Source: Blepharisma stoltei ATCC 30299
Lineage: Eukaryota; Protista; Ciliophora
Direction of reading: 5' to 3'
DNA: 64,000 nt
Assembly (NCBI GenBank): GCA_965603825.1
Contig: CBFDEM010000040.1
Coordinates: 310,001 to 374,000 of the forward strand
The notes below the pieces were generated by a model. That model was not told where the DNA came from. It searched no databases and saw only the letters and a program-made list of their open reading frames with translations. A program made the position numbers and the translations under genes. This document shows positions 1 through 64,000 of this stretch, in pieces; position 1 is the first letter of the stretch; each line of letters begins with the position of its first letter.

Positions 1-177
1 AAGAGAGCGGGAAGAACTTGAGCAGAATTGGAGCAAAAAGTTAGGCAAGAGTTCAAGCAGGAATTTAAGAAATGAAATCGGCTAAATCCGGAATTAAGCT
101 TCACCAAACCAGCTCAATCCTGGCTGAGCACATTCCCACACGCAACCTCTATTGCTCGAGGTCACTGCATAAATTAG
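1..177 (+). CDS. Possible 3' end of a gene entering the window (hypothetical)
   Basis: Frame 1 is open with TGA=Trp up to TAG at 175-177 and is more GC-rich than the following spacer; no recognisable motif. Confidence 0.3.
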
Positions 178-1066
178 ACGTAGGATTAGCCACAAGGATT
201 AAGAGAATAGGTTGGCTCGCCAAATGATTTTTATAGATATAGCTGCTACAAAATTAAGTCTTGGAAGAGGAGAGTTCAATACTTGAATATTAGTGATTGA
301 AAAATATATAATATTTGTAAGAGTTTTCTTATAAGCTTTCAACCAGCTTGAGCGCGATTCTTATTGAGAACTGAAGTCGCATGCACCCAATTGTAAGAAA
401 ACTTTTAAGCCTAATTTTATTGGCTTATATATTATATTGCACTGCCTTGATGTCTTTCTTTCTTTGAATTTTGTCATTGATCGTCTATATAAATATTTCT
501 GGGAATGTTTGGAGGAAAAAACATTAAAAACTCCTTTTTTAGGATTTAAAGTGCGAGCTACAAAAAATATTCAATATTTAAATAAATCGAAAGCTAATTT
601 TATTAAGCTCATAGTCCCTAAACTTTTAAATTTAAATTATAATTAAATTCTTACTCAAATTTTACAAATTGTATATTTATATCTTTGAAAATAAAATTAG
701 AAATAATTATCTACTCAAGTGAGCAAATAATTTTTCTCACTCTTTAAGGCGAAGAAAATAAAAATATTTAAATTTATCATAAAGCTGCTAAGCACATAAT
801 TCCTGCTTTTCTATTTTGATCAAATGCTTGCTAATGTATAAAAATGATTTTAAAATAAATAAAATCAAAATTAATAATAAAGTCAATTCCATAAAGAAGA
901 ATAAAGTATGTGCTGACACTAATAAAATTGCCTTATTGGCAAGAATCTCTAAGAGTTCAAAAACTCCTTTAATTATATTATAATGAAAATTAGTGGACTC
1001 TAGTTATCTTATAGAAATCAATAAACTTATTAAGGATGTCCTTCTTTTAAATTTTTATAATTGCAA

Positions 1067-4000
1067 ATGAGGCATACTCTTATTTATTTCGCCAAGATTT
1101 TACTTGCATACTCCACCTGTTTCCCGTATAATAGCTTCAACTATAGTGGAGCATGCTGATGCAACAAGGACTTTTATTTGGCTGAATCAAAAGTCTGTGT
1201 GGATGGGTGTCCTTCATTATTTATTGATAACTCTGATGGAGCCACGGGTTTTTACTCATGTAAAGCACCCAGTGGTGATACTGCAATCTTATTCACATTA
1301 GAATTCTCAAAAGTCCAAGACTTATCTGCAACTTACATTTCAAACTCTGTCAATTCAGCTGAGCAGTTTAATAATCTAAATTCATACCCATATAATTCTA
1401 CAGGCCAACTACCTCCGCTTCCAACACTTGATCGTGGCTTTTATTTTGCTAAAACGTCAAGCGCAACTAGTAACCAAAACCACGTCCCTGCTCTCTACTT
1501 TACGATAAACATATGAATTAAACCTAAACCACTTGTTTATGGGGAAATTCTTAATGCTATTAATAGTTCAACTCAATATTTAAGGTTTTATGCAAACAGT
1601 TCTGGTGCCTATATACTTGCCCTTGAAATTTATGATTCAAGTAATAACAGAGTAACAGCCACTTGAACTTATAGTATTAATTATACATCATATTGGCAGC
1701 AGTTATCAGTTGTTTTACAGCAAACTACATGCAGCGATGTAGTTGGGACTTTTTATCTTAACGGAGGAACTGGTTCGAGTGCATCTTTAACAAGCACAGA
1801 AGTAAGGTTTAAATCCGCTCTTTCTTATTCATGAATACTTGGGTCTGCGAATGGATTAGACTCCTTTACAGGATTTATTTATTGGCTCCAAGTTAGATTT
1901 GATACAACCCAATATTCTCCAACGATGTCAATATATATTGAATGCTTGAGTAGTCAATATTGAAATGGATCTTCTTGTCAAAACTGTGGCTCAAGCTGCT
2001 CTTCTTGGCCTTGGTGTGTGAGAGGCACTGATTGCAGTATTTGCTATACAAGTGATTGTGGCTCTTGCTCTGGATATTCTCTATCAATGTGCACTGTATG
2101 TACAACAGGTATACTTCCAGGATGTTGTGACATATTTGGGACAACTTGCACTCAAACTTGGTCAAATACTGCATGCTTCAATGGAAAAGTTCTCATTGGA
2201 GGAGTTTGCCTATACGCAACCCCATATGGACTTGAGAATTCCACAACTGTTTCTACGCAGGTTATAACAGCTGACTTTACAGGTCCATTTGCTGGAGTCT
2301 ATGGGTCAGCTTGAATTACAGGCAACAGCTCTTCAAGCTATAACTATTGGAATTCTCCAGAAGTGGCTGACCCATTTCCAGCAAAAAACAGAGGTCTCTA
2401 TTTTAATTATGATCAATATTTGAGTGGGGAAATAGCTCTCTCTCATACTTGAACTATTAGTATGTGGGTTTACCCAATGGGCGGAATAATGATAAGCCAT
2501 TCCTCAAATAATTTTTACATTGATTATGCTGGGACGATGACCTTTACCTTAGAAAAGTGAGATGGAACAACCATGACCAACACCCTTTCTCGCTCTATAA
2601 GTTCAAGTTGGGCATTTATTTCTTTTTCAGTTGAGTTTGCAAATAAAGTGACTACTATTAAGGGTTATATTGATAATATTTCTGGAACGCCTTCAACAAA
2701 TCAAAATTATGTATTTAGACTGCCAGTAGGGATGCTATACCTTGGCAAAGGATCGACAGGATTTAAAGGATATATCGCTTATTTTGTGCTATGGCAAGCA
2801 GCCATTAGTGATTTTTCAGCATTTTTTAGCATTAGTACTTTAACAAATGGATCAGTAGTAGTTTTGTGACCATGCGATTATTTGTATTACTTTGATGGAT
2901 CGAGCAATCTAAATTGTTTATCCTCATGCACAAGTGGCTGCATCAATGGAAGCTCTTGCAATTTGTGTGGCGATCCTTTATGCTCGTGCACATCATTTTC
3001 ATCAGGAGCTTGCACTTCGTGCGTTGCTAACGCTTCTGGTTCTCCCTGTGCTTGCCTAACTGGATATTATCTGAATGTAACTGGACTGCAGCAATCATGC
3101 TCTCCTTGTTATACAGGATGCTCTAACTGTACAAGCTCATCTTATAATTCTTGCACTTCCTGCAATTCAGGCTATTACTTGTACAATAATACTCTCTGCC
3201 TTCTCAATTGCCCTGGAGGATATTTTGGAGATTATAATCAGCGTAAATGCCTCTTCGTTTCAAATATTGAATTTAATGCTACTTTTTATGATAAAATAGA
3301 ACTTGGCCAAGTAGAATGCTTCAAAGTAGGATCAGATTCAGCAAATAAGTACCCTAATTATGATTCTGGAGATCCATATCCAGCATACTTAAGAGGCTAT
3401 TATTTTAATGGCACTACCTATCTTTCTACAAGTATGCTAACTGGCCCATATTTTTCTGTTTCTGTATGGGTAAATATAATAACAGCTGGAACGATTATAT
3501 CTAGAATTTTGAATGGAAATGAAATTTTTTGTTTAGAATTTTTGAGTGGGACGCTATCACCTAAGCTTTCTCTTATGTTGAGCGATAATTCTGTATTATC
3601 GACAGCCATATCAAGCAGCATACTTTCAAACAGTTGAAATTTTGTTGCATTTACTGGGAAAGTTGATACAGGTGGTACATATACAATAAACTCATATTAT
3701 AACGCAGTGAGCTCAACTCCTGCTACCTCTTCAAGCCTTGCTTTTTATCAGGATTTAGCCACTGGCACACTTTATATTGGGACAAAATCAACCTTAACTA
3801 GTGGCTTTTCTGGATTTCTATATAGTATTTGTCTTTTTAACACTGAAACTCTTTACAGCTATGATTTTATTACCTCCGGCTGCACTTCACCATGCACTCA
3901 ATGCTCAAAAGACTTCAATTGTTTTGATACTTGCTCGCTAACGACATTTAGAGATGGATCCTCTTGCACCAGCTGTTTGGGAACAGGAAACTGCAAAGGA

Positions 4001-7000
4001 TGCAGATTTACAGATACTTGTGGACTTTGCAAAACAAAACAATGCTATGATTGCACTTCTTTTTCAGGAAATTGCAACAGCTGTATTGCAAATGCAGGAA
4101 GTGATGGATATGGAGGGTGCCAATGCAATGCAAGTTATTATTGGGAAGCTTCTACAACGACTTGTGAGGCTTGCGATGTACTTTGCCAGAATTGCGTTCA
4201 AGGCAGCAGCTTTGAATGCGAAGCCTGCTACTTTGAAAAAATAACTGTAGGGAGCATATGCTTAAATGACTGTCCGTATGGCTACGATCCTTCTTGTTCT
4301 CCAGTTTCTAGCGCAGTAATTGACCAGATGTTTGATTCTGAATTTAGTGGGAGTTATGGGGATTTTATAACCGGAACATCTTCAAGCACATATCAACCAT
4401 TTAATTCTCCTGAAGCTTACGATCCTATTCCTGCATATAAAAGAGGGCTCTATTTTAATGGGAGTATGAACCTAACATCTTCAACCTCTATTTATCTTTC
4501 TTACGGATTTTCTATGGGGTTATGATTTTATGCAGTTACTAATGGAGATTTGTTAGAGAAACAGTCAAAACTTAAAGTTGGATCAGTAGGATCAGTGTGG
4601 CTAACAGTTGAAAGCACTAAACAAGTAGCAGAAGGGCATATCTTATCAACTTCAACTTTTACTGGATGGACTTATTTTTCATTTACTGTTAATTATGAAT
4701 CAGGGACCTCTAGTCTTGATCTTTACCTTAATGGAAATTTTGCTGGAGGAACCATTTTTGCAAATAAAATTTTTCGAGACCAAGCATCAACGTATATGCA
4801 GATAGGGAAAAGCAGCAGTTCTGGGTTCACTGGGTTTATTTATTATTTCCAGCTGTGAAATGTCCCACTTTCATCATTTTCTACGATTTTTAATAGCTTT
4901 TCATTTTGTGGATCTGGACAGGGATCTTCGTGCTTATGAGCCTGCGATATTTCAGCTTTTAAAAATGAATCCACATCCAGTTGCAGTAATTGCAATTCAT
5001 GCTCTAATGGATGTGTTAGAGCGAACGACTGCAATCTCTGTGATGATCAATTATGCTCTGTTTGCGGTGGCTTTGATCCGGGAAAATGTTCAACTTGCGT
5101 CCCCAATGCGTCACCAAGCTTAAATGGCTGTGCATGCAATTCAGATTATCAAAAATCAAATGATGGTCTTTCATGTGTAAAATGTGCGGCAGGATGCAAA
5201 AATTGCTCTGGAAATGGATTTTATCAATGCACAAGCTGTCTTAGTGGCTGATTCTTTTTAGACATTCAATGCCTAGAATCTTGCCCTACAGGATATACTC
5301 AAAACTCAACAACAAACAACTGTGATTATTCTGGCTCAGCAGTATCACTAAATTTTTCTAATTTAATTGTGCTAGACACTCTTTGGTGATGAAATGTCGG
5401 CTCTGAAGTAAACTCATACCCAATCTACGATGCCAATGATCCTTATCCTGCATATTTAAGGGGCTACTATTTCTTACCAGGCAAATATCTAACGAACAGC
5501 GTTACTCTTCCCCCTTCCTTTTCCATTTCTATCTGAATCCAACCTATAGGAGATGGCTATATTATAGGCAAATATATGGCAGGAAATACATGATATGTAA
5601 AAATTATAGAAACTTCAGGAAATCCAAAGCTTTCCCTTACCCTTTTAGATAAGCAAACAACTCTTTCTAACAAAGTAAGCACTAATATCCTCAATTCAGG
5701 TTGGGTTTTTATTTCATTTGACTGTGCAATAAACTCTAATGGGATAACGACAATAACTTCTTATCTAAATGGCAACCAACAAATTCAAACATCAACTTCT
5801 GATAATTCACTTTATCTTTTGGATAGTCCGTCAGATGTTTATATTGGTGATGGCTCAATGTCTGGGTCTACTATGCCTGGGTTTACTGGATTCTTATGGA
5901 AATTTACTATTTACCCTCAAAACAACAACGCATTAACTGATTTTCAAAACACTGGCTGCTTGAGCAGCTGTACAATATGCCCAGCTGATTTAAGCTGCCC
6001 AGACAACTGCCCAATATCTGAATATTTTGATGGCACATCTTGTGCTGCTTGTATTGCATCTGCTGACAAAGGATGCAGAAGTTCAAGTTTTAGCAGACTG
6101 TGCCGAGCCAAAGAATGCGCCACTTGCACAGAGTTTACTGGGGATAATTCATGCATAGACTGCATTACAAATGCTAGTAAAGATAGCATTGGGGAATGCA
6201 CCTGTAATTCTGATGCTTTCTGGGTGTCTGAATCAGAAACTTGTGAATTTTGCGATGCTCTTTGCTCAACATGTTTACAAACTGCTTATTTTGAATGCTC
6301 TGCCTGTAAGATGAACTATCAATTGGTAGGTAGTATTTGCTTAAATGGCTGCCCTTATGGGTTTGAAGCCCCCTGCGTATCAGTATCAACACCTGTCATT
6401 AATTTGTCTTTTAATTCTGGTTTTCAAGGCTCATATGGCATTTTAAATGCAGGAACAAACTCATCATCATTCTCTCCTTTTAATAGTCCAGAAACAGTTG
6501 ATCCGATTCCTGCATATCAGCGAGGTTTATATTTTAACGGAGACATGTATTTATTATCTTCAGTACCTGTTTTGCTTTCACATAGCTTTACAGTTGGAGC
6601 ATGACTTTATTCAATTGTTTCCAATGATTGACTAGAAAAGCAAACTCAAAAACTCACTTTTTCTACACAAGGTACTGTTAATGTTCAGATGGAAGACCCT
6701 ATGCAAGTCATAAACCTTAAAACTTTAAATTCAGCAACCCCCCTTTTTGAGTGAAACTATTTAGCAATCACCTTTGAGTATGTTTATGGAGTTACAACTA
6801 TAAAAATTTGTCTTAATAATGAATGTTTCATCGAAAATCCTTTCTCAAATGCAGTATTTAGAGATCTTACATCTTCAAACTTAATGATTGGCAAAAGCAG
6901 CAACTCTGGTTTTACTGGATTTATTAGTTCTTTCACTCTATGAAATATTCCAATTACTGATCTTTCAAGCATCATTAATGACTTTGTATGTGGCACAGGA

Positions 7001-10000
7001 CAGGGCTCCAATTGTTTAATATCTTGCGACTTATCAAAATATTGAGATGGGAGCACGTGCACGGCCTGCAACTCATGTAGCACTGGATGTGTTAGAGCTG
7101 GAACATGCAATATTTGCAATGACCCCTTGTGCTCGATATGTACAGGATTTGGCTCTGGGGCATGCACTCAATGTGCTGGAAATGCAAGTGGAGCTCCGAA
7201 TGCGTGCGTATGTAATGGAGGATATTGACTGCACTCATTAGCTTGCATACCATGCGAAAATTTTTTGAATCAGACAAGCGTGTCTGCTGGTTTTGATAGC
7301 AGCTATTCAAAAATTCAATTTAACTTCACTATTCCAGCTAATGCTTCGCCTAAATGTTGTTCTTGCTTATTTGACGCTCAAACTTTGCAGAGTTTTGGAT
7401 CTGGATATACGTGCTCTTACGCAACAGATTATAGTAGTTTGACAGTTTATCTAGGGCAAGGTTATACAATTTCCAAAGAAAGTATAGCATTTTTATCAGG
7501 ATTCTTAAAAAATTCTGATTTGGTTTGTGGAAATCCTCCAACCAATTTTTCAGTCCCAATTTCTCTTCCAAGTCCGATTCCAAGTCCAAGCTTTACATTT
7601 TCAGCTCCCAAAACCCTCTCAATTCTCTGTGAGACCTTAAAATTGACTGCAGTTATTGGAAATGATCTGCCATATGAGCAATTCAAGTGGACATTTTCTT
7701 CAGCCCCTGCTAATGCAGCCATATCCGCATACTCCACTCAATATAGCAATACTTATAGTGATATCACAATTCCTAAAAGTTCACTTTTTGACAGCATTAT
7801 ATTTGCATCTTTTGCAGCAAAGAATAACTTTGGTACTGAAATTTCAGTTTCCCAATCTATAAACGTGACTTCATCACTATTTTTGACTATAAATTTCAAT
7901 ACTTTAGAATCTACATATATTTCTCGACTGAAGTCATTTTCTATATCTATTTCATCGATTCAAGCTTGCACAATCTCTAGCAGCATTAGTGTCACTTGAA
8001 GCATTGGACTGGTTACTAATAACATTACAAGCATAGATGAAGTGTCATTGAGAGGCAACCAGACTTCTCAAAATGTATTGATTATTCCTCCAAAAGTTCT
8101 ACCAGCTTCAACTAATATCACATTTATATTCCGCGCAAAAGACTTGGTTTATCTATCTGAAGGAGAAGCAAGTGTGATGGTACAAACTGACGTGTCTGAT
8201 CCTGTCATTTTGTTCAATCGAACTGATGGGCCGGCAGGGGTTAGTCAAGATTTATTAATTGATGCTGGCAGTTCTTATGATCCTGATGGCAAGTCACAGC
8301 TCAGTTTTGAATGGTTGTGTGTATATAATGCAGCTGATTGCTCGACTTTTATTTCAAATCCGTTAAGTTCACTTATGAAAATTTCAGCGAATTCACTTTC
8401 TTCAGGGATCACTTATAACTTCACTCTAATTCTGACTAAAACTACCCTGAATCCGATAAGTACAACAATAAAAGTATCTAAAAGTATATATATAACGTCT
8501 CAGCAAGGTACCGTTCCATCTGTAAATATAGTAGAAATTGGAAACTCAAACGTAGGGATTGTGAATCCTGACTTGGCATATCGCGTCCAAGCTCAAGGAT
8601 CGTTCACTTCAATTCTTTGATCAGCCAAAGGAGATCTGCCTATTTTGTTTTCAAGCCCTTTAATTTATGCTGACCTTGTAATTGCACAAAATTCATTGTT
8701 GGCAGGCTCAAAGTACACTTTAGAAGCTCTAATAAATCAAAACTTTGTATTTACCTGAACATTCTATGTGAATCAAGGACCAAAAGGTGGAAGTTTATCT
8801 GTAACTCCAAGTTCAGGATATGAAATGACGACACAATTTTCAATTGAAGCATTAAATTGGGTAGATCCTGAAGATAACATTCCGATCCAGTATGCATTTG
8901 GCTATACTATTAGTGATATCTACCAAGTTATTAGCTCAAAAAACACCTCTTCCTTGATTTATTCAACTTTTCCTTACTCAAGCAAACAAATAATGATATC
9001 CGTAGACGTTTATGACTCTCTATTATCCAAAGTGACAACGTTTCAAGGCATTACCGTATCGTATCAGGCAGATGCAAACGTTGACCAATATGTAGATGAC
9101 GTAAAATCTCAATTAAATTCGCCCGATTTAAACCCGATTTCAATTCCCAAGCTCGTTTCTGATCTCTCTTCACTATCATTAAATAGGAATTACATTGTGA
9201 ATGGAGATTATTCAACAGTAGATCAGCAGATTCAGGACTCATACAACATAGCTATTGATAAAATATCATCCTATACACAAAACACAGATCCTTATGACCC
9301 GAATACCTATACAACCGTCTTCAGTATGCTAAAAGTTATTACTTCAAATCCAAGCATTAACAGTTATGATAATATCGCAAAGGTGGCTGATATAATCAAG
9401 GAAGTTGTTAGCAGCCTGGATGGGAAGGTCCAGCTAGATGATACACAAGTTCAAACCTTCATTGGAATTTGCAATAATAACTTCCAAGTCAACAGCAGTT
9501 CAGTATCAAATCAAACAGACTCCATATCTTCGATTGAAGGCAATATAAAAAGTGTTGGCTCTGCTTTACTAAATGGAATGTCATCAAGAGAAAGCAAACT
9601 TTTCCTTGATGAAAAAATCAGTGTTGAGTTGTCAAAGCAGCCAAATTCTGTACTCTCGAATTTTTCGTCAGAAATTATGGGAGCTTCAATAACTTTAGCA
9701 TCAAACACAGAAAGTTTTATCAGTAATGACTATGTGGGCACAAGCTTCGTGCTATATGACCCTATTCCTGGCGGTGCAAATGCGAGTTTTTCTTTAGTTT
9801 CTTTTACTCTTACAGATTTATCAACCCATGATGCTATCCCATTAAACAATACGAGTTATAACTATATTTCAATCCCAGTTGAATTTATAAATAACAGCTC
9901 TAATGCAACACTAAATTGTTCTTATTTAGAAGAAGGTCTGTCTAAATGAAAAACAGATGGATGTGTTTTAGATTCGTTCAATACTACTGTTATCATTTGC

Positions 10001-11062
10001 AAGTGCAGCCACTTATCAATTTTTTCAGCGTTTTTTGGAGGTGCTGCAAGTACTGCCCAGTCAAGTAATATTGGGGATACAGTGAACGTTAACGCTTTTT
10101 CTTCAATTGACTGAGATACTAACGCAATTGGGCTCTATTTTTGTGCAGCGCTTTTGATTTTCTATATTGTCCTAACCATGCTAGCATGCAAGCTCGATAA
10201 AAAGGAAGCAGAAGAAGAGCTCGATATAATAAAGGGTGCAGCAGCAGCTGAAGATATCTCAAAAAAGCCTGATGAATTAACAGAAAGATCTGAGGATATG
10301 ACTTACAGGACAGATGATTCGATTGCTCACAATTTCCGTCACAAAATAGGCTATGATCCTACTATCCATTCAACAGAGCAAAATACAAGTCAAGAAATGA
10401 GTAGGGCTGATTCTATAGCGTCTATTCAAGTTGAAAATATTGATGTCAAACCAACAAAGAAAAGGATGAGCTTTTTTGAATTTGTTGGGAAAAATCACGA
10501 TTTTATCAGCATTTTTTTACCCGATAGTCAATTTTCTCATAGCGTGCGAGTAACCGCATATACTGTTTCCTTGCTCGGGAATATGTTTTTTATAGGACTG
10601 TTTTATCAAGATGGAGAACAAAAAGATGACGACAGTGATAGCATGAATTTCAGTGAAGCGATTAACAACTATTCATTTCGAGACTTTTGGGTTATGGTAT
10701 ATTCTACAGGTATCATGATCCCGATAGCTATTATTTTGAGAATTTTAGCAAAAAGAAATATTAAAGAGTATAAAGATCCAAAAAAGCAGAACAAAATAAA
10801 GAAAAGGGAGAAGTGGAAAAAATTCGGATTTTTCATGCTATCATGGAGCCTTATGGGGTATTTTTGCTGGTCTATTATATTATTTTCTATTCAATTCCAG
10901 CTGAGTCTTACATATAAATGGATTTGCAACACAAGTGTTAGTTATGGCTCTGATATTTTTGTAATGCCATTTGTTAAAATGCCAATTAAAGTCTTCTTTG
11001 TATGACTATTCACCAAGCTAACGATGGCTCTTGGATTTTCAAGCTCAAAAGACAAAAAATAA
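1067..11062 (+). CDS. Giant (3331 aa) polycystin-1-like surface receptor: signal peptide, 6x (LamG-like + Cys-rich furin/EGF-like) modules, REJ, GAIN/GPS, 5 TM
   Basis: The ORF-track fragments at 1178, 2018, 2573, 2882, 3707, 4550, 5819, 7265, 8042, 8768 and 10154 share one frame and end in TGA; the gaps I translated contain only TGA. ATG at 1067 (MRHTLIYFAKILLAYS), TAA at 11060-11062. REJ motifs DAGSSYDPDG..LSFEWLC and NQGPKGGSLSVTPSSG; GPS CSYL..WKTDGC...CKCSHLSIF; five hydrophobic helices. Confidence 0.9.
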
Positions 11063-11237
11063 TTGGAATAGGCTATTTTACCTAATCTAATAAAAGTATT
11101 TTATTTTTAAAAAAATGCATTTAAATTATTAGCATAAATATAATTATTAGTATATTATATAGTATGAAAGCTCTAAATAATAAAATATTAGCTAAAGGCT
11201 CAGTCCTATAAAAAAACTAAAGATAATAATTGTTTAT

Positions 11238-12551
11238 TTAAGATAAATTAAGTCCTTTGGCCAGTATTAAAAGCAGCTCTCTATCAACTGATTTCAAATG
11301 TTCATATATTGTTTTCCTCATTGCTGCCGCATATGAAAAAATTATCTTTTCCCTTTGTGTTTTTGCATTTTTCCTATCCCTTTCTACTTGTCTTAAGCTT
11401 ATCATATTCTCAACTCTTGGAATTATTTGCTTTCTATAGCTCCATAAAGTTTGAATGAAAGCATGCTTTTCATTTTCTTCTTGGATTTTTTCATAAAATT
11501 CATGAAGGCTTTCTGTTTCAGGGACATCAAATATTGCATTTTGTAGCCATTTGATGCTGAAAAGCTTAATCAAATTTTTGTTCGGCTGGCCTGGATATAA
11601 TCTATAGTTGCAGCTATTTTCTGATGCTTTATACTCAAAACAAGCAACATCAGAAAATGTCAAAATCATAAAATCATTTGGATTTTCTTCAATTACAAAC
11701 CCAAAGGCTGTTAATAAGTCAAAATTATTTAGCCCAGAGTTATATTGATAGAAAAACTCATTCCCTGCAGATTGATTCCATCCTGCTACTATGGCAAATG
11801 CAGGAACTGGAGTATGTGTCCATATAACAACTCGGCCCTTAAAAGTAGAAGACCTTGGCTGATACCAATGGTTAGCTAAATCTAAGAGTGATATCATAAC
11901 AGAAAGCTCTTCTTCATCTTTGTATTCATCATCATCTATAGTAATTTGAAACAGTTTTAAAATTGTATCTTTAGAGAAGTTATATGATCGGCTCTTAACC
12001 ATTGATGCAGCTCATAAGTAGGCATCATATTCTAATGCTTCTTTAGGGACTCCAATTAGCTTGCCTACCCTGTGAATAAAGTTATTGTGACTCTCAGTAA
12101 GATTTTTTGTTATAACTTCTCTGGGAAGGCTATATAAGTCATATTTATGAAATAATGCAAATTCTTCATCGCTTCAGAAGTCTGGAGTGTCAATATCTAC
12201 AGGCAATGAATGGATGTATTCTGTGATGAAATTTCCTCTTTTCCCTATAAATTTTTCATATAAGATCCTCGCAACTAGTTTTTCATAGGAAGGCAGGCCT
12301 TTTAAGTAAGGACTGAACTCAAAAGGCTCGATACTGCATAAAGACAGTACCGGCGCACTTTTGAGAACAATATCACCTTCGTGCACATCTGAATTTAATT
12401 TAATTCCAAGCCCGCGTCCCTCAAAATAAGTAATTGTATGGTTCATTGAATTGATTTCTAAGGCTTCGTAGAATTTTAGAAGTCCTTCAGGAGTAGATGT
12501 GACGGGAACTGCTTGAGCTGAAGCTAGGAAAGCCAAAACTAGAGTTAGCAT
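11238..12551 (-). CDS. SET-domain (Rubisco-LSMT/SETD3-like) lysine methyltransferase with N-terminal signal peptide
   Basis: Two same-frame ORFs joined through TGA; motifs GRGLG, YLWAASMVKSRS, LLDLANH, NFDLLTAFGF..NPND; N-terminus MLTLVLAFLASAQA. Confidence 0.8.
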
Positions 12552-12727
12552 TATAATCACAATATAATGAATTTTTATAATAAAATATGAATTTTTAAGT
12601 ACTATACCCTTCTTCTTTTGCTATTTAGCAACTACTAATCTAATCTTAATATTAAGAGCCAGATCTCAGATCAAGAAAACCCATTTATATAGAATTATTA
12701 AAACTTGATAGTTATTTTCTTTCATAT

Positions 12728-13351
12728 TTACCACCAATCATCGATATCTAAATCATCCAGTTTTTCTTTGAAAAGGTTCACTAAATTCGTATAAGCTTCT
12801 TTTAAATTGTTGTGTGCAGCAAAACTCATAAAGGTATCCATTACTAGACAAGTAAACGATGTAGCAACTGCTCTGAACTTAAGCGGGACTACTAGGAATA
12901 GCATAAATGACATAGGAACCCAATAAAAGAAATTTGCCAGCATTGCTAATTCATAATCCCTTTCAAATTTTTCCTTGAGACTGTCTTTTCTGTTTTCTAA
13001 TATTCACGTGTATCTCATAAAAGCTGTGATTTCTATAGGCTGATAGAGCGTCTGGTCAATCATGGCTTTTCAAAATGACGTAATAACAGCCTGATGAGAT
13101 CCCAAAAAGCGATCAAGGAATGGGTATCAAAGTATAGCTTCGACAGCAATTTCAAGCCCTCCATAAGAAGTGACTGTAAAGGCTCTTCTTTTATTATACC
13201 GTTGATTTGGCCCTTCAAGGTATGCCTGAGAAATATAATCGCCGATTCCAGCAATCAAACATCCACCGAAAACTCTATATGGGATTTACTGCATTGTAAG
13301 TGGGCGTATGTCTACTTGGTTAGCGTATCATATCCATACCTTTTTAAGCAT
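12728..13351 (-). CDS. Mpv17/PMP22 family membrane protein (15-nt intron 13275-13289)
   Basis: Spliced translation MLKKVWIWY...RPLTMQ..GIGDYISQ..WYPFLDR..KAMIDQTLYQP..NFFYWVP..VVPLKFR; intron GTAAATCCCATATAG removes an in-frame TAA. Confidence 0.85.
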
Positions 13352-13434
13352 CTAGTTATCACGGTTAAAATTATTTTTATATCATAAGGATTTTCATTTA
13401 ACTCTAGAATAGAGTTTAGAGAACTAATAATTGC

Positions 13435-14349
13435 ATGGAAAGAAGAAAAGTTAAGAAAAATGGCTTTGCGCTGCCTTTAAACCCGCTCCAAATCGTAACT
13501 TGAATAGCTACAGTTCTGAACGTCGCTTTTGGCGTGGTCATATCTGTTGCATCAGCTTCTTCTATTTCTATTGTAGGAACTATTTAGTCAATTTTAACAC
13601 TCGGGTATTTTATTTCTCAAGTGATTGTTATTGTTTTGGGCTATTTGATAACTATTAGTGACCCAACTGACCCAGTGTCTATTGCTTATATAAAGGCGAG
13701 AAATGAAAATGTGTATTTTGATGAAAGAATGTATAACTCTTTTTGCTCTATTTGTGCTTGTCTGGTTAATGATAAGAGCAAGCATTGTGGAGTATGCAAT
13801 CGATGCGTTGATGATTTTGATCATCATTGTGTGTGGCTTAACAATTGTGTTGGGAAAAAGAATTATAAGATATTTATCTATCTGATTATTGTGCAAAATA
13901 TTAATATGTGTTTCTTACTTGGGATAAGCGTAACCTTAATTGATTTCAAATACTCCAATGAGACAAGATATAATTCTTTGGTTGAAAGTATGCTTGATAT
14001 CGGAGAATTCGATCTTATTTTAGTTTTAGCTTTTATCTTGGTGGTTGAAACATCTTTTGTGATTGTTTTTTTGACATTGCTGTGCGGTCTGCATGGGTGA
14101 CTGAAGCTCAATAATCTAACCACTTATGAATGGATAAGTTTGAGGAGGAGAAACATAAAAATAAGTGTTATTCGAACTGGAGGAAATGATTCAACGATGA
14201 TTGCTGGCTTAGACCAGAGCTTTGCAGATAACGAAAAGTGCAGCAAGTTCACAAACAGTCTTAAGATTGATAGTATGGCTAAGGACGAGATCTTACAAAT
14301 ATTTAACGGCATTCCGGTTGAAGATAATGCCCCGAATCGTACTTTTTAA
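13435..14349 (+). CDS. DHHC palmitoyltransferase, ZDHHC1/11-like (15-nt intron 13573-13587)
   Basis: [15 protein letters not shown]; [26 protein letters not shown]; TTYEW; intron GTAGGAACTATTTAG removes an in-frame TAG. Confidence 0.92.
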
Positions 14350-15197
14350 GCCTTGTATAACTTTGAAAATTTACGAAATAGTTTTAGAAACTTAATAATA
14401 AATATTGCCCTATTATCAATTCAATTCATATTAAAATCATGTTTTAAAATTCTACGCTCGTCAAAAATTTATTAAATATTACGAAAATTTAATAAAGCAA
14501 ACATTTTTAATTTTGCAAAAGTATATAATAGCATTTATACTTGATAAAATAAAGTTTACCAGAAATTCATTAAGATAGAATCATGATTATAAAAAAAGAA
14601 ACGAAATTAATTGTATGCTATGAAAATTATTATTGTTATCTTTGCTTTTCAATAGAGATGCATTTTTAGTAGCGAGAAATAAGATTAGAAAAAGAGTCAT
14701 TTGAATTATAATGGATTGGCAAATCATAGAATTCAAAGAAAATTAATTAGAAATTGTGATGCTCCTTTCAAGAAATTTTTATTTATTGACCATAAATATT
14801 CGAATCTAGAATTCTTAAAATAGAAATTCTGAACTTAAATAATAATTAATAGGAATAATAAGCGAAAAGATGGTCAATAACTAAAGCCACTTATAAAGCT
14901 TATGAATTTAAAAGCTCTAAGGGTTTACCTTCTATAAAAACTGCTCTTTAATTGCTTAGAAAACTAGTTTGCTTATGCAACTGATCTTATCCATTTCCTG
15001 CATCTATTTCTTCTTTCGACTAAAGTAATTAATTGATTCTCCTAGAATAAACGTTTTTATGAATTATTATTTCTGCTTACACTTATCCCCAATATTATCT
15101 CAAAATCAGTAGACTTCTTTTTTTACATAAGTTCCATTAGTGGCTAGTCTTTTCTTAGGATTTCATAGGTCTATAGATCACAATAAAAAATTTTGTC

Positions 15198-16178
15198 ATG
15201 GAAGAATTTGAGGCTAATATTCCTCTCTCCACAATAGATTCTCAGCCATATCTTGAATCAGAATCTGTCCCCAGAGTGAGCGTGACTTTACGGCCTGCTT
15301 CTTCTTCAGGTTCTGTAAAATCTGGGAGGTTAAACCAATCAACTCAAAGTTTAAAGAAAATCCCTTCTATAACTGTGAGCATTGAAGACTTACTTCAAGC
15401 TCAGCACGCAGGATACAAAGCTAAGCTTAACTTGAAAATATTAGAAAAAGAATCTCAAGAAGCAGCTCAGTTGAAAGAAAAGCCATTAATTAACCCGAAA
15501 TCTAGAAGAATGGCTGAAGCTAGAAGAAGTTTGGACCTCCAAAATGAAAAGGAGTCGGCGAAGCGAGCAGAAAGAGATAAGCTTCAGTCCTTTAGAGCAA
15601 TGAATTCGTATATCAGCTTAGAAAGTTTAAAAAAGTCTTTAACAGCAAGATCAAAATCAGTATCTGAAATCCCAACTCCAAAGAAAAACTACTTAAAAAT
15701 GAGTGTAGTTGACAGAGTTCATTCTTGGTTCGAAGAAAAACAGAAAAAAATCGAAACGCAAAGACGGCAGTCCTTTGACAATGAACTAGTTGGATGCACT
15801 TTTCAGCCAGAGCTATCACCTAGAATTCCAATCGCGAACTCATCTGAGTCCACAAATGATCAAAAATTATCTCTTAAAAGAACCTATAGTTATTCTAGCA
15901 AGAAACCTTCAAAATCACTTGATCTCCAGAAAGATAAAAACTACACTGCCTATTGCTCAGTGACTAAAAAGGGCATTCCACTAAGAATTCCTCCCCCTAA
16001 TTCTTCAAGAACTCTCACTCGGACTACTAGAGGAAGCTCCAAAGATATGAGCTCACCCATCCTCTCCCAGTTTTATAGTCAATTGACTCCATATCATGCT
16101 GACTACAGATTCAAATCTGGATTCAACTCAAAAGCATTCCTTTTAAAAGCCAAACCTATGGTTGACTATACATTTTAA
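15198..16178 (+). CDS. Hypothetical Ser/Lys-rich protein
   Basis: 326-aa open frame; short KPLINPKS and CTFQPEL motifs resembling ciliary/cytoskeletal repeats. Confidence 0.75.
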   Translation: MEEFEANIPLSTIDSQPYLESESVPRVSVTLRPASSSGSVKSGRLNQSTQSLKKIPSITVSIEDLLQAQHAGYKAKLNLKILEKESQEAAQLKEKPLINPKSRRMAEARRSLDLQNEKESAKRAERDKLQSFRAMNSYISLESLKKSLTARSKSVSEIPTPKKNYLKMSVVDRVHSWFEEKQKKIETQRRQSFDNELVGCTFQPELSPRIPIANSSESTNDQKLSLKRTYSYSSKKPSKSLDLQKDKNYTAYCSVTKKGIPLRIPPPNSSRTLTRTTRGSSKDMSSPILSQFYSQLTPYHADYRFKSGFNSKAFLLKAKPMVDYTF

Positions 16179-16214
16179 ATATTTCTTAATTATGTAAATT
16201 TTATAAATAAGGAT

Positions 16215-17297
16215 ATGGGACAATCTTGCTCGTGTTTAAAAGAACATATTGTAGAAGAAAGCCAAGTGATACTAGACAAAGCCAATAGTAAACTCAAGCA
16301 GAAGCAAGATTCATCTGTCGTTTTATTTAACTCAAAATCGTCCATACGTACAATAAGTGTTCCGTCAGTCATAATGATCCAATCTATCCTGAGAGGCTTC
16401 CTAGATCGTCGAGCTTTAGCGCCTAAAGTCAGAGCTTCTCACCACAAAAGAATGGTCTCCGATACCAATTCAAGATCTTTAATGGAAATCCAAGGGGTCT
16501 TGCCTGACTACTCTACTCCATTAACAAGATCAGCTGCGAAAAAGCTTGGACCTTTCAAATATGAAAAGTCTTTAAACGATGGAGTCGTGATATCAAAAAA
16601 ACCTCCAGTTCAGCTTGAAAACGGAGCAATTTATATTGGAGAATGAAATGATAAATGGGAAAGGCATGGAAGAGGGGTTTTGCTGTGAAAAGATGGATCC
16701 AAGTATGAAGGACACTGGAGAAACGACATGGCGAACGGCAAAGGAAGGCTTATTCATGCTGATGGAGACGTTTATGATGGGGACTGGGAAGATGATAAAG
16801 CTAAAGGTAACGGAATTTTCATACATGCCGATAATACGAGATATGAAGGAAGCTGACTTGATGACAAGCAGCATGGATACGGAATTGAGACTTGGCCTGA
16901 TAATTCAAAATATGAAGGAGAATATTGATACGGAAAAAAGCATGGGAAAGGAAAATTTTTATGAAGTGACAAAAGCTCATATGAAGGGGAGTTTTTTGAA
17001 GGAAATATTCACGGGTTCGGAACTTATATATGAAGTGATCAAAGAAAATATGTAGGTGAGTGGAAAAACAACAAAATGGATGGAAAAGGAACTTTTACAT
17101 GGCTCGATGGAAGATGCTACACAGGAGAGTATTTAAACGATAAAAAGCATGGATACGGAGTTTTTGCTTGGCCAGACGGAAAGAAATATGAAGGGTATTG
17201 GGCTGATGGCAAGCAAGATGGAAAAGGGGTTTTAATTAATGGAAAAGGGGACAGAAAAGAAGGAGAGTGGAAGGATGGAAAAGTGGTGAAAAAATAA
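16215..17297 (+). CDS. MORN-repeat protein with IQ-like motif and probable N-terminal acylation (MGQSCSC)
   Basis: One frame through six TGA; YxGxW...HGxG repeats; [11 protein letters not shown]. Confidence 0.92.
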
Positions 17298-17431
17298 GTT
17301 CATAGATCAGAATACTGAAAGATTTAATCGTATGAAAAGTATTTTACTTAATTTCTGACAATTTATTAAATATAATTTAATCAAAAATCTCTAAATGTTT
17401 TCCATTTTTCATTTATATAAAAATAAGCAAT

Positions 17432-18202
17432 ATGAGCCAAGATAAGCGAATAAATATTTTCAATTATAGAAGAAAGGAGAGATTACGAAAAGTCATCTTG
17501 AGTGAAATAGGAGAAGACACTCTGTCGCCCAACCAAATAAGTATTTTGGATTTTGAAATTCAAAATTCAGATGATTTATTTGATAAAGGGATGACATTTA
17601 ATGAAGCTGCGGAAGATATAAAATCGAAGATTTTGGTTCAAGTATCAGAGATCACATCTGGTTTCAGCACTCCTCAATCTAAGACTGAATGATTAGAGCA
17701 AGAATATACTCCAGTCCATCAAGAAGAATCAATTATTAACGAAATTCCGAGTTTAAACAATCCTTCAGATTATCTCAAAATCAGAGAAAGATTTTTTGAT
17801 GAATTTAAAGAAATGGAAAATAGATTTGAAAATACGAAAAAAAGAAGCATTGAAAGAACTTCGATGCTAGAAAAATCAAAAATTGATGAAGAAAAAGCAA
17901 GAGTAATTCAAAAAGAGCTAGAAGAATATGAAAGGCTAAAATCATATTATAATGAGTTTAATAAAAAAGTTGTGAAAGAGGATGTAAGAGATGCATTAGA
18001 TAAACAAATTAGAGAAAAGCAAATAATGATTGAAAAAGTATTGAATGAAGAAAGCAAGATAAGAGAAAGCTTGATTGAGTGAGATAAGCTGGCAAAGATG
18101 AGTGAGGATGAAAACAAAATAAGAAATAGGTCAAATCAAAGAATTTTGTTTGATAAATTAGAGAATCAAATTAAAGAAAAAAATAGCGGTAGATATTTGT
18201 AA
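17432..18202 (+). CDS. Hypothetical coiled-coil protein
   Basis: ORFs at 17432 and 17813 are in one frame joined by TGA; TAA at 18200-18202. Confidence 0.7.
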
Positions 18203-18555
18203 TTAAAGCTGCAAGGAAACAATTCATAAATATAAAACATTAATAGTTCATCATAGCTTGATAATCTCTGTAAATATAAGAAATTTTCTTTATATGCTTT
18301 ATAAGGTGATATAATTAAAACTTTAATAAAACATATTTGCATCTTAATTTAAAATATTAAAAAATTATATATCTCACAGTTAACTGATGTTTTAAGAATT
18401 CCCCAATCATCAAGATCTATCAATAGATCTTATATTTAAATCTATTTAAATTATATTCCAAAGACGAATATTTTATTACGAAAAATTAAAAAAAATAATA
18501 ATTTTTAAATAGTGATTGCATTAAATTCTCAGAAGAAATTTAGTTATAATAAAGC

Positions 18556-20013
18556 TTAAATATATTCATATTTTGCAGAAGACTTGAGGAGCTTAAAGAT
18601 TGATTCATTTGATACTGTAGATGGACGCTTTGAGTGCTGACGAACAAGTCTTTTGACTTCTATGTTAAATTCTGGGCTTTGCTTTTCAGGGGTATTAAAC
18701 ATATATTCTTCAATCATCATTTTGATATCCAAATTAGTAGTCAAATCAACTGCTCGCTTGTTCCGGCTGTTTACAATACAAGTTAAAGGTTTGTACTCTA
18801 GGAGAACTTTTATTGCATTTTTATGCTTATTTGCAACAGCCAGCATTAATGCGGACTCTCCTTGGACATCCTGAAAGTCTAGGTCAGCTTCATATTGCAG
18901 AAGCAGCTTAATTATGGTATCGTGTCCCATTTCACTAGCGACAAGTAGAGGAGTTATATTAAACGGTGCCTGTATATTTGCATTTGCACCTTTTTTAAGT
19001 AATTTTGATACCAGAATCTGGTCATTTCTTCTTGTAGCCATCAAAAGAATTGAATCATCTTCTAAGCTTTTATGGTCCAAAATTTCAGCATTAGCAACTT
19101 CTAACAGTTGATACACGATTTCTGTAAATCCAAGACTATAGGCTATAAAAATTGGGGTTTTTTGAGATTCATTGCAAACACAGTGTGTTGGCATTTTTCT
19201 TGCTAATAGACTTTTAACAATTTCAATGTCATTAATATAGCATGCAAGGATCAGTAAACTTTGTCCTATAGCTTGGGTAATTTCAAGGTTATGATATGAC
19301 AATAAAGTCCTTACAGTTCCTATTTCACCTATGTTTATGGCTAACTCAATTGCGTTGTGTCCTTTATAATCAATCAAGTCTTCTTCAGAGCCTCCTATAT
19401 CAAGCAAGGTTTGGACAATTTCACAGTTTCCTTTTAATACTGCATGAAATAAAGGAGTTCTGCCATCTATATCTTGCTTTAAAATTGCTTCTGGACGTTT
19501 ACATAGCTCTTTTACAATTTCAGTATGGCCAAGTTTTATAGCTTTTATTAAAGCTGTTTCATGTCTATCTCCAAATTTTTGGCTAACTGCAAGTTCTTTG
19601 ACTTGCATTAAAATCCTGACTGACTCGGGTTGATTTGACTGAATTGCATAAAGCAGCGCCGTGTTTCCGCTTCAGTCTTCATGATTGACATCTGCGCCTT
19701 CTCTTATAAGCCTTTTCATAATTTTTACTTTTCCGTAATAAGAAGCTTGTTGCAAGCTGCTTACTCCTTCTTTATTCAAAATTGTGTTATTGGCTTGGGC
19801 GAGGCCAAAATGATCTGCTGTCCTTGAAAATTTGGATTGTCTGCTATTCTTTTTTATTCTCGTAATTCAAAGTTTCGTTCAATCTGGAGAAGAGTAAGTT
19901 TCCATTTTAGGGCGGATGAGGAGCTTTGACTGAGTAGAGGAAAGCAGGTTTGGATTTGTGATTCTGTCGAGCTTTTCACTGAGTGATATGTCTAAGGTTT
20001 TGAGTCTTTCCAT
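18556..20013 (-). CDS. Ankyrin-repeat protein
   Basis: Frame extends upstream through TGA to ATG at 20013; many GxTPL/TAL..A ankyrin repeats. Confidence 0.9.
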
Positions 20014-20452
20014 TTAATCATATTGGTTGCAAGCTCTTATCACATCAAATTGAAAACAGTCTATTTATTATTTTGAGGAGCTTAGCCTTTTTAAAAGTTT
20101 TATTTTCACTCTTAAACTATCCAAAATTCTGCATATTAATTATTATGATCTTTTAGACTTTCTTTGATTAATTTATATATAATGCTACAAAATTTGCAGC
20201 AATGCACTATAACTTTGAACAATAAATTGTGTTGACTTTTCAATTATGATTATAAAATTTGCTAATCTTTTTTTGGACATAATGGCGCTTTTGTGCCAAA
20301 GAGATTGTCCTCTGGATTTTACTTATCGAAAGAGATCTAAGCGTATTACAAAATAGGGTTAAGAAAGGAAACCATTATATTGACCAACTCGGGCCAGCAA
20401 GCTTAAAAGTATATCAATTATTCATATAGATAGATTCTAAGATTTTAGCTTA

Positions 20453-21043
20453 TTAGACTTTCGCAGCAGCTTCAAGGACTTCATTGATAAGTTTAATCAC
20501 ATTTTCGTTCACCATATGCCCATCTTCTGTGAAAAATCTTGATACAATAATTTTTGTTTCCCAGACATATAAATTATCTCTTAATTTTTTCATATCTTTT
20601 TTGTGTTTTATCTCAGCTTTTGGCTTTACATTCAGATAGAGCTTAATATTGTAATAGCAGTCAAATTTCTTTATAGACGATGAAATAGAAATTTCGTTTA
20701 AATGGCTCCATTGAGATGCTTCAGGGTTTGATGTAAAGAAAATTTCTTGCTCTACAAAGTATTCGATGTACTGATAAATAAAATTGAAAATAAAATAGAA
20801 AATCACACAGACGAGGGTTATCCAGTAGTCTTTAGGAAAATGGGCGTTGTAAACGTATTCATAAGCGTGTGCAATGATTGTAAAAAGAATTGCAATCGAC
20901 CCTATTATCAGCTTGGAGTTGGAGTATTTATTGTTAAGTGGGAACTTGTGCTCTGTCGATAAATGGTGGACTATGAATTCATCTAATTTTGCTTTGGTCA
21001 CATAAGGATCATACCTATTGTTCAATGGCTTTGTAAAATCCAT
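20453..21043 (-). CDS. SPCS2: Signal peptidase complex subunit 2 (SPC25 family)
   Basis: KAKLDE, two TM helices with CVIFYF, C-terminal SRFFTEDG. Confidence 0.8.
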   Translation of the reverse strand: MDFTKPLNNRYDPYVTKAKLDEFIVHHLSTEHKFPLNNKYSNSKLIIGSIAILFTIIAHAYEYVYNAHFPKDYWITLVCVIFYFIFNFIYQYIEYFVEQEIFFTSNPEASQWSHLNEISISSSIKKFDCYYNIKLYLNVKPKAEIKHKKDMKKLRDNLYVWETKIIVSRFFTEDGHMVNENVIKLINEVLEAAAKV

Positions 21044-21206
21044 TTATAAGAAATTAATTTTTAAACCAAAATGAGTTCTTGAAAATTGTAAAGGTCCTTA
21101 TTAACTATTTCCATATTAAATACGTGTCAATTTTTAAAGGAATTAATTTATTTTAATAAATATTTTTTAACTAGCAATTTTACTTTAAAAAAGTAAAACA
21201 TATGAT

Positions 21207-22316
21207 TTAGGTAATTGAACTCAAATGAATCAATCTAAAGCCTTCTCGATTAAGTTCTAAAAGCAACCACTTAGGCTGGAGAAGCTTTTGAAACTTCACC
21301 CATTTCTTTTGGTCTAGCTCAGTATCAAGTTCTTTAGCTATTGCCAAAGAATTTTCATGTTCATGTACCTGCATAGCCATTGAAATTACTGAATCTTGGT
21401 CAATTTCTATAATACAGTTAACTTCTTCTCCTTTAGCTCTTCTTATGATTTTTGAAATTTCTGCTGACACAGGCGATCCAAAGCATTCGAACATTGAAAT
21501 TCCTCTCTCATAATTCTGAGACTTAAGTCCGTCAAATAAGTAAAAATTGCAAGTTCTGCTGCTGTGAAAGCAAGAGTAGTTAAATTGGATAGGAATTGGA
21601 TGAGAATTCTGATATGACCATCTTGAAATATTTTCTGCCTCAGCTGAATGGAGCAAAAATTGTGATAGTTGTTTTCTATCCATCGGCTTTTCGACACCAA
21701 ACCCGCAATCAATATGAGAGCCAAGCTTAAGATAAAAAGAAATTGTTAGCGGGCATAAAGCAAGTAAAAAATCTTCGTGTCTGGAAAACATTTGGGTATT
21801 GAATCTCAAGCTGTTACAATAGGGAAGTCTTTGAAGTTTTTCACAAAACTCTTTTAAACATTTATAAGAGCGGATGCCATCGATATCATGCTTGATTATA
21901 CCAAGATCCCTAATTATGTCATTAGTTTAAAAACATATTACTATTGAATAATCCGAAGAAAACGACCATATCATATTTGAGCCTGTAGAATCTACACATA
22001 AATAGCTTTTCAGGTCTTGCTTACAGAAGACTGAATCATCTAAGATAGTGTAAACTTCATTAAACCACATTTCAAGAATTTCCATAAGATCAGCTTGATG
22101 CTTTGAATTTTGAAAAACCATTTGGACGGCTGTTCTGATTTTTTCTTGAGGTTTGATTGACAGATCTATTTCATCTCTTCTACGAATAAGTGTATTAAGA
22201 GAATAATAAGTTGATTTTTGAGAAACATGGCTTGAGAGGTCTGTGTCTTTGTCTTGGAGATGCTGTGAAAGTAATAGTTCATTTGGATCAGTGCAAACAC
22301 TTGCTTTGCAACCCAT
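21207..22316 (-). CDS. Hypothetical protein (MGCKASVC, probably acylated) interrupted by one in-frame TAA at 21927-21929
   Basis: ORFs 22316-21927 and 21809-21207 share a frame, and the sequence between them is open. Confidence 0.55.
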
Positions 22317-22733
22317 TATTAATATTTATTCAATAATGATTAAACTGATTGAGTCAATAATGGGGAAAACTTGCTTTCAAAATAAATATATTGGGCTTAA
22401 GACTTATCCTAGAGGATGATATGACTTAATTTGTAAAGACAAGAACCGTTAGTTCTAGAAATAAATCTCCAACAATTGCTATTAACAAGACAAAAATAGA
22501 AGCACAGGAATTAGGAGAATTACAAATTGTTAGTCAAATAATTGATTGATGCAAACCTTTGATTATTTTCATCTTAAATTGCATTTATTATCATTTTTAA
22601 AAAGCATGCGATTAAAATTTTTACACTTGCCATCCTTTTCCTACGTGAGCTGCATATTTAATATTAAAAGGATTAGTTTACTCCACTTTAATCATAAATT
22701 TTCTAATCTGAGGCAAATATAAAAATTTCGAAA

Positions 22734-23108
22734 ATGGCAACAACTGTTAATTATTGGTCACAAAATTCTTTATCAGATTATAAACCTGAATTTCAAGAAA
22801 TTCTGAAACCAGCAGAGCCCATTAACAAAGAAAATCAACTGCTTCTTCAAAAAATTGACATTTTGCAATCTATGGTGGACAAATTAGAAAATGAAAAAGA
22901 CGCCCTTACCTACACATGCTCAGATCTGAAACAGCTGCTGCAGTGCGTAGCCAAGCAGCACGACAAAAACGCTGAAAGGCAAAGGAAAAACATAAAAGAT
23001 CTAGAAAACAAAGTGGCAAACCTGAAGCAGGCCTTACATATTTCCGAAATTCATTCTGCTCATCTCTCTTCCATCAGTAGTTTTTGGGAGGATGTCATCC
23101 GAGAATAA
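22734..23108 (+). CDS. Hypothetical coiled-coil protein
   Basis: 124-aa ATG-TAA ORF with heptad pattern. Confidence 0.7.
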   Translation: MATTVNYWSQNSLSDYKPEFQEILKPAEPINKENQLLLQKIDILQSMVDKLENEKDALTYTCSDLKQLLQCVAKQHDKNAERQRKNIKDLENKVANLKQALHISEIHSAHLSSISSFWEDVIRE

Positions 23109-23163
23109 TTTAAGGTTTTCTTAATATCTATTTTTAGTTTAATTATGCATTTCTCAATACCTT

Positions 23164-24771
23164 TTAGAACTCAAAGTTTCCCTGCTGATATGCATTTTGC
23201 GAGACCTCTTCTCCACCTAAGAACTCTTTTATGACTTCTGTAGCTTTTTGGTAGATATCATAATTTCGGTGGCCTTGCAGGCTCTCAATTTTAGAGATGC
23301 CTCCAACTTCATCAAGTCTTGGTAAGGCTCTATCAGTGTTCTCATTATGAAAAATCATATATGCTTTGCTGTGTTTGAGGATATTTCAAATGGTCTGGAG
23401 TGAGAGTATCACGATTCTTGAGTCTTGGTGGTCAATCAGTTGGCAGAGCTCTTCTATTAATTCATATTGAAGCAAATTAATTATTAGATTGGAGTTTGCT
23501 CTGTTTGTGGAGTTCACAAAAATGTAGCAGGCTTCTAGCTTGATGCTAAAATCAGGATCTCTCAAAAGAGCTACAATAGAGGCGATCCCAGCATGTGCTA
23601 AAATAGCTTCGGCTTGTGATACTGAGCCTGAACAAATATTGCTTATACACCAGGCTGCATCCTTTTTTAGCAGCTTATTCTGGCTGTTTACTAAAGGTAC
23701 AAGCTGATCAATGACTCCGTAGTCTATTATTGTTTGTGTTTGGAGTTCATCTCCAAGGAGAATGTTCCCTATAACTCTTAATGCAGGCAGCTTGATCTTA
23801 TAGCTTTCAGAGCCTACTAATTGGACTATTCTCATTCCTAGACCTGTGTTCAAAACTGGCTGAATTCTTCCAACTTCTCCATCCATTGCATAAGCAAATC
23901 CTCATAGTGTGTCGCTTAGTATATCTTCGTTATCTAAGCATAAAAGCTTCAGTGAAATAGATAAAAATTCTTGGAAAAGACTTGCTTGCTGAAGAGTTTT
24001 GCCTCGTAAAAGGTTAGCTAAGGTCCAAACCATAGTATTCAGCGAGGTTCCCGTCATCCTTTGTGACGTTGAAATCTGTTTTATAATCCACTCCCCGATC
24101 CCACAGTTAACAACTTTATCTCTCTGCTCTTGCGAGCCTCCTGCAATATTCCCTAATGCCCAAACAGCTTGGTTTGCAATATCTGAAGAAGGATTTTCAT
24201 TGAAAACTTTGCTCAAAGCTTCAATCACATTCAGCCTTAAGAGCTCATCTACAACTTTGTCTTCTCCTGAGGATAAATTTGTAATGCATCATACCGCTTC
24301 GTATTGGAGGTCTTTGTCAGGGTAAAGCACACATTGAATAAGCTTTGCAGAGATTCCTGAGTCTCCTATGTATTTGCATGGGTTAGTTTCATCATATGTA
24401 AGTACTAGTCTTAGAGTCCGGACTGATAGTTTTAACAAATCCATAGATGTGCTGCTGATAATAAGTGATATAAGAGTATTTAGGCGATTTGTGGGGCTGA
24501 GGTCAGGGTTTACAAGCTGCCTCTCATATTTGGCAAGTTCTTCTGGCACTGAACTTATGTCAAATCTTATTGCATCAGATACCATTTCTGGGGAATCCTC
24601 AGCTTGAGTGGCACGATCTGTGCCAAAAGCGCGCCGTTTGGCAAGGTGCTCGTTCCTTTTCTTTTTTCTAAGCTGGACAAGGTTATCATCATGAATTCTT
24701 CTGTAATCTTCAACACCTGGCTCTTTTAGGAACTGCTGATTTCTCTCTTGAATATCAATCTTTTTACTCAT
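23164..24771 (-). CDS. Importin alpha (IBB + ARM repeats)
   Basis: Four same-frame fragments joined by TGA; IBB LRKKKRNEHLAKRR; ARM motifs EAVWCITNL, QAVWALGNIAG, DAAWCISNI. Confidence 0.95.
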
Positions 24772-25241
24772 TATCTTTTAATTTACCATTTTAATGAAGT
24801 AATTATAATCTAGCCGCTTGGCTATAAAAATGATCAGAAGGCAGCAAATCTCCAAGAAATGTTCAAGGAGGTAAATGTTATAGAGAAATAAATGCTCCCG
24901 CCTGAATTTTTCTGTATTGGATTAGTAAAATAAACATAATGAGCTTGAATTAAAAAAATACAGCAGAAAAAAGAGCAAAACGAAAATAATGTTGTTTAAA
25001 ACGAGAATATAAAAATTTATTGAGCCTGGAAGTGCCCGATATTATTTATCGAGTTTAATAAGCAATCCATCTGAAATAATCTGGCAAGGATAATATAAAA
25101 ATCTTTTAAAATGGCTAATTATTCGTCAATTGGCGAACAATTACATATTCCCTTTTTTCATGTGTTATAATCTAAAAATTCAGATCTAAATGTTAGATAT
25201 ATGCTAATTGTACATTGGTGAGATATATATTGTAATAAAAA

Positions 25242-26501
25242 ATGGAAAGAGCTATTCGTTCGCCTTCCCAGCAATACCTTCCACACCAAAACTATCCACA
25301 ATTTGGGTCTGATGGGAGAGCAGTCTATACTCCTCTTGAAGTAGAACCTTCAGCCCTAGCTCACGATAACGCACAAGCTCCTGTTGTTCCTGTCCACAAT
25401 TCAATGCCTGAGTTATACGAAATTAAAGTCAGTCGCGATCGTTGGGCTTCTTGGGTGCGATTTGGGTCTGCTTTTATGATGATTTTATCTCTTCTGTGAT
25501 TCGCTTTAATAATTTTTCATTTGTTCAATATAGAAGAACAGGCACCTACTACATTGCGGTGGCTGATTCTGAGGACTTTTATTGCATCTGCAATGTTTTT
25601 TGTTTCCTGGATTGGGCTTAAAGCAAGTAAAACCAAAGATACTAAGCATTCGAAATTGTATCTCAAATCTTTGGTCCTTTTCATTTCTGGTGTGATAATT
25701 TGCATTGCCATTTCCTATTCAATTACTCATTCAGATAGCGCAAAAGCAAGCTACTACAAAATCAATCGTTCAAATGAAATAAAAGATGAGGAGGGTGGAC
25801 ATTATAATAAAAATGACCACAGCAAAAAGAAAATTATTGAAAATCAGTTTGAAGAGTACAAAGATTTTAACATTGATCTTTTACAAGATAAGGATTATGA
25901 GTCAGATAGCACAGATCTGAATCTATCTCAAAATCCTAATGGAGTCACCTTTGTTTCTCCAGATGATTTCTTTGGGATTAAGCCTTATTGGCATGAAGGT
26001 AAGCTTCTCGAGAAGCTTTTTGATATTTCCTTTTCTGATTTTGATGATGTCAGCGAAGAAAATGAAGATCCTTATTATCCAAACGACCCTGACGATTTTA
26101 TAGAGGAGGACTTAGATGATTCAGATGATTTCATCGAGTCTACAAAGAAAAGCCATGCCAAAGCAGCAAAAAATAAAGACTATAAAAAAGACAATAAAGA
26201 AAAGCACAGACATAGGAAAGACCAAAGAAAGCAAGCCCATATCAGAAAGCACATTGGAAGACATAGCTTAGCAGGAGGAATTATTGGAACTTTAATTGCT
26301 TTTTCTGTCGTTATGTCATTTGTATTGTGTGCTTACAAGCTTTATAAATCATCAAGCAGTTATGATGTGTTGGCTTATCATAATATGCCGACAGAGCGGA
26401 ATTATGTCCAGCCACTTAATGGTCAGCCATACCAGGCTGTGTCAGCAAATAATGTTGGGTATTATCCCCATCTTGCACCTGCGGGAACAGTGGTGCAGTA
26501 A
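25242..26501 (+). CDS. Multi-pass membrane protein with long acidic and His/Lys-rich loop
   Basis: ORFs at 25242 and 25521 in one frame across TGA at 25497; about four hydrophobic segments. Confidence 0.75.
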
Positions 26502-26769
26502 GCTTAATGAAAGTTAAGTTTTATTAAGTTTGTTCTAAGATATTTTTATCATATTCGTTATTTAGCTTAATAAAAATGAAGCTATAGCTGATATAACTTT
26601 TAATCATCATTATAATTCAAGCTTAATAGAATTATTTTCAATCTTTAATTCACTAATAAGACATTCTTTTAGTTCTATGGATATTTGCTGTAGCTTTTTG
26701 ATTATATTTCAAAACAAATTTGCCATATACCGTTTTTCATCACTATCAAATAAACTTGCATTTAATTAA

Positions 26770-27567
26770 ATGGATGAGAGATCACCCCTAGTCCAAAATC
26801 CAAACCGTAGTCCTAACCAATCTCAAGGAATAGTCAGAGAAAACCTTTACCACACAATTAGGCGAGTAGAATATTCATCATATCTATTAATGACATTTCG
26901 ACTATCAGTCAGCACTGTAAAAATCATCTCAAGCGGCATAGTTCTCTCATTTTTTGCAGCTTCCTGCAACGCTCCTCTCGCTTTTTGGGTTGCTATAAGT
27001 CTTTTGCTGGATATTTGGTATGTGATTATGCTCTTTTTTAGAATTCCACATGTAAAAAGTGTCCGTGACGGAGGAGAAATAAACGAAGGAATATTCTTAT
27101 CAGCATTATTTAAGCTCCAAACATTTGCATACCTTGGCTGGCTGATTCCTGGAAATATTTGGTATTGGAGTTGTAAAGATTGCTATGATGATGCACCAGT
27201 CCTCACAGCTCTAGTTTTTGCACTTCTTATATTAGGGTATTGCTATTTGATGATACCGACGATGCTTTTGCTGTGCTTATGCGCATGCTTGCCAGTAGCT
27301 ATTATATTTTTGATGTTTATTTCGAACACCTCACAGTTGCCTGCAACTGAAGGGATGATAAAAGATCTGAAATCAGTAGAATATGACCCTGTGGTCAACC
27401 AAGGAGATAGTTCCTGCTCTATTTGTGCAGTGGAGTATTCTGAAAAGGATAAAATTATTGTGATGGAGTGTGACCCAAGGCACTTTTTCCATGAAGAATG
27501 CATAAAGAGGTGGCTTAGAATAAACTCAAATTGCCCTATTTGCAGAACCCCGTTTTTGATGGATTAA
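26770..27567 (+). CDS. Transmembrane RING-H2 E3 ubiquitin ligase
   Basis: CSIC...CDPRHFFHEECIKRWLRINSNCPICR after several TM segments. Confidence 0.92.
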   Translation: MDERSPLVQNPNRSPNQSQGIVRENLYHTIRRVEYSSYLLMTFRLSVSTVKIISSGIVLSFFAASCNAPLAFWVAISLLLDIWYVIMLFFRIPHVKSVRDGGEINEGIFLSALFKLQTFAYLGWLIPGNIWYWSCKDCYDDAPVLTALVFALLILGYCYLMIPTMLLLCLCACLPVAIIFLMFISNTSQLPATEGMIKDLKSVEYDPVVNQGDSSCSICAVEYSEKDKIIVMECDPRHFFHEECIKRWLRINSNCPICRTPFLMD

Positions 27568-27659
27568 GTATAATCTTACTGCATGAATGTAAATAGCATA
27601 ATTGCCTTAATTTATTATAAGGTTTCTTTATTTTTTCTTAACTTATTAGCTTATGAAGC

Positions 27660-28115
27660 TTAATATGCTCTTGAGCTATCAATATCTTTTCTCTTAAGTG
27701 CATCTTCCAGAAATCCATGCATATTTTCTGTGAACTTATATTTCTTCACCTTCTCATCACTAAACTTCCATTTAAGTCCATTATCCTCAAAGCCTAGCAA
27801 TTTATAATATGATCCTTTGAATCCAATATACCATCCGAAGAACATCATTGTTGTCCACACTATGGTGAAAGCTCTTCTTCTATTTAATGGGAAACTTTTC
27901 AAATTCGCAGTCATTGCATACCCTAGCACCGCTCCAAAAGGAATTGAATAGAAGAATGGAATGTATTCGGGAAGTCTCATGTTTGCAATCACATCTCTAA
28001 AGAATGGAGACTCAATAATAATAGGATATGGCGGCCTTTCTCCAGGCTCATACAAATGCTTCATCTTTCCGACCTGCACAAGTCTCTTGAAAAGGTAATA
28101 CTTGTCGTCGCCCAT
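27660..28115 (-). CDS. Mitochondrial complex I accessory subunit, NUXM/NDUX1-like
   Basis: YPIIIESPFFRDVIANMR...two TMs...SYYKLLGFEDN matches the remembered NUXM pattern. Confidence 0.65.
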   Translation of the reverse strand: MGDDKYYLFKRLVQVGKMKHLYEPGERPPYPIIIESPFFRDVIANMRLPEYIPFFYSIPFGAVLGYAMTANLKSFPLNRRRAFTIVWTTMMFFGWYIGFKGSYYKLLGFEDNGLKWKFSDEKVKKYKFTENMHGFLEDALKRKDIDSSRAY

Positions 28116-28137
28116 ATTTATAAGACTTAATATTAAA

Positions 28138-30324
28138 ATGAAGCCTGGAGAGGATTTCGCCGGCAGCTTTTATAGCAGTCTCAGATCAATTGTAACCTTG
28201 ACTGACAACCTCAGAGACGCTGGGCTGCAGAAGTATATTCGTCTCCCTCGCATTGTGACACTTGGAATTCAGAGCAGTGGGAAGAGCTCGGTGCTAGAGT
28301 CTATAGTAGGCTTGAATTTTCTACCGAGAAGTGAAGGCATATGTACGAGATGTCCGCTTGAGCTGAGGCTGGTACATACTGAAAATGAAACAAAGCCATG
28401 GGCTGAATTTGATGGAGTGCAGGAAAAGTTCACTGATTTTGGAAAAGTGAAAGATATGATCCTGACGATGACTGAAAAGAAAGCAGGGAGAAATAAAGGA
28501 ATTGTGGATGATCCTATTGTATTGACTATTCATTCTAGCACTTGTCCTGATTTAACACTTATTGACTTGCCGGGAATCACTAGAATACCGCTTGCTGGAA
28601 GTGACCATCCGCCTGATATTGAAAGAATTACTAAGGAGATGTGCTTCAGATATATTTCTGATCCAAGAACAATTATATTATGTTTATGTCCAGCGAATAC
28701 TGATTTAAGTACTTCTGAGTCTTTGCTGATGGCTAAGAAAGTTGATAAGGCTGGCATTAGAACTATTGGAGTCATTACAAAAATTGATATTATGGACAGA
28801 GGGACAAATGCAAAAAAAATCCTTCTTGGAGAAGAAATACCTTTAAGGCTTGGCTATGTAGGAGTCAAAAATAGATCACAGGAAGATATTAATAACAATG
28901 TCAAGGTAGAAAATGCATTAAATGAAGAAAAACAGTTTTTCGCCTCACACCCAGTTTACTCCACAATCTCACAAGGCTACCTCGGGACTGAAGTTTTAAC
29001 TCAAAAACTTACTCATGTGATGTTTAACCATATTAAAGGGTTTTTGCCTGAAATTATGAGGGAAACTATGCATAGAATAAAAGAATGCGACGACAAATTG
29101 AAAGAACTTGGCCCAAGCACCCCTGAAGAGCCCCGCCAAAAGGTTCAGCTGCTTTGGAATATGGTCACCGATTTTTGTGAAATTTTCAAAAATACTATAA
29201 GAGGGAAATATGATAGAAAGCTATCATCGAGGATAACTAAAGATTTAGCAGGAGGGGCTACAATTAAGGGTTACTTTAATTCCCTGCTCTCTGAATTTTC
29301 AGGAATAAATTATAAAGTGACTGAATCATATACCAACGAAGATATTCAGCATGCAATGGCTTCTCATGAAGGAGACAGTATACCCGGCTTCCCATCAGTT
29401 GATGTATTTATTTTCTTACTTCAGCCTCAGCTAGAAAAACTACGAGAGCCCGTCCTTGACTGCTTAATGAACGTCCACTCCTATCTCGAACAGCTTGCCC
29501 ACAAATTAATCGAAAGAATTTTCTTCAGGTTCCCGTCGTTGTCTACAGAAATTTCAGATCTTGCTTCTCATGTATTATTAAAAGAGCGCGAAGAGTGCAG
29601 AGAAATAGTAGAGAAAATGATAGATTCTGAAGAGACTTACGTGTTTACTAATGATCTTGATTACTTAACATCTAGAACTGACATTGTGCCGAAGTCAGAT
29701 GGAAAACCAAAAAGCTCAGAAAATTTGTTTGTAGATGAAATAAGAAACAGAATTGACAGCTATTTTCGGCTTGTCATAAGGACTGTCAGGGATAGCGTTC
29801 CTAAAGCTATTGGGACGTTTTTGGTGAGGTCTGTAATGGATAAAATGCAGATGGAATTATATGAAAGAATAAATATGACTGAATCAATTATCGCAAAAGT
29901 AAGCGAGCCTGCACATATTTCAGCTGAAAGAAGTATGCTTAAGAACCAGCTGGAAACTTTGAGAAAAGCAGAGAAAATTATGAAGCATGACCCTGAATTA
30001 GCGAACCAGGCTGATTCTTTTGCTGAAGAAATCCGGAAGCAGGATGATGAGCTAAAGGCTGCTGCAGAAGAGAGGAAAAAGAGAGAAGAGGAGAAAAAGA
30101 AAAAAGATGAGGAGAAAGCTAAAAAAGAAGAAGAGAAAGTAAGAAAAGATGAATTAGATAGCCAAGAAAAAGCTAAAAGAACTGCTGAAGTAGTTAAACA
30201 AGAAGAAGTCTCAAAGCAGCCAGAATTAGTTCCATCGAAGACTGATAGTGGCAAGTCTTCTTCAAGTTCTCTCTTCGGGGATTTTAGGAGACCTACAAAG
30301 AAAACAGACCAATCTCTATTTTAA
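28138..30324 (+). CDS. Dynamin-related GTPase
   Basis: GIQSSGKS, DLPG, TKID motifs; middle domain and GED; first ATG at 28138. Confidence 0.95.
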   Translation: MKPGEDFAGSFYSSLRSIVTLTDNLRDAGLQKYIRLPRIVTLGIQSSGKSSVLESIVGLNFLPRSEGICTRCPLELRLVHTENETKPWAEFDGVQEKFTDFGKVKDMILTMTEKKAGRNKGIVDDPIVLTIHSSTCPDLTLIDLPGITRIPLAGSDHPPDIERITKEMCFRYISDPRTIILCLCPANTDLSTSESLLMAKKVDKAGIRTIGVITKIDIMDRGTNAKKILLGEEIPLRLGYVGVKNRSQEDINNNVKVENALNEEKQFFASHPVYSTISQGYLGTEVLTQKLTHVMFNHIKGFLPEIMRETMHRIKECDDKLKELGPSTPEEPRQKVQLLWNMVTDFCEIFKNTIRGKYDRKLSSRITKDLAGGATIKGYFNSLLSEFSGINYKVTESYTNEDIQHAMASHEGDSIPGFPSVDVFIFLLQPQLEKLREPVLDCLMNVHSYLEQLAHKLIERIFFRFPSLSTEISDLASHVLLKEREECREIVEKMIDSEETYVFTNDLDYLTSRTDIVPKSDGKPKSSENLFVDEIRNRIDSYFRLVIRTVRDSVPKAIGTFLVRSVMDKMQMELYERINMTESIIAKVSEPAHISAERSMLKNQLETLRKAEKIMKHDPELANQADSFAEEIRKQDDELKAAAEERKKREEEKKKKDEEKAKKEEEKVRKDELDSQEKAKRTAEVVKQEEVSKQPELVPSKTDSGKSSSSSLFGDFRRPTKKTDQSLF

Positions 30325-30437
30325 TGAAATCTTGATTCTACTAATTTATAATTCAAATAATGAACTTCTGGAGAAAAGAATTATAAATAAGCCCTTGCTT
30401 TTTGATATTAAAAATGAAAGTTTCTTATAATAGATAA

Positions 30438-30845
30438 ATGAAGAGTCTTGCAATAAATAGCAAATCTTTGCCAAAACAATGACTAGAAGAAGAGCAGCAT
30501 CGACTAAAAGACGAAATCTCAAAGCTTCAAGGCTTGATACAGCAGCATAATCAACTTTTCAAACAAGCTACATCTCCAGAGCCGCATCCAAGCTCAAAGC
30601 GCAAAAATAAGGTAGAAAAAGCTGATGAGAGTCCTGCTGTACAAGTCCGAAAAATGCCTAAACGAGCAGCTACTGAGAAAAAGAAATCAGATGATTTTTT
30701 AATTCCTGTTGCTTTGGCACTTCGCTATGATTCTGCTTATCAAAGAGGATCCAAGAAAAAGTTTCCTAGAAAGAGAGGAAGGCCAAAGTCAATTTCAGTT
30801 CCAGATAAAGCACAAACAAAAATATCCTTTAAAAGAAAGACTTAA
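30438..30845 (+). CDS. Small basic protein with coiled coil and AT-hook
   Basis: ATG at 30438 in frame through a TGA; RKRGRPK AT-hook. Confidence 0.7.
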
Positions 30846-31030
30846 ATTGAAATTATTAATTGAATGGATTTTGCAGATTACCGCGGACATAAAATTTTTA
30901 TAAGCTATCTATTTTTATTCTAATTAACTAACATAATTGAAATTTGATTCCAAATCAAGAATATAGCATTAATAGATCGTTGATAATATGAATGCTGCAT
31001 TTACAGCTAAAAAATTATTTTATGAGCGGA

Positions 31031-31699
31031 TTAATTTGCTCCTCTCCACTGCTCCATTCGCTCTTTTATTTCTAAAAACTTTGTTCTCCTTTCATTAATT
31101 TGTTTGGGAAAATTATTTTTCTTTATTTTTGAATTTATTTCTTGCTTCTTCTTATCTTGTCCTTGGTTTGAAGCAATTCTATTATTTGTTTTTGTATCTT
31201 GGGTCTTTATTTCAACCTTCTTTTCAAGCATTTGAGCTATTTTATTTATTGGCTTTTTGTTTGTGTTTATAGAAGAAGTTATCACACTTCTATTATTATC
31301 AGAGATTTTAGCTTTTTTTGATATTTGTGTATTTGGCTGAAGTTTAGCTGGAGGTCTCTTTACTGGTAAATCCACCGATTTAACTTCAGATGGTAATTTA
31401 TATGGTGTATGAGACAAAGATATGGGCTCTAAATTTCCAAGAATTATTACTTCTCCAGGGCCTTCCACTGTTAGAATTGCAGGAACGAGAGTATTAAAAC
31501 AAAGATCAGTTTTTAAAAATCTTTTAGAAGGACCTAAGTTTGCAATCGGATATTTTGAGAAATCAATGCTTACAAACACATTTGTAGATGAGCTTTGACT
31601 GTCTAATGACAACTTGGTTATATGGAGCAGTTCTCCTCTTGCTGTCTCATTTTCTATGCTATAAGATTTATTAGCTGAAATTGTAATTGATCATATCAT
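31031..31699 (-). CDS. Nucleoplasmin-like (NPL) domain protein with basic tail
   Basis: Starts MIW(TGA)SITISANKSY...LLHITKLSLD...LTVEGPGEVIILGNL, as in FKBP39/HD2-type NPL domains. Confidence 0.7.
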
Positions 31700-31999
31700 T
31701 TTTTATATTATCACTATTACTTAAATGATACTTGAGAGATTTAAGCAGACTTTTAAAACCAGAGAGTCTAAATATATGATATATTAGAAGATTTTTAGAT
31801 GGCTATAAATACTTATTTCGAAGTGCTAGCAAAGACAAAATGCAAACTTGAGATGATTTTTAATATTTTATTTTTATATTAACAAATATATTGCATTAAA
31901 TCAATTTATTTAAATTAGCTAACCGTGAACTATTACGAAAAAGCGCTCACATAAACCCCTTAAGCAATAAATTAAATTCTTTAAATAAACCATCAAAAA

Positions 32000-33040
32000 A
32001 TGGTGAAGAAATTCTTGGTGATATTAATTGTCCTTTGCTCAGCTTACAGCTTAGATTGCCTTACTAGCTCAGGAAATATAGCCCCTTGGTGGACAATTAT
32101 AAAACTCCCTAAGAGCACTGCAACTTCACCAATTCCAGGAAAATCTTATATGTACCTTGACGATAAAGTCACAACACCAACAGTTGGCGCTCTTCCTATT
32201 AACGATACCAGTGCTTTATTTACGACTTTAAAGCAATTGAACGCTGATACCTCAATCTCTTATTTGCTTTATAAGTAAGCATTATTTAGCGATGAACCTC
32301 CAACTGTCGCTCAGCTCCGTGGAAGTACATATGCTCATGCAAAAGGTGTTTTGGCTTATAAAGGATCAGAAGGAATCTACATTATTCATTCCACTCCAAA
32401 GTTTCCTGTTTTGGATTCTTCAAATAACATAATTCTGGATATTGCTGATACCCAGATTATTTATGGGCAAAATTTCATGTGTGTCAAGTTGACTTCAAGC
32501 CAAGTATTTGAAATCGCTGGACTGATGACACTTAATCGTCCTCAAGTTTACTATTCAAGAATAGTCACTTCTAATGCAAACATAACGGCTCTTGCCTCGA
32601 ATAAAGCATCATCTCTTACAATTAGCAAAGGATCGATGAAGTTTAAGTAATTTTTATTTAGCAGCGGAAGCTTCCAGTTTACTTACTTCGCAAAAACAGC
32701 TGCCAGCGGACTAGATCTATGGGAAAATGTGCTTTCACCCTACTTTGCGAGTGGATTTAGAGCAGAAACCTGGGGGAGGCCATATCAGCCTTCTTATTGT
32801 ACTCCATCATATGAATATGATGAATTAAATATTTTGACAATTGCAATTGGCAAATATAGTTGGAAAAATACCAATGATCACTCAAAGTGGGGTATCTCAC
32901 TTGTTGGAACTCAAGTTTGCTATGCAGATATTAACAGAATGGATAGTCAGAAATCAAGAGGAGGCGGTGCAATTTGTATTGATTATTATCCTCTTTTTAG
33001 CGCGCACTTGAGTATAATCGCTACTCAAGATAAATGCTAA
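32000..33040 (+). CDS. DNASE2: Deoxyribonuclease II (introns 32275-32289, 32647-32661)
   Basis: Signal peptide; splicing restores YNDEPP; HAKG, HSTPKFP, YGQNFMC, DHSKW, DINRMDSQKSRGGGAIC. Confidence 0.95.
32275..32289 (+). other. Representative 15-nt spliceosomal intron GTAAGCATTATTTAG
   Basis: Removal restores the DNase II YNDEPP motif; one of 15 such introns found in the window. Confidence 0.92.
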
Positions 33041-33620
33041 ATCTTGATTTAATTATCTTCTCTATCATTTCTCATTATTTTATTATAAAATTATTTATAG
33101 CTAACCTTAGTTATGATCTTTTAATCATCTGCCAATACTGTTTTTAATTTAATTTATTTAAAATACAATATTTGTGTAACAACTAGAAATTAAAAATTTT
33201 TAATCTTTAAGTATTATGAGGCAACATACTTAAAAAATTGAGCTTTTTCTTTGAGATCTTTAAACCAATAAAGAATTCTGATTCAGCTCAGCTTAATAAA
33301 TAATGCAAGCGAGATTGATTAATTGATTAACGTTAACTTATGATTACAAAAAATAAGGAAAGCAACTATAGAAAACATACTTATTGTAAAATTATGAAAT
33401 CCCTCGAATCTTAAAATCAGTTTAGTTTTTTTCAAAGAATTATTAATTTATTATCATCTCAAACATTAAGAATGATAATATATAACTAGGTTTCGTAATG
33501 GCTATCATTTTTAAAACTAACCAGCAAAACTCTCAATTGCTAATTTAATTATAAAATTTAAGGTTATTCTATGGAATTGATTTTCCATGTTTACAATTAA
33601 TAATATTTATTTTTAAAGTC

Positions 33621-34190
33621 ATGGATAGAGGAGAATAGTATGCTAAAATTAGTGACTTTTTATTAAAAATTGTACTGCTAGGATATAAAAGTTCTGGAAG
33701 ATCTAATATTCTACGCAGATATACTGATGAAGCTTTTGAAGAAAAAGAGCAAAGATATAATTATGATTTTGTAAGTTTCATGAAGAAAATTGAAAGCAAA
33801 GTAATACAAGGAAAATTTTTGAGGCTTCAGATATGAGACACCAGCGGTACAGATAGATCCATACCGTTACATAGGGCTTATTTTAAATCAGCGAACGGTT
33901 TTGCAATTATAATAGATTTAACAAACCCTAACTCATTTGATAGTGCATTATATTGAAAAAGCGAAATTGATAATTATTTTTTAGGTAAAAGTCCAGAAAT
34001 TATATTAATTGGAAATAAAGCAGATCTTGAAAATCAGAGATTTTTCACATTTGAAGAAGCCAAAAAGCTTGCAGATAGTTTAGAAATGTTTTATATTGAA
34101 GTATCAGCAAAGACGTACTGAAATATTGAAAATTCATTTGAAATTTTGCTTAGAAAAATCATACACAGATACTCTAAGAAGGCAAATTAA
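33621..34190 (+). CDS. Atypical Rab-like GTPase, copy A (introns 33638-33652 and probably 33771-33785)
   Basis: Not in the ORF track; spliced [23 protein letters not shown]...DFKI..LQIWDTSG..GNKAD..EVSAK; no C-terminal Cys. Confidence 0.85.
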
Positions 34191-34637
34191 TCTTATTATT
34201 AAATTATTTAGTAGCATATAGATACGATACATCAAAATAACAACTTTTAGCCTTCGAGTAATAGAAATAATCTATATAGCTTAATAATTAAAATAAAATA
34301 AAGAATATCATGTTAAGATTATAGACATGGAAGTTTGAAAGATTGATACAATGCTCAATATATTTTAAGCTTTTTTATATTAAAGAGTAATATTATTTAT
34401 ATTATAGTTTTAAAAAAGCTTAAAATTGAGGAATTTTATTGACTCTAAAAATTTACATGCTGTGCTTAATAAAATCATTTTCCAGCAATGCCATACCCTT
34501 AATCTTGCTTAGCGGAAATCATCTATTTTTTCTCATCAAGCTATAGAAAAATAGAGAAATCCTTGATAAAAAATTTCGCATAGTATAACTGTTGTATGAA
34601 ATCAATTAGTTTATTTTTATTGGGAATTTATCTAAAC

Positions 34638-35053
34638 TTAACTGAAAGCGTCACTAAATTTATTCTTTTTCAAGATTCTTTCGTTTTCCTTTTTGGTGTA
34701 ATCAATGTGCTTCAACAAGTCATTCATATAGATTTTGGCTGAATTTATAGGAGACTAAATGCGAGTATTGAGGCTACCTTTTAATCCCATTTTATTCACT
34801 GCCTCAAGAACGTCTCTTCCCATATACTTTGCTTAAGGAATCTCTGCGTGTAGAACACATTAGAGTCGTCTGGACTGGTATGAGTATTTCCTTGAATAGT
34901 AACATTATAATCATTTTCTGGATATAGAGTTCTTGGGATGAATCTTGATCTTTTATAGTAAGGAATAGGCCATTGGTTGGCATAAATGACACGCAATTGA
35001 CTAGAGCGAGTATTGCTATACTAAGGATCACTTCCTCCAGTAAAAAATCTTCT
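34638..35053 (-). pseudogene. 5'-truncated pseudogene copy of the ATPTT13-like gene
   Basis: Versus 36272-36727: start and N-terminus missing, TGG>TAG at 35021-35023, 1-nt deletion near 34820, GAG>TAG at 34755-34757. Confidence 0.9.
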
Positions 35054-35301
35054 GATGCATTCAACTATTGTAAAATATGAAATCCCTCAAACTTCAAAAT
35101 CAGTAATTTATTATTATTGTCATAACATTAAGAATGATAATAAATAACTAAGTTTCGTAATGATTGTCATTTTTAAAACTAAGAAGCAAAACTCTCAATT
35201 ACTAATTTAATAATAAAATTTAAGCTTAATCTATGGAATTGATCTTCCATGTTTAAGGATAATGAGAATTTCCACAATTAATAATATTTATTTGTTAAGT
35301 C

Positions 35302-35871
35302 ATGGATAGAGGAGAATAGTACGCTAAACTTAGTGACTTTTTATTAAAAATTATACTGCTAGGATATACAAGTTCTGGAAGATCTAATATTATACGCAGA
35401 TATACAGATGAAGCTTTTGAAGAAAACGAACTAGGATATAATTATGATTTTGTAAGTTTCATGAAGAAAATTAAAAACAAAGTAATACAAGGAAAATTTT
35501 TGAGGCTTCAGATATGAGACACCAGCGGTACAGATAGATTTATATCGTTACATAGGGCTTATTTTAAATCAGCGAACGGTTTTGCAATTATAATAGATTT
35601 AACAAACCCTAACTCATTTGATAGTGCATTATATTGAAAAAGCGAAATTGATAATTATTTTTTAGGTAAAAGTCCAGAAATTATATTAATTGGAAATAAA
35701 GCAGATCTTGAAAATCAGAGATTTTTCACATTTGAAGAAGCCAAAAAGCTTGCAGATAGTTTAGAAATGTTTTATATTGAAGTATCAGCAAAGACGTACT
35801 GAAATATTGAAAAATCTTTTGAAATTTTGCTTAGAAAAATTATACACAGATACTGTAAGAAGGCAAATTAA
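35302..35871 (+). CDS. Atypical Rab-like GTPase, copy B (introns 35319-35333 and probably 35452-35466)
   Basis: Paralogue of 33621-34190 with intact frame; P-loop GYTSSGRS; ends RYCKKAN. Confidence 0.85.
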
Positions 35872-36271
35872 TCTTATTATTAAATTATTTAGTAGCATAT
35901 AAATACGATGCATCAAAATAATAATTTTTAACCTTTTAGTAATAGCTTAATAATTAAAATAATAGATATGGAAGTTTGAAAAATTGATACAGTGCTCAAT
36001 TATTTTAAGTTTTTTATATTAAAGAGTAATATTATTTATATTATAGTTCAATAAAACTTAAAGTTGAGGAATTTTATTGACTCTAAAAATTTACATGTTG
36101 GGCTTAATAAAATCATTTTCCAGCAATGCCATACCCTTAATCTTAGCGGAAATCATCTATTTTTTCTCATCAAGCTATAGAAAAATAGAGAAATCCTTGA
36201 TAAAAAATTTCGCATAGTATAGCTGTTGTATGAAATCAATTAGTTTATTTTTATTGGGAATTTATCTAAAC

Positions 36272-36727
36272 TTAACTGAAAGCGTCACTAAATTTATTCT
36301 TCTTCAAGATTCTTTCGTTTTCCTTTTTGGTGTAATCAATGTGCTTCAACAAGTCATTCATATAGATTTTGGCTGAATTTATAGGAGACTCAATGCGAGT
36401 ATTGAGACTACCTTTTAATCCCATTTTATTCACTGCTTCAAGAACTTCTCTTCCCCACATACTTTGCTTAAGGAATCTCTGTGTGTAGAACACATTAGAG
36501 TCGTCTGGACTGGTATGAGTATTTCCTTGAATAGTAACATTATAATCATTTTCTGGATATAGAGTTCTTGGGACGACTCCTGATCTTTTATAGTAAGGAA
36601 TAGGCCATTGGTTGGTATGCATGACACGCAACTGACTAGAGTGAGTATTGTTATACCAAGGATCACTTCCCCCAGTAAAAAATCTTCTAAGTGGAAGTCT
36701 TAGAGATTTAAGATCCGCAGTCAACAT
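36272..36727 (-). CDS. Ciliate-type mitochondrial ATP synthase subunit, ATPTT13-like
   Basis: Arg/Leu-rich presequence; RVMHTNQWPIPYYKR, DDSNVFYTQRFLK..GREVL and AKIYMNDL..ID..KENERIL resemble Tetrahymena ATPTT13 as I recall it. Confidence 0.7.
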   Translation of the reverse strand: MLTADLKSLRLPLRRFFTGGSDPWYNNTHSSQLRVMHTNQWPIPYYKRSGVVPRTLYPENDYNVTIQGNTHTSPDDSNVFYTQRFLKQSMWGREVLEAVNKMGLKGSLNTRIESPINSAKIYMNDLLKHIDYTKKENERILKKNKFSDAFS

Positions 36728-36803
36728 TTTAAAATATATTAAAACTCAAATTATTATTTAAAGCAATAATTTTCTAAATTATTATTAGATATCATCTTCA
36801 GAT

Positions 36804-39800
36804 CTAGAACGTGAAATGCTTCTTGAAAAGTGCAATATCTTCAGCCAACAGATGCTTCATGCATGCTAATAGATATTCTTTATCATTCGTAATCAAATTG
36901 TTGAAGAAATCTAGCAAAAAGGTTTGCAAGGTAATTCCTCCATACCAATCTCCAAGCGAATACATGTCGTCTTCATTAATATCGTCATTGATGTCATCGT
37001 TATCTTCATAATCAAAATCAAGCATATCAGACATCAAACATTCAGAGCCTGTTTCATAATCTCCCAATCCTTTATCCTTACTTACTGGGATTTGGAAATC
37101 CCTTACATCATAATCTTCTTTTATTTCTTTTAGCAAGTCATTTTTCAATGATTCCATAGGATCTTCTCGCTCTCCACGGTCTTCTTGAACACTGTCTTTA
37201 TCATCTTCAATTGTATCCATCCTTTCTCCAGGCTCTTCATAATCACCTATAAATCCAAGCCCAGAGCCTTCCACTACTGTTTGAAACTCTTCATTTAGCC
37301 CGATTTCTTCTTGCTGTTTTCTTTTAGGCATAAATGCTTCATTGTCTAGGCATCGTATCAATGTGGATAAAATTTTGAACGGCGCTAATACTTCTGAACC
37401 TACATTGGAATGAGATGGGTTGTAACCAACAACAAGCAAACTTTCTACTGCTTGATCTTTTAATGTATAAATTCTTGCTAAAGCTGCAATTGTGGCATTT
37501 TTCGTATAACGGCCTCGGATTAATGGCTGGTGAATCAGCCATTTGTCAAGTAATACTTTTAATCCTACTCGCCTTTCAACTGTAAGGCTGGAGAGAAAGC
37601 CGAGGATTTCAGCACTATGGGAATGAATTAACCGAGCAAAAACCAGCACAAGTCCTTGTACAATTGATGGCATTTTGCAACGATGAAGCTTGTTCAGACA
37701 GCCAATTAATAAATCTTCATCAATTTTGGGTGAGATTTTGCTGAATACCTGGATAACTAAATATCCCAGTCCCAATGCCCCAGCTTCATTTTTAAGAGGA
37801 TTGAGCAAGCTTGCTACTGTTTCTATAATTTTTTCATCTAAACCTCTTTTTAATACTTCTTCAGCAGAAAACCCACAAAATGCCCTTAGACAATTAGTTC
37901 CTTGTAAAAGTATTGAAATGTCCTCTGTCCTGCCTAATAAGTCTAGTAAAGGTTCAATAATATCCATAATTTTCCTTCTTTCGCTGCTTTCTGCATTTGA
38001 TTTCTTCAAAAACAAAGTCATTAGCTCTAGAGAGCTAGGAAGAATAAGCAGTGATTCAACTTGAGAGCCCATCGTGCTGTTTGAGCTCATTGAGCCTGGC
38101 TTTTCTTTACTTGTAGCTGGATATAAAGTAAATAAGCTCATAACGAACGGTAAAAATACATCTAATAAAGATCCCATGCACTTGCCTAAATCACACCAGT
38201 ATCTTATTATAGCAAATATTTTTGATATTAAGCTGCTTTCTCCATAGTGCTTAGAAAACAATTTCAAGAAAATCCCAGATGCATATTGGGGAACTGTGCT
38301 GCTTATATCTGAATTTAAAGGCAGAACTTCTTGGAAAGTGTCTAAAACTAAGTGTAGAATATCAGGAGAGCATCTTTGGATAAGAGCAACTAAATTTACT
38401 AACAAGTTTGGCAAAATTTCATTGATTTCTGATATGCTTGATGCTGATTTTCGTGACAGTTTAAGTATTGCATAGCAGGCAGACAATCTCACAGCGATAG
38501 GCTCTTTTGCATTTAATGCATTGCAGCAAATCCTGAAAATGTTAACACAGTCTGGATGATTCGCATCCATAATGTCAGAAAGTTTGGCAGCACACCAAAG
38601 CGCTCTTCCTTTCAAAAAGGGATTTTTACTCTCATTCCCAGCAAGATCAGACAAAATCACTGATCCAAAAAAATTTGCAACTTCCAGAGGCTGCTTTCCT
38701 GCTTTTCTAGCTCTAGAATTATAACCGATGATATCTGTACTTATGCTTCCTAATAACAAAACTGCAGCTTCTTTAGCTTTCCATATGTGCTGACTTGAAA
38801 ATTTTTTTACTATTTCTTGCAAATGTTGATTAATCCCGTTACTAATATTTTGTATATCTTCATTGGAGGAGTATAATAAAGGAGCAGAGGATTCTTGTGA
38901 AATGCTACGGAGTATCGATTCCACAGCACTTACAATGCACTCAATAGAAGCATCCCCAAACAAATCAACTAAAGCGGAAATCAGCTTTAAGCAGGAAGTT
39001 CTAGACGATTTCAAATATTCTTCATTATCTTCTTCAGATATGAACTGATTCGGATCGTTGCTCCACAAATCTTCTTGCTCAGCCGTAAGAGGGAGATACC
39101 AAGCTAAAGTATTTACAAGTGCTTTAAGTTCTCCCACAACTTGAGGGCCGATTACTGGTCTTATGATAAGAGATGTGATCAGCTCTAAGAGTTGAATCGT
39201 GAGACCTTCAACTCCTTCAGTTTCATTCTCAAGCTCATCATTTATAAGAATTTCTTTAGAGTATACCACATTTGCTTGGTATAAGGGAACAAGTTGGTGT
39301 AATATTGTCCATGTTGGCTGAATTACTAGATAATACCAACTGAAAGAATAAGTAGTGAAATCTCTAAAAAAGGTAGTTAGCATTTTAAGGCTTAATCTTT
39401 TCATTTCAATTGTTGAGTCCTCAGATCCGAGGATTTCAAGTAAGAGATAAAATCAATTAGACCAGGATGAGTCCAATGAAGACGAAATAAGTTCTTGATC
39501 AACGCCATCAGCCCAGGATAAGCTTTCTAAACACTTGGAAGCTACACTTAAGCATTTTTCTTTTGTTTGAGCGCTGTTATGTGCTACTGCCTGATTAAAA
39601 AATTTGTAAAGAGCCGGGAATATCAGATGTGTGGCTCGAGATAATCTATCATCACACTCATCAAAAATAATGCCTAAAGCGGGTAAAATTGAATTAATTG
39701 TTACAAGATCATTACCTTCTGCAAGCTGTAATAAATTGTCAAAACATAGTGGCCATTGATCTGGGAAGTCTCTTAGAACAATTCCAGAGAGTGCCAAAAC

Positions 39801-40142
39801 CTATTTATTGTTTACTGCTAAATTTTTCAATTTAGGATCATCAATTTTGATACATTGCATTAAAACTTGTCTCGTTTCTCTCATATCTTGTGGCGATATG
39901 TGGGAAGATTCGCTCCAATAATCAGATATGAAATTTTTCAAAAGAATGCCTGAAAATTGTCTAATAAAAAATTTCATTGATTCCGGGATTTGAGGTGGGA
40001 GTTGTATCGAGCCATGCAAAATTTTTGAAAGTGTTGCAGAATATCCAGCCTGAACTTCTCATTCTTTTAAAACAGAAGAACCTTGAGATAAACATTGAGG
40101 ATTTATAATGCAGCTGTATAAGACTTCAATGAGCTTATCCAT
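36804..40142 (-). CDS. IPO9: Importin-9 (intron 39801-39815)
   Basis: IBN_N RQFSGILLKNFISDYW; DFPDQWP; WSNDPNQFISEE; PFLKGRALWCAAK; acidic C-terminal loop. Confidence 0.88.
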
Positions 40143-40561
40143 AATGAAAATTTATATAGTTAAATGAGAGGAAACATTTTTGGCAGTTATATATTCTCAC
40201 AAGGATGCAGAAGAGTTTAATAAAGAAAGTGATTTAAACATGCTTTAGCTAAACATTTCATTCGATGAATCTTATTTATATTGATAAATCTTGGCAATCT
40301 GACAGTTAGAAATTTTATAGTCAGTTTTAGCAATTATTCAGTCTCTATAAAATTTTAATGACCTTTAGCAATTGCTCTAGATATTTAAGGAAATTCATCA
40401 GCTATAGCGATATATCATTATTTTTCTTGAAAAATAGTCTTTTTTGATAAGTACATAAAATAACAAAAATCCCAAATAAATTCTTCATGACACACTTCTA
40501 GACTAAACTTATCTTCAATAAGTTCATATAAAATAAAGATTTAAATTAGTGTAATTTGAAT

Positions 40562-41803
40562 ATGGAAGAATATCCCTTAAGCATTGCAGACAGAATCTGT
40601 GGAGAACTTGAAGAAAAAAACAGAGTTTTAAACGAATACGTGAAAGATCGTGAAGACATAGGAGACAAAGAAGGTGTCATCCAAGTTCGCATACACCAAA
40701 TGGCTTTATGCAAGGTTTTAGTCAATGTCCATAACCGAAGTCCTCTCATTCTAGTTCAAGCCCATACAAATTTAGGAGAAAGCTACTTGAACAATGAGTA
40801 TTACGAGCAAGCTTTGGAGCACTTAACTACAGCTTTAAAGCTGAACAGCTCCTTATTTAATCAATATGAAGACACAAAGCCTTATCATCCTCACATTTTA
40901 ACTCTTCTCGGCAAGTGCTATTTGGGTGCTGGAGGGATTGACGATTCTTTGAATTTACTTGAAAAAGCCCTGAAGATGAATCAGTCATTGCTAGGCAATG
41001 ACCATATTAGTAACTCCCCAGTCCTTTCAGCACTTGCGCAGGTACAGTTAAAGAAAAAAGAGTATACGAAAGCTTTGGATTGCTTGACAACCGTATGGGA
41101 GCTTCACGAGAAAACATTTGGAATGAAGCATGAGTCTTTGGTAGGTATATATACTGAAATGGCTAAAGTTCACCATAAACAAAACGATCTCCCAAATGCA
41201 ATTGATTGCCAAAAGCGAGCACTAAATCTTATGAGTGAACTTGATATTAACACTGATGCTACCGCTGACATAGCAGTTACTCTTGCTCAGTGGCTTCAAG
41301 ATTCAAATAATTTCCCTGAGGCCCTAGATGCTTTAAGAAACGCTGAACATGTTTATGAATATAATCATGGTATGATCGACAAATCCACTGCAAAGGTCAA
41401 GCGAAGCATTTGCATGCTCCTCCTAAAAGCTAGCGAGTATGAGGAAGCCTTAGAGGAATGTTTAGAACTTGAAGAAATTGATCGATCTTTATTTGGGGAA
41501 AAAAGTCAGCAGTATGGTAAAAATCTTAAAGTAATCGGAACAATTTATATGATTCTAAACAGATACTCTGAAGCCCATGATTACTTCAGCAATTCTTTGG
41601 AAATTTTTTCTAAACTGAAAAACTCGAAGAAGACGGTAAAAGAAATCAAAGAAAAGCTTCAGCAAATTGATGCAGCATTAAAGGAAAACCCAGAACTTTA
41701 CAATAATAGATCGAAGAAAGTTGATAAGCTGCCAAAAATGCAGCACGAAGAGGATGAGAGAGCTGATAGTGGATCAAAAAGCGATGAAAATAATAGCATA
41801 TAA
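40562..41803 (+). CDS. TPR-repeat protein (TTC23-like)
   Basis: Tandem TPR helices; LVQAHTNLGESYL...QALEH. Confidence 0.8.
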   Translation: MEEYPLSIADRICGELEEKNRVLNEYVKDREDIGDKEGVIQVRIHQMALCKVLVNVHNRSPLILVQAHTNLGESYLNNEYYEQALEHLTTALKLNSSLFNQYEDTKPYHPHILTLLGKCYLGAGGIDDSLNLLEKALKMNQSLLGNDHISNSPVLSALAQVQLKKKEYTKALDCLTTVWELHEKTFGMKHESLVGIYTEMAKVHHKQNDLPNAIDCQKRALNLMSELDINTDATADIAVTLAQWLQDSNNFPEALDALRNAEHVYEYNHGMIDKSTAKVKRSICMLLLKASEYEEALEECLELEEIDRSLFGEKSQQYGKNLKVIGTIYMILNRYSEAHDYFSNSLEIFSKLKNSKKTVKEIKEKLQQIDAALKENPELYNNRSKKVDKLPKMQHEEDERADSGSKSDENNSI

Positions 41804-42088
41804 CCAGCCTATTTATAATTATTGGTGCTTTCTTTGTTTTTAGTCTATAAATTTTCTGTTGTGTGTTTGACCTAAAAGTAAAGCTTTATTAGTTCAATCT
41901 ATTTATATCGCTCATTAGTTTCTAATAATAAGCATCTCAATGCTTGCATAAAGTAAATAATTTCTCAAAGATTTGAACAAAATCCTTTGATTAGTGTAAT
42001 AATATCCGAACTACTATTTAGCTATTCCTGAGGCTATTCCCATAAATGACTAAATATAAATGCGACCCTGATAAACTTATCCATTAAA

Positions 42089-42598
42089 ATGGTGACACTT
42101 AGACTTCAGAAGCGCTTGGCAGCTAGTGTTCTTAAGTGTGGAAAACGCCGTGTATGGATGGATCCTAATGAAATTCAAGAAATTTCCTTGGCAAATTCTC
42201 GTCAAAACATTCGCAAACTGGTAAAGGATGGATTCATTGTAAAGACCCCTCAAGCCATTCACTCACGAGTCCGTGCAAACCTTTTCAAAGAGTCTGTAAA
42301 GAAAGGAAGACACACAGGTCTTGGAAAGAGAAAAGGTACAGCTGAAGCTAGAATGCCAGAAAAAATCATGTGGATGCGCAGACAAAGAGTTCTCAGAAGA
42401 CTTCTCCGTAAGTACAGAGCAAGCACAAAAATTGATAAAACTTTATATCACGATTTTTATGTGGGAGCTAAAGGGAATATGTACAAGAACAAGAGAGTGC
42501 TTATGGACTCTATCTTTAAGGCCAAAGCTAACGCAATTCGTGAGAAGAATCTTAAAGAGCAGCAGGAAGCTCGAAGACAAAAGCGTACTAAAGCATAA
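42089..42598 (+). CDS. RPL19: 60S ribosomal protein L19 (eL19)
   Basis: [25 protein letters not shown]...[12 protein letters not shown]. Confidence 0.98.
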
Positions 42599-42636
42599 TT
42601 TAAGATTCTTAAATCCATATTCATATAATTTAAAAA

Positions 42637-43314
42637 ATGCAAGTTGACAAAAATAAGAGCTTCCGACCCAAGAAACGCATTGAAAAAGGTCAACGTGGGT
42701 ATGGGCTCAAGCAAATCGCGAAGATGACTCTTGGTTCTGGAAACCTTGATCTCGCAGTCGAAGTTCCTGTCGGGGAGGATCTGAATGAATGGTTTGCAGT
42801 AAATACAATTGAATTTTACAATGAAATTAACCTCATTTATGGCGCCTTGACTGAGTTCTGCACCCCTGAGTCTTGTCCAGTTATGTCAGCCGGGCCTAAA
42901 TATGAGTACTTGTGGGCTGACGGACAAAATGTGAAGACGCCTCTAAAAGTTTCTGCTAGTGAATATATTGATTTTCTGATGACTTGGGTTGAAAGTCAGC
43001 TCAACAACGAGCATCTGTTTCCAACTCAGCTCGGAGTGCCTTTCCCGAAAAACTTTGCATCAACAATTAAAGTGATTTTCAAGCGTCTCTTTAGAGTTTA
43101 CGCTCATATTTATCATACTCATTTCCAGCATATCATGACTCTTGGAATGGAGTATCATTTAAACACCTGTTTTAAGCATTTTATTTTCTTCATTGATAGA
43201 TTTAAGCTTGTAGACCAAAAAGAACTTGCCCCGCTTGCAGAGCTCATACAACAGTTCAGAGAAAGAGGCAGAGAAAGGATGGAAAGAGAAGCTCTGGGTG
43301 CCCAAAGGCATTAA
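42637..43314 (+). CDS. MOB1: MOB kinase activator 1
   Basis: TLGSGNL..GEDLNEWFAVN..CPVMSAGPKYEYLW..FKRLFRVYAHIY..HLNTCFKHF. Confidence 0.97.
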   Translation: MQVDKNKSFRPKKRIEKGQRGYGLKQIAKMTLGSGNLDLAVEVPVGEDLNEWFAVNTIEFYNEINLIYGALTEFCTPESCPVMSAGPKYEYLWADGQNVKTPLKVSASEYIDFLMTWVESQLNNEHLFPTQLGVPFPKNFASTIKVIFKRLFRVYAHIYHTHFQHIMTLGMEYHLNTCFKHFIFFIDRFKLVDQKELAPLAELIQQFRERGRERMEREALGAQRH

Positions 43315-43341
43315 TAAATAGATAATATTGATAACTTAGAT

Positions 43342-44325
43342 ATGGAAGAGGATAGAGTCATCAATCACCTACATACAATTGCAGACAGCGGAGACATTCT
43401 TGCCGTAAAATGAAACCCTGATGATTCTCATTTAGCAACTGCTTGTGCTGATGGGACTGTCAAAATTTATGCAAGTTCAAGTGGAAATTTCATTAGGACT
43501 TTGAACTGTCGACTAACTGCAGATCCAATGCCAGTTACAGCACTGCAATGGAGACCACCTACTTCTCAGACCAAAACAAAAAATGTCCTAGTTGCGACCA
43601 CAGCTGATGGAGGAGTCCTCCATTGGCACGCCACTTCTGGGAAAATTCTGCATACGATCAGATTTGATCAAGAAAATCAAGTATTCTGCGTGGATTATGA
43701 CCTTGAAGGCAAATATTTTGCAGTTGGCAGCAAAGATATGAGTGTAAGAGTTTATGATGAGTCTACTAAAACTATTATTGCCGAAATGCAGCCTGGATGG
43801 GGAGATGTGATTGGGCATGGAAATAGGATTTTTTCAGTTAAGTGGAGAGATGAAAACACTATTATTAGCGCGGGATGGGATAATAATATCATTATTTGGG
43901 ATGTCAGAGCACAGCGAGCTGTCCGAGCAATATTTGGGCCTCATATATGTGGCGATTCCATGGATATATGTGAAAATAAACTTCTAACTGGAAGTTACAA
44001 TATAAAAGATCAGCTTCAGCTATGAGATTTAAACACTGGCCACAATATTTTTACTCAAACTGTAGTTTCCAATAGTAGACCATGTCTAATTTATACAGCG
44101 CAATTCAGTAAATCAGATATGGGAACGATTATTGCAGCAGGTGGATCTGGAAGCGATGAAGCTTATTTTTATGACTCTGAAACACTGAGACCTTTTGGAA
44201 TTTTATCAAATCTGACTCATGCTGTTTATTCCATAGACTTTGCTCACACATCTAATAAGTTGGCGGTTGCAAGCGGGGATGGCTCAATTAGGGTATTCGA
44301 GATTGCTAAAAATAGACAGGATTAA
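43342..44325 (+). CDS. WD40-repeat protein
   Basis: One frame through two TGA at WD positions (VKWNP, QLWD); GH...WD repeats. Confidence 0.9.
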
Positions 44326-44445
44326 CTATAGCAGATCTTAAATTATTAAATTAAAATAATTCATATAAGCAATGAATAAAACAGTGATATTACCCGTTTT
44401 ATTTTAATTTTTGAAACTATTAACTATTGTTAAAAAAATATACAT

Positions 44446-45006
44446 TTATTCGGTATTGTGTGAATACTTGGCTTTTGGTCAGAATCTTTCTTCATCTTCT
44501 GTGGTGTAAGACTTTATTGAATCTGGCCTAGAGCCGAAATTGCTTAGAGGTTCGGAAATAATGTTTTTTTGTTTTAATTTTGGAAGAAGTTTGAGCTTTA
44601 GGAAGCTCACTGATCTGCTTTTAGATTTATCAATCCTCTGAACTATCATTGGCAGAGTAATGCTTTTGTTAGGATTTATATCAGGAAAATTTAAAATGTT
44701 TTTTATCGTGCTTCGTTTAGATATTTTCTGAGGAATATTGAGAATTAAAAAAGAAGTCGAGCTCAAAGTTCTTCTATTCATTTTTAGACTTGCCAAATAA
44801 TCAATGCATTGATCTGAGTCTAGTTCAAAATTTTCTTTATGGAGCAGTTCTGAATCGCTTATTCTGCGCTGATTTTTTCCTTTATTTTTCCAAGCTGCCT
44901 TGATTTTGGTGTTATCAAAGTGGCCAGCTTTGAGTCATTTATTTTTAATCCCGTTGACTAAATCATACGCAGGAACAAGGTTTTGATGTTTATCAGCTTT
45001 TATCAT
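44446..45006 (-). CDS. Hypothetical basic protein
   Basis: Open from ATG at 45006 through two TGA to TAA at 44446-44448; no motif; true start uncertain. Confidence 0.5.
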
Positions 45007-45113
45007 TAACTCTTGATGCAATTTATGTCATTTTTTCTTTTAATGTCAAAATTCAGATATATGGATTATTATTTATAATATAAAGATATTTCTGTAAAGT
45101 ATAAATATAAGAC

Positions 45114-46685
45114 TTATTGGCTTGTCTTTTTCATTTTTTGTAGCGTTAGCATAAACAAGTGAGCCCTGCTTGGAATATCTAGATAGTCATCAGTTTTCCA
45201 TGGTTCCGTCTGCTGATAATAATTCAATTTCCCTGGCAGCAGTGGCATAGTCCCTTCAATTTGTGCTGCAGTTTTCACCATATTTTCAAGTTTCCCTTCA
45301 TAAGCTTCTTTTTTAGCTAGCAAAGCCCTTGTTCTTGGGTGTTGAGGATTAGGAAAGAGACTTTTAACTACACTCGATGTTGAATAATATTTCGCACTCA
45401 TCTTTGACCTTGCTTTTCCAGCTACGCTTAGTGCATCAATTCCTGATTCTAAAAAGCTAATTCTGCTATAAAAGCATTCTGGGTCAAACAATTTTGTTAT
45501 CACAAATTGGATTTTTTCACAGGCAATTTTCTTCTGAGCTGGGACAGCAAAAAATTGTTTATAGGAATTTACAAAAATATTTTCAACAATCATCCTCATA
45601 ATTAAGATGAAGACAGCTAAATACAATTGTTTTCTACTTTTAGATTTTAACTCAAGATCATGGAACAAGTGCAAGATCGTAATAAACATCTGTTGCCTTT
45701 GCTCGTCATTAATTCCAATACTGTGAAGATGACTGAAAACAGTCCAGTAACAAAAATGAGAAACCAAGCCTATCAGTCTTGCATTATTTTCTGACTCAAC
45801 ATTAGCCAGTGCTGATTTTAATAATTCTCCTCTTTCTCCAGCTTGCACCTGAATCGGCAATGACCCAAGTGGGAAATTTTTCAAGACATATTTTATGTCT
45901 TTTTCAACATCTTCAGCTGAAATTTCAATTGGCTGCATCATTTCTTTTATGTGTGCTGTAGCAACAGTAATAGATTCAAATGGAAATTTAAAGACTTTTG
46001 AGTCTAGCAAGTCTTCACTTGACTGGTTTAAGAGCTTAGCTCTCTCAATCATATCTTTGCTTTGTTCACGAAGCAAGGCGAAGTTCGAATATTTTGAAGT
46101 GAATTCTTGCTTTGAAGAAACAGCCATAAAGGGATATAAATAATTTTGCTTGATGTTGTGTATATTCAGATCAATCTGAATTTTTTCATCAGCTTCTGTC
46201 TCAGTTCCCATATGTGGATCAGCGTTTCTGAAGTGCTCTAAAGTAAGCCCCAATTCTTCTTTTGGCAGCTCCTTAACAGTTGGCTGGCTTTCTAATCGTG
46301 AAGCAAGGTTATTTGAGACAGTTTTTGGCTGTTCTACTTGTTTACATCTTGGGTATATATCAATGACATCTGCAAGCCATCCTGATGTTTGTCTTCATCT
46401 TGCTTTAATTTCACAGTTGTCAAGTGGCATGTCTTCTAGTAGTTTTTCAATATGTTTTCTTGTAGGATCGACTCCTATGCTTTCTAAATATCTTACAGCG
46501 TATTCTCTTTCAATTACTTTCAAAAAATTTTCTGTTAATTCAACAGGTTCAGATCCTCCCTTCAGTGGGATTGATATAACAATTGGCTTTACGGTTGACT
46601 TGTTTTCCTCTCCATCTTTCTTACGGAAAACTCGTGGGAGCTTGTCCCCAGCAGTTTTTTTCCATTCATCGTAAAGCCGACTCAT
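45114..46685 (-). CDS. Hypothetical helical protein
   Basis: ORFs at 46685 and 46253 in one frame across TGA at 46395. Confidence 0.75.
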
Positions 46686-46714
46686 ATTATTTCAAATTTT
46701 TTGCATTAAGCTAC

Positions 46715-49240
46715 TTAAAAGCTAAAATTAAGTTGAGTGATGTCGTCTGGGTGAACCCCAACGATTTCCGCAGAACACACATTTCCGGTCCCATCAAATT
46801 GTTGGTTGTCCATAACACTTACGCCGTTCACAGTAACTGCTGAAATTTGGCTTTGGCAACCATAAATGACAACATTGGAAACTCCTGGATACTCACCTGC
46901 TGCTTTAGTGTATTTATGATTGCTTGACGTAAATGAAAGGATCCCTTGCTTGCTTGAAACTTGCTTGTACATGTAAGTCATCAGCGTGTAGTTTCCTGAA
47001 GAAATGGTATTTACTGATAGCCCATCATCAAGAGCTAAGCCTCCAGAAGCAACCCCTTCAGCGTCAAGGGCAACTACTAGGGTAATTGTGGAGTAGCGAA
47101 GCTCTTGGATGGTCATAGCTGTAGGATGATCGTCAGCTCGAGGAATAATATACCCACCTCGCATGTGGATGTTAACAAGACCTCTTAATGGAGCGTTGAG
47201 AACTATTGTGCGGTTGTACGGTAAAGAAATTGGAAGGCCATTATACCAGTTGTACCATAAATCGCTTGGGAAGTAGGCAGTTACATTAGTTGCGCCTTGA
47301 GTTAAAACAGGATGGACTATTAATGCAGAACCTACCATGAAGTTGTCAGAAGAGTGGACATCTTGCAGATTTGCATCTCCTGGGTACTCAAAAAAGGCTG
47401 GCTTGAACACTACTCCTCCATTCAAGCTGACACTGAACATAAGATAATAGTAATAATTTATCAGTGAATACCTCACTCTGATTGCCCATGTAGCAGTTTC
47501 CAATAGAGTAGGACCCATCATCCAAGGTTCTTGAGAAATGGCCTCTTTGGTGTTATGTTGCCTAGCAAATGGATAAAGAGTACCTAACTGGAACCACCTC
47601 GAGCACAGTTCAGGTGTAGTATCATCGTTAAATCCGCAAATATCAGCACCTATAAGGGGTATTCCAAACATATTAAAATTGAAAACCCCAGGAATTGAAT
47701 ATGCCATCCAATTAAACTGAGAAAAATTATCTCCAAGCCACTTAGATGCAGACCTACCAAGTCCTGCAAAAGAACTTCTAGTTATCACAAATGGTCTAGT
47801 ATTCAAGACATCTGTAAAGAAACTTGCAGAATTAATAGCCATATGCATCCCATATAAGGAATGAACATTATATTCTATTAAGCCTCCATAATGGGTGCCT
47901 GCCAAATCAATTGTCTTAGTATTAAGATCAGTTTGGCCAGGGGTGTAAGGAAGATTGTTATAGTGCTCTGGGTAGCCACATTCTCCGTTACAGAAATTAC
48001 TGGGCTCGTTCATATCGCACCAAAAGCCATCAAATTCCATTACCTGTCGAAGCTGAGACATCATGGAATGCCAATAGCCTGTAGCATTTGGGTGGAACCA
48101 GTCAATATAAACAGCGTTTCCAGGCCAAACCTGTCCAACTAAAGCTCCAGGATGGTTTGCACTTCCTATATAAACGTTTTGAGTTAGCCCAGTGTTATAA
48201 GCAAAATAATTAGTCTGTGCTATAGCAGCATCTGTAATAGGAACAAATCTTCTGCCAGCCTCATGCAAAGTGTCTATAAAGTCTTGGAACTCATCATAAG
48301 GGTATCTGGTAGGATCTAATGTAAAATCTTGATAGCCAATCATATAATCTATATCAGTCCACATAATGTCTATAGGAATGTTATTGCTAATATAGCCATT
48401 ATAAGCCCATTGAAGCGCTGTTAAGTTGTTATAACCCCATCTGCAATGGTTCCAGCCTAAGCCCCAATAAGGTATCAACACAGGATTTCCGACAAGTTGG
48501 TGATATTGAGTTATCACGTCTTCAGGGTCAGGACCTACAAATACAAAGAAATCGATAACCCCGCCAACAGTTCGGAACTTAATGCTTGTGCTTGTGATGA
48601 AAACATCCATAGCATTAGAATTCAAGAAAAATCCTCCATGAGAGTTTCCTTCAGAGTCGAGTGCTAAATAGAAGGGCTGGTTGCTGTACATGTTACTCCC
48701 TGGAGGTTGGCCATCATCATAAGGTCCTGCAGCATCTCTAGAAAAAATGGTATAAACTCCAGGCAAAATTGGGAAATTAGTGACTCTTTCTCCAATTCCA
48801 TAGAAATTGGTTGCGTAATTCAAGTTGTTTAAGAGAATAATATCTTGATTATTATACTGGAAAACTTGGGTAGGATCCAAGTTAAATATCACTTGCCCAT
48901 TTGAATTCCTTGTTATGGTAAGTCCAAAAGGACTGGAATTAACTTTAACCGTGTATTGAGCTTGCTTAATAGTTACAGGAGCGCTTGGAGGAATTACAAT
49001 GTCAGGAACTTCCCACCTCGCGGTGGTAGAATCAGTTAACTTAAATCTTATTCTTTGTGGTGTTTCAAAAGTCACATTTAGCAAAAGATTAGCAACGACA
49101 GGCTGAGCTGGATTTCCAGGGTAATTCACTGTTGCGGTCAATCCATTGTTTGACCATTGGATATTGGATGCGACATAAGAGTTTTGCGACAGGACACCAA
49201 GCAAACATAAGGAGAATATAATCAATATTTTGGTGACCAT
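46715..49240 (-). CDS. GH31 alpha-glucosidase (lysosomal/secreted type)
   Basis: Signal peptide; WTDIDYM, catalytic WCDMNEPS, WLGDN, GADICGF. Confidence 0.96.
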   Translation of the reverse strand: MVTKILIIFSLCLLGVLSQNSYVASNIQWSNNGLTATVNYPGNPAQPVVANLLLNVTFETPQRIRFKLTDSTTARWEVPDIVIPPSAPVTIKQAQYTVKVNSSPFGLTITRNSNGQVIFNLDPTQVFQYNNQDIILLNNLNYATNFYGIGERVTNFPILPGVYTIFSRDAAGPYDDGQPPGSNMYSNQPFYLALDSEGNSHGGFFLNSNAMDVFITSTSIKFRTVGGVIDFFVFVGPDPEDVITQYHQLVGNPVLIPYWGLGWNHCRWGYNNLTALQWAYNGYISNNIPIDIMWTDIDYMIGYQDFTLDPTRYPYDEFQDFIDTLHEAGRRFVPITDAAIAQTNYFAYNTGLTQNVYIGSANHPGALVGQVWPGNAVYIDWFHPNATGYWHSMMSQLRQVMEFDGFWCDMNEPSNFCNGECGYPEHYNNLPYTPGQTDLNTKTIDLAGTHYGGLIEYNVHSLYGMHMAINSASFFTDVLNTRPFVITRSSFAGLGRSASKWLGDNFSQFNWMAYSIPGVFNFNMFGIPLIGADICGFNDDTTPELCSRWFQLGTLYPFARQHNTKEAISQEPWMMGPTLLETATWAIRVRYSLINYYYYLMFSVSLNGGVVFKPAFFEYPGDANLQDVHSSDNFMVGSALIVHPVLTQGATNVTAYFPSDLWYNWYNGLPISLPYNRTIVLNAPLRGLVNIHMRGGYIIPRADDHPTAMTIQELRYSTITLVVALDAEGVASGGLALDDGLSVNTISSGNYTLMTYMYKQVSSKQGILSFTSSNHKYTKAAGEYPGVSNVVIYGCQSQISAVTVNGVSVMDNQQFDGTGNVCSAEIVGVHPDDITQLNFSF

Positions 49241-49540
49241 GTTTATATATGCACCATTATAAAAATTAAGTAGGCTCAGGGATTATTTATAAATGCATAG
49301 CTATAATAGAAACTTTTTAAGTTTTTAGGCTTCATTGTTAGTGAAAATAATAGAAACAGATTTAAAAATTTAATAAAATTACGACAATGGCTTAAAATAG
49401 ATTTTATATCAAAGTTTAATAAATTTTGCTAAAGAGGAGCAACCTAATAAGAATATAAGTATTGTGCGTCAATTAGATTAATATAACTGAAACTATAACT
49501 ATATTGCTGTACAATTAATTTTGCTTTATTATATATGATA

Positions 49541-50017
49541 TTAAAGCCGTAGCAAAAGTGGAGCAGTCTCAGTCGGATCTGGATTCGACATTGCTTTTGG
49601 GAGAATTTCACATAGTTTTGGGAAGATATTGTTATGCATTTCTAGCATAAACCCGATGATTGGTTTTGGGTCTCTAACTCCTGGAAAAGCTTGGCTTGTT
49701 TTATATCGGAATTCTCCTGAATCATAATTCATTTCTATATTTCCAAAACTAATCAGCTCATTCGCTTTCGATATAAACATCAGGCTATATTTCTTTTGAT
49801 CCTCAGTCAACGCTCTTGTATTTCTGTTTTGTGAATAAATCGTCACTAAAGATCTTTTTGGCTCAATAGTGATTTTCCTTGTCAGCCCTTGAGCTCCCTG
49901 TGCGCCTGGAAGAAACAGATGAATATTGCAGCTCGTCTCTGATTCTCTTATTTCATGTGGCTGGCCTCCCACAACTTCAAGGCACTGATTTATCAACTCA
50001 TTCGTGAAGGTAGCCAT
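49541..50017 (-). CDS. YbjN-domain-like protein
   Basis: FISKANELISFGNIEMNYDSGEFRYKTS matches the bacterial YbjN-type pattern (N..L..GNFE.D..DGE.RY); 158 aa. Confidence 0.6.
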   Translation of the reverse strand: MATFTNELINQCLEVVGGQPHEIRESETSCNIHLFLPGAQGAQGLTRKITIEPKRSLVTIYSQNRNTRALTEDQKKYSLMFISKANELISFGNIEMNYDSGEFRYKTSQAFPGVRDPKPIIGFMLEMHNNIFPKLCEILPKAMSNPDPTETAPLLLRL

Positions 50018-50078
50018 TTATTATACGAATTCCTATAATTTTTTAAGACCTAGCCATAAGCTAATATTTATATCCAAA

Positions 50079-50621
50079 ATGCTGGATAAGCCAAAACCAA
50101 TTTTTATTGATAGATACGCTCTGCGAAAATTATCATCTATCAATGAAGAAAACTACACAGGTTCTCAAAGTGAAGGCTCATCTCCGCTTTTGGATGAAGA
50201 GATTGCTAAACGAAGGCGCAAGCTAAGTAAAACTTTGCCAGCTGAAGCAAATATAATAATCACAGAAGAATCCCCCATGGCGATTCAAGGGCTGAGCGAA
50301 TTAGAAGAAGATGAACAAAATTATGATAACCAGAGCGTTGGGTCAATTATGTCAATCGACAATTATGATAATGAGTCTTTTATTACTGATGCGGCAGATT
50401 TGGATGGGTATGACTATATTGAGTATTTCCAAGATAACCTGGATATTGAGATGGGAGAGATAAGAAGCCCTGTGAGGAAAAAGACAAGGTCAAGGACTGT
50501 AAAAGTTCAGATGGAAGGAAAACTTATTGAGGAAGAAAAAAAGACATACTGAATAGAGTACTCCTTGGGAGCAGCTTTGACAGCTTCAGCTGCACTGATT
50601 TTATTTATTTTTAATAAGTAA
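50079..50621 (+). CDS. Acidic, probably tail-anchored protein
   Basis: ATG at 50079; reading TGA at 50550 as Trp adds a hydrophobic tail WIEYSLGAALTASAALILFIFNK before TAA. Confidence 0.7.
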
Positions 50622-50696
50622 TTAATTGCTATAAATTTTACCAGAAATTAAGTAGAAAAATGCCATCTTATTAAGTAAAAGAAAATTATACCAGAG

Positions 50697-52325
50697 TTAT
50701 TTTTTAGCCTTTAAATTTATAGTAATCCTTTTCTTTGGAGGAGCTGATGGCTGAGTAACAGCCGGAGCAGCAAGCTCCATAACGACAGGCTCAGGGAGGC
50801 TTTCAGCAGAAACAATCCCTCTGAGTTCTGCGTCAAGCTTCATTCTTTTTTCTGGATCAATCGTGTCATCAAATGATCTGAATCTTTTTCTAGTAGAAAC
50901 ACCCGGCCTTGCTTTCAGTTCAGGCTCAATTTCTTCAGCTGTCAAATATTTAACCCTCAAGTTGGTATTTGTAACATTGTATCCCATTTCTCTTCTCATT
51001 TTGAAGATCACGTCTACAAACTTGAGGACTGGGAACTTCAAATCGACACTTCTGCTTGACTCTAAAACTGGCTGCTTAATGAACTTGAGCCCAGCATAAT
51101 AAGCAATAGTATATGGGAAAACAGAATCTGTAAACTCCACCTCATGAGTATAAACTCTTACATAAGGAGCTGGCTTTAAAATATCTAAATTTTCATATAG
51201 CAGCAGTTTTAGTTTACTTAAAATAAATCCATGCCAGTCTTCGAAATCAGTTGTAGTGGTGGCCAGGACTTCTATCTTTAAGAAGTGCCGAAATTCGTTG
51301 AAAAAATCAATTGGCTCAAAAATATCGGTCCAGGCTGCTCTTTTGGCTTCAACTTCAGTTAGGATTTTATTAGCCAGATGGAATTCATCACAGAGAGCTT
51401 TTTTTGTGTGTTTATTTACAGTATGAGTTGAGTTGAAAGAAGGATATGCAGGAGTCATTACATTAATAAGTCCTGGCTCTGAGCTGGAAACCTGCATTTG
51501 CTCAACTTGTCGTAAGAAAACAGCTTGATTCCAATCCCACATATCATATACGTAAAAAAATTTTCTTACAAGCTGGTTTGGCAAGTAATTAGGATACATC
51601 CTGCAGATTTTTGCAACTAGGATGCTCCATGCTGCTCCTCCTGGGAAACCTAGCACGTTAGAATAAATCGCTCTTCTCTTAGCCCATAATCTTACTGCTT
51701 TCAGTGTCAATCTAAAATTAGCTAGATTAGGTACTAATGAAAGTGTGGTATCTGTATTCCTTGGACCATTTAGACTTAGAGTTGTTTTTTCGTCACATCT
51801 TGCAATCACGCTATCATCCATCAGATTCCTCAAGTCGTCACCTATCCTATCAAATGACCCAAGGGTCGCGAACAGTAGATCTATAGGAACGTCATCAAAT
51901 ACCATCTTGATTAGTGGCACTTTTGTCTTAAACACACCCGTAATTTTCGAAACTGAAGGCTGCTTCTTGAGGACTTCATACATATCACGTTCGTATTCCT
52001 CACGAGTTATGTAACGAGGCGCGACACATAAAATATCAATATCAGTGCCAGGTCCGTGAACTCCTAGTCTATATGACCCAAAGGTGAAAATTTTTCCACC
52101 TGCAGCCATAGCCATTTCTTCGTTCATGCCAGGCTTCTTTAAAATGGTCTGATAGCACCAATCGCGAAAAATTTCACTGATTTTCCCAAGGACGACTAGT
52201 CTTCTTTTGCTTTCTTCTTCGCTCTCTGATTTATAGAGAGTTTGAATAACTTCAAGCAGCTGCTGGTTTAGTATTATATCATCTTGATTCGGGAAGCTTG
52301 GGTCGACAACATCGCTTTGATCCAT
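50697..52325 (-). CDS. PAP1: Canonical poly(A) polymerase
   Basis: FGSYRLGVHGPGTDID; LWAKRRAIYSNVLGFPGG; TPAYPSFNST. Confidence 0.96.
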   Translation of the reverse strand: MDQSDVVDPSFPNQDDIILNQQLLEVIQTLYKSESEEESKRRLVVLGKISEIFRDWCYQTILKKPGMNEEMAMAAGGKIFTFGSYRLGVHGPGTDIDILCVAPRYITREEYERDMYEVLKKQPSVSKITGVFKTKVPLIKMVFDDVPIDLLFATLGSFDRIGDDLRNLMDDSVIARCDEKTTLSLNGPRNTDTTLSLVPNLANFRLTLKAVRLWAKRRAIYSNVLGFPGGAAWSILVAKICRMYPNYLPNQLVRKFFYVYDMWDWNQAVFLRQVEQMQVSSSEPGLINVMTPAYPSFNSTHTVNKHTKKALCDEFHLANKILTEVEAKRAAWTDIFEPIDFFNEFRHFLKIEVLATTTTDFEDWHGFILSKLKLLLYENLDILKPAPYVRVYTHEVEFTDSVFPYTIAYYAGLKFIKQPVLESSRSVDLKFPVLKFVDVIFKMRREMGYNVTNTNLRVKYLTAEEIEPELKARPGVSTRKRFRSFDDTIDPEKRMKLDAELRGIVSAESLPEPVVMELAAPAVTQPSAPPKKRITINLKAKK

Positions 52326-52397
52326 TTTATAAGAGATAATTAAAAGTGCTATTTACTATAAGAAAACATTGATGTAATTATTAGCAAAATTGGGAAA

Positions 52398-54563
52398 TTA
52401 TCCGGATTTCCTGAGTTTTATAAGCGGAGTGCGATCACAAGAGTTGGCGATTTTTTCTATCATTTTTCCATATTTATCCATATCAATTTTCATTTTGCTC
52501 ATATCTTTTCCGAGCTTATCCAATTTGCTGTTTATTTGTTTCCCGCTTATATCATCTTCTTCTTCATCTTCATATGGATCATCTGTTCAGGCTCTTTTTC
52601 TCATAAAAATTTCTTTTTCAATATCTGGCAAAGATCCTTGTTGAATCTTCGCTGTTGTGTGCGAAACAATTGTACCTTGAAGGTTTCTGGCTTTTGGTCT
52701 TTCATTAACTCCAACTAGTTTCATAACGCTTTTTAAGGCCTCGCTGCATTTAGTAACTTTGATCTCAGCATACTCCTTTAAATACCGATATGTATTAGGA
52801 TAAGTTTCGATCATATATGAATACAGATTATGGTTCATTGTCAGCATAAAGGTATTGGTCTCAGCCATCACTGAATGAATTCTCTTGCAGTTTTTTATAA
52901 ATTCTATATCTCCAAAGTAAGACCCAGTAATGATGTATTTATATACAAAATTGTCTTGGCCATGCACATAACTTGCTCTCCCTTCAGCTATGAAATAAAT
53001 TTCTTCAGGATGGTCACCCTTTCGATAGATAAAGTTATTTTCTTCTACAGTGAAGGTATTGAGTTTTGGGACGATATCACACAAAAAAGTTATACTTTGA
53101 TCTCGAAAAAAAGGGATTTTTTGGCAAGCGTGATTATTCATTTCTATTGCGATTCTATATTTATACTTTATAGGGAGTTTTTTTATAACTTCAAGTCTTC
53201 CTTCATCATTGTCTTCATATTTCTTTTCAACTTTCCTAATGACTTTTTTTAGTTTTTTACACAATTCTTTTGAAAGCATAAACTTTCTTGAAAAATCTTC
53301 TATTTTCCCAATTTTTTCATTTAAAGCAGACCTCTCTACATCATAAGATACAATAATAGAACTTAAGGTTCCAATAAAAAAGGAATAAAAACCGATTCCA
53401 AAGAGCATCCATCCAATAACCAAAATCTGTTCAGTATTTGTAGAAGCTGTAATATCTCCAAATCCAACAGTTGTCAATATTGTAAATGCGAAATATAAAG
53501 ATTTCAAATATAACTCAGCCTTGGTTAAATCTGCTCATCCATATCTTAAAACCCATGTATCATATGCGAAATTTTCTAGCTTAGCTGTCCAGTACCACAT
53601 GCATGCGAAAAAATGAGCCATTATGAGAATTATGCATATCACTACTATCAGCCTAACAAAGGCTTTTTTCTGCTTTAAAAACCTATTAAAATCAGTCAAA
53701 ATCTCTGAGCTCTGAACATTTTCGAATATTTTTGACAATTTTGTAGCTCTGAAAATCCTTGAAACTTTAATAATCCTTACAACTCTTATAAGTGAGTTCG
53801 ATCTATTTCTCCCCCCAGATGTTGCAAGAATGAATGGCATTACCGTGACCACATCAATTATCATAAGCCCTGTGAAATAATTTCAAAATATTTTGAAACG
53901 ATTTGTGATCAAAAATTGGTTTTTTTCGAAATATGCTGTATTTAAGGTTACAAGAATGTCAATCGAAAACAGCACATCAACAGAAGTTTCAAGATAATAA
54001 AGATTATCACCTACTTCGACATCCTGAAAAGCCATTATTCAAGGCATAGCTGTGAACACATAAAAAAGTAATACCAGCATGACGACATTTCAATATTGTT
54101 TGCATCTACTGTCTGGATGGAAAAGTAGACCTAAATTTGTCAGTTTTTTTTTATCTTTATGAAAATAATGAGTCCTAATTTTATCAACAACAATTCATGT
54201 AAAAGTGGTATTTTTTCTTTTTCTTAAAGTGCAGAGATTTGGAGAAGTTCCAAAATCCTGAATTTCTCTATACAGCTTACTAAACATCAAAAATCCTTTC
54301 ATTCTTTTGAAGGCATCTTGAAAAATTTCATAAATTTCTTGTTTAGATAATTTTCGATCTGTAGGACAAGTAGGAGATGCTAAACCAAGTCCAAATAAAA
54401 TACCTTCATCATTATCAGAATTCAATGAGTTAACATGTCCAAGCGTCTTTGCCTTACTGTTTATAATTTGGTTATGCTGCCCAGGCAAACTATTGAAGTT
54501 AACCACTTCCCCATATTCGTCTTGTGGTAATTGATATGAGCTTGCGTCTGAAATTTTAAACAT
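52398..54563 (-). CDS. Cyclic-nucleotide-binding-domain K+ channel (EAG/KCNH-like)
   Basis: Same-frame fragments joined by TGA; S4 RVVRIIKVSRIFR; pore TTVGFGD; CNBD GSYFGD; TAA at 52398-52400. Confidence 0.93.
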
Positions 54564-55188
54564 TTTAAATTATTTAAAAAAATTTAAGCAGCATAAACCT
54601 GAACTTAATGCATTTTGAGCATAAAATGGTATGGCTTATTAGAGCAAATTTTATTTACTTTTAGAGTAGATGTCTATAGCAATTAGCCAACTTTTTTCTT
54701 ATATAGAGTTTCTCTATTTGATTAATTACTTCGTTTAACATAAATAATTGATCCTTGAAATAATTTGAATCTATAAACATATATAAGATATAAGTAGTCA
54801 AAGAGCTTTTCCAGAATTTAAAGGATAAAAAATATTAGGAAAATGCCAATAGTCAATCAGAAACTAGCTATGCTATTCTAAAAGGCATTTTTGAATTAAA
54901 ATTAAAAATTATCATTTAAACAAATGCTTTTGAAGTATATCTATAGCCAAATATTTACAGTTTATATCTAATTCAACGGCCAATATAAGTTTTAAAATGG
55001 GATCAGCCATCTTTTGTATTGAGTTTTTTTATAAAAGAGCGAAAAATGATGAAGTCTCATTGATTAATATAAGTCAATCGAGGTATCATGCATATATGAA
55101 TTATATTTCTGCATAGGCATTTTTAAAATATATGAAATCAAATAACTTTGCACCACAAAGCTTATTAATGTATAAAGAATATCATTAC

Positions 55189-56181
55189 TTACTTAGTTTC
55201 TTCTTGGAACTGTACATTATCATTTGATTGAAGTGAATCCTCATCGAGCTGCATGTCAATCGATAAAGAAGGATTACCTGATGGATCTTCCTTATATCCA
55301 ATCGTAGTTATATCTTTTAAGATATTCGGTAGAATTTTATGCATCGGCATAATTTCCATACTGTCTCGGTTATCAATTAAATATGGCTCATAGTACTCTT
55401 TTATGGAGTCAATCGGTAGCTTCTCTGGAGCAGTCCGCTGATTTTTCTATATATTTTTTACTTTCGCTTTACTTTCTCTAATGATTAAAATATATTGATA
55501 GGTTGATCATCCTTTGTAATTCAAATAAATATGCATTAAGATTAAATAGGTGTTTGAAATGAATAAACCTAATGCAATTAAGCAAAAAAAGCATATCACA
55601 GTCATATAGCCATAAATTTCTGAATCATTCATATCATAATTATCTAATATATTTTCATATTCCTCTCATTTTTTGTTTATCCCTGCCATAATATATACCG
55701 ATCCCAGAATTTGATCAACCAGAAAAAACTCCAAAGAAAGTATAAGGAAAATAAAATATTTATAATTTTTTTTGCCAACGCAATTATTTAATCATTTACA
55801 ATGATGATCAAACCCATCAACACACCGATCGCAGTAGCCGCAGTGCTTTGCATTATCATGGACATATGATTTGCATATTCGGCAAATTTTGGTGAGTCCA
55901 GAAATTTTATATGATGATCTATATTAATGATACGTGCCATTCTTAGCATTTCGTTCAGCTTCTATTGCTAAATCAGTAGGATCAATAATAGTGCATATAA
56001 TCATAAATAAGATTGTGAAAACTGAAAAAATTGAGTATGATAGTCCAAATACAATTTTGGAGCTTGATATCAGAGGAGGAATTATAAGGAGATAAAAGGT
56101 TAACGCAAGTAAACTCCCTATTACTCATGAGAGCACTTGCAAAATATGTAGTGGTCTTTTAAACCCATTTGTTCTAGCCAT
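55189..56181 (-). CDS. DHHC palmitoyltransferase, ZDHHC1/11-like (introns 55919-55933, 55447-55461)
   Basis: Absent from the ORF track; [45 protein letters not shown]. Confidence 0.9.
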
Positions 56182-56295
56182 CGTTTATTATTAGAATCTT
56201 GAAAATATTCTTGTTTAATATTTCAAGAGCACTTATTTGTTTTTAAGTTATGCTAAATATAGATTAGAATAACAATTAAATATATTTTTTGAAAA

Positions 56296-57387
56296 ATGAA
56301 AACCCATACAGCAAAGAAGACGAAGTCTCCTAAGAAAAAAACAAAAATTTCCGCCAAAGAGAAAAAGCTTATTGAAAAGCAAGCTAAAGCAAAAGAGAGG
56401 GCGGAAAAAAAAGCTAAAAAACTTGAGCAAAAATTGAAGAAGGCTTCAAAGAAAACCCCTAAAACAGCTAAAAAGGTTGAGATTATTAAAGCTCCACAAG
56501 TAAAATTCGCTCGAATCTCAGAAATTAATGAAGAAACAAAAGAAAAATCCAAAGAATACTGTCTTCCGAAATGGGAAAACGAGGTCATGTCTTCAAGGAA
56601 GCAATTTTATAACTCCTTTACAGGCTTTGTCATAAATTTTTTACGAATTAATGGTCCAACCGATGTCCAAGATATTTGTTTAGCAATTGATGAAGTCTAT
56701 CCTAAGCTGCGAAGCTTAAGAGGAGAGCGATATAAAGGAAATGATATGATTAAAGCAATAAGGGCTCTTGCTGGCTTTAAAGTATGTAAAGTTGAAGATG
56801 ATATATGGTCATTGAGAGTATATTTTATATAGGAACCTCAAGCAACCCAATACGAATGCAGAAAAATCGCTATTTTAGAACATAGAAGATATTTAATGAG
56901 GACAAATGCACTGATGAGGCCTGATATGTACTCGAAAATTCTTAAAAAAATGCAGCAAATTGAATCATATAGAAGGGAGATTGCTAGCGACCATATTTTC
57001 AAAGGGATCTTTGAAAAGCCTTTTCATGTAAGAAATACATAGACACTGAGAGGGAATGAATCAATGCCTGAAGCGATAAGAAAAATTGGCCATGAGCGCT
57101 TTATTGGCTTTGTCCAAGGATATGTCCTAACTGAAGTATACTGTAAAAATTATGTAGACGACCAATTAAAAAAAATGAAATGGAGAAGACAGGCGATTGA
57201 TGACAGAATGGAAGTTCTTTTGCAAAATATTTTGCAAAGATTGAACAGCATTGAAGCGAATGTGGAACTTCCAACTGAGAGAATGAGAAGAGAATACAAA
57301 TCTTTCAAGCTTGATTTGATGGAAGAAGGTGTTATAGTGGTGAAAGCAGGCACTGAGAAACCGTCGGAAGGGGGAGAGGATGATTAA
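56296..57387 (+). CDS. Hypothetical protein: Lys-rich N-terminus plus possible winged helix (introns 56818-56832, 57028-57042)
   Basis: Two 15-nt introns join the ORFs at 56296 and 57064 in one frame. Confidence 0.8.
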
Positions 57388-57416
57388 TATTTTAGCAATA
57401 TTTTTCTTAAAAATTA

Positions 57417-58061
<645 letters not shown>

Positions 58062-58478
58062 TTATTTCAAGTATTTATTATAGCAAGTTCTTATTTTTGT
58101 GCCAGTATTTAATTCAGTGCAGATTTTCACTTGAAATTTTATTCCAAAAATAATGCTTTAATGTCAGTATTTTGTTCAGTCCATAATGGCGTTTCATGAT
58201 GATCATTAAAATAAAATCTTTAAATCTTAGCATCATTCTATTGAGACATGATCTTTATGATAGAATTTAAAGACATCTCGCTAATTCTAACAATAGCAAT
58301 TTATATATTATTTATAGTTCACGAATGATTATTTATAATTGAAAGAACAAAAATTCTAGAGAGATTAATATCAAAATGAGAGTTATTGTCTTCTATTACA
58401 AAAACTGCTTATGATTCATTTCTAAATACCAATTTATCTTTTTTGAATTTAAACCCAACACTTATTTCATAATTGAAT

Positions 58479-60008
58479 ATGGGAAGAAGGCAAGAGTTAG
58501 ACGTATCAAATTGACAATTTAATATAGAAAATGAAAAATACAATAGTCAGCCTAAAGGCTATCTAACAGCTTTGTAAATTTTATATAGTGATTCAGCTCA
58601 TGACCAAGAAACCCCAAAAAGAGCGTTTGAGAAGGATGATAGTGATTCTTCACAAGAAAATTTTACATCAAGACCTTCATCAACATCTTCTTATTTTAGA
58701 GAAAGTTTTAGCACTTTTTCTGGAGCTCCCAGCCGCAGAATTTCATTAAAGCCAAATTTTAAAGAAAACAACACTGAAAATCAGCCTGCTGAAATTCAAA
58801 AAGAATATGATTCTATAGATAAAGTTACAAATGAAGCTGGCAGTGAAGTAAAGAAGCCAGTTATTTTATATTCGCAGAAGCAAAATATTTTAGCAAATAG
58901 ACAGACAAGAGAAAGTGAGGCAGCAGAGGAAAGATATATGCAGAAAAGGAGAGCTGATTTGAGTGAATTTGAGCGGTCAATAGTAGAAAGAGCTAAAGTT
59001 GTAGAACTTCCTTTTAATGAAACCATTAAAAATCTTGAATTTAGTAGCCAAGAAGAGGAGATCTCTCAATTAATCATACAAAGGCATGCAAGAGATAGCA
59101 TCGCTTCAGTTTTTAATGATATGAGTTTTGATACATCTGACGAGGAGCTTGTGTATCAAACCAAGCTAAATACTTTACAAAATAGCATTATTGAGCAAAT
59201 TCCTTTCGGGGATATTACAAATCAATCAGATATTTCAATTGGGTCGCCCCTATCTATTGATACTATTCCAAATGATAACACTTTAGACAGCACTGAAGAC
59301 GAAGAGTTTCTATATAATCCTGCCCTTATGAATATTCCCTCAGCGCCTTCTATACTTAAAAATCCTTCCAAAAAAACTCCCCATACAAATGAAAAATTTG
59401 GCTTGAAAAGAAAATATGTTGCCCCTTCTCAAGATAATGAAAATCGAAGGTATCCAATAAGAAATAGAATCAAGCCAGTTCAACACTGGAGAAATGAAAG
59501 GATTGTTTACGATGAATCAAATATAATTCTTGGAGTTGACGTTAAAGACGAAGGCTACTTAACTAAAAGTGATGAAAAAATATATAACAGAGAACCTAAG
59601 AGACCTAAATTGAGAGAAAAAGAAGTTCAACAAGAATGCCAGTTTCCGATTTATGATCCAAAAACGAATAAAGAAGTACTTGAAAAGGTGATATATCCAA
59701 AATCAAGTTGGGTGTGTGATGAAGAAGCTAAAGGAAAAATCGTAATTGTAGGAGAAGATGACAGAATTAAATTAATTGTGGTCAGTCTGAAGCCAGATGA
59801 GACTATTGATCTTGGCATAATAAACTCAAGAGCAATGGGAATTATTATGATGTCTGGCTGTTTCGCTACACAAGTTACTATCCATGAATCAGTTCTTAAA
59901 CTATCCCAATGGGATGCATTTTCTGTACCTCCCAAAAACAAATTAACTATCACAAATACGTCTCAAAAATGCTCTACAAAGGTTCATTTACAAATCGAAA
60001 AAATATAA
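58479..60008 (+). CDS. CENPC: CENP-C/Mif2-like inner kinetochore protein (intron 58574-58588)
   Basis: Long low-complexity N-terminus; CENP-C motif RRYPIRNRIKPVQHWRNERIVY (59445-59510); C-terminal cupin-like domain (LSQWDAFSVPPKNKLTITN). Confidence 0.8.
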
Positions 60009-60115
60009 TGTGTACTTAATAGCTAAATTTAACCATTCTAAAATGCTAATTTGTATCTAATATCATTCGTGAGCTATTTTAAACTGTGAAAGCCCATTTT
60101 TATTATAACAAATTA

Positions 60116-61408
60116 ATGAAGTATTCAAAAGCAGGAATTCTAAAGAAAAAAGTCAGCGCGGGTAGTGACGTTTTGGAAGAAGAAGCCAAACTCATGGAAG
60201 CCAAGCTTGCCCAGTTAAGAGATTTTATGAAAAACGAAAAAACAAAGCGAGAGCAGGCTCCCAAACAAAAAGAAGGCACAAGATGGAGATCTGGCACGCA
60301 AAATAAACCTAATACAAATTACGCAGATTTAGTGCTTAGCTATAAGCCTAAGCCTCCAAGCAGTCAAAGCGCTAAGAGGCCAGAAAAAACTGACAAATTC
60401 ATCCCTACAAGCGCGTTAATTGAGGATTCTTCTCCTAAGATAGAAGAAACATCTAAAGCAAACCCTATTATGGATTTCTTGATATCATGTGGAATGGAAA
60501 AATATTATAATTTATTAATAGAAAACGGGATTGATGAGCTTGAAATATTGCTTGAGCTGACAGAAGACCATCTAAATAATTTAAACATCCCTTTAGGCCA
60601 CAGATTAAAACTGCTGAAAAAAATCAGAGAAAATAAAAACCAGTCAAGCCAGTCAGAAAGAACATTAGAAGCCCTTCCATACCCTCAGCAAGTGGAACTA
60701 CCACACCCAAGCACTTCAGAAGGGACAAGAGATGCAGCTATTGGAGATTCATTATTAGAAACTAATGGAGATTTTAATGAATTAGAGTCAGCGGCAATGT
60801 TCAGGGAAGCGCTTGACAATTTCAGAAAAGGAGGAAGAATGACTCAGCATGATCCTAATCAAAGAGACGAATCCCAAGAGCTTAAAAAGGTAAGGTTCGT
60901 TGATCCTGTAACTCCTGACATGCTACCGAAAGAAGGCTCAAAGTTATTTTACGACGGCGCATGGCAACCTGAACAATCAGCAATTCCTGAAAAGGCTGAC
61001 GAAGGAATAGGTTCCAATAAGCCAATTATAATAGAAAAAAAGTCATGCTGAAGCTGCTATAAAATTTTTTCTAAAGTAGATGGGGTTTTAAATGATGGGA
61101 AAGAATTTTGTAGTAAAGAATGCTCAAGTAAGCATGTGGTGTCAAAAGTAACAACTTGCAAATGCGGGCGAACATTTTTAAAAACAAATGGCATTTTTAA
61201 TAAAGGATTTTGGTTTTGCAAAGAGAAATGCGTAGAAGAAGATGAAGAAAAGCGAGAAAAAGAGCAAGCAATGATAAAAGCTACCAACGAAAAACGCCAC
61301 AATCAAGGAGGAAGTGTCACAAATAGCACGGAGTCTGAAGATTTCGTTGTAATTGATCCAATAACAGGAGATCCTATCAGCGAACATGCAGAATCCTCCC
61401 AGGCGTAA
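60116..61408 (+). CDS. SAM-domain protein with two C-terminal TRASH/FCS-like zinc fingers
   Basis: SAM FLISCGMEKY...IPLGHRLKLL; with TGA=Trp: CWSC..FCSKEC and CKC..FCKEKC. Confidence 0.8.
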
Positions 61409-61489
61409 ATTTCTTTGAAATAAAATTAAAATTGTGTGTTGCCTTTGCTAGGTAAGAAAATCTTTTAAAACCACTAATCATTATTAGAA

Positions 61490-62035
61490 ATGGTGCTAAT
61501 CTCTGAAGTCTATAGGTACCTCTTATCCCCAGTTGAAAAGACCTTAAAAACATGGGAAGGAAAACAAGGCATGAAAGGAAAACTCGGCAGATGGTTCAGA
61601 ATAGGCAGAGTCCCATTACCAATTATTGAAAGCTGGGGGAGAGTCTTCAATACTTTGTACATGATGATTTATACAATGACTCAACGTCCATGGGGTCCTC
61701 TCTACAAAAGGCTATTTGAAATGGACATGCACCCAGGTAAATTCTACTACATCTTTGCAAGACACCGTTTAATCCTCTTTTTCTGGTTCGGTCACAGCTT
61801 CATTTATGACTACAACATGATGTCTTCGATGAAAAACAACTCTGATCACTTGGCTTATTTCAATGCCAAATATTCAAGAAAATTCCCTAGAAATACACTC
61901 AATTGGAGAACATCTGCTCACTACTTGGAAATTAGCCGCATTTACACGGTAGAAATGATCAAGAAGTTAGCTGTCATTGAGCAAGAGTTGGCAGAAGAGC
62001 ATAGAAGACAGAAAGCCATTGCTCTGATTAACTAA
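61490..62035 (+). CDS. Ciliate mitochondrial ATP synthase subunit i/j-like
   Basis: GKLGRWFRIG and PRNTLNWRTSAHYLEISRIYTVEM resemble Tetrahymena subunit i/j as I recall it. Confidence 0.7.
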   Translation: MVLISEVYRYLLSPVEKTLKTWEGKQGMKGKLGRWFRIGRVPLPIIESWGRVFNTLYMMIYTMTQRPWGPLYKRLFEMDMHPGKFYYIFARHRLILFFWFGHSFIYDYNMMSSMKNNSDHLAYFNAKYSRKFPRNTLNWRTSAHYLEISRIYTVEMIKKLAVIEQELAEEHRRQKAIALIN

Positions 62036-62124
62036 GAGTTAGTTTCTAGAAATAAATCGCATTTATATGCTAAAAGCTAAAAATGGGCTTTTAGGAAAAT
62101 TAAATTTTATAATCAACGTAATGT

Positions 62125-63567
62125 CTAAAGTGTTTTTGTGGGTTTAATGTTGAGAAATATATTAAGGAATTCCTCATAGGTGATTTTGTCAGTACGTCTT
62201 TTTCCTATTTCGTATAACATTTGCTCGATCCCCTTGTTACCAAGCTTATGGCCTTGACGGCTTAGTGCTTCTTCAATATCAGTTGCTGTGATAAAGCCTT
62301 TTCGTTCCACATCAAAATGCATAAAAGTAAGCCAAATTATTTCTTCTTGTAAGCTTAATTTTGAAGAAAGAGTGGCTGCGAGAAACTCACTATAATTAAG
62401 TGTGCCATTTCGGTCTACATCTATTGATTGAATCAACTCATCAATTTCTTTTTGGGCTAAATGCCAGCTCGAATTTTTAAGAGATTCACTCAATAATTGT
62501 ATAGAAATAACACCATTTTTGTATTGATCTAAACTGAGAAAAGATTCATTAAGTTCTTTAAGCTCGTGTATAGATAAATGTTTAATAAGAATCATCAAAG
62601 CTTCTTTTTGGAACAAAGAAATTTTTCTGTAATCCTGCAAAGCTTTCAACATTCCTGCATCTATTGAAAATTTGATAGGAGACTGAGAAATGAACCACGG
62701 ATGTGCTAAGGCTTCTGATGCCGATAATCTTTTAGCAGGATCTACACACATTAGCCGTTGTATAAGATTTCTTGCTTCAGGAGAGATATTGTTTCAAATT
62801 TCATCCTTCATTTGGTACTTTCCTATTAAAATCTGTCTGAAAATTTCAGATTGAGTATCTGAAAAAAATGGTAGATCTCCAGACATCATAGTATACATTA
62901 TGATCCCTACACTTCATAAATCACATTTGTTGCTATATGAGCCTGATAAAACTTCAGGTGCAATATAATATGGTGTGCCCACTTTCGAATGCAAATTTTT
63001 AAACTTTTTCCCAAATTTATTCGAAAGACCAAAGTCAACCAATTTTAGTTCAGCATCTTTATCGTCGGATTCAAATAAAAAATTTTCTGGTTTTATGTCT
63101 CTATGGACAATATTATTTAAATGCAAGTGATTTACTGCCATTAGAATTTTCTTTAAGAGGAATTTTGACTGATTTTCATCAAAATGGCCAGCTTCGATTA
63201 TTTTTGCAAATAATTCCCCACCAGAACAATATTCCATAACGATATATATAAATTTTTCATCTTCATAAGTTTCTATAAGCCGTATAATATTTGGATGATC
63301 TACTTGGACTAATATTTCAATTTCAGTCCGAAGTCTGTCAGAGTTATATGAAATTGACGACTTTGGAATAGACTTTATTGCTACTTTTGAATTTGTCCCT
63401 ATGAATGTAGCTATTCTGACTATTCCAAAGTGACCGCTGCCAATAATTTGTCCGAATTTATAAATTGATCTAATAGGCACTTGGCATAAAGATGTTGTCA
63501 CAATTTTACTTATAGTTAACGAATTCTTAGGCTTGACTTGTTTTTTGCTAGGAATGCACAAGCCCAT
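62125..63567 (-). CDS. Calcium-dependent protein kinase (CDPK)
   Basis: MGLC N-terminus; HRDIKPEN, DFG, APE, DLW(TGA)SVG; C-terminal EF hands (DVDRNGTLNYSE). Confidence 0.95.
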
Positions 63568-63715
63568 ATTTGCACCAATAGGTTTTATAATAATCGTGTA
63601 ACATTCACCAAAAATGCGGTTCAAGAAGGGAGCTTTAATTATTATTAATTTATTAAATAAAAATTATTGCCTTCGGGCTATTATGTTGTGCCATTAAAAA
63701 TTATATTTATTATGA

Positions 63716-64000
63716 ATGAATGACTTTGAAGAAGCCCTATTTTCATGCAACAAGACTCCTGGATTATTCTGCGCTCTTGTACTGTTTTCATGTGTGGGAA
63801 GTCCTTGCTGTGTCCAAGGTCGACTAGTGTCAAGAGTTTGTAAATCAAATTTCGCTCTGCATTGCTTTCTCCCATGTGGATTAGGGTGTATTGGTGCCGC
63901 TTATAATAGAGGGAGGCTAAGAGAAAAATATTCTATGAGGACCGCATATCTATCCGACTGCTTTGTTCATCTTTGTTGTACAATCTGTGCCGTAAATCAA
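63716..64000 (+). CDS. PLAC8-family Cys-rich protein (runs off the window end)
   Basis: FEEALFSC...PCCVQG...NRGRLREKYSM...DCFVHLCCTICAVNQ. Confidence 0.8.
   Translation, partial: MNDFEEALFSCNKTPGLFCALVLFSCVGSPCCVQGRLVSRVCKSNFALHCFLPCGLGCIGAAYNRGRLREKYSMRTAYLSDCFVHLCCTICAVNQ

Follow-up and report, generated by a model that had tools for sequence, protein, structure and literature searches.

Human polycystin-1 (PC1; PKD1; 6A70, 8Z6B) contains, in this order, a REJ domain, a GAIN domain with an HL-S/T cleavage motif, a stalk, TM1, a cytoplasmic insert and TM2-TM5. Adhesion GPCRs (latrophilin, BAI, ADGRF1, CELSR) have the same GAIN fold and cleavage motif and end in a secretin-like 7-TM domain; LamG domains occur in some of them, and HL-S is a cleaved variant in EMR2/CD97. 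Among animal proteins, suREJ1 and suREJ2 of sea-urchin sperm are REJ-bearing surface receptors that lack the channel half, and descriptions of them give one or two TM helices in place of a complete TM1-5 bundle. Whether PC1 itself acts as a receptor, as a channel subunit or as both is still debated, as is the purpose of its first five helices. The tethered-agonist signal of PC1 has been modelled as passing from the stalk to the TOP domain, the pore loop and the C-tail (PMC9171645). PC1-family channel cores function without TM1-5 (PMC8357825), so a channel-modulating role of TM1-5 is unestablished even in animals.

The window analysed here, a stretch of 64,000 nucleotides from Blepharisma stoltei, carries a gene at positions 1067-11062 whose product has the domain order of six LamG/Cys-rich modules, REJ, GAIN with HL-S and a bundle of the PC1 TM1-TM5 type (all of its features lie on the forward strand). 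As in human PC1, there is a His motif ahead of TM2, a Trp in TM5 and a polar pair formed by the stalk base and TM5, whereas PLAT, TM6-11 with the TOP domain and the pore, and the coiled-coil/G-protein tail are missing. The ectodomain also differs, being composed of LamG and Cys-rich modules instead of the LRR, WSC, C-lectin and PKD repeats of human PC1. We consider it probable that the product is a giant, N-out glycoprotein of the cell surface that is homologous to the receptor half of PC1, is cleaved and acts via a membrane partner.

The coding sequence comprises 3331 codons followed by TAA (11060-11062) when TGA is translated as tryptophan, and no intron was detected. This frame contains 30 in-frame TGA and neither TAA nor TAG ahead of the terminal TAA; across the same interval, TAA, TAG and TGA are all present in the two remaining reading frames. 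Because TGA occupies the near-invariant Trp of the GPS motif (residue 2961) and the LamG strand Trp in five modules, the codon, as judged from these positions, reads as tryptophan in this gene. The translation matches at every residue the deposited B. stoltei protein P0001 (NCBI, UniRef), in agreement with the single frame of 3331 codons proposed in an earlier note on this DNA. The same note stated that standard-code annotation splits the gene into more than ten pieces, but such a split is hypothetical and the public record holds one unsplit protein. Contigs from four sequencing runs, presumed to be RNA, cover 6800-11050 at a depth of 3-10 with no joints, and the contig evidence for expression concerns this 3' 4.2 kb; transcripts that break the locus into separate genes, which the earlier note had named as a possible objection, did not appear there. 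Coverage falls to zero at about 11050-11212 and then climbs to about 60 over the convergent neighbour gene (11238-12620, opposite strand), which indicates RNA with its 3' end at the stop codon.

The protein begins with a probable signal peptide, read by eye (residues 1 to ~17, 1067-1117, hydrophobic core LIYFAKILLAYS), and continues with six modules of ~345 residues each, composed of a LamG (Laminin_G_3) domain and a Cys-rich spacer and arranged as (A-B)x3 (1109-7351). The approximate limits of the modules are residues 15-353 (M1), 354-689 (M2), 690-1035 (M3), 1036-1384 (M4), 1385-1728 (M5) and 1729-2095 (M6). Self-BLAST of protein chunks revealed repeat offsets of ~345 and ~690 residues with identity up to 48%; self-BLAST of the whole protein gave the identity match alone. 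Laminin_G_3 (PF13385) scored 107.2 bits (1.1e-30) on the whole protein in five stretches, above the gathering score. Examined module by module, M1, M3 and M6 were above the cut-off and M2 was under it (21.8 vs 27.6 bits), while M4 and M5 scanned singly gave no Laminin_G_3 match and are tied to M2, M3 and M6 through 33-48% identity. Pfam did not recover LamG from TGA-free pieces of the N-terminal half, in which the domains are interrupted. The repeats and the profile score together uphold the initial reading of six LamG-like/Cys-rich modules. Pfam assigned no family above threshold to the Cys-rich spacers, with GF_recep_IV as a sub-threshold hint (E 0.011). The REJ domain, likewise expected from the first reading, was recovered at residues 2391-2684 (8237-9118; PF02010, 1.1e-29, profile positions 97-435), and it was also found on TGA-free pieces and by a scan of the organism's own genome.

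The REJ domain is followed by a GAIN domain at residues ~2672-2992 (9080-10042), identified by AlphaFold and Foldseek, with a helical subdomain A and a beta-sandwich subdomain B that includes the GPS motif. The AlphaFold model of this domain has a pLDDT of 86.2, and in Foldseek it matched BAI2 (5e-12), BAI3 (6e-12) and latrophilin (1e-10), so the GAIN fold that the earlier note expected is present in the model. The family profile matched solved adhesion GPCR GAIN sequences at 2e-9 with the CxCxHL(S/T)xFS motifs in register, and GPS (PF01825) scored 24.1 bits against a cut-off of 22.5; with phmmer, the REJ/GAIN piece gave chance matches only among PDB sequences. In the ESM Atlas, a search by fold gave no match above TM 0.32, and a search by features gave one "GPS domain" cluster, part-labelled Nucleocytoviricota. 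The predicted autoproteolysis triad, His2982-Leu2983/Ser2984 (10010-10018), which had previously been read from the letters, is placed by the GAIN model between its final two strands, and cleavage there would generate a new N-terminus beginning SIFSAFF. Of 16 aligned family members, 12 retain HL(S/T) and all share the four GPS cysteines, but HL-S is lost in some paralogues, the upstream neighbour included, so cleavage is not essential to the family. A stalk with a conserved SNIGDT motif in the family alignment (A2) connects the cleavage site to TM1 (10016-10126), and its polar Asn3019 stands at the position of PC1 Asn3074 in the register of the profile-to-PC1 alignment. A GAIN domain with a GPS motif adjoining TM1 is a feature of both the PC1 family and adhesion GPCRs, and the two differ in the membrane region that follows.

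In the Blepharisma protein, this region consists of five PC1-type helices and not of a 7-TM domain. The AlphaFold model of the membrane region (pLDDT 80.5) contains the five TM helices that had been counted from the sequence, and Kyte-Doolittle analysis gave four strong hydrophobic segments plus a weaker TM2. TM1 (residues 3021-3043, 10127-10195) aligns to PC1 TM1. A conserved pre-TM2 His motif (H3144, HDFISIF) leads into TM2, which ends in GLFY (10496-10609), and this part aligns in the profile search to "KHIWLSIW...RIQRAT" of PC1. TM3 (residues 3204-3228, 10676-10750) starts with a conserved DFW, and a basic cytoplasmic helix then runs into TM4 (residues 3238-3276, 10778-10894). TM5 (residues 3279-3321, 10901-11029) carries a conserved Trp3285 and Thr3282, the latter corresponding in position to PC1 Ser3585. 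The TM2 and TM5 motifs, which the earlier note had likened to the PKD1 pattern, both align to the matching PC1 segments. In PC1, N3074 and S3585 form a contact between the stalk base and TM5 (PMC9171645), and the matching positions are polar in most family members.

To compare the bundle with known structures, sequence and structure searches were carried out. With phmmer, the TM piece alone had no match among PDB sequences, and PC1 was reached by the family profile only: its best three matches among 177,635 PDB sequences were PC1 chains, and on PC1 it aligned in three collinear stretches corresponding to TM1, TM2-3 and TM5. At 18 bits (E 0.01), the link to PC1 by sequence alone is weak, and the case rests mainly on predicted structure. 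In Foldseek, 11 of 11 best matches to the membrane model were PC1. VIA-align placed model residues 6-313 on PC1 3067-3620 with Z of 14.1-18.3 across individual chains. In an exhaustive search of 48,161 PDB representatives, PC1 TM1-TM5 was the sole chain with Z>=8 (16.8), the next reaching 7.1, so the comparison did recover the PC1-like five-helix bundle on which the first reading depended. GPCR chains aligned to the bundle with Z<=5 (class B <=4.9), compared with 17-18 for PC1. Conservation within the family is higher in the outer halves of TM2-5 (0.69, 0.59, 0.59 and 0.45) than in the inner halves (0.49, 0.43, 0.45 and 0.33), and the most conserved bundle residues are at the outer face.

The cytoplasmic TM1-TM2 loop (10196-10495), where PC1 has PLAT, is disordered and not conserved. 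The model has no secondary structure over residues 3066-3135, pLDDT is <50 at residues 3074-3097 and 3099-3127, and the loop shows the lowest conservation in the family alignment. It had been described as acidic and disordered; the disorder stands, but the charge over residues 3066-3135 is only mildly acidic overall (13 D+E vs 11 K+R). PLAT (PF01477) had no match in the whole protein, in line with the earlier view that no PLAT is recognizable, and the loop had no Pfam match of any kind at E<=10. The channel domain PF08016 also had no match in the whole protein, which ends ~10 cytoplasmic residues past TM5, before the channel half, as first noticed; the coiled coil and the G-protein activation motif of the PC1 C-tail are absent from these ~10 residues.

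One explanation for the missing parts would be that the gene is an ordinary full-length PC1 orthologue and that mis-assembly, mis-annotation or unrecognized splicing concealed its PLAT domain and channel half; heterotrich introns are indeed tiny and easily missed. Against this, TAA follows ~10 residues past TM5, the next gene lies on the opposite strand, and none of the ORFs in the next 6 kb of the window is a channel. Contig coverage ends at ~11050 in all four runs. In the long relatives, which come from metagenomes and from two genera, at most ~80 residues follow TM5, and no receptor-half locus in the genome has a PKD_channel match directly downstream on the same strand. A PLAT profile search of the genome gave 0 matches, in a search that had no positive control. 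Given the convergent next gene and the short ends of the relatives, no downstream exon could add a channel, so the splicing objection that the earlier note had named is answered as well. A full-length orthologue therefore fails on the stop codon, the convergent gene, the coverage and the ends of the relatives, and we regard it as scarcely credible.

The truncated plan is a family trait. The family profile (A1) gave 30 matches in the genome, corresponding to ~25 paralogous membrane modules, a count that the earlier note had called for, and the gene is therefore not unique. A homologue search with residues 2391-3331 returned two closest paralogues and one weak match; the closest paralogues, P0002 and P0086, carry LamG arrays too. 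Relatives were found in Blepharisma, Stentor and uncultured protists, and also in EukProt and MMETSP, and among 81 relatives the long proteins all have the module at their very C-terminal end. Ten family members scanned with Pfam had REJ and/or GPS and some had LamG, one fragment being without a match, and PLAT or PKD_channel was found in 0 of the 10. The PKD/REJ-like proteins of Stentor coeruleus and B. stoltei (OMJ65903, OMJ95104, CAG9330196, CAG9312590) belong to the same family; in them, REJ and GAIN/GPS precede a C-terminal 5-TM module that is 28-44% identical, and they differ in length (1,659-4,773 aa) and in which N-terminal modules they carry and how many. The gene fits the definition of the heterotrich REJ-GAIN-5TM family, with the H..L.SIF, GLFY, DFW and W..NT motifs after REJ and GAIN, and is 18-43% identical to the 27 other members of alignment A1, although this membership is not an independent test as the gene is itself one of the founding sequences of A1.

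We asked whether such a protein might instead be a non-signalling adhesin or coat protein, in which the LamG/Cys-rich and REJ parts form a glycocalyx or adhesive layer, the bundle is a mere anchor and cleavage sheds the ectodomain; feeding, mating contact, and the cyst or pellicle surface are candidate settings. The short tail of ~10 residues and the disordered, unconserved state of the sole long cytoplasmic loop fit this explanation, as do the loss of the cleavage triad in some members and the 53 N-glycosylation sequons of the protein. The family is also large and its ectodomains vary widely (1,500 to >9,000 residues), which is typical of surface and adhesion repertoires. However, one helix would be enough for an anchor, whereas five helices are kept here, and a conserved set in the bundle (the His before TM2, GLFY, DFW, WSI..FSI.F and W..NT) persists down to 18-25% identity across Blepharisma, Stentor and uncultured protists, which argues for a function of the bundle. 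The adhesin explanation is possible but doubtful.

Under the preferred reading of a PC1 receptor half, we infer both cleavage and signalling. The GAIN domain would cut itself during maturation and leave an ectodomain of ~2983 residues held non-covalently on a membrane fragment of ~348 residues. The lectin-like modules would bind glycans, particles or other cells, or bear mechanical load, and a pull or binding event at the GAIN junction would pass to the 5-TM bundle. The PC1-type tethered-agonist route cannot act within this protein; because the TOP domain, the pore loop and the C-tail are missing, agonist-type signalling must use the 5-TM bundle or a partner in trans. Since the cytoplasmic tail is so short, the bundle would depend on a membrane partner. 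The likeliest candidates are the many PKD2-like channel subunits encoded by separate genes, on one of which it might dock as PC1 TM1-5 does on the channel-like half of PC1.

An autonomous receptor, in which cleavage exposes the stalk to activate the 5-TM bundle, which would itself couple to a cytoplasmic effector (a G protein, for instance) without any channel, would also be compatible with the intact HL-S, the conserved stalk and the conserved outer face of the bundle. The stalk-base/TM5 polar pair, matching PC1 N3074-S3585 (PMC9171645), and, on the cytoplasmic side, the His motif conserved ahead of TM2 and the basic loop between TM3 and TM4 point in the same direction. Nevertheless, the G-protein activation motif of PC1 is located in the C-tail (PMC9171645), a part that this protein lacks. 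It also has little cytoplasmic surface, and the bundle has no 7-TM likeness, as reflected in the GPCR alignment scores. An autonomous receptor of this kind therefore appears improbable.

Potential partners are numerous, since at least 35 PKD2-like channel loci were detected in the genome as PKD_channel matches, and none of the 35 matches is a fusion of a receptor half with a channel. Heterotrichs might thus run a naturally split polycystin system, in which ~25 receptor halves dock in trans and gate or target PKD2-like channels, a proposal that we put forward as speculative and rather unlikely. If it were true, animal PC1 would have originated when a receptor half was fused to a PKD2-like subunit, with PLAT inserted in the TM1-TM2 loop, and TM1-5 would be a self-sufficient coupling module that could be studied separately in Stentor or Blepharisma. 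As to gene linkage, two receptor-half/channel pairs lie within 10 kb of each other against ~0.5 expected by a rough estimate, which is not significant. A role as receptor for gamone-1, a glycoprotein pheromone, was considered and set aside.

Taken together, the data support the PC1-like structural reading of REJ, GAIN and a five-helix bundle with neither PLAT nor a channel half, and the gene represents a natural "receptor-only" polycystin-1 from a family of 25 or more members. This family could show whether the receptor half functions alone or in trans with PKD2-type channels, and it bears on a possible gene-fusion origin of animal PC1. The host cells are large, single and accessible to electrophysiology, and Stentor is amenable to RNAi. 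For ciliate biology, its members are candidates for receptors that detect prey, mating partners or mechanical stimuli. Our search for papers on polycystin or REJ in heterotrichs found nothing relevant and none describing the family. Database records of its members carry automatic names only, and for the C-terminal module of the "PKD/REJ-like" proteins the annotation "PC1-type N-terminal TM domain" is now available.

The gene at window 1067-11062 (+) translates as a single frame of 3331 codons followed by TAA, and its start at the ATG at 1067 is not in doubt because a stop stands two codons 5' of it. All 30 in-frame stops are TGA, with neither TAA nor TAG, and TAA, TAG and TGA all occur in the alternative two frames, which contain 187 and 285 stops. 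At residue 2961 of the GPS motif, where Trp is nearly invariant, the codon is TGA; within the repeat modules five TGA codons encode the strand Trp that typifies Laminin_G_3, and two fall at Trp positions common to the closest paralogues. Judged from its sequence, TGA is a tryptophan codon in this gene. Scanning all 1.84 billion representative proteins yielded P0001, a protein of 3331 aa present in NCBI and UniRef, which equals the TGA=Trp translation of 1067-11062 residue for residue; therefore the single frame described in the earlier note was right. That note also held that standard-code annotation splits the gene into pieces; the public record does not, as its entry is a single unsplit protein. 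Sequence searches were run first with TGA-free pieces and then with P0001 and its sub-ranges, and the Blepharisma stoltei genome searched comprised 41.46 Mb in 64 contigs. Contigs from four runs of one study, a check of the gene from 6800 on, spanned 6800-11050 at a depth of 3-10 without joints, left 11050-11212 empty and stood at about 60 in the convergent neighbour. This coverage step at the gene border indicates that the runs, only guessed to be RNA and seen as contigs, are RNA.

A phmmer search with the 296-aa transmembrane (TM) piece over 1.84 billion representatives retrieved only 81 proteins, and in all long relatives among them the match lies at the extreme C-terminus. Alignment of 28 members (A1) revealed that the TM1-TM2 loop varies and that several motifs are conserved, namely a His before TM2, GLFY, DFW, WSI..FSI.F and W..NT. 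Two independent lines, the sequence profile and the predicted structure, argue that this five-helix module is related to polycystin-1 (PC1). When the A1 profile was compared with 177,635 PDB sequences, the best three hits were PC1 chains (E 0.01), aligned in three collinear stretches corresponding to TM1, TM2-3 and TM5; the TM2 and TM5 segments previously noted as PC1-like lie within them. Weak alone, this link is specific. The AlphaFold model of the module (pLDDT 80.5, pTM 0.74) has five long helices, with residues 3066-3135 lacking secondary structure and residues 3074-3097 and 3099-3127 of the TM1-TM2 loop below pLDDT 50. Its first 11 Foldseek hits were all PC1 chains, and VIA-align placed model residues 6-313 on PC1 3067-3620, that is TM1 to TM5, with Z of 14.1-18.3 over 175-227 residues and rmsd mostly 3.6-4.6 Å. 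When the model was compared exhaustively against 48,161 representatives, PC1 alone reached Z>=8 (16.8; runner-up 7.1), in agreement with the PC1-like bundle of five TMs proposed earlier.

The region preceding TM1 was modelled as a GAIN domain. The GPS scored above the Pfam cut-off when scanned on its own piece, and in an alignment of 16 family members (A2) its four cysteines are invariant, its Trp is nearly invariant, the SNIGDT stalk motif is conserved and HL(S/T) occurs in 12. Searched with the A2 profile, adhesion-GPCR GAIN sequences of solved structure matched at 2e-9 at best, and their cleavage motifs aligned. AlphaFold modelled residues 2670-3045 (pLDDT 86.2) as a helical subdomain, then a beta-sandwich, then TM1, and Foldseek matched this model to the GAIN domains of BAI2, BAI3 and latrophilin at 5e-12 to 1e-10. 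The intact His-Leu-Ser reported before was thus located in a GAIN fold at His2982-Leu2983-Ser2984 (window 10010-10018, +), in the turn joining the final two strands, which is where GAIN domains cut. We infer that the protein cleaves itself at this predicted triad. REJ, also noted before, occupies residues 2391-2684 (Pfam, 1.1e-29). Further out, chunked self-BLAST of residues 15-2095 detected repeats at offsets of ~345 and ~690 with up to 48% identity, which makes six modules arranged as [A-B]x3, and the whole protein matched Laminin_G_3 in five stretches (1.1e-30), consistent with the six LamG-like/Cys-rich modules first read by eye. Scanned singly for Laminin_G_3, modules 1, 3 and 6 passed the cut-off and module 2 narrowly missed it; modules 4 and 5 join the set only through similarity to modules 2, 3 and 6. 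Cys makes up 13-18 of every 100 residues in the Cys-rich spacers, which matched no family above threshold, the sole hint being growth-factor-receptor domain IV (E 0.011). The protein carries 53 N-glycosylation sequons and, by eye only, a putative N-terminal signal peptide.

Pfam found neither PLAT nor PKD_channel in the protein, and no PLAT in its TM1-TM2 loop even at E<=10; the whole genome likewise gave no PLAT match, in a search without a positive control. The protein stops about 10 residues past TM5, before the channel unit, as had been noted. The earlier note had also raised splicing to a downstream channel and a split locus; the next ORF (window 11238-12620) lies convergently on the opposite strand and 6800-11050 is without joints, which argues against both. 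The ORFs beyond it resemble, by eye only, Mpv17-type, DHHC and MORN-repeat proteins. Ten relatives from Blepharisma, Stentor, metagenomes, EukProt and Logan were scanned with no PLAT or PKD_channel match; nine had REJ and/or GPS, some also LamG, and one fragment had no match. PLAT, 11 TM helices with a channel half, and a C-tail define the PKD1 family, whereas the studied protein has none of the three and is therefore not filed as polycystin-1; it is homologous to the PC1 receptor half (REJ-GAIN-TM1-5). The TM1-TM2 loop, disordered here, contains a conserved block in a metagenome/Logan subfamily (P0022, P0023, P0033, P0035, P0045; A1 columns ~200-270), roughly GVH..I.N..INLE..KP...F.FRV..NAYIP. 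It had no Pfam match, PLAT included, in the three scanned (P0022, P0035, P0045) and may be a small folded insert.

Across the Blepharisma stoltei genome, the A1 profile gave 30 matches at about 25 loci, REJ 52 and PKD_channel 35, and some A1 loci end open frames of 9,202, 5,879 and 5,724 codons. No PKD_channel match lies downstream of an A1 match on the same strand, so receptor halves and PKD2-like channels are always separate genes here. Two receptor-half loci have PKD_channel loci within ~10 kb, C58:568025-578517 with a channel upstream on the same strand and C54:612399-626297 with two channel matches downstream on the opposite strand; with ~0.5 such pairs roughly estimated by chance, this proximity is suggestive at most. 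Four other REJ loci (C25:327659-330661, C25:508107-511076, C37:117358-120399 and C37:90202-91350) lie in open frames of 9,202, 5,724, 5,879 and 6,138 codons, respectively, all free of TGA; the same five-helix module ends all but the last, and if real single genes they rank among the genome's largest. The upstream neighbour (C40:295656-308684, +; L019/L020; 4342 aa), 2.4 kb from the studied gene on the same strand, with its end 1317 bases short of the window start, is a divergent member of the family that matches the A1 profile at 1e-14. The Cys pair and HL|S are gone from its degenerate GPS. TGA encodes 1 of its 35 Trp versus 30 of 55 in the studied gene, a sharp difference in TGA/TGG usage between adjacent paralogues.

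A mechanism can be inferred beyond the demonstrated architecture and homology. With the topology set by the ectodomain and positive-inside loops, the most conserved residues appear to lie at the outer ends of TM2-5 (outer halves 0.69, 0.59, 0.59 and 0.45 versus inner halves 0.49, 0.43, 0.45 and 0.33). For PC1, simulations backed by mutagenesis showed a hydrogen bond linking Asn3074 at the stalk base to Ser3585, which lies where TM5 ends on the outer side (PMC9171645). In the register of the A1 profile alignment these are Asn3019 and Thr3282, positions that are N/S/T in 16/18 family sequences and S/T in 20/28. The ectodomain might bind glycans or particles or bear force, the GAIN junction and stalk would engage the bundle at its outer face, and the bundle would hand the signal to a membrane partner, most plausibly a PKD2-like channel. 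The tethered-agonist signal of PC1 is routed via its TOP domain, pore loop and C-tail (PMC9171645), whereas the studied protein lacks all three. Animal channel cores without TM1-5 still conduct (PMC8357825), therefore a modulating role of TM1-5 is not established even in animals. The main rival to such signalling is a sheddable adhesin whose bundle is an anchor only.

Ciliate GAIN domains have been known since 2012 (PMC3321182), and we found no paper that treats this gene family or heterotrich polycystin-like proteins. Those paralogues that are named come from Blepharisma stoltei, and relatives have been named automatically, for example 'PKD/REJ-like domain-containing protein'. By features (0.95), the nearest ESM Atlas cluster to P0001:2690-3331 is 'GPS domain-containing protein (fragment)', whose 103 members carry few taxon labels, mostly Nucleocytoviricota; these labels could reflect ciliate DNA that was binned wrongly or a GAIN protein captured by a giant virus. 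The convergent ORF at 11238-12620 (-) has 461 codons, an N-terminal hydrophobic leader and, in each of the four runs, ~10x deeper coverage than the receptor gene. Elsewhere in the window, two ORFs of 184 codons each (33639-34190 and 35320-35871, +), 1,681 bases apart and with equal TGA/TGG counts, look like a tandem duplication.
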